Origin: Gracilinanus agilis
Taxonomy: Eukaryota
Reading direction: 5' to 3'
NCBI RefSeq assembly: GCF_016433145.1
Contig: NC_058132.1
Span: forward strand, 8,191,210-8,255,209
Length of the DNA: 64,000 nt
Part shown: piece by piece, positions 1 through 64,000 of the stretch
Numbering within the stretch: position 1 is the first letter of the stretch
How the letters are laid out: the number at the start of each line of letters is the position of its first letter
The notes under the pieces: generated by a model
What the model saw: the letters and a program-made list of their open reading frames with translations, nothing else
What the model was told of the DNA's origin: nothing
The model's database searches: none
Program-made: the position numbers and the translations under genes

Positions 1-384
1 TGAGTTACCCAGCTGCCCCCTCTTGATACATTAAAAAAAATAGTTTTCTGATATTTTGTGATCCATGTTCTTTCCTTTCCTTCCCCCTCTTCTGCCCTCC
101 AAGACAATGGGTAACATGTTATGGCTTATATCCATGATATTATATTCCTTTTGCATTATATCCAGTACAGATTTCCAAGTTCATTATACAGAATTGTTTT
201 CACTAGAGAAAAATGCCTGGAGGAACTAAAGTGAAGAAAGGCATGCTTCCATCTGCATTCAGTTCTGTCAGTTCTTTCTATGCAATGGGTTGCCTTTTTT
301 TCATGAGTCCCTTGGAGTTGTCCTAGATCCTTGCATTGTTGATAATAGTTAAGTCGTTCACAGTTGATCATGTTATTTTTTTTA

Positions 385-567
385 AAACCCTTACTTCTCT
401 CTTAGAATCTATACTAAATATCAGTTGCAAGGCAGAAAAGCTGTAAGGCCAAAGCAGTTGGAGTTAAGTGATTTGCCCAGGGTCACACAGCTAGGAAGTG
501 TCTGAGGCCTGATTTAAACCCAGGACCTCCCATCTCCTGCCTATCCACCGAGCCACCTACTTGTCCC
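385..567 (-). mobile_element. SINE1_Mdo-type marsupial CORE SINE
   Basis: Reverse-strand match to the SINE seen repeatedly in the window (AAACCCTTAC...AAGGCAGAA...GTGATTTGCCCAGGGTCACACAGCTAGGAAGTGTCTGAGG). Boundaries are approximate. Confidence 0.8.
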
Positions 568-794
568 TGATAATCGTAAACTATTGCTGTTGCTGTATGT
601 AGTTCTCTAGTTTTCCTCTGTGGAAAATTAATATTGAATTGTGAAATCATGTTTTCCTTCAGAGTCTGGATGAAAAGTCTGATTCTAAGTTGAGGCTAGG
701 CCCAATTTCTCCCCATGAGCTATTAAAATAGGTTGGGATCTTTTGTCTTTGTTAAGGATAAAAGGATTAAAGGCAGATGCCCCTCCTCCAAGAC

Positions 795-1376
795 CAGTGA
801 TGGCAAACCTTTTAGACTTAGAGTGCCATGCCTGCCCCACCCATAGACTGAGTGCCCCCCTGCTCCCCCCCAGAGATCAAGTGTTGTGACCTACTTCTCC
901 AGGCTTCTCCCCCTGACCCCCTGTCCTTACCCCAGACAGAGAAAGGAGGAAACACTCCCATTAGGCTGTTGGGCAAAGGGGCCAGTGATGAGAGGTGCAT
1001 GTGGAGAGGAGGAAGAGAGTGGCCTGAACACTCTGCTCCCCTCCAGCTCTGTGCCATGCTGTGAGCTCCCCTCTAACCCCATCACAGGAATCACCTTCAC
1101 CACAGACACAACAGGCTGCCATTTGTGCCACACCCTCATGAAGCATGTGAGGCTCCCCCTCACCCCCCACCCAGCACCTTATCCCAGATAGGAGAGGGAG
1201 GAAGTAAGTGCTCTCACTGGGCTGCTGGCCAGAGGTGGAGAGGAGGAGGGGAGCAGCTCTGCCTCAAGTCCCTTTAGCTTTCAGGTAATAAACTCTGGTG
1301 GGTGACTGTAGGCATGTTCCCAAGGAGGTCTCCGTGTGCCCTTTTTGACATGTGTGCCATAGGTTCCCCATCACTC
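795..1376. mobile_element. Non-autonomous hAT DNA transposon (~580 bp)
   Basis: Termini CAGTGATGGCAAACC and GGTTCCCCATCACTC are imperfect TIRs of the CAGTGATGGCGAACC type. Flanks TCCAAGAC/CCCTAGAC resemble a degraded 8-bp TSD. A related internal fragment lies at about 8165-8345. Confidence 0.75.
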
Positions 1377-1790
1377 CCTAGACCAGCTTTAAAGACTAAA
1401 GGAAGTTGGCAAGCTCTACCAGCCTTGTTGAACTGACAAAAGTACAGTGGTCCTGCCAGGTGGCAGAATGTGCTGGCATCTTCAGGGTCTTGAGCAAAGT
1501 TTACACATCTCTCTGGTGATGAAATAAGAAGTTGAAGTCTCTAAATCCACCTCTGTGGCTGTTTACCTATCAGAAATATCTTGGGATGTCCAGGGAGAGG
1601 AGGGAGTGGTGAGCTCACAAGGGGTGTATATAGACTTGCAAGAGAGAAATTCTTTTGCCCTTTTGGGTTTTGGAGTCAATTGACCAGGTTAGGATATCTT
1701 GACCATCAATTAAGAAATTATTTTAAAATTAAGAATACTGCCTCAAGAATTTCAGTAATTACAGCTTATATTGCATTGCTTCATCTAAGT

Positions 1791-1981
1791 CAGTGATTCC
1801 CAAAGTGGGCACCGGCGCCCCCTGGTGGGTGCTGCAGCGATCCAGGAGAGTGGTGATGGCCACAGGTGCATTTATCTTTCCTATTAATTGCTATTACAAT
1901 TAAACAAATTAATTTCCAAGGGGCTAAGTAATATTTTTTCTGGAAAGGGGGCGGTAGGCCAAAAAAGTTTGGGAACCACTG
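1791..1981. mobile_element. hAT (Charlie/Buster-type) MITE, 191 bp
   Basis: TIRs CAGTGATTCCCAAA and TTTGGGAACCACTG; perfect 8-bp TSD ATCTAAGT at 1783-1790 and 1982-1989. Confidence 0.92.
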
Positions 1982-2024
1982 ATCTAAGTGTTTGTAGGCT
2001 TTTTTTGTGATCATGTTGTTCATT

Positions 2025-3305
2025 TCTTATGGCACAATAATATTCTAATTACAATCATATAAGTGGGTAGAGCCAATATAATTAAAATGACAATCCTACC
2101 TAAACTCATGTACTTATAAAATGCTATCACAATTAAATTTCCAAAAAATTATTTATAGAAAAAACAATTCATTTGGAAGAACAAAAGGTCAAAGGAATAA
2201 ATTTTAAAAAGTAAAGGAAGGAGGCCTAGTAGTGCCAGATTTTAAACTATTATAAAGCAGTAGTTATCAAAACTATCTGGTGCTGGCCAAGAAATAGAAA
2301 GGTAGATCTGTAGGACAAAAAAGACATACAACGAACAGTAATAAAAGATTATAGTAACCTTGTATTTGACAAAAGTATAGATCCACACTTATGGGCTAAG
2401 AATTCACTATTTGGTAAAAGTTGCTGGGACAACTGGAAAGTAGTTTGGCAGAAACTAGGTATAGACCAATATATTACACCATTTATCAAGAGATCAAAAT
2501 AGTTACATGATTAGACATAAAGGGAGATATCATAAGCAAGTGAGAAGACTAGGGGACATGGTACCCATCAGATTTATGGATAAAAGAGGAATGTATGAAT
2601 AAACGAGAGATAGGATATCGTGAGATGTAAAATGGATAATTTTGATTATGTTAAATTTAAAAAGTTTTATGTAAAGAGCCCAAGATTAGAAGAAAAGCAG
2701 AAAAATGGGGAAAATGTTTTATATTTTCTTAGATTTTTTAATATATTTGATATATTTTCTTGGATAGAGGTTTCATATCTAAAATATATAGAGAACTTTA
2801 TGGAACTGATAAGATTATGAGCCCTTCCTCATGGTCAAAAGATATGAATAGACAGTTTTTGGATGAAGAAATCAAAACCATATATAAACACATGAAAAAA
2901 TGCTCTGAAATATTTCTGATTAAAGAAATGCAAATCAAAACAGTTCTGAGATATCTCACACCTATCAGATTGGCTAAAATGATAAAAGAACAAAATGATG
3001 GATGTTGGAGGGGATTGTACACTGTTGGTGGAAGTGTGAACTGATTCAATCATTTGAGAGCAATATGTTGAGAGCAATTATGTTCAGAGGTCATAAAATT
3101 GTGTATACCTTGAATCTCAGCAATACCTTTTCCCAAGGAGGTGAGGGGAAAAAGAAAAGAACCTGTATGTTCTAAAATACTCATAGCAGTTCTCTTTGTG
3201 GTGGCAAAGAATTGGAAATTGAGGGAATATCTATGAATTGGGGAATGGCTAAACAAGATGTGACATGATTGTGATGGAATGCAACTGCACTGTAAAAAGT
3301 GGTGA
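2025..3305 (+). mobile_element. Degenerate LINE-1 ORF2 3' fragment
   Basis: Fragments such as KHMKKCS...IKEMQIKTVLRYLTPIRLAKM match the L1 ORF2 C-terminus; many stops and frameshifts. Confidence 0.85.
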
Positions 3306-3309
3306 GTAG

Positions 3310-3500
3310 GGAGAAGCTAGATGGCTCAGTGGATAGAGAGCCAGGCCTGGAGATGAAAAGTCTTGAGTTCAAATCTGACATTAGACCCCTCTTAGCCGTG
3401 GGATCCTGGGCAATCCCCATTACCTAGCTCTTACAACTATTCTGCCTTGGAACCAGCATTTAGTATCAATTTGAAGATGGAAGGTAAGGATTTAAAAAAT
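3310..3500 (+). mobile_element. SINE1_Mdo-type SINE
   Basis: GATGGCTCAGTGGATAGAGAGCCAGGCCTGGAG...AAGATGGAAGGTAAGGATTTAAAAAA A-rich tail. Confidence 0.8.
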
Positions 3501-4720
3501 AATTTTAAATTAATTAAATTTTTTTTAAGTTGGAAAGAGAGGAACAGAAAGCCAAGATGGTAGAGAAGGTACATAGACCCACCTGATCTCTAACAAATTG
3601 CCCTCCAAAAAAAACATGATAAAATGCCTCAAAATAGATTTTAGAGCAGAATAATCCATAAAAAGATGGGGAAAATCATTTTTTTAGCCCAAAACAACTT
3701 GGAGGGCTGGCACAAAATATCTAGTCTACCAGAACGAAAGTGGAGCTCAAAGCATTGTGCCAAGGTAGGCCCCACTATAGCAATAGGTCTTGGGCTCAGC
3801 TGAATCAACAGCAAAGGCTTCCAGAGCTCAGTCACAGAAAGTAAGAGCAATTGGATGACTTCTCAGGAGATTATAGGGGTCCCTTTGCTGGCTCTACATG
3901 CAGATCTCTGCAGATCAAGATAGCAGTCCTGGGGTACAGTCTCAGGGTAAGGAAGAGCACTAGCATGTACCAATACTTGTAGTCACTGGGGAGCCAGAGA
4001 CTCTGGTCATGGTTCTAAGGCAGAAAAGAGTGCTTGTGGTTACCAACAGACTCTGGTCTGAGCATGGGCCGAGAGAGTATTAAACACACCTTAGTATCAT
4101 ACTACTTGAAAGAACTGAAAACTTATAGATCCTCAGAGGCACCTATGAAGGCAGCTGAATAAAGAACCTGATGCTGGGAACAGAGCTTCCTTCACCACAG
4201 GTAAAGAATTCGACTTTAATAGTTTTTTAAGTTAAAAGAAAAAAAAGTCTGGAAAATGACCAAACAAACAAAAAATTAATCATAGAGAAGACCAAAACAC
4301 AAACTTGAAAAAAAGAAAAGCCTTCAAGAAAAATACTAATTGTTCTTCAGCCCAAAAAGAATTAATGGAGGAGCTCAAAAATTAAAAAAAATGGGAAAAG
4401 AAATAAGATTGGTGCAGGAAAATCATGGAAAAGGTCAACTTGGTAAAGTAGGCACAAAAAAATTGAAGAAATCAATATCTTAAGAAACAGAATAGACCAA
4501 TTTATAAAAGAGGTACAAAATCAAATGAAGAGAAGAACTTCTTAAAAAGCAGAATTGGTCAAGTAGAAAAAAATATACAAAAATGCACCAAAGAGAAGAA
4601 CTTATTGGCCATCTGGAAAAAGAAGTACTAAAATTCACTGAGAAAAAAGAGCATTTTTAAAAGTAGAATTGGCCAAATGGAAAAGGAGGTACAAAAGCTC
4701 ACTCAAGAAAATCATGTTTT

Positions 4721-4925
4721 GGAGGCAGCTGGGTGGCTCAGTGAATTGAAAGCCAGGCCTAGAGATGGGAGATCCTAGGTTCAAATCTGACCTCAGACAC
4801 TAACTAGCTGTGTGACCCTGGGTAAGTCACTTGACCCCCATTGCCTAGCTCTTACCACTCTTCTGCCTTGGAGTCAATACACAGTATTGACTCCAAGATG
4901 GAAGGTAAGGGTTTAAAAAAAAAAA
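4721..4925 (+). mobile_element. SINE1_Mdo-type SINE inserted in L1 ORF1
   Basis: Full-length with poly-A tail; TSD AAGAAAAT(C/A)ATGTTTT on both sides. Confidence 0.9.
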
Positions 4926-5416
4926 AGAAAATAATGTTTTAAAATTTGAAATTGGGCAAGTGGAAGCTAATGACTCCATGAGACATCAAGAAACAAAGTC
5001 AAAAGAATAAATAAATAGAAGAAAATGTGAAGTATCCCACTGGAAAAACAACCAACCCAGAAAATAAATCCAGGAGAGATAATCTAAGAATTATTGGACT
5101 CCCTGAAAAAAAGAACTTAGATATCTTTCAAGAAATTATAAAGGAAAACTTCCCTGATATTCTTGAACCAGGGCAAAATAGAAATTGAAAGAATCTACCA
5201 ATCACCTCCTGGAAGAGATCCCAAAAGGATAACTTCCAGGACTATTATAGCCAAATTCCAGAACTCCTAGGTCAAGGAGAAAATATTGCAAGCAATAACC
5301 ACAAAAAACCCCAACCAAACAGTTTAATTATCATGAGTCAGTCAGGATAACACAAGATTTAGCAGCTTCTACATTAAAGGAGATTGGTAGAGGGCCTGGA
5401 ATATAATATACTAGAG

Positions 5417-5606
5417 CAGTGATGGGCAAACTTTTTAAAGAGGGGGCCAAAGGAAAGGAAATGCTCATCTGTCAGTCTGTTTCTAAGGCAACTCTTTTGA
5501 AATTTTATTGTATTGTATCCTATTCATTGTTCATCAGATTAGGAATAATGTCGCCTGGGGATAGAACATTTCAGGGGGCTGCATCTGGGCTGTAGTTTGC
5601 CCATCA
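5417..5606. mobile_element. hAT MITE (second family, CAGTGATGGGCAAA termini)
   Basis: Left TIR CAGTGATGGGCAAAC; right TIR GTTTGCCCATCA with the last 3 nt lost; TSD TACTAGAG/TAATAGAG. A partial inverted copy lies at about 26042-26150. Confidence 0.85.
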
Positions 5607-5730
5607 TAATAGAGGACAAGGAGCTAGGATTTCAGTCAAGAATCACTTACTCAGCAAAATGAGCTTAAACTTTCAGGATTTCAGGGGAAAAAAGAATATT
5701 GGATGAAATACAGAACTTTCAAGTATTCTT

Positions 5731-6313
5731 TTTTTTTAATTTTTAAATTTTTAAATTTAATTTTATTTTTTTAAACATTTATTAATATTCATTTTTAACA
5801 TGGTTACATGATTCATGCTCCTACTTTCCCCTTCGCCTCCCGCACTCTCCCCATCCATGGCCGATGCACATTTCCACTAGTTTTGTCATGTGTCCTTGAT
5901 CAAGACCAATTTCCAAATTGTTGGTAGTTGCATTGGTGTGGTAGTTTCGAGTCCACACCCTCAATCATGTCCACCCCGACCCATGTGTTCAAGCAGTTGT
6001 TTTTCTTATATGTTTCCTCTCCTGCAGTTCTTCCTCTGAATTTGGGCAGCGTTCTTTACCATAAATCCCTCAGAATTGTCCTGGGTCATTGTACTGCTGC
6101 TGGTACAGAAGTCCATTACATTCAATTTTACCTTAGTATATCAGTCTCTGTGTACAATGTTCTTCTGGCTCTGCTCCTTTCGCTCTGCATCTGTTCCTGG
6201 AGGTCTCTCCAGTTCACCTGGAACTTCTCCAGTTTATTATTCCTTTTAGCACAATAGTATTCCATCACCCGCATATACCATAGTTTGTTCAGCCATTCCC
6301 CAATTGAAGGACA
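5731..6313 (-). mobile_element. 5'-truncated young LINE-1 (3' end) with poly-A tail
   Basis: T-rich tail at about 5731-5790; L1 3' sequence; perfect 14-bp TSD TTTCAAGTATTCTT at 5717-5730 and 6314-6327. Confidence 0.9.
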
Positions 6314-8349
6314 TTTCAAGTATTCTTGATGAAAAGACCAGAGCTGAATGGAAAATTTGACTCTCAAATATGAGATTCAAAAGTATAAAAAGGTAAACAG
6401 GAAAGAGAAATCAAAAGATATTCAGTAAAGTTAAACTGTTTACATATCTACATGGGAAGATGGTTCTTTTAACTCCAAAGAACTTTGTCATTATTAGAAC
6501 AGTTAGGTGTATACACAGATGGAAGGCAACAGTGTCAGTTGAATATGATGAGGTGATATCTAAAAAAATGAAATTAAGGCATGAGAAAAGGGAATGCTTT
6601 GGGAGGAGGAAGGGAGAAATAGAATAGGGTAAATTACAGCACATAAAAGAGAAGCATGAAAGAGCTTTTACAGTGGAAGGGAAGATGGAGGTTGGCAGGG
6701 AAGGGGGCACACATGAGCTTTATTCTCACTTGGATTGGCTCAGTGAGGAAAGAACAAAAACAATTGGGTTTAGAAAGCTATCTTACCCTATAGGATAATA
6801 GGAGGGGAAAGGGATAAGAGAAGCAAGTGAGGATGACAGAACAGGTCAAATTGGGGGAGTCAGAGGTCAGAAACTAACCCGGAAAGTAGGATGGACAGTA
6901 ATACCCAGTAATCCGAAGGGTGCAAAATTCTTTTACAGATCTCTCTGATCAAGGCCTCATTTCTCAAATACATAGAGAAATGAATCAAATGTGTACAGAT
7001 ACAAGTCATTCCCCAGTTGATATATGCTCAAAGGATATGAACAAGCAGTTCTTAGAGAGAGTAATTAAAGCTCTCTATAGTCATGCAAAAATGCTATAAT
7101 TCACTGTTAATGAGAGAAATGCACATTAAAATAACTCCTATTGGGATCTATCCTATCAGTATAGGTGATCTCACCTATTAGATAGGTTATGATGACAGGA
7201 AAGGAAAAGAACAAAACTTGGGGAAGCTGGGACAAGAATACATTGTTGGGGGAGCTGTGAATGGATTCAACCATTCTGGAGATTTGGAATATGCCCCAAA
7301 GGCTTTAGAACAGTACATATCCTTGGACCCAAAAATACCAAAGAGATAAAAAACAAAAAGGGGAAAAAGAGATGTACAAGAATATTTTAAGAAGCTGGGC
7401 AAAGAATTGGAGAGTGAGGGGATATCCATTGGTTAGGGAATGGCTGATTAAGTTATATTCATGGTTGTGATGGAATAGGACTGTGCTGTAAGAAATAACC
7501 AACAGAAGAGACTCAGAAAAACCTGAGAAGATGAACTGAAGCTGAATGAAATAAGCAGAACCAGGAGAGCACTACCCACAGTGACAGGAATACTGTACAG
7601 TGAACTATTGAGAATTACTTAGATATTCTCAGCAATACAATGATCCAAAACAAGCCCAAAGGACTCATGATAAAAAATGCCATCGACTTCCAGAGAAAGA
7701 ATTGATGGCATCTGAATCCAGACCAAAGCAAAATTTTTTTTCACTTTCCTTCCACAAAATAATATGGGAGATTGTTTTATATGATTACACATGTAAAATC
7801 TACATGAGATCACTTATCATCTCCACAAAGGTGAAGGTCATGGGGGAAGGGAGGAAGGAGAGCACTTAAGACTTTATATTATTTGAAACTTTTTTATGTG
7901 CAATTGTGTGTGTGTGTGTGAGTTAAATTAAATTGAAAAGAAAAAAGAAAAAAACTTGGAAAGATATGCATGAAATTATGAGGAGCAAAACAAGAACATT
8001 ATGTACTGCTGTAGAATTAATATTTGAAGTATAATGTTTAGGGGGCAGCTAAGTGGCTCAGTGAATTGAGAACCGGACATAGACAGACCAATTCAAATCT
8101 GGTCTCAGATATTTCCTAGCTGTGTAACCCTGGGCAAATCCCTTAAGCCCCACAGCCTGACTCAGTAATGGTGAACCTTTTAGAGCCTGAGTGCCCAAGC
8201 TGCAACCCTCATGCCGAATGTGAGCTGCCCCCTTACCCCAGACAGGGGAGGGAGGAAGGGCTCCCATTGGGCTGCTGGGCAGATGGGTGGGTGAGATGAG
8301 GAATGTTGGTAGAGAGGGGGAGGGGAGCAGCCCCCTCCAGCAAGCTCTA

Positions 8350-10460
8350 GCATGTGTATTTTAAAATTAATATTCAGTAACTAAATATTGTATTTTTATA
8401 AAGTTTTATTAATAATAAACCAACAAAAAATACTAACTAAAAGGTACTAACCAGCCCACTCCTAAGAGCAAAAGAGAAAAAGGGAGGAATTACAGCCAAC
8501 TATAAAACAATAACTTGACCACAAAAATGTGAAGTTGCAGGAGAGATTAAAGGGAATTTTGGGAAATACTAAGGGACTTAAGGGGGATGCAGTCCAAGGT
8601 TCAAAATCTTCATTTATACATACCCTCCCCATGTGATCCTTTGGGAGATCAGTCTCCCCAATGGAGCATAAGAACATAATCAACTTATAAATTGCAATAA
8701 TTTGTGGATAAAAGGGAAGAAAAGAACAAAATCAATGATTGCTACATTAACGAAAAGTCAATTTTGGGGCAGTCCCCTTTGACATAAAAGTATACATTCA
8801 AAACAAATACTTTCAATACCCCATAGTTCAAATCCACATCCCAAAGTTCAATTCTGGGTCTTCTTGATGCAGTGTGTGGTCTCTGCAGGCATCTTCATGG
8901 CACCTTCTCCAAACAGGTTCATTGTCTGGATTGTGGGAGGTAGCAAGTTCCTTATCCTAAAATTTCCTAAATTCTAACCAAAGTTCACAACAATAACAGT
9001 CCCACCTGAGGTGGATAATAACAAACAGGGATCACTCAGGGATACATGGCTGAGTTATAAGGTATTCGAATCAATTGCAAAAGAAATCAAAAACATCCAA
9101 AAATCCACATAAAAGAGAAAAAAATAACTTGTGGATGAAATAGAAATATTAAAGTTTAATATCTAAAAAATCTAAGTAAAGGAAAAATAAACCTATAACA
9201 GGTCCTTGAATCAGGACCTAATTAAAGTGATTTAAGTAATTATGCAGTTACCCAGTCAGTAGCCAGGACTACATGCGAAGAGCCCGCTCTTCGCTTGGTT
9301 GGGTCTCTGGAGGTAGGATGGCGTGGCGAAGAGTGAAATGAAAACAAGCCAGAGTGCAAGTCAATTTGCAGAGGCTGCTTTCTCTAGTGCCATCTGCTGA
9401 TTTTAATTTTTATACCCTCTTTTCTTTATGATCTCATACAGGTTTTTTTCTTCCCATACATTCAAAATCACATATTAACTTTTGAAACATCACAAGATTG
9501 GCATTTACTAATTATCTTATTGTGGTTAAACAAAGAAGCGAGCTTGTCAAGAATTATTCATTACGATCTGGCTTAGTTTGAATTTATTATTTTCAGCCTA
9601 TGTGTAAGGTACAAGTACATCAGTTCCTAGCTAAGCATAATAGTTAATTTTCTTTTGACTAATTAAATCATATATATTTACGTTATATTCATTTTCATCA
9701 TAAATCAAGGAAATGGTTATGGTAGTTGATTACATCTAATAAGATACAATATCAGTCTGGTCCAAGTTTTGTTCCCATGGTCTTCTTTCTGTTATAGGAT
9801 CACTAAGAATACAGTTCTGGTAGGGTGATTCTGTGCTAATTTGTCATTGCCTTAATTTCTTTGTGTTTCACTGTTTCTTTGGTCTGTAGGAGTTTGGAAG
9901 CAAACCCAGGCCAGGTATTTTCTTGCTGGGAACTTTAGAAACTTGTATTAACTCACTAACTGCTGGTTTTCTGCTGGGCTGATTCTAGGGGAAATTTCTA
10001 TACTCTAGGGGGTTGTACAGGGGTTTATTTTGGGATAGTGGGTAGTCTATGGCTGTGATTGTTCTTGCCATGAACCTGTATTGTTTTTCTGTGTCTCCTT
10101 GGAGCTGGATAAGGATATTGATTGCAATAATTTCAATACAAGTGAACGTCACTATAAAAAGAGTCACATAGGATAAACTGAGTGTGGAATTTCCATCCTC
10201 CTGACAACCTGCCATGATGGATTGTCAGAGCTTGTGAGTAGCCGTGCTAATCTCACAGCCTCCATGCCTTCTGGCAACTACAGAAAGTTTGCCACACTAT
10301 GAAAGACAGAAGGGACTAAATTATACGAGCCAGGATAGCAGTTAAAGAGGTGCTTGTTAGAATGTGGTTCAGAGGAAGTCCTGCGCCTTAACATATGTTA
10401 AGCACCGCAACCTTGAACCCCAAACAAGTTCAAGTCCTCTCCTCTTGGCTCAACATTACA
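8350..10460 (-). mobile_element. Probable LTR/ERV-derived remnant
   Basis: Non-L1, non-SINE sequence with a minus-strand TATA (GGGTATAAAAA, about 9405-9417), a hairpin at 9275-9294 and a short hydrophobic ORF at 9985-10215. No recognisable gag/pol; boundaries are uncertain. Confidence 0.4.
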
Positions 10461-10680
10461 TCAATCCCACTGGGATTGGTTGGTCTCTTTGACCTTGTGC
10501 TTGATTTGCACTATGCAGGTTAGCTTTGTGCTTCTTTGGCACTGTGCAATGGCTCTTTTTATAGTCTCTTCTGGAATCAGGATCATTAAATAAAGTCCTA
10601 CAATATTTAAATTATCAATGGCATTATTCTATAGTTTAAAGCTTTTTGGTTATGCATTAACATTAGAACAAATGTATTTT

Positions 10681-10893
10681 TTAAATTTTTTAATTTTTTT
10701 AACAACCCTTACCTTCCATCTTGGAGTCAATACTGTGTATTGGCTCCAAGGCAGAAGAGTGGTAAGGGTAGGCAATGGGGGTCAAGTGACTTGCCCAGGG
10801 TCACACAGCTGGGAAGTGTCTCAAGTCAGATTTGAACCTAGGACCTCCCATCTCTAGGCCTGGTTCTCAATCCACTGAGCTACCCAGCTGCTC
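10681..10893 (-). mobile_element. SINE1_Mdo-type SINE
   Basis: Full-length reverse copy; TSD AGAACAAATGTATTTT on both sides. Confidence 0.9.
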
Positions 10894-11030
10894 CCAGAAC
10901 AAATGTATTTTAACTTATATTACTGAAAAATAAAAAAAGATTAATATTGTTTATATGTACTTCAAAGTACTCAAATACTATATTGAAAATACAAGAAAAA
11001 ATAATAAAAATGTTTTAAAATAAAAATATA

Positions 11031-11221
11031 GGGGGCAGCTGGGTAGCTCAGTGGATTGAGAGCCAGGCCTAGAGACGGGAGGTCCTAGGTTCAAATCCGG
11101 CCTCAGACACTTCCCAGCTGTGTGACCCTGGACAAGTCACTTGACCCCCATTGCCTACCCTTACCACTCTTCCACCTATAAGTCAATACACAGAAGTTAA
11201 GGGTTTAAAATAAAAAAAAAT
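11031..11221 (+). mobile_element. SINE1_Mdo-type SINE (young variant)
   Basis: GGGGGCAGCTGGGTAGCTCAGTGG A-box start; poly-A tail; TSD AAAATAAAAATATA. Confidence 0.9.
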
Positions 11222-11523
11222 AAAATAAAAATATATAGCTTATAATCAGCGATGCACTATGTCAACCAAGGAGAGGTAGAATACAAAGGTTCCTCACCAA
11301 AAATGAGATCCATTTCCTTTTTAAATTTGGCCAAGATCCACTGTGTGAATGCAAATGATTTTTACAAAATAGATTTATAAAAACAAAACAGTAGTAGAGT
11401 AGATAATGTACATTCAAATAAAGTACCAAATTCCCAAAATTCACAATAGCCCAGTTGTTGACAATAGCAAACAAACCCATTATTATATAGGATTCACATG
11501 AGTTTATATATAGCTACTTGCTG

Positions 11524-12150
11524 TGTGATATTAAAAAATACCTATAAAATGTAAGGGTGAAAAAGTGGTTTTATGGGTTCAATATATTAAAGATGGTCAC
11601 CAGAGGATTGAACTATTATCAATTCTCAATTAAGAATAATCTCAAGTCAAAATTGACTTTTATGGAAATTTATTTACATGAGAAGAGAGAGAGGAAGTAT
11701 CAGTCCAGGTAGATCTTAACCCTCAGCTGAGGGTTAAAGGTCCTGAGTTCCGGAGGTGAATGGAGAAAACTTCATTCACAGAGTCTATAAAAAGAAGTTT
11801 CTTAATAGAAGTTCAGGAAGATTCAGTCTTTAAACTCACCACATGGAACAGTCTTGGTCAGGAACCAGCAAAGCTCCCTCAGGTCCCCTTCACCAAACCA
11901 GAAGAAGCGTCACTCACTCAACTCCCTCTTTTTAAAGGGGTCACATATTCGTCACTTCCAGTGCCTTCCCCTAGCCTGTGTATCCAATCACAGTAGATGC
12001 TTTCTCATAGAAAGCATAGGGGGGCAGTCAGTTGATTCTGATTCGTTACTCTAGCACAAGTGGGTTAGGACCTCCCAGAATTGGAAGGTGCTCTCACCTT
12101 TGGTGATGAAATCTAAAGATGGCCAGTGTAGACTTAATCTAATTATCACA
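11524..12150. mobile_element. Solo LTR (~630 bp)
   Basis: Inverted termini TGTGAT...ATCACA and LTR-like composition. No convincing TSD found. Confidence 0.6.
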
Positions 12151-12249
12151 CAGGGAAGAGGTGAGATACCTGGGAATTTTAATGTAGCCAACAAATAAAT
12201 TTTTAAAAGGTAAAAAAACATTTACTAGTAAAAAATCAATAAAAATAAG

Positions 12250-12860
12250 AGATTTTTAAAAATCATATACATAGCTTGTCAATTGATGGACATCCCTTCA
12301 GTTTCTAGTTTTTTGCCACCACAAAAAGAGCTACTACAAATATTTTTGTACAAGCAAGTCCTTTTCCCCTATCTTTGACTTCTTTGGGGTACTGACTTAG
12401 TAATATTGCTGAGTCAAAGGGCATGCACTGTCTTATGACTCTTTGGCTTTTTGTTCCAAATTATTCTCCAGAATGGTTGGATCAGTCCACAGCTCCACCA
12501 ACAATGTATGTGGCCCAATTTCCCACATCCCCTCCAACATTTATCATTTTCCTTTTTGGTCATGTTAGCTGAAATTGTTAGGTGTGAGGGGGTACCTCAT
12601 AGTTGTTTTAACTTGCATTTCTCTAATCAGTAGTATTTGGAGCATTTTTTCATATGGGTATGGATAGTTTTAATTTCTTCAACTGAGAATTGTCTGTTCA
12701 TATCCTTTGCTGGCTTATTAACTGGGGAATGGCTTGTATTCCCCAATAAACTTGACTCTGTTTTCTATAGATTTAAGAATGAAGCCTTTGACAGAGACAC
12801 TGGCTATAAAATTTTCCCCCAGTTTGTTTTTTCCTTTCTAATCTTGGTTGCATTGTTAGC
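12250..12860 (-). mobile_element. LINE-1 ORF2 3' fragment
   Basis: Reverse L1 motifs (..GCATTTCTCTAAT.., ..TTGAGAATTGTCTGTTCATATCCTTTG..). Confidence 0.8.
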
Positions 12861-13353
12861 CCTCCATTTTGGGGGCCCAGGCCCCCCAGATTTCACTCCC
12901 CTTCCAGGCCTACCCACTCAAACTCTCTTTTATGTGTCATTTTTCCCCATTAGAAAGTAAGCTTCTTGAGAGTAGGGATTGTGCTTCTTTTTGCTTATAT
13001 ATGTATCCCCAGCACTTAACATAGTCCCTAGGACATGGTAAGCATTTAATAAGTGTTTCATCCCTTCCTTCTCCCTTCTTATTTGGCCATAAGTGTCCTC
13101 CTTCACTTGAGCCACAGCCACTACATGGGCCATTTTGTTTGTGATCTCTGGGTCTATGGATGCTGGTTATATTGGAGAGAGAGGGTACCTCAGGTGTGTA
13201 GAGAAGACGTTTCTTACTATGCCATTTAGTAAATGCCTTTTCTTTGAGCTAATTGTCTTTTATATAAACAAAACAAAACCAAAAAACTCTTACCTTCTAT
13301 CTTGGATCCCAAGGCAGAAGAACAGTGAGGGCTAGGCACCTGAGGTTAAGTGA

Positions 13354-14174
13354 TATGAAAGGACATTCTTGGTTCTCTATGTCTATTCTGAGTTTACACT
13401 TACAAAAAGGGAATCCTTTGTTCTCTTAGCTTAGTTGGAGTTAAAACTTTGGTTAACAATAACTTAAGTACCCCTACTTAGTACCTCACTAGATTGTGAG
13501 GACAAGATTAATTCTCCTTTGTCTACCTTTTGATTGAATCAACACAAGCTTGAACTAGGTGGAGGAGCTCAGAACCACTTGGTGAATTAACACCCTGCTT
13601 GGTGCTGGGTCTGAGGCCAGTAAGGGCCTCACCCTTTTTTCTAGTTCAAATAGTTGGAGACTTTTGAATTCTTTTGGGAGTTCACACACTTAGAAACGTG
13701 TGAATCCTAGGAGGAGAGTTAACATCTTTAGAGGTGAGAAGTCAATCCCACAGACACTGCCCATGGGCAGGGCTGGACAATTTGGAAACTGGAGTTGGCC
13801 CCTGTGAAGAGGGGCAGGGATAGGAAACCACCAAAAAAGGCTGAGGGCAGTCTCATGAAGTTCAGTCTAGTGGAGAGTGTCTCCTGAAGATAGTCTTTGG
13901 GAAACTTCACTGGAGACTATGGCTTGGATTCGTGGCATCAATTTGGATTTTGACTCCTGGACTACTTTATTGGGTGAGTGAAAAGGCTGATTCCTTCCTA
14001 GTTTCCTAAGAGGCTAGCTTCCATCTTGGAGGCCTGGTAGTTGCTACTGGCCCTCCTGGCTGAGGACTAGTATAGGTATTTCCCTTAACCTCTCTCACAT
14101 TTCTCTACTTTATTGTTTCTCCTCTATTTTGTAAATAAACTTCTGTCTGGCAACCACTAAATTTAACCTTTACA
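13354..14174 (+). mobile_element. Solo LTR (821 bp) inserted into a SINE
   Basis: Starts TATGAAAG (likely mutated TG) and ends TTTACA; AATAAA at 14134-14139; 4-bp TSD GTGA (13350-13353 and 14175-14178). It splits the SINE core GTTAA-GTGA-CTTGCCCAGGG. Confidence 0.8.
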
Positions 14175-14299
14175 GTGACTTGCCCAGGGCTACCCAGCTA
14201 GGAAGTATCAGATTAGAACCCAGATCCTCACAACTTTAGGCTGGTACTCCATTGTGTTATCTAACTTCTGATACCCTCCACCCCACACATACCTCACCA

Positions 14300-14500
14300 C
14301 CAATTTAGACACTAACTGGGCGACCTGAAAAAGTCATTTAACCTCTATTTGCCTCTGTTCCTTCATCTGTAAAATGGGGATCATAGTAGCACCCACCTCA
14401 CAGGGTTGTGAGGATCAGATGCGGTAATATTTGTAAGGTGCTTAGCATAGTGCTTGGCACATAGTAGATGTTATAAACATGCTTATCATCACCATCATCA
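14300..14500 (+). mobile_element. MIR SINE
   Basis: ..AAGTCATTTAACCTCT..CATCTGTAAAATGGGGATCATAGTAGCACC..GTGCTTGGCACATAGTAG. Confidence 0.75.
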
Positions 14501-14517
14501 TCCCTTATTAGAGATAT

Positions 14518-14889
14518 TGAAGTAGAATAGAGTAAATAGCCATAACTGAAACTAGATGAAAGCCCCCTACATGCTTGGGGAAACAGCCAAAAACCCTACA
14601 TGCTTGGGGAGACAGCCAAAAACTACTAACTACAAAGGCTACAGAAGTTCCACTTCAGGAACTGCAGGGCACCCCTAAGTCTATTGACACCCGCCACCTC
14701 CTGAGCTACATCCTGCTTTCACAAAACACCAACCCGGAACCCCGAACATATATAATCTTTACTCTGACTATGCCCCCCAGAACTCTCTTGCTGAGCTTCC
14801 TCTAGCGTGCTAGAAATAAAGACTTCCCTTTGCTTGGATTGCATTGTCTCCGTGTGCTCCTTTGGCGGTCATCTGCTCGGACCCTAACA
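14518..14889 (+). mobile_element. Short solo LTR (372 bp)
   Basis: TG...CA termini; 4-bp TSD ATAT (14514-14517 and 14890-14893); AATAAA near 14815; internal 29-bp tandem duplication CCTACATGCTTGGGGA(A/G)ACAGCCAAAAAC. Confidence 0.85.
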
Positions 14890-17800
14890 ATATGTTACCC
14901 TGGCCAAGTAATTTAATTCCTCAAAGTCCTGGTTTCCTCATCTATAAAGTGGAAATAATAGAACTTAGATAAGAAAGTTGTAAGGAACAAATGAGATGAT
15001 CTTTTAAAAATACTTGGTAGCCCTCAAGCTGATCAATAAATACTAGTTATTGTTATTAGAATGTTCTAGCTGACTACTGAAAGGAGACTCTACTGGTGGG
15101 GGCTCATCATCTATTGTTTAAAGGAGTATAGACTCAAAGGGTACCTTGACTCTGGGGTAACCAGGAGACCTAATCTGAAAATTAGGCAGCAACATGGTTC
15201 TTATGAAGTCATCTTCCTGAGTTCAAATCTGGCCTCAGATACTCACCAGCTGTGTGACCTTGGGTAAATCACTTGACCTATTGAACTAAGTTTCCTAATC
15301 TGTAAGCGAGCCAGAGCCTTAAGGAAATGGCCAACCATTCTAGTATCTTTGTCAAGGAAAGTCGGACATGACTGAAATGGACTGAACGACTTCGGTTCTG
15401 ATGGGTCAGTGTTATATCTGGGGAATGGTAGACAACAATTTTGTCTGTTCCGGGCTGGTGTTTGAGTTCTCAGGGGCTATTTTGGGTGGTTCTTAGTTTA
15501 AAGAAGAGAACGAGTTCCGGCCCCTGACCCCTTCCTTCTGGGGGTGTTACGACCAGTGTGATAGGCTGCCCCGTTTCAAGCCCTTCCCCACATCATTTGC
15601 TTTGAGCAAGTCCAGGCTCCTAAAGGAGCATCTTCCTGTGTCATCCGGAAGCCCCTTGGATTCTGCAGCCAATTCCACTCGCTTGGAGGTTTGCTCCACG
15701 TTTGCCCATATACCTTTGGGCTCTCCAGCCCTCTTGGCCTTTCCCTCCTCTCGCTTGCCTTTGATGTCCATCCAACCTCCCAGATTGGGGATTCTCTCAG
15801 GGGGGGGAAGTGGTTCAAGGTGAAGGCATTCAGTGATGGGATCTACCCACGGGAGCCTCTGGGCTGGTGACATCGGAAGAGTAGAAAAGAGCCAGGATGG
15901 GGGCCCCGGGCTAAGGCCTTGAGTCATGCCCACAGGTGGGCGACCTGAAGGGAGCTTCCTCTGGTCTTCCAACACCCCAGTGAATGGAGGGCCCCCCTAT
16001 AAACATGACCAGGCGAGCCCTGCCACCTGCAGGTGGCTTCCTGGTCCTCCCTTAGCCCTAAGCCTCCATGTTCTAGGCACAAACGTGGGGGAAGTGCCTG
16101 GGGGCATCCTTTCAGGAAGGGAAAGGCTGGCTAAAGGCTCTGGGGACATCCCTATCAAGTGATAAAACAGGCCAGGAAGAGGCCTTAAGTGCCCAGAGCT
16201 CCCAGGGATCTGGCCAGCTTGGATGTACCACGGGGCTTCCTGCTGATGACCAAGGAAGATTCGGCTGCACAAGCAGGACCAGTCACGGGCCGTCCTGTGG
16301 CGTTTTGGGCCTGGAGGACTTGCAAAGCCCCTCGCTTTACAGATGAAGCAGACGAGGTGGGATCTGAATCCAGGACCTCTGCCTGCAAAAGCAGCACCAG
16401 GCCCTCGCCTCGTGGAGAAGGAGCTCTCTCCTTCGGGCTCCCATTGCCGAAATCAAAAGAGAGGCCGCAGGAAAACAGCTGTTTATTCCAAAAATCCCAA
16501 AGTTACACTGCCTCTGGCTTCCAGGAGGAGGCCCAGGGCAGAGCGGGGCGTGGGAGGGACAGAGAGGCCCCCCCCAAGAGCTCTCGCTCTCCATCCCTGG
16601 CAATCACAGCACAGAAAAGGCGGAAAGCGGTCGTGGGGAGTGGGAGACACTGCGTGTCCTGGGTGCTGCTCGGCTCCTCGAGGCCTCCCCCCACCCCCTT
16701 CTGATCCCCCCGTCCTGGCCCTTCCCCGTTATGGCTTATCATCGTCTAAGGGGCACGGGCAGCCCAGGCACATAGGGCAGTCCACCGCCTGGGTCCTTGC
16801 CAGGGAACGAGGGGGAGGGACCAGAGGCTGGGTGGGAGACGAAACGGTGGCGCTGGAGGAGGGCGAGGAAGGCCTCGGCGCAGGACTAGGGGCCAAGGGT
16901 CCTGCCGTGAGGCATGAGGGGAGTCGCGCCCGGCTCCTTTCCCTGCCCTGTCAAGGGCTTGGTTTCACCATCAAGGTGCAGATGGAGCCGAGGGCAGAAG
17001 TGCAGGCATTCGGGGGGGGGCAGACTGGGGACAAACTGGGGAGAGCCCTCCCACCTTGCCCCGTGGGCTGGGGGAGGGGGTTTTAGCCCTTTAGTGTTGG
17101 GGTATAGACACCCCCAAATCATGGCTATGTACAAGGGGGAGGATGAGTTGTGCATTGGGAATGGGGGGGAACCCCCCAAACAACAGAAAGGCTCCCTGGG
17201 GGAGAGAAAAAGGGAGCCGCCTCGGAACGGCCAGCCCCATCCCCTGCCGTCCTCCGGGCTTCACTCTGCCCACCCCTCACCCCCAAACACAAGGCCGAGG
17301 CCCGGACGGGACGGTTTGAGGTCAAGGCAGTCAGAGGGGTCTGAGGTCGCGGCAGTGAGGACGTAGAGGCAGTGGCATGAGGAGGAGGGGCCCTTTGGGC
17401 CCTTGGCAGTGGGCAGGGACCCCCAACTAGGACTGGCCAAGTCCAGAGTGGGCAGTAGCCCACCCACACGAAGGGAGAATCAGGTCATTGAAGGCCATTC
17501 CAAGAGGAAGCGGCTGTTCCGGGCAGAGAGAGCCATTTCCCCTCTGCCTGGGGGTGGGGGTGGGGGGTGGCAGCCATGACATCTTTGGGGGCTGCCCGGG
17601 AGGGAGGTGACGGCATCAAGGAGGCGGCTGACTGGACAGCAGTGGTGGCATCACCCCTGGAGGCCCACGGGAGGAGGCGGTGATGTCGCCACCCGGCGTC
17701 CAGCGTCCAGGGAGTGATGCCACGCCGTGCCGCAGAGGGAAACGGTGACGACAGTGACGGCGGATGCCTACTAAAGCGGGAGGGGGGGGGCCGAGGGGTG

Positions 17801-17924
17801 CCGAGGGACGCCCCAGAACCTCCAGGCGGACTCCAGGGCTCGAGGGCTGGCGACGCTTGGGACAGCCTGGGGAGGCGGGGTCACTGGCCCTGGGAGAGGA
17901 GCGTCCTCCCTCGCTGGGCCCTGG

Positions 17925-18834
17925 TCACTGGGGGCCCCCGCTCAGAGGACACCCGAGCGCCGGGCTCCCTTCTGGGAAGCCCAGGGAAGACGCACATTGA
18001 TCGCTTGGAGGGTGTCCAGGGGACGGGGAAGGGCCGGAGTCCGTGTCCGGGGAAGGGCAGTCCAAGGAACAGGTTGCGGCTGGCCTGGAGGTTTGGGGGG
18101 CGTGAGGGCAGTTATGGGGGGACGAATTCCATTTGTCCCACCTGCCCACGAGGCCAGGTCTAGGGGCGATGGGGGAAGCTTGCCAAGAGGCAGGTTTCAT
18201 CTCCATGACACGAAGAGCTCCCCCGGACGTCATGGGCCGCCCCAGGAGGCTCAGGTCCCGGCCCTGCAGGGCTCCGGCCCAGCCTGCAAGACCACTCACT
18301 GGAGACAAGGCCGAGGCAAGGGCGGGCCATCGGGGCATCCTCCCGCCCCCGTCGTGCCCCGACTGTCCAGGGAGGAGGAGGAGGTCCTGGAGAGCATGGA
18401 CGGGAGGGGGCCGGAGGCCTGGGCTCCTGCCCTGCTCCTCCCCAGGCAGCCGCCCGCCCAAGAAAGCCTTCCTGGCCAAGATCCCAGGAAGAGTGGAGTC
18501 TGCAAGGAGAGACAGCCGGAGGCGTCCAAGGCGGGGCGGGGATGGAGCCTCTGGGGAGGGCGTGACAGGAAGGGGACCAGCCTCTGGAGGCGCAGGCTTG
18601 GAGATGACATGGCCGGAAGAAGGGCATCCGCCGGGCACTTCAAGCCTAGGGAGACAGTGGCAGGACAGGAGCCCAGGGAGTCCGTTAGCCTCTAGCACCT
18701 CAGGAATCATGGGAACGGCTGGGGATGACGTCACAGGAAGGGGCGGGGCTTCGGAGACGACGTCATGGGGATGAATACTTTGTGGAAATGATGTCACAGG
18801 AAGGGGGACATGTGGGGATGATACCACAGGAAGG
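17925..18834 (-). other. Unidentified stop-free Pro/Ser-rich ORF (at least 303 codons, open into the gap)
   Basis: One minus-strand frame has no stop from 18834 to 17925 and carries PLPV(T/V)SSP-like motifs. It is not recognised as a known gene. Confidence 0.35.
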
Positions 18835-19334
18835 NNNNNNNNNNNNNNNNNNNNNNNNNNNNNNNNNNNNNNNNNNNNNNNNNNNNNNNNNNNNNNNNNN
18901 NNNNNNNNNNNNNNNNNNNNNNNNNNNNNNNNNNNNNNNNNNNNNNNNNNNNNNNNNNNNNNNNNNNNNNNNNNNNNNNNNNNNNNNNNNNNNNNNNNNN
19001 NNNNNNNNNNNNNNNNNNNNNNNNNNNNNNNNNNNNNNNNNNNNNNNNNNNNNNNNNNNNNNNNNNNNNNNNNNNNNNNNNNNNNNNNNNNNNNNNNNNN
19101 NNNNNNNNNNNNNNNNNNNNNNNNNNNNNNNNNNNNNNNNNNNNNNNNNNNNNNNNNNNNNNNNNNNNNNNNNNNNNNNNNNNNNNNNNNNNNNNNNNNN
19201 NNNNNNNNNNNNNNNNNNNNNNNNNNNNNNNNNNNNNNNNNNNNNNNNNNNNNNNNNNNNNNNNNNNNNNNNNNNNNNNNNNNNNNNNNNNNNNNNNNNN
19301 NNNNNNNNNNNNNNNNNNNNNNNNNNNNNNNNNN
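18835..19334. other. Assembly gap (exactly 500 N, placeholder size)
   Basis: Round 500-N run, the same size as the gap at 44968-45467. Confidence 0.95.
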
Positions 19335-19341
19335 CCCCCAG

Positions 19342-22300
19342 GCCCTTCAGGCCCCCGCGTGTCACGAGAACATGGTGAAGGTCGGGGGCTACATCCTGGG
19401 CGAGTTCGGGAACCTCATCGCGGGGGATCCCCGCTCCAGGTGAGGAGAGCGGGGCGGGCGGGGAGGGTGGTGGGGGGGGGCCTCCGTGCCGACCGGCCTG
19501 GCCCTGTGCCCGCACAGCCCCCCGGTGNNNNNNNNNNNNNNNNNNNNNNNNNNNNNNNNNNNNNNNNNNNNNNNNNNNNNNNNNNNNNNNNNNNNNNNNN
19601 NNNNNNNNNNNNNNNNNNNNNNNNNNNNNNNNNNNNNNNNNNNNNNNNNNNNNNNNNNNNNNNNNNNNNNNNNNNNNNNNNNNNNNNNNNTGCAGCAGCG
19701 GGCCGTGGAGTACCTGACCCTCAGCTCCATCGCCAGCACCGACGTCCTGGTCAGTGGGAGGGGCGGCGGCGGGGCTCCGCGGGCCCCTGCGGCCTGCCCA
19801 GCCTGAAGGCCTCTCTGCCCCCAGGCCACGGTGCTGGAGGAGATGCCCCCCTTCCCGGAGAGGGAGTCGTCCATCCTCGCCAAGCTCAAACGGAAGAAGG
19901 GCCCCGGGGCCGCCGGCACCCTGGACGATGGGCGCAGGGAGCCCGGGCCCGGAGGCGATGTGAATGGGGGCGTGGAGCCAGCCCCCAGCTCTGGGGTAGG
20001 AGCAGGCGGAGAGGGGGGCGGCCAGAGGAGTGGGTGGCTGTCTGCCCACCCGGCACTACCCAGGGACCCTCTCTTTTCAGTCCACACCCTCGCCCTCTGC
20101 CGACCTCCTGGGGCTGCGGGCGGCCCCTGCCCCCACGGCCACCCCGGCTCCCACGGGTGCCGGCAGCCTTCTGGTGGACGTGTTCTCAGACAGCCCCATG
20201 GGGGGCCCACCCAGCCTGGGGCCCACCCCCGAGGAGGCCTTTCTCAGGTACCCGGCCCTTTCTCCTGGGTTGGCCACCTGCCCACCCCTCTGCCTGGCCC
20301 TCTCTCTCGGTGGCCTGTCTGCCCCCCACCCGCTGCCCCTTCTCTCTCAGGCTGCCCCCTCTCTGGGGCCTCCCCCTCTGGCTCCTCTCTTTGCTGTCCT
20401 TGGGCTGAGCCTGCTCTCCTCTCTCTGCCTTGCTGCCTCCCTGGGATTGGCCGCCCGCCCTGTCCTCCTCCCGTGTCTGTCCTGGGATCGGATGGCCCAG
20501 TGAGCTGGAGCCCCCCGCCCCTGAGAGCCCTATGGCCCTCTTGGCCGACCAGGCTCCAGCTGCTGAGTAAGGGGNCGCCCCTGAGAGCCCTATGGCCCTC
20601 TTGGCCGACCAGGCTCCAGCTGCTGAGTAAGGGGGAGGGGGCCGGAGACCTGGGGCCTGAGGGGTGGGGGCTGGCTGCAGGGGTCAGGGAGGGGGCCGGG
20701 GTGCTGGGGGCCCCAAAGGGGGAAGCCCTGGGAGGGGGAGCCCCGAAGGGGTGTGGTTTTTGCCCCTCCTCGGCCCGGCCCTTGTCGCCTCATCTCTCGT
20801 CTTTCCTTCCAGCACAGCAGCCGAGGACCCCGGTGTCCCCATCCCTGAGGCCGATGAGCTTCTGAATAAGTGAGTTCCAGGGGCCGGGGAGGCCTGGAGA
20901 GGCAGGGGCAGCCCCAGAGTCTGGGCCCGCGGAGGCCTAGGCTGGCCCTCACCGCTGGCCCTCGGTCCCTACAGGTTTGTGTGCAAGAACAACGGGGTCC
21001 TCTTCGAGAACGCTTTGCTGCAGATCGGGGTCAAGTCTGAGTTCAGGCAGAACCTGGGTGTGTGAGCCGGGGAGCGGGAGGGTGTTTGGGGGGGCAGGGC
21101 AGGGGCCCCTGGGGGCCAGGCCGGGCTCAGTTGTCTCTTTTCCAGGCCGCATGTATCTCTTCTATGGGAACAAGACCTCGGTCCAGTTCCAGAACTTCTG
21201 CCCCACCGTCAGTCATCCTGGAGACCTCCAGACTCATATCCTTCTCAAGACTCGGGGCCCCAATTCTGGGCCCCCCATCCCTGCCCTCCCCCACGTCTTA
21301 GGTGCCCTGCTGTGGGGCTCCCCCTCCCCAGTCCCTGTTGCCTGCCCAGGTTTCCTTCCTTGACAGCCTCCTGGGGGCACAGCTGGTGGTACAGACCAAG
21401 CGGGTGCCAGGGCAGGTGGATGGGGGTGCCCAGGTGCAGCAGGTCCTCAACATTGAGTGTCTGAGGGACTTCCTCACACCCCCACTGCTGACTGTGCGTT
21501 TCCGGTGAGAGGCTGAGGCATGGGGCCTCAGGAGGTGTAGACAGGGCCAGGCCTGGTCCCCAGGCTGTGGGGTGGGTGGAGAGAGCCTTGGGAGGTGCAC
21601 ATGGGGCTGGCCTGGTGCCCAGGCTGACCAGTAGTACCTAGCCTGGCCTTCCCTTGCCTCCCTGCTGCCCAGGTATGGGGGTGCTCCTCAGGCCCTCACC
21701 CTCAAGCTGCCGGTGACCATTAACAAGTTTTTCCAGCCCACTGAGATGGCTGCCCAGGATTTCTTCCAGCGTTGGAAGCAGCTGAGTCTGTGAGGAGCCG
21801 CCAGGCCTGGGTCCGGGGTGGAGGGCCAGGGGATTGCGGGCTTGGCCCCGAGGCCGGCCCGGCGGGGGCTCAGCCTTTTCTCTTTCCCTCCCGCTATCCC
21901 CAGCCCCCAGCAGGAGGCCCAGAAGATCTTCCAGGCCAATCACCCCATGGATTCAGAGGTGACCAAGGCCAAGGTGAGGGGCCGGGACCCCCCGGGTCAG
22001 GAGGGGGTCGGGGACCCGGGCTGGCGCGCCCTGAATCTGCCCGCTTTGTGGTCACAGCTCCTAGGCTTTGGCTCGGCCCTGCTGGACAACGTGGACCCCA
22101 ACCCCGAGAACTACGTGGGCGCCGGCATCGTGCAGACCAAGGCCCTGCAGGTGGGCTGCCTGCTGCGGCTGGAGCCCAACGCTCAGGCCCAGGTGAGTGG
22201 GGGCGGCCCCCCAAGGAGGGTCCTCCCGGCCCCCCCTGCCCACGGCCCCCTGACCCCTGCTTCCTTGTCTCCTGGTGCAGATGTACCGCCTGACTCTCCG

Positions 22301-22358
22301 CACCAGCAAGGAGAGCGTGTCTCGCCACCTGTGTGAGCTGTTGGCCGAGCAGTTCTGA
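19342..22358 (+). CDS. AP2A1: AP-2 complex subunit alpha-1 (alpha-adaptin A), 3' portion only
   Basis: Exons 19342-19439 ([32 protein letters not shown]), 19518-19749 (contains a 163-N gap), 19825-19995, 20081-20247, alternative exon 20501-20566, 20813-20869, 20975-21057, 21146-21235, 21381-21504, 21673-21789, 21904-21973, 22058-22192, 22281-22358 (ends [10 protein letters not shown]). Matches the human AP2A1 trunk end, hinge and ear. Confidence 0.97.
21236..21380 (+). other. U12-type (minor spliceosome) AT-AC intron in AP2A1
   Basis: 5' end ATATCCTT, branch site TCCTTGAC at 21357-21364, 3' end AC. Only this junction restores ...[13 protein letters not shown].... Confidence 0.93.
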
Positions 22359-22543
22359 CCTTGCGCCGGGTGCGCCCAGGGCAGATCCGGCCTCCTGCTG
22401 GGGGGCCGCCCTGCCCTTTTGTATCTATTTTTTCATCTGCTGCTGTTTACAGTGTCGGGGCTCCTTCCTGAAGCCCAGAGGGGAGGGCCCAGGCCGCCCC
22501 CTCCTCTGCCCTGCCCCCAGCCCGCCGTGTATCCACGTGATCG

Positions 22544-22549
22544 AATAAA
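22544..22549 (+). terminator. AP2A1 polyadenylation signal
   Basis: AATAAA 185 nt after the stop codon. Confidence 0.8.
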
Positions 22550-22581
22550 GACGTGAGACGCTGGTGTGCTGGCGGTGGCGC

Positions 22582-22587
22582 TTTATT
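22582..22587 (-). terminator. FUZ polyadenylation signal
   Basis: TTTATT on the + strand, 6 nt beyond the FUZ stop codon. Confidence 0.75.
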
Positions 22588-22593
22588 GGGGGC

Positions 22594-24836
22594 CTAGAGG
22601 ATTGGGGTGAGGGCGTGCAGGGTCCGGGTGGCCAGGCCCCGTAGGCCGTGGACCGGGCTCCGGGGACTCACCAGCAGCAGGAGCCGTCGGGGCCCCGCCT
22701 GCACGGCCACCAACCGGAGCCCAGCCCCAGGGTCGTCCCGGCCCCCCAGGCATTCAGCGGTCGCCCCAGACACCACGTAGCAGGCTCGGGGAACCTCTGA
22801 GGGGCCCCCCTGCTCCTCGGCCTTCTCCTCTGATGATCCCGCCTCTGAAAAGAAAAGGGATGAGCCGGCTGCGGGGGGCCTCCCAGGCTCCCCTGCCCTC
22901 CCTGCCCCGAGAGGCCTGCTGACCTGGGGGGAAGTGGGTGCCAGTGACCAGCACGTAGAAAGAGCGCAGGAGGCGCCGCCGGCTCCTGGGGGAAGGGCCT
23001 AGAGCAGAGACAGAGGAGGACCATGGAGGACCATGGAGCCACCTGCCCGTCCCCCCCCCCCCCCAGCAAGCCACCCCAAGGCTTACCTTCCACCCCACCG
23101 AGTTCCACAGTGAAGAGGCCACGTCTCTGCTCCAGGTGCAGGAGGAGGAGTCTGCTGGGGAAGACCCTGTTAGCTGGTGGGGAGGGCGGGCTGGAACCAC
23201 TAAGGCCCTGGCTCCCCTCTCACTTACCCCAGAATGTCAGGGTGCACGGGGAAGCCTGCAGGAAGCCCCCTGGGTGCCAGGGCCAAGCAGGCTCTGAGAG
23301 GCTCCAGCACCGGCTGCCACCAGCGCTCCAGGACCTGGGAGAGAGGGGTGGAGGGCCAGAGGTCAGGGCAGAGGCCAGGCCGGGCGCCAAGCTGTGCCCT
23401 GGGCTCCTTTGGTGGCCGTGGGCCAGGGGCTTACCTGAGGCTCCACTTGGCTCAGAGGGGGCTGAGGGCCACACAGCATACAGAGGTCCAGGCCTGGCAG
23501 CAGCATGAGTGTCAGGAGCCGGTGAGGCACCTGGCAAGGCGGCAGCTTAGGGGGAGGCTAAGGAAAAGCTCCCCTGCGTCCCTTCCCTGGTCCCTGCTCT
23601 CCCCACTCACCGTAGGGCTCCCGTGGGGCAGATAGACAGGGTAGTCACGGGCTGCCTGGAGTGGGAGTGCGCCCACCAGCCAGGGCAGCAGCACTGACTC
23701 TGGTGCCCCAAGGCGCCACCAGCCCTGGGTAGCCGCTACTACCCGGCCCCTGGCCACCAGACTGGCAAAGACGCTGCCCACCTCCTCGGCGATGCCCGCC
23801 AGGGCTTCCTGTGGGAAAGCTGGGTTCACCTTGTGCTCCTGGCCCTCCCGTGCCCTCCCCAGGCCCTGAGCACACCTGCAGCAGGGCCCCATCGGGAGGG
23901 GCGATGCAGTCCACACACTGGGTCAGGTCCCCTACGAGCTCAGAGTCCAGCAGCAGGCTGTCGATGAGGCTGTAGGTGGCCTGGGGAGAGGAGCGGGCAG
24001 AGCCGTGAGTGCCAGCCCAGAGCCTTGTGGCCTGCCCGCGGCCCCTGCCCCCCCACTCACCCTCAGGTCCTTCTTCAGCCTCTCCACGTTGCGGATTTTG
24101 GTCAGCTCTTCCAGTCCAACCAGCAGGACCTAGGGACAGATATTGTGGGGGCCTGGCCGCCTGGGGGCCCTGGGGCAGGGGGGGAGGGGAGGCGGGGCCG
24201 GCACCCCCCACTGCAGCTCTCACCATGGCCCCAAACACCAGCTCCAGCAGCCGCTCCAGTCTGAGCTCTGGGGACCCCTGCTCCGAAGACAGCACGATGA
24301 GGCTGATGCTGCGGAGGGAAGGGTGGGGGGCTGCAGCGGTCAGGGCCCGTGCTGCAGCCTCCCCTCTACAGCAGGAGATGCAGCCAAGGCCCGGGGGCAC
24401 CCAGGGCCTGCCCCCATCCCCCTACCTGTCGTGGAAAGTCTTCCATACCACCGTAGTGTCCTCGGTGCGCGCCGAGCGCAGCGTCACGTCCAGGTTCGCG
24501 CCGAACATGTGCACGCCATTGAGGGAGCCGATGATGGAGAAGGGCAGCTGCAAGGGGCATGGGGTCGAGGCTGGAGCGGAGGAACCAAGACCTCCAGGTG
24601 CCGGGTCTGAGAACTACGACTCCCGGCAGGCCCTGCACCAGGGACGCTTCAGGGCCCGGACGCGCGGAGGCTGCCGGGAACTGTAGTTCTCCCCGCCCCC
24701 AGCCCGCTTCTGCCATAGGCCCCACCTGCTGACGGGAGGGGGTGCCCCCGCGGCTGCTCCTGCAGAACAGGGGTACTCCGCTGGAGGCGGCGAGGCAGAG
24801 CAGGTGCACGGCGCCCTCGATGCTCTCTTCCGCCAT
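22594..24836 (-). CDS. FUZ: Fuzzy planar cell polarity effector (CPLANE subunit), 427 aa
   Basis: 11 GT-AG exons: 24836-24726, 24547-24426, 24308-24224, 24129-24061, 23980-23876, 23808-23611, 23530-23435, 23334-23228, 23151-23087, 22998-22924, 22844-22594; total 1284 nt. Protein runs MAEESIEGAVHLLCLAASSGVPLFCRSS...LATRTLHALTPIL*. Confidence 0.96.
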
Positions 24837-24859
24837 GCCGGCCCCGCGGGGCAGCGCAT

Positions 24860-25360
24860 GAGTCACGCAGAGACCAACCCCGCGCTCCGGGACAGAAGGA
24901 CGAAGACGTCCACTTCGATCGGGGAAGTGGTCCCTCTTCTTCCAGCCGGCCGGAAGTGCGTGCGCCCGAATCAAAGATGGCGGCCTCCAGACTCTATCCC
25001 GCTCCGTTTCCGTTATTAGAAGTTTTTACGCCCACATCAAAGATAGCGACAGCCCAGACCCTTCACTACGATGGAGGGGACGGATCTCAGGACTGAGATG
25101 CTCTCTTTGCTCTGCCAGCGGCTCCACTTCAGGAAGTGCGCGCTCCCCTATCAAAGGTGGCGGCGGCGGCCTGGACTCGCCCAGCCGAAACATATTCCGG
25201 AGTCAGTTGTTCTGCAGAGAGCTGAGCTCTCTCCCCGGGCGTCTGGTGCCTCGCAGGTGCTTCTCGCCTCCTTAGCCTACTGGTCACTAGCTAATTCTAG
25301 CCTTCATCCCAAGGCACAATTCCAAGATGGCCGAGGCTAAAGGGGTTGCCTAGCAACCAC
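24860..25360. promoter_or_regulatory. FUZ proximal CpG-island promoter
   Basis: ETS sites (CCGGAAGTG about 24950, AGGAAGTG about 25131), YY1-like AAGATGGCGGC at 24974-24984 and CAAGATGGCCG about 25323, X-box GTTGCCTAGCAAC at 25345-25357. Confidence 0.7.
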
Positions 25361-27084
25361 TCTCGCTTTCGCAGGGCCCAATACAACCCATGAATCGGGA
25401 CAGCAGCAGCGGGAGGCCAGGCACTTGGTCAAAACTGAACTGGGGGGTTTTGATGTCACATGTTTTGCGTTGACTCTGTCGTTGATATGGTTAGGTTAAA
25501 GGATTTTCTGCTATTGAACCAGCCCAGAGTTCCCAGTGTAAAATCAATCTGGGCTTCTTTGTGATGCCTTCTGCCTCATCCAATTTGTACCCACTGGAAT
25601 TTAAACTTTTGATTGAATGAACAAAAAAAGCCTTTATTAAGCACTATGTACTGCGGAAACAAATAAACAAATTAAGACCAGCTCTGCTGTCAAGAAGCTC
25701 ATAGGCTAAGGAGGGAGACAAATACAGGAAAGGTTTCCACCCCAAAGGAAAGGCCCCTTAGTAGTCCTTAGGGTGCATTTGCAAAATAGATAGCAATGCC
25801 TCTTGAATATAATTTCATTGTTAAAATCAAATCGAAAGTGTGATTTTTCTGATTTGAAAATGACATCTGACTACCATGGGATCAGGAAGCAAGAAGTTTC
25901 TCTTTTGGGTTGAGATTGAGGCCTAGAGTCCACTCGGATTCCTTTTCTAGAAGCTGTGTGTGATTCCGGGTCCAGTTGTCCCCTTTTTGACCCTCCAGTC
26001 TGTGTGTCCTGAGACATTATTCCTAACACGAAGAATACAATGAGTAGGATACAATGCAATGAAACTTCGAAAGAGTTGCCTTAGAAACAGACTGACAAAT
26101 GAGCATTTCCTTTCCTTTGGCCCCCTCTTTAAAAAGTTTGCCCATCACTGCTCTAGGGTATAAAGCAATGATCCCTGGTTTTGGACCCAAGACCTACCTG
26201 TTTCGTAGAACTCTTCTTTCCCCAAAGACAAAACCACACTCCTAAATCCTGCAAGTCTAAAGAGTAGGAATTTGGAAGGATCCCCATTCTCCTTGTGGAT
26301 CCTTTTGTGGATGCTGGTAATGGGGAATCTATTTTTCTGTGTCTTCTCTTGCCTAAGGATCTAATGGCAGAGAGAACCTGACTCTAGCTAAGGCCAGACC
26401 AGGAGCCAGTGACTAAGGAGAGGGTTTTATCCATCCTGGTGTCTCACATCAGATGTTTTTGAGGGCCGAGGTGATACCTCTAGGACCAGGGAAACTCTCC
26501 TGACTCCTGGCTTGGGCCCATTACTCTGACCTAGAATGTGATATTTCCCTTGGTTTCCCTCCCTCCTGCTGAAGTAGAAGGCATTTGGTTAGGGGAGCCT
26601 GCACTCTCCAGTAGCATGAAGTATTACCTGAAATGACCTTCCTTTAATTCTCCCTCTACTTTGTATAACTCTTTGCCCTTCCTTAAAGTTTCTTTTTAAA
26701 TCTCCAGCTGGATGGTACATTGGAAAAAATATTGGGTCAGGAATCAGGAAAATGAATTCAAATCTAACCTCAGATATTTCCTAGATGTGTAATCCTAGAC
26801 AAGTCACTTAACTTTTGTCTGCCTCATTTTCTTCAACCGTAACATGAAGATAACTTTCCTTCTAGGGTTGTCATGAGAATCAAGACAGTGCTGGTAGAGT
26901 GCTTAGCACAGTGTCTGGCACATGGTAGACAGTTAATAAAAGCTTGTTCCACCCCTTCCTCTCCTCCTATTTTTCTCTAACAGATTGCTTTCATCTTCTA
27001 CCAATCCCTCTCTCTCTAATCTTTAGTCTCTTACTATTGGTTTCTTCTTTGAAACCAATGTATACTCGAAGATTTTCTCTTTAA

Positions 27085-27870
27085 ACCATTCAATTCAATG
27101 AACATTTATTGAGCACCTATTAAGTGTCAGGCACTGTGCTAAATGCTGGATTTACAAAAAGAGGCAAAAAGACAATCCTGCCTTCAGGGAGCTGATAGTC
27201 TAAAAGGAAGGGGGCAACATGCAAATAAATGTATACAAAACGAGCCATAAACAGAATGAATGGGAAATAATAAACAGAAGGAAGGCACTGAAATTATGAG
27301 GCATTAGGGTAAGCTTCCAGTAGGTGAGATTAAAAGAAACCAGGTAGGTTAGTAAAGTGGAGGAAGGAGAGCATTCTAAGTCACAGAGAATGCCAAGTTG
27401 AGACAGAATATCCTGTTTGTGAAATATCCAGGAGGCCAGCGCCACTGGATCAAAGAGTATGTGTTGGAGAGAAAGAGATTAGAAGACAGGAAAGGTAGGA
27501 GGGGACTAGGGAAGGAATGACTGAATGCCAACCAGAGATTTTCTATTTGCACCTGAAGGCAATAGGATGCTGCTAGAATTTATTAAATACGGGAATGACA
27601 TGGTCTGACTTGAGCTTTAGACTTTGGGCTTGCACCAGGATAAGGGCACTGGGGGAAGAGAAAAGAGAATGTTTTTGAGAAACAAGCCTCGGCAACAGCT
27701 TGGGTTGGGTGGAATAAGAGAGGAGGAGTCCGGGATGACGCCTGGCTCGTGAGCCTGAGAAAGTAGGTAGAAGGGATGAGGTTTTAGGTAGAAGGGATGA
27801 GGTTTTAGGGGGAAAGATGAGTTTCATGTTGGACATATTGAGTTTAAGCTCCTACTGGACATTCAGTTCA
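27085..27870 (-). mobile_element. LINE-2 fragments
   Basis: L2 3'-end signature (CATTTATTGAGCACCTATT..GGCACTGTGCTAA) on the reverse strand. Further L2 pieces lie at about 25620-25800 (-) and 28130-28500 (+). Confidence 0.65.
27768..27809. repeat. 21-bp tandem duplication
   Basis: GTAGAAGGGATGAGGTTTTAG x2. Confidence 0.85.
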
Positions 27871-28769
27871 AGATGTGGAAGCCAAATTATAAGGGGTTAA
27901 GAAGAAAGGGGAGAGGAAATGGAGGTTCCAATTGCAGATGGCCTTTTGGAGGAGTTCAGCTACAAAGAGAAGAAATCTAGCACAGAAGGATCCTATTTTC
28001 TTGGCATCCCTGAGCAGAAATGGAAGGATAAAGTGAATTTTTTTTTGTCTCAAATCTCTTTTCTCTACATTTCTTGAAACAAAAAACCTCTTATAATTAG
28101 TATTTCCATTTCTTCTCAATCTATTCCATATCATCTGTAATTTTGTTTTCTGCCTCCTCATTCAATTGAAATAGGTTTCTCCAAATGTAACAAATGATCT
28201 TATAATGACTAAATCTCATGGCTTTCTCTCAGTTCTCATCCTTTGTGATTTCTTTCCTGGGCTCTTTTCTCTTCTTCCTTGATACTGAGTCATAGGTCAT
28301 CTCTTTGCAGATGATTCTCATAGCTACTGATGCAGTCCTAAACTTTCCTACATCTACTCTTTGAATTCCCTACTTCCTATTAGACACCTCAAACTGGATG
28401 TTCCACAGATGTCTGAATGTCTAAAATTTAACTCATTGTCTCGTTCCCCATCCCACCAACCTTCCCCTCCTTCCTAGTTTTCTATTATGGTTGAGGATAT
28501 TATCATCCTCCTAGGCCCTCAGGCTTGTAACATCATTTTCTTTCCTCTTGGGTGCAGTCAGAGGGGGATGGGGATTCAGGCTAACCTGGAGCTTCAGAAA
28601 TTTGGACACCTTTATTCCTGGCCAACAGGGTGAGGAGGGAGACCCGAATCGGGATGAGGGTGAAGCTTGTGTGCATAGAGAAGTCAGAGGTACACGCGAC
28701 AGCAAAGGAGGGAGCAAGGTCTGTCAAGAAGCAAATTCCAAAGCCTTCAACTTCCAACATAGGAGGATG

Positions 28770-33491
<4,722 letters not shown>

Positions 33492-33513
33492 GGCCGCCCC
33501 CGTGTGGCAGCCC

Positions 33514-33519
33514 AATAAA
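33514..33519 (+). terminator. MED25 polyadenylation signal
   Basis: AATAAA 22 nt after the stop codon. Confidence 0.75.
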
Positions 33520-33640
33520 GCTTCCTTGTCCCAGCCTCTGGTCTGGACTCGTGCTTGGGGACGAGGGGCCCGGCAGGGCTTCCCCCCTCCCCTGCAGCCC
33601 CGGGGGGACAGACAGACCGGCAGGTGCTAGGAAAATAAGT

Positions 33641-33646
33641 TTTATT
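33641..33646 (-). terminator. PNKP polyadenylation signal
   Basis: TTTATT on the + strand, 17 nt beyond the PNKP stop codon. Confidence 0.75.
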
Positions 33647-33663
33647 GGGGGCCGAGGGTGGGC

Positions 33664-36500
33664 TCAGCCCTCGGAAAACTGGCCGTACAGGGCCGCGTGC
33701 CGGGCATCTGCAAATTGGGGACGAAATGGGATCTCCAGGATCTGGGAGAAGCCCTCGGCCAGAGAGGGGGCGACGAACTGCTTCCTGGAGGGGGAAAGGA
33801 GTCAGGTTGGGTGGGAGCGTCCAGCTCCCCCCAGGGGTGCCACTGCCAGCCCCCCTCGGTCCAGGGCTTACCTGTAGCTGAACATGACCATGTCCGACAC
33901 CGCGGGGTGCGGGGAGCCGATCATCTCTCGGAACTGTGGGGAAAGTCACAGTGAGGGCCGGCTCAGAGGCTGGCGTGGCCACGGCCGGGCCCGGCCCCTC
34001 CTTACCCGGTTGTTGTGTCTGGCCAGCTCCAGCGAGGCGGTGAAATGGAAGCACCTGCAGGGCACCCCGGCGTCCTTGGCGCAGGAGACGTACCTGCCGG
34101 GGGAGGGGGATGAGGGCCCCGGCCCCTTCCTGTGGCCCCCCCCACCTCAGCACCCCCCGGGTACCTGGCCCGGCTTGCAGGGTCGGGGTTTGTGTTGTCC
34201 ACGACAGCTCGGCCCCCGGCCTTCAGGGCCTCCGTGCACACAGCCACGCACTTCTGCCAAGAGCCCAGCGTGTCCTGGGGGAACACAGACGGGAGCTGAG
34301 CCCCGGCCTCCCCCCGCCGTGACGCGCTCTGGGACCACGGGAAGGGCCTCCGCTGCAAGGGGAGGGTCGTGGCCCCCCGGCCCCCACATACCCGGTTTGC
34401 ATAGACGTAGCCCGCCGATACCAAGTGTTTCTGGAGGAAAGTTGACTTCCCGGCTGCAGGAAGGGCCAGAGACAAAAGTCAGGGCTGGGGGGTGTCTGGG
34501 GAAGCTGATGGGGACGGGGTGACGGGAGTCAAAGGCCACCTCACCAGCGGGGAAGCCGACAGCCACTACGATCTCGGGGCCGGGGCCCAGCAGAGGTCCA
34601 GCGGGGGGCAGGCACAGCGGGCCGGTGGGGCTCAGCGTTCTCTGCAGGGATGGGGGGAGGGATGAGGCCAGGCTCTCCGCCAGGCTCCCCTTGGTCCCAC
34701 CTCCCCTCTGGGGTGCCCCCGGCCTCACCGGGTCGAACTCTGGAAGCACAAAGCGGGCGGGAGCCCAGTTCAAGAAAAACTCTTCCGGGGTTGAGAATCG
34801 CAGACCGAGGTTCAGGGCAAACTGAGGGAGGGAAAGAGTTAGGCTCAGAAGAGGGTTCCCCCATCGCCAAGAGTTGGGGGGGCTGGGCAGAGGGTGCCCC
34901 TCACCAGCCGATCCGCACAGGAGAAGTCCTTCTTCTTCTGGCCCGGAGCCCAGTTGGCTGGACGGCCTGCAGCATCTGAGGACAGAAGCTGGTGTCAAAC
35001 CCCTGCCCTGGGAGCCAGAGGGGTTGTGGGCCTCCCTGCTCCCCCAAACCGCTTCAGGCCTCACCTCCCACATAGACACTGTCCGCCAAAGAGATTGGAA
35101 CCCCCTCGTTAGCCTGAGAGAAAGGGGAAAGTGCTGAGTTCGGGTGGGGAAATCCGGGTAGCGGGGGGGGGGGAGTCCCAGCAGTGAGCACCCCAAAACA
35201 GACCACGGCACCCCACTCCCCCCAGGCCGAGGAGGGCACCTGCTCACACAGGTGGTCCCACATGCCCGTCACTGGCTTCCGGTAAACGCCCGAGCTCGTG
35301 GCCACCAGCACCTGTGGGGACAAAGAGGGGAATGAAGGGAATGAAGAGAAAACCCCTCCCAGGCAGCCCTGATAGCCCAGCTACTCCTCAGCCCACCTGG
35401 AAAGGGACTCCCAGGGTGGCCAGCACCGCCTCCACCTTGGTCTGAAAGTCTTGGGGGCGCAGCCGCCCTCGCCCGATGCCAAGCTGGTTGGTGAAGATGA
35501 CAAGCTGTGGACACGGAGGGGAGCCCGGGTCATTCTGGGGGTCCCTGAGCCTTGGGCCAGCCCCCCAGGCCTTGGGCCAGTACCTTGTAGCCACTGGCCT
35601 CGAGCTCCCGGAGTCGCTTAGGGATCCCGGGGAAGAGAATCCTGGTGGAAGGAGGAAGGTAGAAGGTGATGACATAGGCAGGCACCACGCCTGGCCCAGG
35701 GGCTCCTCCACAGCCCTCGGCCTCACCTCCAATCTTCAGGGCCGGTGGGGAAGACCTTCCCTGATCGGGTGGTGATGAGGGTCCCGTCCAGGTCAAAGGC
35801 GGCCACCTGCAGGTACACATCGTTAGGACCTGGGATCGAGGGGGTCCCCGAGCCTCCCCCCAGAGGCCCAGGGCGCTCACCTTCTCTTGGGGCCGGGCTC
35901 CAGGGGCTGTGAACATCAGCAGGGGCCCAAGCTCCTGCCAGCCATCGGAGCAGCGAGGCCGCTTCTTGGGGGGCGCCGCCTCGGGGCTGCTGGGCCGCGG
36001 CTCTGGGTGTGGGGGGTCCGGGGCCCCGCGCAAAGTCAGCGGGTGCAGGCCATTCACCAACAGCAGCGTCTCCCCAATGGCCAGAGGTGCCTGGGAGCCC
36101 GGGCTCAGCAGGGTGCTCCCAGCAGTGGAGGGATTCACGCCCAGCTGAAGTGGGGTGGGCCTGACCATTAGTCCCGCCCCCTTCACCTCACCCTCCCATG
36201 CCCATCTGCTGACCCCGCCCCGGTACCTGCGTCACCATCACGATTTGAGATTCTGGGTCCACGCACAGCTTCACTAAGGGGGGAGGGGGAAAGAATTGAT
36301 GCCCCGCCCCCTTAGAGCTCAGGCCCCGCCCCGAGCCCTCGGCCCTCACCCCCACCTTGACTGCGAGAGCACTTCCGGTCCGTGACTCGAGTCAGTGGTC
36401 CCCGGCCCAAAACGAGGCTGTGGCCCGCCGGGGGTAACGGGATCGGAGGCGGCCCTCCGGGCGGGCTGTGAAGCCACAAGCAGGGTTCCGGTGTCGCCAT
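33664..36500 (-). CDS. PNKP: Polynucleotide kinase 3'-phosphatase (FHA, HAD phosphatase, kinase), 508 aa
   Basis: 16 coding exons: 36500-36356, 36273-36227, 36144-35881, 35806-35727, 35641-35584, 35504-35397, 35311-35240, 35113-35065, 34975-34905, 34821-34729, 34641-34545, 34453-34392, 34274-34165, 34093-34006, 33933-33872, 33784-33664; total 1527 nt. Motifs [38 protein letters not shown]; ends QFSEG*. Confidence 0.97.
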
Positions 36501-36689
36501 CTGCGCTCCTGCTGTAGTCGCCGGAAGTCACGCCCACCCCGTCAGAGCGTGACCGGAAGAGACCTGGCACAGGGCAAGGTCTGGATCCATTAGCCCGCCC
36601 CTTTTCTTCTGGAGGTCGGATTGTACCCACGACAGGAACACCCCTCCACCCCCATCCCCGAGAGCAAGGCCATGGTCAAAGTCAAACTC

Positions 36690-36695
36690 TTTATT
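36690..36695 (-). terminator. AKT1S1 polyadenylation signal
   Basis: TTTATT on the + strand, about 730 nt beyond the AKT1S1 stop and only about 190 nt upstream of the PNKP ATG. Confidence 0.7.
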
Positions 36696-37427
36696 CGCAG
36701 GCATTCCCCCTGCCCCTTCCCCACCCTCACATGGGCTGGCAGGGCCCTTTAAGGCATGTGTGGGAACAGGGGCTTAGTGAGCCCCGAGGGCGAGGGGCAG
36801 CTGATTGGCTAAACCCTTCCTGGTACAGGCCAGTGCGGGGCGGGCAGCGTCATCGGGCAGATACTGATGCAATTGGGCCACCCCCGAGGTAGGCGGGATC
36901 ACGACAGGGAGGCTGTAGTGTCAAGTCGGGGCTGCCCCTTCGTACGGACTTTTTCCCGTAGAGCAGAGCCACTGGCAGGTCAGGCGTTGATTGGATCCTC
37001 TCGAAGAGGGGAGGGCCGAAAGGAGCTAAGGCTGCAATTGGCCAAGTGCAACACCAAGGTTGTGCCAGTAGCTGATTGGATGTTCCCTCACCCTCCCCAA
37101 AAGGATTTCCGAGAAGGGAGCTTAGGATTGGCCAGGACCTGTAGATGGGCGGGATCAATAGGAAACTCAGGGAGTGGATTGGATTCTTCCATTACCCTCC
37201 CCCACCGCACGGAAAAAGCAGGAAAACACGGCGCCTCCGAGGGAAGCGAGGGTGGGGCAGCGAGCGGAGCCGGGATTGGCCTGGCCTGGGCATGCCAGGG
37301 GCGGGGCAAGAGGGGGAGCCCGCCCAAATTCGCTTGGGGCAGGGATGGGGTGGGGTGGAGAAACCGCAGGGTGGGAGGGCAGGGGGTGGGGAGCGTGAAG
37401 CGGGCAGGGGCCGGCGGCGCCCCCAGC

Positions 37428-38647
<1,220 letters not shown>

Positions 38648-39299
38648 CCACGCCCTAGGGAAGAGAACAGAAGGGGTGACCCAGGCAGAAACCTTCGGAG
38701 CTGGTCTAGTATATGGAAATTCCAGTCTCCCCCACCCCTTTATTAACAGGAAAGAAAAGGAATGGAAATGAGACCTGCAGAAGCTGTTTAGTCCAATCCC
38801 CTTCTTTTATGGAAAAGGCTTCGTAAGCTCAGACAGGGCCCTGGCCAGGCTGTCACTCTCACTTAAGTTGCTTGGGCAGAGTCCCCAACAACGATGCCAT
38901 GGGGGGGAGTAACAGGCCAGAAACTATCACCCCAACCCAAGGGCTGGTGACACGGAATGCCTGACGGTGAAGGTTTCAGGGAAGGGACAATCCAGGATTG
39001 CCAGGAGGAGGGGGAAAGCGACAGAGTTCGGAATCGCATTCAGGTTTCCTCCTAAGAGAGGACCCCCTCCAAACCTGCCACAAGTTCCCCCAGTTTGGAG
39101 ATGGAACAGTTGCTCAGCTCCGCCCTCCACGTGGGAAAACAGGAAGTCCCTCCCCTTGTGGGCGGTACAAGAAGTTCAGAGGTAAAAGACAGCCTCGATC
39201 CTGGGAGGGGGGGAAGAGTCGATCCCGTCCCCACCCCCACCCCCGTGAAGAATAAAGGATGTCCCGCCTCCAGGGGCGGGGAAAGGCTTAGCTGTCTTT

Positions 39300-40363
39300 G
39301 GGAGGAGGAGGGGAGAAAAAAAAAAAAAAAGGCTGGAACCGGAAGTCCCGCCCTTGCGTGGGAGAGGGGGGGAACGCCAGCAGTCCGACCCCAGGTCGCC
39401 CACCCCCCCCCATCCTCCCGGCGTAGGATAGGGGCCTGGTGTCAGAAAGGTTCCGGGCCAAGCCCCGGGGCCTCGAGACCCCAGCCACTTGGCACCCTCC
39501 TGCGAGGAGGGCTGCGCTCTCTCCACTCGCTTACCTCGGCCGGGCTCCCGTCTCCCTGCCTCCCTCCCCGCCAGCTTTCGTTCCTCCCCAGGCGTCAGCA
39601 CCGCTGCCGCTCACGTGCCTGTGGCCAGCATGGCGGGCCAGGCGCCCTCACAGGCCATGGCGGCCTCGGCGTCACTTCCGCCCGGCGCCAGCCTCTTTGG
39701 AGCGCCTCCGCAGCCTACCCCCGTTTTGCAAGGAGGTGCCCCGCCCTGTCCTTAAGCATCATGGCGGCTGCATAGTTTTATGTCTCCGCCCCTCGAGGTC
39801 CAAGGCGCCTCCGCCTCAGACCTTAGAGCCAGGGGCGGCCACGCCGCTTTCGACCTGCGGGGATGGCCCAGGACATCATGGGTACGGCTTTCTCTGGCTG
39901 ACTCCCGCTTCGCTTCCCTTCTTCCCCCCACTTCCTGACACGGAAGTGGCCTGCCCCACACTAACATGGCGCTCACTGCAGCGCAGCTCGCTCCCTTCAA
40001 AGATGGCCACCCTGCTATGACATCCCTGGGCGCGGGGGCGGAAAAGGCGCGGCACGTGTGCAGGGGCGCGGCTTGGCACCCTCCGCCTTTGTTTACTTCG
40101 TGCGGGGAGCCCACCCAACGCGCCGACGCACTGCCCACTCTAGCCACCGCCTTCCCATTGCGTCTGCGCGGAGAGCGTCTGCCCCACCCCTTTCTCCCGT
40201 TCCTGTTCACCCGATGGTTTGACCCATTGGAGACTTAAGAAACAGACAAACGCTACCATTTCATTCTCTTCGAGGGGAGGCCCGACCCGCCGGATGTGAC
40301 GTGAAGAGGCTGTCTCCGGAGGTGGAGCGAGCTAGGGGAGTGGCCTCGGCCCTAGCTGCGACT
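39300..40363. promoter_or_regulatory. AKT1S1/TBC1D17 bidirectional CpG-island promoter
   Basis: Head-to-head genes; ETS CCGGAAGT/ACTTCCG sites near 39340, 39675 and 39940; YY1-like CATGGCGGC and AACATGGCG; CACGTG at 39612 and 40053; GTGACGTG near 40296. Confidence 0.7.
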
Positions 40364-43300
40364 ATGGAGGAGGCTGGCTACCGGGTAAGAGGTGATGGAG
40401 AACCTAAGAGGTCTCTGGCACTACCCTTCCCCCCTTTTTGAAACTTGAGTCCTGCCCTTTTCTGCTCTTCTCTGGGTAATCCCACCCGGCCCCTGATCTC
40501 AACGCATGCGCCTTCCCTGGGCCCGAACCCTAAGTAAAAATTGCGTTCGCGTCTCTCGTTTTTCCGCGCATGCTCCCCCCACCCAGATACCGCCCTCATG
40601 GCAGTGCGCATGCGAGCCTTTCGCCCTGGGGCGCCTGCCTCCCCCTCTCCCCAGACTTCTCTTGAGTCCCACCCCCGCTCGTAGGTGGTGTTCGAAAAGG
40701 GCGGCGTGTTCCTGCACACGAGCGCCAGGGGGCGGCACCAGGACCCGGGTTCTCTCATCGCCGGCGTACTGCGCCTGCTCGAGAAGGTGAGGCTGGGCAG
40801 GCGGGCGGGGCCCGGGGGCGGGGCCCTCTAGCGTAACCCACGTGGGAGGGGCAGGGTGGAGTCAGCCTCCGGCATTTGTCTTCTTGCCCTTCCCCCACCC
40901 AGGACAATGACGTCATCCTGCATTGGGCCCCCCTGGAAGAGGCCGGAGACTCCTCCCACGTGGTGTTCTCCAGGAAGGTGGGTGCCCGCCCCCCCCTCAC
41001 CCCCCCGTAGCCTCTGGGTCCCCCTCCTCTGGCGTGATTCGGAGGTCCCGGAGTATACTGAGTTTCTCTGACACATTGAGGCTCTGTTCCTCCTTGTATA
41101 TTCAGGCCCTCCCCTCCCCAGTGAGCAGGGACCCCCGCGTATTTAGGCTTTCTCCTACTCCAGGATAAATCCACGCTCCGTGTCTCCCAGTGTTTATTCC
41201 GCGGTCCTCTCCTCTGGCCCGGAGATGCTCAGGCTTTCAGCACCCCCCCCAGGGCTTTCTGGGGGCTCCCATGTATTCAGGAGGGCCCCCTTTCCTCGTG
41301 CTGGCTCAGCGGGCATCGTTCCCCACAGGCTCAGGAGCAGATTCGGGTTCACATTCGGTGCCCTCTTGATGTTTGAGGCTGCGGCTTCACATTCACCCTC
41401 TGCCCGGTGCTCCCTGCCAGAGGCTCCAGGGCAGACACGGAGTCCTGTGGCTTCATTGTCCCTTTTCACCTCAGGAGCCTGGTGGGGGAGACCCCTGCCC
41501 TTCGGAGGAGGAGCCAACCTTTGACCCCGGCTACGAGCCAGATTGGGCTGTGATCAGCACTGTGCGCTCCCGGCCCCGGCCCCCGGAGCCTGCCCCAGGT
41601 ATGTAGCCAACCAGCCCCAGAGTGGGGCTGGCCAGGACGTGGGCCGGGACGTGGGCAAGGACGTGGGGACGGTTAGAGAGGAGGCCGCCCGGTAGGGGAG
41701 CATCCCTGGCCTGGGTGAGGATTGAGCTGGGCCTAGGAGGCAGGGCAATGGCATACGGAGGGGTAAACATTTCCTGAGGAAGTTGGAGAGGACGGCGGGG
41801 GTAGGATGGGGCAGGGCGGGTTTCTGAACCCCGGAGCTGGCATCACGGTGGGTGCCGGGGGTGGAGTGGAGGAAGGCCCGAGAGAAGAGGGGGGTCTTAG
41901 GATGATAACCTTAAAGCGAAGGAGGCTGGGGGAGCTCCGCAGTGACAAGGGTGACCCCACATGGTGGGTTTGAATCAGGTGGGCCAGGGCTGAGTGGGAG
42001 CTCCAGCCTGAGCAGTTGGGCATCTTTGGCCATCTGGAAGGAGGTCCTTTCAGGAGACGGGCAGGGCACAGGCCGGCATGCAGAAGTTTGGAGGGCCTGG
42101 GTGATGAGGAATAGAGGTGGCACTTTTTAGGAATCCCCCTTTTCAGATTGAGGAGAGAGGGTTGGAGCCCCAAGAAGCATCCTGGGAGGAAGAAGAGCAG
42201 GTGAGAACTGGGCACGTCCCCCTGCCCCAGCAGGCTCTCTCGATCCTTCTCTCTAGCTGCAGGGGCAGGCAGCTCCCGGGGCCCCTGGGCCTTCTCCGTG
42301 AGCCTGGGGGAGCTGAAGTCGATTCGGCGCTCCAAGCCGGGCCTGGGCTGGGCCTACCTGGTGCTGGTGACCCAGTCGGGTGGCTCCCTGCCGGCTCTCC
42401 ACTTCCATCGAGGGGGTACCCGGGCCTTGCTGAGGGTCCTCAGCCGATACCTGCTGCTGGCCAGGTGAGTATCAGCCGGGTTGCCCCTGGGCCACGCCTT
42501 GCCCTGCTTCCCTCATTGTTCACGTCCTCTTTTCCTTCTCGGCCTCTGCCTCGGCGACGCTCGGCCTCAGCTCCCCCCAGGACTCTCGGCTCTACCTCGT
42601 CTTCCCTCACGACTCCTCCGCCCTCTGCAACTCCTTCCATCACCTCCAGCTCTTTGATGATGACAGTTCCAACTTGGTGTCTGTGAGTCTGGGCTGGAGG
42701 AGGGCCCAAGGCCCGGGCCAAACAGGGAGGGAAGAGGAGGAGGAGAGGAGGGGGCCGGGGCATGACCTTCTCTCTTCTGCCCCCTCCTCAGCGTTTCCTC
42801 CAGGACCCCTATGCAGCCACCTTTGGTGGTTTCTCGCGGGTGACCAACTTTTTTCGAGGAGCCCTTCAGCCTCCCCATGACGGGCCTCCACCTGGCCGCC
42901 CAGAGGTCCCTGATGACGAGGAGCCGGAGCCCGGCTTTGAGGTCATCTCCTGTGTGAGTGCCTGGGAGGTGGGGAGAGACGGTCTCTGCGGGCCAGGTGG
43001 GTGGGCTGCCCGGGTGAGCTGCCGCTGCAAATCGTCTTCTCTCCCACGTGGGGCCAGCGCAGGTGGAGCTGGGGCCTCGGCCAGTGGTTTCCCGGGGGCA
43101 GCCTGTGACAGAGGATGTGTGGGCCGGACACGTGGGTCCTGATGGGCAGCTTCAAGACGTTGAGGGACTCAAGGCTCAGATCTTCTCAGGGGTGAGTGGC
43201 CGGGGCTCCTGGGGGGCTGGGGGAGGGGTGGTGGGAGCCAGGAGGGTTTGGTGACGGTCACTTCTCCTCTCCTTAGGGCTTGTGCCCGGCCTTGAGGAGA

Positions 43301-44967
43301 GAAGCCTGGAAGTTTCTGCTCGGATATCTCAGCTGGGAGGGCTCGGCCGAGGAGCACAAGGCCCACGTCCGTAGGAAAACGTGAGTGTGGGGGCGTACGG
43401 ACCCCGAGCCCCCCCCAGGAAGAGCCTGGCCCAAGGCCCATGCTCTGGGGGCCCTCGAGGGGCCGCTTGCTTGTGGGGGGGCGGGACTGCCTCTGAGCGA
43501 GTTCCGAGGCCAGCTCCGATCCTCGTTCTCCCCGCTTTGCCGGTGGGTTCAGGGACGAGTATTTCCGCATGAAGCTGCAGTGGAAGTCCGTGAGCCCCGA
43601 GCAGGAGAGGAGGAACTCGCTGCTTCACGGTTACCGCAGCCTCATCGGTCAGTGCTGGGCCGGCCCCCCGGGGAGGGCCGCGGGCTGGGCCGGGCGGCTC
43701 TGGGGCCTGACCCTTCTCTGGCTCTTCTCCCAGAGCGGGACGTGAGCCGCACGGACCGCAGCAACAAGTTCTACGAGGGGCCGGGAAACCCGGGCCTGGG
43801 GCTGCTCAACGACATCCTCCTCACCTACTGCATGTACCACTTCGACCTGGGTGCGTCCAGGGCGAGCTCTGGGGGTTGGGTGGGCCGGGCGTGCGGCCGC
43901 CAGTCTGGGTGACCGTCGGGCTCGTCCGCACTTCCAGGTTACGTTCAGGGCATGAGCGACCTGCTGTCCCCCATCCTGTACGTCACTCAGAACGAGGTGG
44001 ACGCCTTCTGGTGTTTCTGCGGCTTCATGGAGCTCGTGGTGAGAGGGGCGCCGGGGCTCGGGGGGGCTCGGGGGGCTCCGGGGAGGCCTCGCCAGCTTCA
44101 GCCGCCTCTTTCTGCCTCCAGCACGGGAACTTCGAAGAGAGTCAGGAGACGATGAAGCGCCAGCTCGGGCAGCTGCTGCTGCTGCTGCGGGTTCTGGACC
44201 CCCCCCTCTGCGACTTCCTCGGTAATCGCGGGCTGAGGACGGTGCCTCGGGCGCCGGAGGAGGCCCCGCGTGTGCGGCGGAGCGTCGCCGTGAGTGCGGC
44301 CTCGGCCGTCCCGGGCCCTGTGCCGTGCCCGAGGCTCCACGGCTGGCGGGTCTCCCGGGGAGGCGGCGGGCCGGGGATGGGAAGTCACGGCCTTCGCTCC
44401 CTCCGCAGACTCCCAGGACTCGGGCTCCCTGTGCTTCTGTTTCCGCTGGCTGCTCATCTGGTTCAAGCGCGAGTTCCCCTTCCCCGACGTCCTGCGGCTG
44501 TGGGAGGTGAGTGGAGGCCGGCCGGGGGGGCGGGGGGGCGGAGAGGGGGCCCCCGCTGAGGCCTCTCTGCGCCCCCAGGTGCTGTGGACCGGGCTGCCCG
44601 GCCCCAACATGCATCTGCTGGTGGCCTGCGCCATCCTGGACATGGAGAGGGACGCCCTCATGCTGTCCGGCTTCGGCTCCAACGAGATCCTCAAAGTGAG
44701 CAGCGGGAGCGGCGCCGCCCTCGGCCTCCGCCTGGCCCTCCGGCCGGCCCGCTCACAGCCTCTCCGTGTCTCCTCAGCACATCAACGAGCTCACCATGAA
44801 GCTCAGCGTGGAGGACGTGCTGACGCGCGCGCAGGCGCTCTACACGCAGCTGGCGGCCTGTCCGGTGAGACCCAGCCCCGAGCCCCGTCCTTGCCCCGCC
44901 TCACGGACCCCCCCCTCACTCTGGCCTCTGCCTCTTCCCCCAGGAGCTGCCCCCCAACGTGCAGGAG
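40364..44967 (+). CDS. TBC1D17: TBC1 domain family member 17 (Rab GAP); last exon truncated by gap
   Basis: Exons 40364-40384, 40685-40786, 40903-40977, 41475-41598, 42257-42464, 42571-42682, 42792-42953, 43063-43191, 43277-43380, 43553-43647, 43734-43850, 43938-44038, 44122-44221, 44409-44506, 44579-44695, 44778-44864, 44944-gap. MEEAGYRVVFEKGGVFLH...; catalytic IERDVSRT and YVQGMSDL motifs present. Confidence 0.96.
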
Positions 44968-45467
44968 NNNNNNNNNNNNNNNNNNNNNNNNNNNNNNNNN
45001 NNNNNNNNNNNNNNNNNNNNNNNNNNNNNNNNNNNNNNNNNNNNNNNNNNNNNNNNNNNNNNNNNNNNNNNNNNNNNNNNNNNNNNNNNNNNNNNNNNNN
45101 NNNNNNNNNNNNNNNNNNNNNNNNNNNNNNNNNNNNNNNNNNNNNNNNNNNNNNNNNNNNNNNNNNNNNNNNNNNNNNNNNNNNNNNNNNNNNNNNNNNN
45201 NNNNNNNNNNNNNNNNNNNNNNNNNNNNNNNNNNNNNNNNNNNNNNNNNNNNNNNNNNNNNNNNNNNNNNNNNNNNNNNNNNNNNNNNNNNNNNNNNNNN
45301 NNNNNNNNNNNNNNNNNNNNNNNNNNNNNNNNNNNNNNNNNNNNNNNNNNNNNNNNNNNNNNNNNNNNNNNNNNNNNNNNNNNNNNNNNNNNNNNNNNNN
45401 NNNNNNNNNNNNNNNNNNNNNNNNNNNNNNNNNNNNNNNNNNNNNNNNNNNNNNNNNNNNNNNNNNN
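44968..45467. other. Assembly gap (exactly 500 N, placeholder size)
   Basis: Round 500-N run that hides the TBC1D17 stop codon, 3'UTR and polyA signal. Confidence 0.95.
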
Positions 45468-46034
45468 TCCCCAAACGGCTTCGGGTCTCAGGGACTCCCC
45501 CGCAGTAACCGCGGGCATTTAGCCCCCAGCACGTGCGCCCTCATTTCGTCCTCGCAGCCACCCTGCGAGGTAGATGAGGAAACTGAGGCAGGCGGCGGGC
45601 TGGGCAGGGGTCTGAAGTGGAGGCCTCTGGACTCTGCTCCAGCCGCTCAAGCGGCATCCCTTCCGAGGCCCCGGGATTCCAGGAGGGGGAAGGGGGCAGA
45701 AGGGCCCGAGGAGACGGGAGGGGCCCGGGGACCAGCGGCCCGCGCCCAGGGCTCTCCCCCTCCACTCCGCCCCTGCACAGTTCAGAGATGCCCAGCCCCG
45801 GCCTCTCCCCAGAGGTGCCTAGGGGCGGGGCATGGCGTGGGTAGCAGCTAGAGGAACCGGCTGAGCCCTACCCCACCCGCCTGGATTCAAGCATTAGCGG
45901 GCAGCCAGGAGACAGGGAGGACTCGTGCTCTGGGACCTCGTGGGGGATCGCAGCAGAGCCCAAGCGCCCGGCATCCGCTGGCATCCTCTGTCCTCCCTCG
46001 GCCAAGCCCGTCCCTTCCAGCCGGGCCCTCCACC

Positions 46035-49000
46035 ATGGAAGGAACTGTGCAGTCCCAGATTTCTACTCTCTACGGGCCTCGCCACAACGAAGAAGTGCTC
46101 ACGGAGCTGAGGTGAGAGCTGGCAGGCTGGCCCTCCCCCTGCAGCGCCCCCAGCAGCCCTCGGGCTTCTCTCTGCCCGTCCTCTCCCCCGGCTCCCCCGG
46201 AGGGCCAGGAAGCATCCAGGAGGGGCTTTGTCTGAAGGAGGCAGATCTGGGCCTTCAGGGTCTCCCCTTTCCCCGCCCCTCCGGCCTGCCCTCCACGCTC
46301 CCCTGGGGTCTGGCTAGCACAGCGGAGCAGGAGGAGGCCTTCAGGGATCATCCACTCCCATCCCAAAGGGGGAACCAGGCCTGGGGAGTTCCGATCATCT
46401 CTTCATGGTCATCCCAGAGAGGAGGCAAGTCGAGGAAGGCTCCAGCTGTTCGGCCCTGGCGCTCCGCCTTCTCGGATGCCCCTCCGGGCTCTGGCCACCC
46501 CCAAAAGCTTGGCTGAGCCCCAGTTTCTGCCCCCGGCTCTCCGGGTTTCCCTTCCTCCCCCGATCTCTTCTCCATCACCGATTTCTCTCCTTTCTTCTCC
46601 AAGGCCTGATTCTTTCCCTCCAGACCTTTGCTCCTTCCTCTGAGGGCCGTCTTGCCCAACCTCCTGTTCTACGGGAGAGAGAAAAGTGAGGCCAGGGCAC
46701 CCGGTTAGTAATTAGCGTCCAAAGGAGGATTTGAACCTGGGTGCAGCCATTCCGGGTTCCGTTTCCAGTTATTTTCTGTCGTGTCCAACTCTTTACTGTG
46801 CCATTTGGAGATTTTTCTTGGCAGAGATCCTGGAGTGGTTCGCCGGTTCTTTTTCCAGCTCATTTTACAAATGAGGAAACTGAGGCCTTCAGGGTCACAC
46901 AGCTAGCAGTGGGTCAGAAGCCCAATTTGAATTGATTCCCAGCTCAGTGCTCTAACCACTGCGCCACCCAGCCGCCCTTCTAAGCTCTCTGGGACTCCCC
47001 ATTCTCCTGGGCATCTCCCCGTCCGCCCAGACTCCGTGAGCAGCTTGACCCCGGGGCCCTTTCTTCTTGCCGGCCGCCCGCTCTGCTCTGTCACCCCATC
47101 TTGCTCCAGTCTCTGGCCATCTCTCCCTGACTCTCTGGTTTCCCCCTCCCACCTCCGGGAGCCCCGCTTCCTCTCCTCTTTCTCCGCTTGGTCTCCCCAG
47201 CAGCGCAGCCATCCGCCATGTCTCCGAGGCCTGCTTAGCTCTCCGGCGCGGAGAGTCCGTGATGACGCCCCTTCCTGCCCTCAGAGAGCTTCTACTCTGG
47301 GGCGGAGGAGGGAAAGGAAGCGATGGCCACCACGTGGCCACCACATGTGCCACCCAGGTCATGGGAGGACCAAGAGGCCTTCTCTGACTTCTCCTTATCT
47401 CCCTTTTGGTCTCGGACTTGTTGGGGCGATTCCTTCCTCCCTAACCTTGGAGTCCTGCCCTTCTATCTCTGCTATCTCGGGCTCTTCCCTCCCTCCCATT
47501 ACTCCTGGGCCAATGGTTCCTCTCTTCATTCTCTTAGTGATTCTTCCTTCCTCTCCACCCCCACCTACTCCCATTTCTCCATTCTTTTTTTTTTTTTTTA
47601 ATCCCTCACCTGCCATCTTGGAATTGATGCTGTGTATTGGCTCCAAAGCAGAAGAGTGGTAAGGGTGGGCAATGGGGGTCAAGTGACTTGCCCAGGGTCA
47701 CACAGCTGGGAAGTGTCTGAGGCCAGATTTGAACCCAGGACCTCCCATCTCTAGGCCTGGCTCTCTATCCACTGAGCCACCCAGCTGCCCCCCACCCACC
47801 CATTTCTCTATTCTTGCCGATTCTCTTTTCCCATCTCTTGGGGTTTGGTCCCTTCCTCCCTGACCAGGGCTAGTCCCAGTCCCCTGATACCTCGGGGATC
47901 TCTGACGGCTCCCTTCGTGGCCCCTGGTTCCACCCTCTGTTCTCCTTCTATTGCCCCTCCCTTCAGTTTTCTTATCTCCATTCTCTCCCTGACCTCTGGT
48001 TCCGCTTCCTTCCACTTTTGATCTCTTCTTGGATTCCTCCCTACAATCTCTCCGTAATTAAAAAAAAATTCCGCCTTTAAATTCCTCTGTTAACTTCTGA
48101 CCTTCAGTCAGTCAGTCAGTCAGTCAGTCAGTCAGTCAGTCAGCAAGCCTTGATGAAGCATCTGCTCTGTGCCAGGCTCTGTGTTAAGGCTGGGGATACC
48201 AAGGAAGGGGAAGGACCGTGGTGCCCTCCAGGAGCTGATCCCTCTTCTAAAGCCCCCGAGGCCTCCTTTTGTCCAGGATCTCCCTGGCCAGTCCCTTCAG
48301 TGACCGTAGAGCCAGGGCTCCTCTCTCCACCTCTGCTGCCCTCCAGGAGCCCAACTCACCTTCGAAAACTCTCCCCAAGGCCTGCCCTGCCTGCTAGGAC
48401 TGAAGCGAAGCTTTGGGGCCGGGAGGTGGCTGAGGGGAGAGTCCTTGCTTGAAGGGTTTTTCTCCCAGTTCCCCTTTACACACCCCCATTTATGCACACG
48501 TTTGAGGCCCTACAAGAGTTAGGTAAATGGTTTTAAACAAAATAGGGGGGAACGAGTGCGATGCGCTCGTTTTACGTGGGAGGAAACTGAGGCTGGCCAA
48601 GGAAGAAGGAACTTGTTCCAGGCCGCGTGGCCGGCACGGCGGCCCAGGACAGCTTGTGGATCTCTGCGCTGAGCCCAGACTCCCATCCGGGAGCTCTCGG
48701 GGAGCATCTGCCCGATGCAGGGACGCCCTTCTGTCTTGCCCTCGTCCTCGTCGTCTTGGCTGCCTGCATTTCCCCAAGTTCTTCTGTTTCCCGAGACCCG
48801 GCGGCATTTGGTCTGTCCACGTCCTGAGCCAGAGACCGGAGAGCGCTTTGTGTTTTCCCTGGATTTCAGACAGGGCAGGCGGCCCCTGGGCCAGAAGACC
48901 AGGGGCTGCAGTGCTCTGGAGGTCATGGGGAGCCAAAGCCCGCTCCGGAGTGCTCCCCAGGAGGAGGCCACCTCAGCTTCTTTTGGGCCGGCCCTGGCTC

Positions 49001-52000
49001 GCCAGGCGATGATGTGCCCGTCTACTGACTGGGCTGGAATCGGCTTCTTCTGAGCCTCCCTCACCAAGTCCCGGGTCCGAGCTCAGGACATCATCCCCGT
49101 TAAAGAAGAGTAATCGGCACGTGGCCATGGTTCATCCTTTGTTTTCCAACAGGACCAGGCACATGGCTTGCCAATGGCCCGGATGTTAGTGAGGCCCTTA
49201 GCTCATTTGACCTCCGAGGTAGGGGCTATTCGTATCCCTATTTTACAGATGAGGAAACTGAGGGAAGCCGAGGTGAGTGACCTCCCTGGAGGCGCAGGAG
49301 GGCCCGGGGACGGCGGCTCTCCCCAGATGGCCCCTCTGGCCACACAGACCCACTTAGTCCAGCCTTCTCCGTTGCAGATTAGGAACTGGAGTCCACGCTT
49401 AGTCCTGTAACAGGCAAAAGAGGGAAGGGCCGAGTGCTCCGGCCGATGCCTAAGAAATCGGGACGGGGCCCTTCCTGGCTTGGGGCTGGACCCCGACTCC
49501 CGGGTACTTCCATCCTGTGGAAGCCATCAGGGCAAGGAATCAAGGGCAACGCTGCAACTTTAGCTTCTCTGACGTCTAGTGGGACGAAAGAGGAGGAACA
49601 CGCAAACGAGCCGGGATCGGGCCGGCTCTCGGCCCGGACGGGGCGTGCGGACTCCTCAGGCCGCTCTCGGCCTTTGTGGTGGGCATCCCCCGGCTCCTGC
49701 GTCAGGGCTCGGTTTCCCAGTTGGGTTGGACAGTGGCTGAGATTTCCTCCCGCTTCTCCCCTGGAGTAAGGCTTTGTCACCGTAGAGGTTTTGGCCCGGA
49801 AGGGGAACCGCGCTGGCTCCAGGACGGGGTCCCCAGGGAGAGTCGCCGTGCTTTGTTTAATCCCCCCAATTAGCCGCTCTCGCAGTCCATGGAGACTCGG
49901 GAGGCTGTAAAGGGCCGTCCTCTCCCTCTGAAAGGAGACTTTGGACCGTGCTCCCTGCCAGCATTTCTGTCATCTCCTCCCCTCGCACCCTGACCCACAT
50001 TCACAGAGAGACACCGGTGCTGGGGGCAGACCCAGGAGGAGGGAAGGGCAAGACGGGATCCGGAGGGGGTCCTGCTGCGCCCGGGAGCCCAGCTCCAGCC
50101 TGCCCAGACGGTGCCCAGGACCGAGGCAGCGAGGGAGGAGGGATGGCCCCCCGCATCCCAGTTTCCTTTAATAACCCTTTTTGAAGTTATTTCTGTCCCC
50201 AGACTTTCCTGCCTCTGAGAGGTTACTGGCGTGTGAAGTCAGACTTCAGTTTTGTCCTAAATATTCCTCTTTCAAGCGTTAGGGGCCTGGAGTGGGGGTG
50301 GGGGGCAGGCGCGGAACACCGGACCTTGGGGAACCATCTCCCCCATCCTGTCCTAATTGCCGCACATCTCTGCTGCCATTCTTCCAGCCTGCCAGGCTGG
50401 GAAGTCTCTAAGGGCCTTGTCATTTTGTGTGTGACCGTGGACAAGGTCTCAGGCTTGTTCAGGCCTCAGTTTCCTCCTCTGTCGAATGAGGACCTCGAGG
50501 GGCGGCGGGTAGAGAGCCAGGCCTGGCGACAGGAGGTCTTGGGTTCAAATCTGACCTCAGAGACTGCCTCGCTGGGTGAGGCTGGACAAGTCACCTCACC
50601 CCCACTGCCTAGCCCTTACCGCTCTTCTGCCTTGGCACCGATACACAGGATCGATGCTAAGACAGAAAGTAAAGGTCAAAAAATAAAATAAAATAAAGAG
50701 GCTGAACTCAGATCTGAAAAAAAAAAAAAAACCTTCAAATTCTGACTTGCTGTGTGTCTTTGAGCAAGACCCTTCCCCTCTCTGGGCCTCTGTCCCCCAT
50801 CGAAATGCACCGAGAGGATTCACTCCAGTTTAGTGCAATTCAATAAATCTTTGTTTATCTCGAAGGTCCTTTGGGTCTCTGAGACTTATGAGTCTTCGCT
50901 CTAGGTCTGTTGTCTTAGGGACCCCTTTCTTCCCACCATCCCAGAATTTGGGAGTCGAAGGGGACCTCAGCAGACTCAAGGCCAACCCGTGTCCCAAAGG
51001 ATATCTGAAAAGAGCTGGTCCAGCCTCTGCAAGGGAGGGAAGGCGACTCCACTTTGGGACAGCTCGAACTCTTAGGAAGAAACAGCTGAGGCTTAGTAGC
51101 TGAGCCCTGGGCCTGGAGTCAGGAAGCCTGAGTTCAAATCCAACTTCAGACACTTCCTAAATGGACGACCCTGGACAAGTCACTTAACCTCTCCTTGCCT
51201 GACAAAAGGATCCACTGGAGAAGGAAAGGGCAAACCCCTCCAGGATCCTTGCCAAGGAGAGCTCTCTGGCCCGTGAGATCACGAAGAGTCAGACATGACT
51301 GAATAACAACAATCATTACGAACTTGAGCTTGGATTTTGTCCTTTGCAACCACCATGGTTTGTGGCTTTTGGAGTCAAGTCCAGTCCCTCCAATCCTTCA
51401 AATAATTGAAGGCCTCCATCATGTCGCCCAGCCCTCCCAGTCTAATTTTCTCCAGACTAAACGTGTCCAGTTCCTTCAACAGTTCCCCATAAGACAAAGG
51501 CTTGAGGGTCTTCCCTGTCCTGGCCTTCCCTCCTCTGGACACTCCTCAATGTCCTTCTTCAACCACAGCACCGAGAACTGACCATAATCCTCCAAATGAG
51601 GTCTGACAAGGACAGTGCAATGAGACCCTTCCCCCCTTAGTCCTGGAAGCTTTAGCCCTTTTAATGCAGCACAAGATCACTTTAGCTTTTTTTGGCCACC
51701 ATATTGCATTGAGCTTGTGGTCCATTCAAAACCCTTGATCTCTTTCAGAACATTTTATTCCTGTGAAATTGATTTCTTGGTCCCCATGCACAAGTCTTTA
51801 TATTTATCCCTACTGATTTTCTCTGTTTGTTGGAACTCCTCTTTTTTTTAAATTAGCAAGAATTTCCTTTATCTCCTTCCCTTCAAAACATGAAAAGAAA
51901 GAAACACAAAATGTTTGTGATCAATCGACACTCGAGCTAAACAAAACCACACATCGGTCATGTTGGAAAATGTGTATCTCCTCTCTGCCTTATCACTTTT

Positions 52001-55000
52001 CTTTTAAGAGATGGATAACATACTTCCTTATTAGTCCTCTGGAAGATTGGTTGATTCTTTTATTAATCAAAGTTCCCAAGTCTTTCCAAATTGTTTTTTT
52101 GAGAGCGCTGTTGATATCGTATACATTGTTCTCCTGGTTCTTACCTCACTTTGCATCAATTCATACAAGTTTTCCCAGGTGTCTCTAAAACCACTCTCTT
52201 TTAAACTTTTTTCTTTATAGAATAATAATATTCCAATAATTCATTCAGCCATTCTCCACTAGAGTGGAGTGTGCCCTCCCTTAACGTCTAGTTCTTTACC
52301 ACTACAAAAAGAGTTGCTACCAAATTTTTTGTACATATGAATCTTTTCCCTCTTTTTAAAAAATGTAATTGAGATCTAGACTTAGAGTCAGAAGGTTCAA
52401 ACTCAAAGGTCAGCAATTTGGGAAGGTGTAGGTCCACATTGCTTTCCAGAATGCGTAGACCAATCCTTAGCTCCATCAATGGTGCGTTAATGTGCCCATT
52501 TTCCCATGGATTCCCCAATATTTTTTGTCATCATTGCCTAGCTAATGGATGTGAGACAGAATCTCAGTTGCTTTAATTTTCATTTCTCCAATTATTAGTC
52601 ATTTGGAGCACTTATAACATGATTGTTGATAACTTGACTTTCTTCTTTATAAATTACCTTTTATAGCCTTAGATCATTTATTAGTTGAGGGGGGAGTCTT
52701 ATTCTTGAACCAGCTCCAGATAGATAAATAGAGAGAGACATATATATATTAGAAATAAAACATTTTTAAGTTCAAAGAAATTGCAAGGAATTTTTGAGTT
52801 AATGGTTCCCATCTAATTTTAAATAATTGATTTTATTTGTGCAAATTTTTTAATATTAAATAATCAAAATTGTCTATTTTATCTCCCATGATTCTCTCTA
52901 TCCCTCTTATCCTATCCATAGATACGAAAGGTAATTTCTTCTGTGTCCCTCTAATTTGTATACGATGTGACCTTTTACATCTAAATCAGGAATCTATTTG
53001 TAGATTGTCTTCAAATGTGGTATGAGGTGTTGATGTAATTCTACTTTCTGCCAGACCACTTTTAGTTTTCCCACAATTCCTGTCAAATAATAAGTTTTCA
53101 CCCCAAAAACCGAGGCCTTTGGATTTATCAAACACAGGGTTACTAGGTGCATTTACTTCTATATGTTGTATACTTAATCTATTCCACTTTTTTGACCAGT
53201 TCCAAATAATTTTTTGATTACTACTTTGTGTTATAGTTTGAGATCTGGTAGTGCTAGGTCCTCTTCATTCCCATTTTTAATTTTTTTTTATTTAATCTTT
53301 TTTTTTTTTTCCTGGAACCCTTACCTTCCATCTTGGAATCAATACTGTATTGGTTCCAAGGCAGAAAGAAGAGTGATAAGGGCTAGGCAATGGGGTTCAA
53401 GTGACCTGCCCAGGGTCACCCAGCTGGGAAGTGTCTGAGGCCAGATTTGAACCTAGGACCTCCTGTCTCTAGACCTGGCTCTCAATCCACTGAGCTACCC
53501 AGCTGCCCCCTCATTCCCATTTTTTAAATTATCATTTATCTTGAAATTATTGATTATTTTAGATTCCGTATGAATTTTATTATTTGTTTCTTATTCTGTC
53601 AAATAATTGTTTGGTAGCTTGATTATTTTTAGCAATGAATAAGTCTACTGATTTAGGTGGTATTTAATTTTTTTTTCCCAGATTGTCTCAGTTTACATGA
53701 ATGGTGAATAATTCTTCAGTTATTTAAATTTGTCTTTATTCCTCAAAATAGAGGTTTCTTTTTTTTTAATTTGATATTTTATTTTTCCCCAATTTCATGT
53801 AAAATTTTTATAAAAGATTTTTTAAAATTTGGGGTTCTGCATTTTCTTCCTCCTCTCCCTTCTTGCTGAGACAGGTAAGCAATGTCATATAGATTTTACA
53901 TGTGCAACCATGTAAAACATTTTTCCATACTTATTCTTTTGTGGAAGACAATTAAAAACCCCTAAAAAACGAAGAAAGAAAGTGAAATATAATTTACTTT
54001 AGTCTGGGTTTAGACTCCATTCATTCTTTCTCTGGAAGCAGATGGTATTTTTCATCACGAGGCCTTTGGGATCGGCTTGAATGATTACATTGCTGAGAAT
54101 AGCTAAGTTATTCACAATTGTTTAAAAAGAGGTTTCTAATTGCTTTTATATAACTTCTATGTTTTGGTGAGTAGACCCAAGTTTGTTTGTTTTTTTAATT
54201 CTATAGTTATTTGAAATTGAATTTATCTTTCTAACCCCTTCCTGCTAAGTTTTTTCGGCAATATACAGAAGTACTGTGTGGTGTGTGTAGCTTTATTTTT
54301 TATCCTTCAATTTTGATAAATTATTTCAATGTATTTTTATTTGATCTTCTACTTTCTCTAAGTAAGCCATCATATCATTTACCAAAAAAATGACTATGTA
54401 ACCCTTTGTCTTGACTATTCTCTCAATGTCTTTTTCTTGTCTTATTGCTCTAATTAGCATTTCAAGTCCTATTGCAAAGAATAGTAGTGGTAATAGACAT
54501 CTTCGCTTTACTCCTGATCTTATTGGAAAGGCTTCTAGTTTATCCTGATTATATATAATGTTGGTTCAGTTGTTAATAGATACTACTCACTCTGTTAAGG
54601 AAAGGTCTATTTATTCATGTTCATTTTAATGTTCTGAACATTAATGGATATGAAAACCCATTGATTTTGTCAAAAGTTTTTTCTTGCATCTATAGATATA
54701 ATTATATGATTTAAAAATAGTTTTGCCTTACCTTTCTTTTCCTTTAAATCTTCTTCATAATCCGCCCTCCAAGGGTGGAGGTTGTTTTGTTGTTTCATTC
54801 ATTTGTTTTTCTTATGACTAACACATCCCTGAGTTTACCTTTCCTTTAATTCCCCTATTTCCCTTCTCTCTTCTCCCCATTCCTGTTTCTGCACTGACTT
54901 GAATGTATTTCTACACCAAACTCTGTATATGTGTGTATATCTTCTGACCTTTGACCAGTTCAGATGAAAATAGGTTTAAAAGAAGCACATCTCCCTTCCC

Positions 55001-58000
55001 TTCCCTTTCTTTTTTTTTTTTTTTATAGTCTTTTGCTTGTTTATTTTATTCAGTGGTTCCCAAACTTTTTTGGCTTCCCGCCCCCTTTCCAGAAAAAATA
55101 TTACTTAGCCCCCTGGAAATTAATTTTTTTAAAAATTTTAATAGCAATTAATAGGAAAGATAAATGCACCTGTGGCCATCACCGCCTCCCTGGATCTCTG
55201 CAGCACCCACCAGGGGGCGGTAGCAACCACTTTGGGAATCACTGAAGATTATATGAAATAGTAAGTTCCTCCCAAAACAAATCTAGAATACTCATTTTCC
55301 ATCCCTTTCTTCTTTTAAGAGCATCAAAACATTACAAACCCTCTCCCAGTCTCCTTGTCTTATGCCTGCCTCTATGACCCTTAATGGCATTTGAGCTCTA
55401 TGGTGGCACTTGTTTCTTTTTCCCCTATTCAGTAATAATAATGACAATAATAGCTAGCATTTACAAAGCACTTTAAGGTTTACAAATTGTACATCTGATT
55501 TCATTTGATTATCACAAAAACTCTGTGAAGTAGGTGATGGTAGTATCCCTATTTTACAGATGAGGAAACTGAAACTGAGAAAGGTTAAATGAATGCCCAG
55601 GTCACATGTAAATGCTTCATTGTCATTTAATCCCTTCTACTTGCTTGTGTTTTTCCATATATTTGTTCTAAAATTATATATTTTGCCTTTTAGAAATATT
55701 CTCAAGCTCTTCTCTCTTTTAACGTAGAAGCCACCAAATCTTGTGTGATTCTGACTACATTGCCACAGGATTTGACCTATTTCTTTCTGGATGCTTATAT
55801 TTCTGGATTTTGGCTATGACATTCTAGGGTGTTTTCCTTTTAGACTTTCCTTCAGGAGGTGATCAGTGAATTCCATTTTCACTTTGCCTTCTGTTTCTAA
55901 TAAGTCTGAGAAGTTTTCATTGATAATTTCTTTTGTCCTTTGTTTAAAAAATTTTTTTCACCATTACATGTAATAACAAATTTCCCATAACTTTTCCAAA
56001 GTTATATGATCCAATTTGTCTCCCTCTTTCCTTCTCTCTACTCTCTTGGAGCTGGCAAGCAATTCAATCTGCATGTATTATCCTGCAAACCATATTTCCA
56101 TGTTGTTCATTTTTATAAGTGAATTATTTTATAAAACCAAAACCCCAAAACATATACCCAAATAGAGAAGTGAAAAATCATATGCTTTGATCTGCATTCC
56201 AATTTCAATAGTTCTTTTTTTGGAGGTGGATAGCATTCTTTATCATAAGTCCCTCAGCATTGTCCTGGATCATCGTATTGCTGAGAGTAGCTCAGTCTGT
56301 TACAGTAGCTCATTCCACAATATTGCTGTTAAGGGTGTATAATGTTTTCCTGGTTCTGCTTATTTCACTCTGCATCAGTTCATGGAGATCTTTCCAGTTC
56401 TTTCTGAAATCATTCTGTTCATCATTCCTTATAGCACAATAGTATTCCATCACCATCATATACCACAGTTTGTTCAGCCATTCCCCAATTGATGGACAGC
56501 CCTTTAGTTTCTAATTCTTTGCCACTACAAAAAGCACAGCTATAAATAGTTTTGTACAAGCAGGTCCTTTTCCATTAAAATTTTTTTCCCTTTGGGATGC
56601 AGACCTAGTAATGGTATCACTGAATGAAAGGGCATATATTGTTTTATAGCCCTTTGGGCATAATTCTAAATTGCTCTCCAGAATGCTTAGATCAGTTCAC
56701 AATTCCACCAGCAATGCATTAGTGTCCCAATTTTGCCACATCCCCTCCAACATTTATCATTTTCTTTTACTGTCATATTATTCACTCTGATAGATGTGAG
56801 GTGGTACCTCAGAATTGTTTTAATTTGCATTTCTCTAACCAAGAGGAATTTAGAACGTTTTGATGAGTTCTTAAAATATGGCATACAAGTTAATTTTTTT
56901 TGGTCATGAACTTCATGTACTGCAATGATTCTTAGATTTTTTTTTTCTGTGTCCTTTTTCCCAAGTCAGTTGTTTTTTATATGAATTATGTCATATTTCC
57001 TTTTTTCTTTTTAAGCCCTTTGGTCTTCTTTTAACATATATTCTAGTTCCATGAAGTCATTCACTTCTACTTGGTCTATTCCAATTTTCAGAGTCTGCTG
57101 CTTTGAGTTGGTTTTGGACTTCTTAAATGAATAATTCTCCTCTCGAGTCCTTCTAGATTTCTTAGTTCTTTTCCAATTCTTCCCATAAGAGAGATCTCAT
57201 TTCATTTATTGGGAGTTCCTGGCTCCATTTTTTTGTGAGTGTCTTTTTTTTGTTTGTCTCTTTATTCATTATTCTATTCTTAATTCCAGAATTGAAATGA
57301 GAGTTTGTGTTAGGGCTAGGCTCTGCACATTTATGGAGTGGATGTCTGGGCCTTGCGGGTCTTGTTTTATATTCTCTTGGACCCCTTTCCCTGAATATTG
57401 AGTGCTGTATTTTTCTTTTTCTTTTTCTTTTTAAACCCTTAACTTCTGTGTATTGGCTCCTAGGTGGAAGAATGGTAAGGGTGGGCAATGGGGGTCAAGT
57501 GACTTGCCCAGGGTCACACAGCTGGGAAGTGTCTGAGGCCGGATTTGAACCTAGGACCTCCCGTCTCTAGGCCTGGCTCTCAATCCACTGAGCTACCCAG
57601 CTGCCCCCCAAGCGCTGTATTTTTCAAGGAAGTCAGAGGTGGCTTGGACCATATTCACTTTCAGTGTACCCTAAACTGTTTGATATAGAGCAATGCTGGA
57701 TCTCTACCTTCCTAGATGGAATATCGCAATCTCCTGACCCCATTTGGAGTCTGGTTGCAACTTCTCAAGCCTGATCCGTGGTTGGAGTACCAACAGACTG
57801 CTTCTGGCTGCAGACCAGTCCCTTGGAGCTAGCTAGAAGTGTCTTCAGGTGCAAAGTGATTAAACCACAAGCTCAATCTGGCCTCTGTTCCATCTCCTAC
57901 CTACTCAGCTCTAGGCCCCAGGATTGAATGTGCAAACTCCCTCAGAGGTCAGAGCCAAACAGCTGCAGCCTTTTAGCCTTTGCCCAATGCATAGCCTTGG

Positions 58001-61000
58001 GCCTGCTCTGCATGGATTCATGACTTCTCCCTTAGTTCACGTTGGACCAGTGACCCAGCTTCTGAGCCAGAAGACCCAGCTGCACAGCCGTAGGTCCCTT
58101 TGTGCTGAATTTATTCCCATATTAGAAGAAGGCTCTGCGTGGGCTTTCTTGACTGGAATCTCTTCACACTACCCACAGGCCTCTGGCTATATCCTTTTGT
58201 TGACTTGAGCTAGTAAAATGACTCACTGAGGCGAGATGCTCCATCCAACCTCTGACTCTCCCAGTGACTTCTTGGTCAGGTGATTTTCCTTAACCTTTGT
58301 TGGACTAGTTGAGAAAGGGAGAGAGCTAGGCTGTCCTGCTTTCTCCAACTCATCGATCACTGCCAATTTCTACTGAATTTTATTTTAAGATCCCTTTGAA
58401 TCCCACGTCTGTCATCCATTGTGCTAAATAGCTCTCCCAGTTTCGGATCATCTGCCAATTTGATGAGAATTCCATCTGCGCCTTTGCCCAAGTCATCGAT
58501 AAACACGTTAAAGAGCCAGAGCCAAGTGCAGGTCCCCATCGCACTCCACCGGAGACCTCTTGCCAGGCTGATCCTGAGTCATTATTAACAAGCGCTCTTT
58601 GAATTGGGTCATCCAACCAGTCCTGAAGCCATCTGTTATGGACTAGCCCCCATTTCTCCAGCTTCTTCACAAGAATAGGTCAGAGACATTTTCTCAAAAG
58701 CTTTACTGAAACCAAGATGAACGGAACCCATAGCATTCTCCACATTTACCAGTTTAGTAACCTCGTCCCCAGAAAGGGATTGATGTTGGGCCAGTATAAC
58801 CCATGCTCTGTGAAACAAGGTAGGCTCTTTGGAATCACCGCTTCTCTTTCCAAAGGTTTGCCAGGCCTATCTCTAAGGATCCTTTCTAGAATATTTTTCA
58901 AAATTCCAAGTCAAGTTCACTGGCCTAGAGTTGGCAGCTTCTGTTCTCTTCCTTCCTTGGAAACTGGGACATTTGCCCTTCTCCAATCTCATTGTTCCTC
59001 CCTCGTCTCCCATGATCTTTCAATTATCACTGTCAATGGTTCAGCAAAAATATCCATGAGTTTGTTGCGGGGGTGAATGGTTAGTGAAGATGTCATTCAT
59101 CAGGGCTGTGACTCAAATTCTTCAAGGGCAGTTAAGGACTCTTGCTGTCTCCTCACTTCTCTCTGGTATCACCTCCCTCTTTATTTTTTTTTTCCTTCTG
59201 TTATTTCCAGTGCCAAGATCATTCTCCTTGGCAAAAATAAATAAAAATAAAAACTGGACAGTGCCATCCGCCCTAATCGAAGAAACAAAATTTCTTTTTT
59301 CATCCTTTTTCTACCAATGCAACTTTAAAAACATTTTTTTTTACTCTTAGTTTTCCTTATCTTCAGCTAATCGTAGGTTTTTTTTTAAAGCAATTTTGCT
59401 GTTACTTTTATAAGACTTAATATAAATCATGCCCCTATATTCAGCTTCTATTACTTGGTCTTGCTTCCACCGTTTTACTTTTTATTTTTAAAATCTAAGT
59501 CAATTGGTGAGCTCCCTGCTTATCCACATGTCTCTTCAGGCAAATCCCATCATCCCTCCTCGTGGGAATTCTTTCCCTCTCTATCCCATGACCTTCATTC
59601 TTCAGCACTCCCCATCCCTCCTAAGCTGACTTCCCCCATTGCATTTTAGGTCATGGGACCCTTCCTGTCTTTCCTCTGAAGCCTTGGAGATCTGCTTTCC
59701 CAAAATCTAGTGTGCATGTCAGTCTATGCAGAGGCAATTGGGGACACGGTACAGAGAGTGCTGGACCTGGATTCAGTTAAGACCCGTGTTCAAATTCATC
59801 CTCAGACACTTACTAGCTTTGTGACCCTGGGCAAGGCATTTAACTTCTTGCCTCCATTTTCTCATCTGTAAAATGGAGATCACAATAGCACCCACTTCTC
59901 AGGGTTGTGAGGATCCAATGAGCTAATCCTCTTAAAGCACAGTGCCTGGCACATAGTAGGTGCTTAATGTTTATTCCTTTCTCTTACTTGTGCCAAGATT
60001 TCCCCTCCTGGCCATATGCATGCCTATAACACTTCCTCCCTGGGTTCCTAGCCTTCCCACCCCAGCAAGCAGACCCTGAAAGCAAGAATCAGATGTAGAA
60101 GAAAATCTCCTTTTCTTCCTTCATCCACATCTTGAAGGATGAAATTCTTAGAAAGGCCAGTCAAAAAGTCCTTTGGCTTTTGGTATAGACAGAGACAGAG
60201 AGGGAGAGAAGTGGGAGGGAGAGAGAGACAGAGAGAGAAAAGGAAGAAAAGAGAGACAGTGAGAGAGACAAGATGAGCCAGAGAAGAGAGGGAGAGGGGA
60301 GGGCTTACTGCAGAGCTGACCTTGTGTTCTTTGGCCCCTTTCCCATTTCAATCCTCTTGTGGCTTCACAAACCTCCAGAAGTCCTGATCCCCCACCAGTG
60401 GCCCCTGAATCCAGAGCCTTCATTGTAGAGATGTCAGAACTGGAGGCTGAGAGGAGGATGGCTTTTCCGAAGTCAGTCTTGCACTATGTCTCCACATATG
60501 AATGGGTTCTCCTGGTCTCTTGAGGGGGTCTGGATGGGGCTAACTGGAGTAACAGTTCAATTCTTGCTTCAGAGAGCAGATGACAGGAGCATACTTCAAA
60601 TACAAGGGCATCAACTTTCCTGTGGGCATCTACGAGCCAGAGACCTTAAGCTATGTGGAGAAGGACTTCAAGGTCAAGAATGATGATATCTTCATTGTAA
60701 CCTATCCCAAGTCAGGTAGGACAAAAGGCTGTCCTTTCCCAGGAAACAGCCTTCCTTGAGCCCCTAGACCAGTGGTTCCCAAACTTTTTTGGCCTCCCAC
60801 CCCCTTTCCAGAAAAAATATTACTTAGCCCCCTGGGAATTAATTTAGAAAATTTTTAATAGCAATTAATAGGAAAGATAAATGCACCTGTGGCCATCACC
60901 GCTTTCCTAGATCGCTGTAGCAACCACCAGGGGGCGGTGGTGCCCACTTTGGGAATCACTGCCCTAGACCGAGGATCCCAAATGCTCCATCCCAAACCTA

Positions 61001-62700
61001 TTCGCCTTTGCCCGCTTATCTTTCTCAATGACCCCTCTCCTTCCCTTCAGCATCTCTCCTGACCCACTCAAGTTTTTCTCCTCCCCTTACTACCCCCTCC
61101 TTACTACTTTCCCTCTAGGTACTACTTGGATGATTGAGATTCTGAGCCTAATATTGAAGAATGGGGATCCCTCCTGGGCCCGCTCAGTCCCCAATTGGGA
61201 TCGAGCCCCTTGGTGTGAGACTGTCCAGGGCTCATGGCAAATCATGCAGATGCCCAGCCCCCGCCTCATCAGCTCCCACCTCCCCATTCAGCTCTTCCCC
61301 CGGAATTTTTTCAACTCAAAAGCCAAGGTGAGCCTGCCTCACTGCTCCTAACTGCTCAGGGGCAGACCAAGCAAAGCCCAGGGAATGGAGTCGTGGACAC
61401 CCAGGTTCTCGCCCTGCTTCTTACATTTTCCAGCTGTGGGACATTAGACAAGTCACTTCATGTCTCTGGCCTCTAGGGAGGCTTCCCGAGGGTCAGGGAA
61501 GCCTCTTACACCCATCCAAAATGCCAGCTGTCGAGATTTTCTTGGGAGCCTGGGAGAGGGCTAGAGGAAGCTAGTGGACAAGTTCGAAGTCACACTGACT
61601 CCTCCATCGCACGGGTCCCAGGATTTTTTCCCCAGGAGGCTCCATTAGTCATGACCTCCATCTCCTCCTTTTCCCTTCTTCCCTGGAGGGCCTGGTGCTT
61701 GTTCACTAGGCTTCCTGGTTATGGATGGCAACCCATGATAGTGACCGGACAGCGTTCATTTCTCTGGCCCATTAGGGTCTGGAAAGCCAGGTTAGCCTCT
61801 GTTAAGTGACTTCTCTGTGGTCCCACAGCCATCAGGTGAGAGGGGGTGGCCTACTTCCTATGTCATCGCCTCATCTGACTCCTGTGCCCTTTGGAGATGG
61901 GGGATTGGGGGGGCCAGGAGCCCTCACTCTCTGATCCAGCCCTCACTGGCTCCCTTAGGTCGTCTACATAAGCCGAAACCCCCGAGATGTCTTGGTTTCC
62001 CTCTACCACTACAGCAAGATTGCTGGCCACCTCAAGGACCCAGAGAACCCAGACCAATTCTTTCAGGATTTTCTCGATGGAGAAAGTGAGGACCAGGGCA
62101 AGGACATGGGCCAGAAGTGGGGGGAAATAGCCACCAGCCTAAAGAGGCACAGAGATCGAGATGGGAACAGTCACAGGGAGGCAGAGGCAGCTAAATATGG
62201 GGATTGCCCAAAGGGGGAAGCTAGAGAGGGAGGCCCAGACAGATAGGGAGAAAGCAGCAGGGATCCAGGGAGGCTGAAGTGGAAAAGATAGAGAAGAAAT
62301 AGGGATGGAAGGGGAGGGAGAGGGAAACAGAGAGAGAGGGAGGAAAAGAGGTAGAGTCAGAGGCAGAGACTGGACCAATAACGACTATACTGAGACGGGA
62401 TAGTGCTAGGGTCTGGGTGGGAGAAATACCTATTGTTGAAGGGTGGTGAGACCCTAGTACAGTCAGGGCAGGAGGCAGAGGGGCTGTGTGAATGAGCTGA
62501 AGGTTAATGGTCTTGGGTAGGTAGGGAGATGGGATTGGCGTGGTGGATGGACCAGTTCCCTAATGCTCCTGTGTCCTGTCCCCAAATTTCTCCCCAAATT
62601 CTCAGTACAATTTGGTTCCTGGTTTGATCACATCAAGGGATGGATGCGAATGGAGGGAAAGGACAACTTTTTGTTCACCACCTATGAAGAACTACAAGAG
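46035..62700 (+). CDS. SULT2B1: Hydroxysteroid/cholesterol sulfotransferase 2B1 (b-type), partial; 3' exons lie beyond the window
   Basis: Exon 1B CDS 46035-46111 (CCACCATGG Kozak; [25 protein letters not shown], phase 2, GAG|GTGAG), then 60573-60715, 61119-61327, 61959-62085, 62606-62700. Motifs [42 protein letters not shown] fit SULT2B1 better than SULT2A1. The exon 1B assignment is less certain than the rest. Confidence 0.88.
46740..46975 (-). mobile_element. RTE-tailed CORE SINE (Mar1-like)
   Basis: ..GGCAGAGATCCTGGAGTGGTTCGCC..CATTTTACAAATGAGGAAACTGAGG..GGTCACACAGCTAG. Similar elements lie at about 15200-15390 (+) and 51090-51310 (+). Confidence 0.6.
47590..47790 (-). mobile_element. 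SINE1_Mdo-type SINE
   Basis: Full-length with poly-T; TSD CCCATTTCTC(C/T)ATTCTT. Further copies lie at about 50490-50690 (+), 53280-53510 (-) and 57410-57608 (-); the last two have visible TSDs. Confidence 0.88.
48104..48143. repeat. (CAGT)n microsatellite
   Basis: About 10 perfect CAGT units at the tail of an L2/MIR3-like fragment. Confidence 0.9.
51330..51800 (-). mobile_element. CR1/L3 LINE 3' fragment
   Basis: Reverse-strand CR1 motifs (..TTCTCCAGACTAAAC..CCAGTTCCTTCAAC..CTCCTCTGGACAC..). Confidence 0.65.
51830..57400 (-). mobile_element. Stacked degenerate LINE-1 fragments
   Basis: T-rich + strand; L1 ORF2 C-terminal remnants such as [19 protein letters not shown]...[18 protein letters not shown] (56687-56884). 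Interrupted by SINEs and a MITE. Confidence 0.85.
55051..55244. mobile_element. hAT MITE, same family as 1791-1981 (inverted)
   Basis: CAGTGGTTCCCAAA...TTTGGGAATCACTG; no matching TSD (ATTTTATT vs AAGATTAT). Confidence 0.9.
58330..59650 (-). mobile_element. CR1/L3 LINE reverse transcriptase remnant
   Basis: [27 protein letters not shown] matches the CR1 RT core (LFNIFINDL...KFADDTKLG); frameshifted. Confidence 0.85.
59725..59975 (+). mobile_element. MIR SINE
   Basis: ..CTCAGACACTTACTAGC..GTGACCCTGGGCAAG..CATCTGTAAAATGGAG..GTGCCTGGCACATAGTAGGTGCTTAAT. Confidence 0.8.
60770..60961. mobile_element. hAT MITE, same family as 1791-1981, in a SULT2B1 intron
   Basis: TIRs CAGTGGTTCCCAAA and TTTGGGAATCACTG; perfect TSD CCCTAGAC (60762-60769 and 60962-60969); 54 nt downstream of the exon donor. 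Confidence 0.93.
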
Positions 62701-64000
62701 GTCAGCAAATTCTCTGCCTGCGCCCCTCCCACTCCTTCACCCCCTGACCCTCCCTCCTCCTTCCCCCCACTACAGCTCCCTGTGACCACACACAAGTTTC
62801 GTTGCCTCTCTTGGGGCCTCAGTTTCCCGCTCGGTTAGATGGGGGGTTTTCTGGGCCTATGATGGACTCACCTAATGGATAGAATGTGGGGCTCACAGAG
62901 TGGATGCTGGCCAAGCACCTACGATTGTCGGTCTCGTCTCAATGAAGTTCCATCTTAACCTCTTACTCTATGTAAATGGGCTAAGACATGAGCCTTCCCC
63001 TCCAAGACAAGTTCACAAACACCCAGGTAGAAAGAAGAGCAGGGCAAATGGGAAGAGGCGCCCCGGGGTAGGCAGGTGTGGCTAAGCTGGACAAGTCCTG
63101 CAGGGCCATCAGGACAGAGAAGGACCTCAGGCTTGGGACACTGCACTAGAAGCAGAAAGGATCAGAACGCCGTCCGCCTCCACGATGGGCGCATTTTGTC
63201 TTGCCGTCAGGCCCCGCTCCCGAAAGACGAAAGCCGTCTCCCTCGCCGCTGTCCTATTTAGCTCAGTACTTTCCCCCTTACTGATCTCAGCTCCCGTAGC
63301 CCCACCATCATCTCGTCTGCTGCTCCAGCCCCGACCTCCTAACCTAGAGGCTCACGTTGGATCTCCCCATCCATATGGCCCTAGACACCCCCACTTCAAC
63401 CTGCCTACAGCTGCTCTCATGGCCTTTCCCTTCCCCTCGGGCGTCGAGGGCATCGCCACGGTGCTGGTCCAGCCTCCCTCGCATCCCAGGCTTCTCCCTC
63501 TTCCTTATTGTCCAGGAAGCGGCCACAGGCAAACCTTGGCCTTCCTGCTCTGGCAGCACCCTTCAGATCCACAGTCTCTAGCGCCGCTTTAGAGTCCGGC
63601 GCTCTTCCTAACTTCCCTGCCAGAAGCCTCTTCCCTGGCTGCCCCCCACTTGTCTCCATGTTGCCTCCCTGTGAGACTGAACTCCCCGAGGCCAGGGATT
63701 GGTTTTTTCTGCTTTTGTATGGCCAGAGATCAGGCCGGTGCCCGGCCCGAGAAGGGCTCCATAAAGGCTCGTGGATGGAAGGGAGGGAGGAGGGGTTCCT
63801 GGAGGCCTTCGAGGGGAGGCCGGATTCCCACTGGTCCAGCAGGTTGCTGAAGGGCCCCGAGACGAGTCGGACGAGATGCCGGCAGCGTCCCTCCCAGCTC
63901 CCAGCTTCTGGGATGCAGCGAGCCATTGGAGAATGACAGAGGGATGAAATCACTGCAGCGCTGGCTTGGTCGGTAGGGTGGGGAGGCTAGGGAAGGCTCC

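What the first reader, a model, noticed from the sequence alone, without database searches (positions are those of the whole stretch)
33491..33666. PTOV1 is absent: MED25 and PNKP meet tail-to-tail with no room for it
Seen: the MED25 stop (33491) and PNKP stop (33664) are 172 bp apart, in gap-free sequence, with polyA hexamers at 33514 (+) and 33641 (-). Known: in human and mouse, PTOV1 lies between MED25 and PNKP and consists of two domains homologous to the MED25 ACID/PTOV domain. Inference: this is the pre-duplication state, and PTOV1 arose as a tandem partial duplication of MED25 ACID exons after the marsupial-eutherian split. A clean marsupial loss is the alternative.
Basis: partly seen in the sequence, partly recalled or inferred. 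Interest (0 to 1): 0.7.

Follow-up and report, generated by a model that had tools for sequence, protein, structure and literature searches.

The report
Opossum MED25-PNKP junction lacks PTOV1
In this opossum, as in three other marsupial orders and a turtle, MED25 and PNKP end tail-to-tail with no PTOV1 between them, which points to PTOV1 being a gene that placental mammals made by copying five MED25 exons twice, not an ancient gene.

Summary
MED25 (+, stop 33489-33491) and PNKP (-, stop 33664-33666) are 172 gap-free bases apart. Each stop is followed by an AATAAA, at 33514 (+) and 33641 (-). No second ACID/PTOV-type exon occurs anywhere in the 64 kb window.

The same junction is found in wallaby (173 bp), monito del monte (166 bp), bilby (137 bp) and a turtle (516 bp). 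Aardvark and tree shrew have PTOV1 at that spot.

Two searches of a 5.8-billion-protein collection found two-domain vertebrate PTOV1 only in placentals, from all four superorders. The one "fish PTOV1" hit is a faulty MED25 gene model.

In tree shrew, both PTOV1 domains have the same four intron positions and phases as the MED25 ACID exons. PTOV1 is therefore a genomic copy of those exons, made twice. It sits downstream of MED25's own poly(A) signal.

A domain tree places the PTOV1 domains with placental MED25 (99/97). An AU test rejects grouping them with the Drosophila "PTOV1 homolog" (p 1.6e-46).

What stays open is gain on the placental stem versus gain in the therian ancestor followed by marsupial loss. 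Synonymous divergence and further AU tests cannot separate them, and monotremes were not examined.

The parts
29270..33491 (+). MED25 coding range (ATG 29270 to TGA 33491), a compact 4.2 kb gene
   Evidence: ATG and N-terminus MVPGAEG... at 29270. Pfam Med25_VWA on exon 1 and Med25 (PTOV/ACID) on exons A4 and A5. Same span as the 761-aa MED25 gene call in Gracilinanus agilis.
31590..32511 (+). The only ACID/PTOV-domain exon set in the window. Pieces: A1 31590-31649 (3' part of its exon), A2 31738-31823, A3 31897-31954, A4 32115-32222, A5 32320 onward. Introns fall after EWQE (phase 0), inside GEN|L (phase 2), after QQLL (phase 0) and after NGF (phase 0).
   Evidence: Exon ends and splice sites read. 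Pfam PF11232 E 4.5e-21 (A5) and 4.3e-08 (A4). PDB MED25 ACID chains E 1e-26 to 1e-34. Both rat PTOV1 domains map only here.
33391..33491 (+). MED25 last coding exon, ending ...[11 protein letters not shown] then TGA (33489-33491)
   Evidence: Sequence read. The same C-terminus occurs in Dromiciops, bilby, turtle and tree shrew.
33514..33519 (+). MED25 poly(A) signal AATAAA, 22 nt after the stop
   Evidence: A CCCAATAAA block is shared with Dromiciops and tree shrew. The turtle has AATAAA 28 nt after its stop.
33492..33663 (.). 172-bp spacer between the two stop codons, holding both convergent 3' UTRs. It has no N and no room for a gene.
   Evidence: It aligns at 109 of 174 columns with the 166-bp Dromiciops spacer, best around the two hexamers.
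33641..33646 (-). PNKP poly(A) signal (TTTATT on +, AATAAA on -), 17 nt after the PNKP stop
   Evidence: Conserved in position in Dromiciops and bilby and present in turtle and tree shrew.
33664..36500 (-). PNKP coding range (ATG read on the minus strand at 36500; stop 33664-33666)
   Evidence: Pfam FHA_2, PNK3P and AAA_33 on its exons. N-terminus [11 protein letters not shown].... Best database relatives are marsupial PNKP proteins. Same span as the 508-aa PNKP call in Gracilinanus agilis.
37428..39658 (-). AKT1S1 (PRAS40), next gene beyond PNKP
   Evidence: Pfam PRAS_NT 4.9e-25 and PRAS 9.7e-22. Span taken from the Gracilinanus gene table.
40364..44967 (+). TBC1D17. The gene model stops at the N gap 44968-45467.
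   Evidence: Gene table with PH_RBD and RabGAP-TBC, mapped onto the window. Not examined further.
22600..24836 (-). FUZ, upstream neighbour of MED25 (approximate lower end)
   Evidence: FUZ N-terminal peptide in minus-strand frames. Fuz_longin gene call at the matching place in Gracilinanus and in the turtle.

Best explanation
The window shows the ancestral amniote arrangement. MED25 and PNKP are transcribed towards each other and end about 170 bp apart, each with its own short 3' UTR and AATAAA. PTOV1 never existed at this place in the marsupial lineage.

PTOV1 arose later, on the stem of placental mammals. A genomic segment carrying the five exons that encode MED25's ACID (PTOV) domain was copied into the gap downstream of MED25's poly(A) site. 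It was then doubled, or copied twice, giving domains A and B. All four introns were kept in place and phase.

Shown: absence in four marsupial orders and a turtle; presence only in placentals among vertebrate proteins; identical intron positions and phases.

Inferred: the direction (gain, not loss) and the timing (after the marsupial-placental split).

The insect 'PTOV1 homolog' is a separate, independently made two-domain protein.
For: - Junction and hexamers in the window.
- No second ACID copy in 64 kb.
- Same PNKP><MED25 junction, flanked by AKT1S1 and TBC1D17, in wallaby (173 bp), Dromiciops (166 bp) and bilby (137 bp). In the two loci with DNA (Dromiciops, bilby) there is one ACID exon set and no N.
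- Turtle has FUZ-MED25><PNKP with 516 bp between coding ends and one ACID exon set.
- Controls: aardvark has PNKP><PTOV1; tree shrew has MED25-PTOV1><PNKP.
- Horse PTOV1 against 5.8 billion proteins: about 60 placental PTOV1 clusters, then the score drops straight to MED25.
- A search scored only on the A/B junction of rat PTOV1 returned 431 candidates. Every hit that spans the junction is placental. The bird, turtle, lizard, frog and caecilian hits listed cover 42% of the region, that is one domain, apart from one turtle MED25 isoform counted at 100% cover with 46% identity.
- An exhaustive HMMER scan found two-domain hits only in placentals and insects, plus one artefact.
- Intron positions and phases are identical in MED25 ACID, PTOV1-A and PTOV1-B.
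- ML tree: placental MED25 + PTOV1-A + PTOV1-B form a clade at 99/97 that excludes sauropsid, amphibian, lungfish and coelacanth MED25.
- Two derived residues (T>S, V>L) are shared by placental MED25 and PTOV1-A but not by marsupial or sauropsid MED25.
- MED25's own AATAAA is kept 14 nt after the stop in tree shrew, so PTOV1 lies beyond it.
Against: - Timing is not fixed by sequence. dS between tree-shrew MED25 and PTOV1-A or PTOV1-B (0.62, 0.64) is no smaller than dS between tree-shrew and marsupial MED25 (0.57-0.60). This rests on about 90 synonymous sites at GC3 above 0.8.
- One site (D/E in exon A3) groups PTOV1-A with sauropsids, against the two sites above (opossum state read).
- AU tests do not reject trees with PTOV1 outside amniote, tetrapod or sarcopterygian MED25 (p 0.105, 0.227, 0.292).
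- No marsupial or monotreme MED25 was in the tree, because the joined exon row was left out.
- Monotremes were not examined. Frog and goose loci were uninformative.
- Absence of marsupial PTOV1 elsewhere rests on protein collections, not on a whole-genome DNA search.
- A published review states that PTOV1 is conserved in fish and insects (PMC5355357).
Confidence: 0.7

Rival explanations
1. PTOV1 arose in the common ancestor of marsupials and placentals (or of all mammals) and was deleted cleanly on the marsupial stem, leaving MED25 and PNKP abutting.
For: Paralogue dS (0.62-0.64) is about equal to placental-marsupial orthologue dS (0.57-0.60), so the copy is about as old as that split. One residue (D/E) places PTOV1-A with the outgroup state. 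AU tests leave the branch point open. Monotremes were not examined.
Against: It needs two events instead of one. The deletion would have had to restore exactly the outgroup-type junction, with both short 3' UTRs and both AATAAA intact as in the turtle, and leave no exon remnant in four orders. The junction was already fixed at the base of living marsupials. Two derived residues join PTOV1-A to placental, not marsupial, MED25.
Confidence: 0.22
2. Marsupials do have PTOV1, but it lies elsewhere in the genome, or in unassembled GC-rich sequence, and has escaped annotation.
For: No whole-genome DNA search of a marsupial was possible with these tools. This chromosome region is very GC-rich and the window has assembly gaps elsewhere.
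Against: No marsupial two-domain protein turned up among NCBI, UniRef, ENA, JGI and Logan-derived proteins, although marsupial PNKP from eight species was found readily in the same collection. An exhaustive HMMER scan gave no such hit.
Confidence: 0.04
3. PTOV1 is an ancient bilaterian gene, as the literature says (a Drosophila orthologue, conservation in fish), and has been lost many times in vertebrates, marsupials included.
For: Drosophila and a mayfly have VWA-less proteins with two PTOV domains. A review and a comparative paper treat PTOV1 as conserved in insects, fish or bilaterians (PMC5355357, PMC4568025).
Against: An AU test rejects a clade of placental PTOV1 domains with the insect two-domain proteins (lnL 101.9 lower, p 1.6e-46). 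In the tree the insect proteins sit in a separate 100/100 clade, while PTOV1 sits inside vertebrate MED25. The only 'fish' two-domain hit is a MED25 model with one exon repeated identically. The scenario would need losses in lobe-finned fishes, amphibians, sauropsids and marsupials.
Confidence: 0.02
4. The close junction is an assembly artefact: a collapse that dropped PTOV1.
For: The best DNA run holding the stretch may be the assembly's own source.
Against: Three other marsupial assemblies from different orders give the same junction at 137-173 bp. The two with DNA have no N, and the spacers can be aligned.
Confidence: 0.01

Closest known systems
Placental MED25-PTOV1-PNKP locus (human 19q13.33; here seen in tree shrew and aardvark)
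   Same: Same neighbours and orientations: FUZ(-), MED25(+), PNKP(-), AKT1S1(-), TBC1D17(+). MED25 has the same short 3' UTR with AATAAA just after the stop. PNKP has the same C-terminus and poly(A) signal.
   Different: In placentals PTOV1 (+) lies between MED25 and PNKP, and PTOV1, not MED25, ends tail-to-tail with PNKP, about 1.0-1.4 kb apart between the gene calls. In the opossum the two stops are 172 bp apart and nothing lies between.
Turtle (Platysternon megacephalum) FUZ-MED25-PNKP locus
   Same: MED25 and PNKP are tail-to-tail with no PTOV1, there is one ACID exon set, and an AATAAA follows each stop.
   Different: The spacer is 516 bp rather than 137-173 bp, and MED25 spans 10.8 kb rather than 4.2 kb.
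Drosophila 'protein PTOV1 homolog' and the mayfly two-PTOV-domain protein
   Same: Same architecture as placental PTOV1: two PTOV/ACID domains and no VWA domain.
   Different: Not the same gene by descent. They group with other invertebrate sequences, and joining them to placental PTOV1 is rejected. In the mayfly, and less surely in Drosophila, the two domains are each other's nearest relatives, which suggests separate doublings.
Lineage-restricted genes born by partial tandem duplication of a neighbour
   Same: A subset of the parent gene's exons is copied next to it, introns are retained, and the new gene lacks the parent's other domains.
   Different: Here the copied module is doubled inside the new gene. 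The product is reported to oppose the parent's function (PTOV1 antagonises MED25 in RAR activation: Youn et al. 2011, seen only as a reference; not tested here).

Membership tests
MED25 (Mediator subunit 25) orthologue | N-terminal VWA domain plus a single ACID/PTOV domain in one gene | tested here: met
   Pfam Med25_VWA on exon 1 and Med25 (PF11232) on exons A4 and A5. PDB MED25 chains E 2e-34. The Gracilinanus gene call of 761 aa has VWA, SD1 and PTOV.
MED25 (Mediator subunit 25) orthologue | Conserved position between FUZ and the PNKP/AKT1S1/TBC1D17 block | tested here: met
   Same order in turtle and tree shrew.
PNKP orthologue | FHA domain, PNK 3'-phosphatase domain and P-loop kinase domain in one gene | tested here: met
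   FHA_2 3.6e-10 and PNK3P 5.4e-06. AAA_33 scored 4.7e-05, below Pfam's own cut-off on the single exon. Nearest proteins are marsupial PNKP.
PTOV1 gene | Two tandem PTOV/ACID domains without a VWA domain, encoded between MED25 and PNKP | tested here: not met
   Only 172 bp lie between the stops. There is a single ACID exon set in 64 kb. None was found in Dromiciops or bilby DNA, or in the wallaby gene table.
PTOV1 gene | A PTOV1 orthologue elsewhere in a marsupial genome | tested here: inconclusive
   No marsupial two-domain protein in the protein collections. Whole marsupial genomes could not be searched at the DNA level.
Tandem partial gene duplication (origin of PTOV1 from MED25) | Copies keep the parent's intron positions and phases | tested here: met
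   In tree shrew all four introns (EWQE| phase 0, GEN|L phase 2, QQLL| phase 0, NGF| phase 0) are identical in MED25 ACID, PTOV1-A and PTOV1-B. They are the same in the window's MED25.
Tandem partial gene duplication (origin of PTOV1 from MED25) | The copy branches inside the parent's clade, after the marsupial-placental split | tested here: inconclusive
   The free tree gives a 99/97 clade of placental MED25 + PTOV1. AU tests do not reject earlier branch points. dS is about equal to the therian split. No marsupial row was in the tree.

The most novel reading that the evidence does not exclude
PTOV1 is a placental-mammal invention: a VWA-less double copy of MED25's activator-binding domain, made from five MED25 exons and dropped into the roughly 100-bp gap between two convergent poly(A) sites. 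Insects separately made the same kind of two-domain MED25 look-alike. The textbook 'Drosophila orthologue' and 'conservation in fish' would then be errors, and marsupials would be natural PTOV1-null mammals in which to study MED25 without its competitor.
Probability: 0.65. Interest if true: 0.55.

Novelty: new member of a known kind. Interest (0 to 1): 0.45.

Why it matters
PTOV1 is studied as a cancer-progression gene and as an antagonist of MED25. The review literature calls it conserved from insects to mammals.

If it is instead a placental-only gene copied from MED25, several things follow:
- Fly or fish work on "PTOV1" cannot be carried over by orthology.
- Its functions must have been added on top of a MED25 system that works without it in marsupials, reptiles and birds.
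- Opossum cells become a natural PTOV1-free mammalian background.
- It is a clean, datable example of gene birth by partial tandem exon duplication.

The locus itself, in the opossum, is ordinary.

Tried and rejected
No reads were laid.
- The run search gave only coded organisms and no RNA holder.
- The first tblastn, with whole open frames, was swamped by Pro/Gly-rich noise. It was redone with trimmed exons.
- The 'fish PTOV1' candidate P0001 was rejected as a MED25 model with one exon repeated.
- P0129 and P0139, listed with two stretches, have one domain each.
- Lizard and caecilian MED25 isoforms were not on record for locus look-up. Frog Ranitomeya gave no DNA and no neighbours. In frog Ascaphus a DUSP-like gene follows PNKP. 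In goose there is no PNKP within 6 kb of MED25. None of these bears on the junction.
- dS dating did not separate the two timing scenarios. AU tests of three earlier branch points were not significant.
- Paper searches for PTOV1 with marsupial, opossum, eutherian or placental mammals found nothing relevant. One broad search was wasted.
- No insect MED25 could be named among the hits.
- Human proteins in the hit lists (such as P0194, P0261, P0263, P0287) were not used. No human contig was fetched.
- The window's MED25 exons were never joined into a spliced protein.
Full report
**The observation.**
- The MED25 reading frame ends ...EEDILMDLI with TGA at 33489-33491 on the + strand. The PNKP frame ends ...LYGQFSEG with its stop at 33664-33666 on the - strand.
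- The 172 bases between them hold no N. The window's only N runs are at 18835-19334, 19528-19690, 20575 and 44968-45467.
- AATAAA lies 22 nt after the MED25 stop (33514). Its complement lies 17 nt after the PNKP stop (33641).
- The hexamer occurs only 2 and 4 times on the two strands of the 15 kb GC-rich block around it. The two sites are therefore not chance, and they recur at the same relative places in other marsupials (below).
- Pfam scans of single exons confirm the genes: Med25_VWA and Med25/PTOV for MED25; FHA_2, PNK3P and AAA_33 for PNKP; PRAS_NT and PRAS for AKT1S1.
- The gene order is AP2A1(+), FUZ(-), MED25(+), PNKP(-), AKT1S1(-), TBC1D17(+). This is the placental order minus PTOV1.
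- The window's coordinates fit NCBI's gene calls for the agile gracile opossum assembly exactly (MED25 29270-33491, PNKP 33664-36500). That record is taken to be the window's own source, not independent support.

**No hidden copy.** MED25's ACID (PTOV) domain is encoded by five exons at 31590-32511. tblastn of those exons, and of a rat PTOV1 protein, against all 64 kb finds only that one exon set. Both PTOV1 domains map onto it.

**Other marsupials and outgroups.** A search with a PNKP-bearing open frame of the window returned PNKP of eight marsupial species. Their loci, and the other loci fetched, show the following.

| Species (group) | Arrangement | Spacing between coding ends |
|---|---|---|
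| Tammar wallaby (Diprotodontia) | TBC1D17-AKT1S1-PNKP><MED25 | 173 bp |
| Monito del monte (Microbiotheria) | same | 166 bp |
| Bilby (Peramelemorphia) | same | 137 bp |
| Big-headed turtle | FUZ(-), MED25(+), PNKP(-), one ACID exon set | 516 bp |
| Aardvark (placental control) | PNKP tail-to-tail with a 460-aa PTOV-only gene | about 1.4 kb |
| Tree shrew (placental control) | MED25(+), PTOV1(+), PNKP(-) | about 1.0 kb (PTOV1 to PNKP) |

- The Dromiciops and bilby loci came with DNA. They are free of N, hold a single ACID exon set, and carry both AATAAA hexamers in the spacer.
- The opossum and Dromiciops spacers align at 109 of 174 columns, best around the hexamers.
- The junction therefore predates the deepest split of living marsupials.
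- The turtle has an AATAAA after each stop.
- A frog and a goose locus were uninformative.

**Who has PTOV1.**
- An exhaustive HMMER scan of 1.84 billion representatives with exon A5 gave two-domain hits only for placental PTOV1, a Drosophila "PTOV1 homolog", a mayfly protein, and one fish entry.
- The fish entry starts with MED25's VWA domain and repeats one exon identically, so it is a faulty MED25 model.
- Horse PTOV1 against 5.8 billion proteins gave about 60 placental PTOV1 clusters, including Afrotheria and Xenarthra. The score then falls straight to MED25.
- A search scored only over the A/B domain junction of rat PTOV1 had 431 candidates. Every hit that spans the junction is placental. 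The bird, turtle, lizard, frog and caecilian hits listed cover 42% of the region, that is one domain. One turtle MED25 isoform is listed at 100% cover with 46% identity and carries the MED25 domains.
- The review's statement that PTOV1 is conserved in fish (PMC5355357) was not reproduced.

**How PTOV1 was made.**
- Exact exon mapping in tree shrew shows introns after EWQE (phase 0), inside GEN|L (phase 2), after QQLL (phase 0) and after NGF (phase 0). These are the same in MED25's ACID region, in PTOV1-A and in PTOV1-B. The fourth intron is the longest in all three.
- The opossum MED25 has the same four introns.
- PTOV1 is thus a DNA-level copy of five MED25 exons, present twice. It is not a retrocopy.
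- Tree-shrew MED25 keeps its AATAAA 14 nt after the stop, within a block shared with the opossum. PTOV1 therefore lies beyond MED25's own poly(A) site, in what is a spacer of about 100 bp between convergent poly(A) sites in marsupials.

**Tree and tests.**
- The ML tree used 56 domains over 165 columns.
- All vertebrate sequences form one clade (100/99). Within it, placental MED25 + PTOV1-A + PTOV1-B form a clade (99/97) that excludes sauropsid, amphibian, lungfish and coelacanth MED25.
- The insect two-domain proteins sit in a separate clade (100/100) with other invertebrate sequences.
- Holding placental PTOV1 and the insect proteins together costs 101.9 lnL units (p-AU 1.6e-46). The Drosophila gene is therefore not an orthologue.
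- Inside jawed vertebrates the data are thin, because MED25's ACID domain hardly varies. Trees with PTOV1 outside amniote, tetrapod or sarcopterygian MED25 are not rejected (p 0.105, 0.227, 0.292).

**Timing against marsupials.**
- The ACID exons A1, A2, A4 and A5 of opossum and Dromiciops are identical in protein.
- At two sites placental MED25 and PTOV1-A share derived residues (S, L), while marsupials and sauropsids keep T and V.
- At another site marsupials and both PTOV1 domains share Q, while most placental MED25 have H.
- Pooled synonymous divergence is 0.62-0.64 between tree-shrew MED25 and either PTOV1 domain, and 0.62 between A and B. It is 0.57-0.60 between tree-shrew and marsupial MED25, and 0.79 between tree shrew and turtle (about 90 sites, GC3 above 0.8).
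- The copy is therefore about as old as the marsupial-placental split. Sequence alone cannot tell a stem-placental gain from a therian gain followed by marsupial loss.
- Presence and absence favour the first: one event, and the marsupial junction matches the turtle's.

**Limits.**
- The window's exons were not joined into a spliced model, so no marsupial row is in the tree.
- Monotremes were not reached.
- No whole-genome DNA search of a marsupial was possible.
- No human contig was fetched, and human proteins in hit lists were not used.

**Verdict.** The reading of a pre-duplication state, with PTOV1 as a tandem partial copy of the MED25 ACID exons, is supported at about 0.7, with marsupial loss at about 0.2. 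The opossum locus is ordinary. The interest lies in what it says about PTOV1's origin and in correcting the "conserved from flies to man" account. The held literature says nothing on this, though orthology databases may already imply it.

Noticed in passing
P0001 (Coryphaenoides rupestris KAG7254856.1): This fish 'hypothetical protein' looks like a two-domain PTOV1, but it starts with MED25's VWA domain and repeats one ACID exon word for word. It is a gene-model or assembly artefact that could seed false 'fish PTOV1' claims.
   Followed up: yes
Hit lists (such as P0187 Panthera leo, P0197 Suncus, P0184 Monodon): Several placental 'MED25 isoforms' of about 720-830 aa carry the VWA and SD1 domains and also span the PTOV1 A/B junction at 86-93% identity. 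They are read-through or fused MED25-PTOV1 models.
   Followed up: no
Hit lists (such as P0009, P0234, P0247, P0275): UniRef names many plain MED25 fragments, with VWA and SD1 domains, 'Prostate tumor-overexpressed gene 1 protein'. This mislabelling can inflate PTOV1's apparent distribution.
   Followed up: no
window 32320-32511 (exon A5); L002 14494-14303: Marsupial MED25 has His where other vertebrates have Pro (HFHHT against HFPHT). It has Asn where tetrapods have Tyr (IPNDQ against IPYDQ); Asn is also the state in coelacanth, lungfish, lamprey and hagfish. Both are identical in opossum and Dromiciops.
   Followed up: partly
window 33492-33530; L004 9143-9175; L001 20835-20875: MED25's very short 3' UTR is conserved. 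A CCCAATAAA block follows the stop in opossum, Dromiciops and tree shrew, and a CGCCCCCGTGTG run just after the stop is shared by opossum and turtle.
   Followed up: partly
window 44968-45467: A 500-N gap sits exactly where the TBC1D17 gene model of the matching Gracilinanus annotation ends, so that model is probably cut short by the gap.
   Followed up: no
window 24840-29270: About 4.4 kb of AT-rich, CpG-poor sequence separates the divergent FUZ and MED25 starts, in contrast with the roughly 65-70% G+C genes on either side. It is probably interspersed repeats.
   Followed up: no
L003 (Ascaphus truei) 25078-35078; L005 (Anser cygnoides) 26458-32503: In the tailed frog the gene after PNKP is a Rhodanese/DSPc phosphatase gene, not MED25. 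In the goose no PNKP exon lies within 6 kb after MED25, only an unnamed 176-aa gene call. The MED25-PNKP junction is thus not universal among tetrapods, or these models are incomplete.
   Followed up: partly
Tree: Cloeon A/B and Drosophila A/B: In the mayfly (100/99), and less surely in Drosophila (91/90, long branches), the two PTOV domains of one protein are each other's nearest relatives. This hints at separate doublings or concerted evolution within insects.
   Followed up: no
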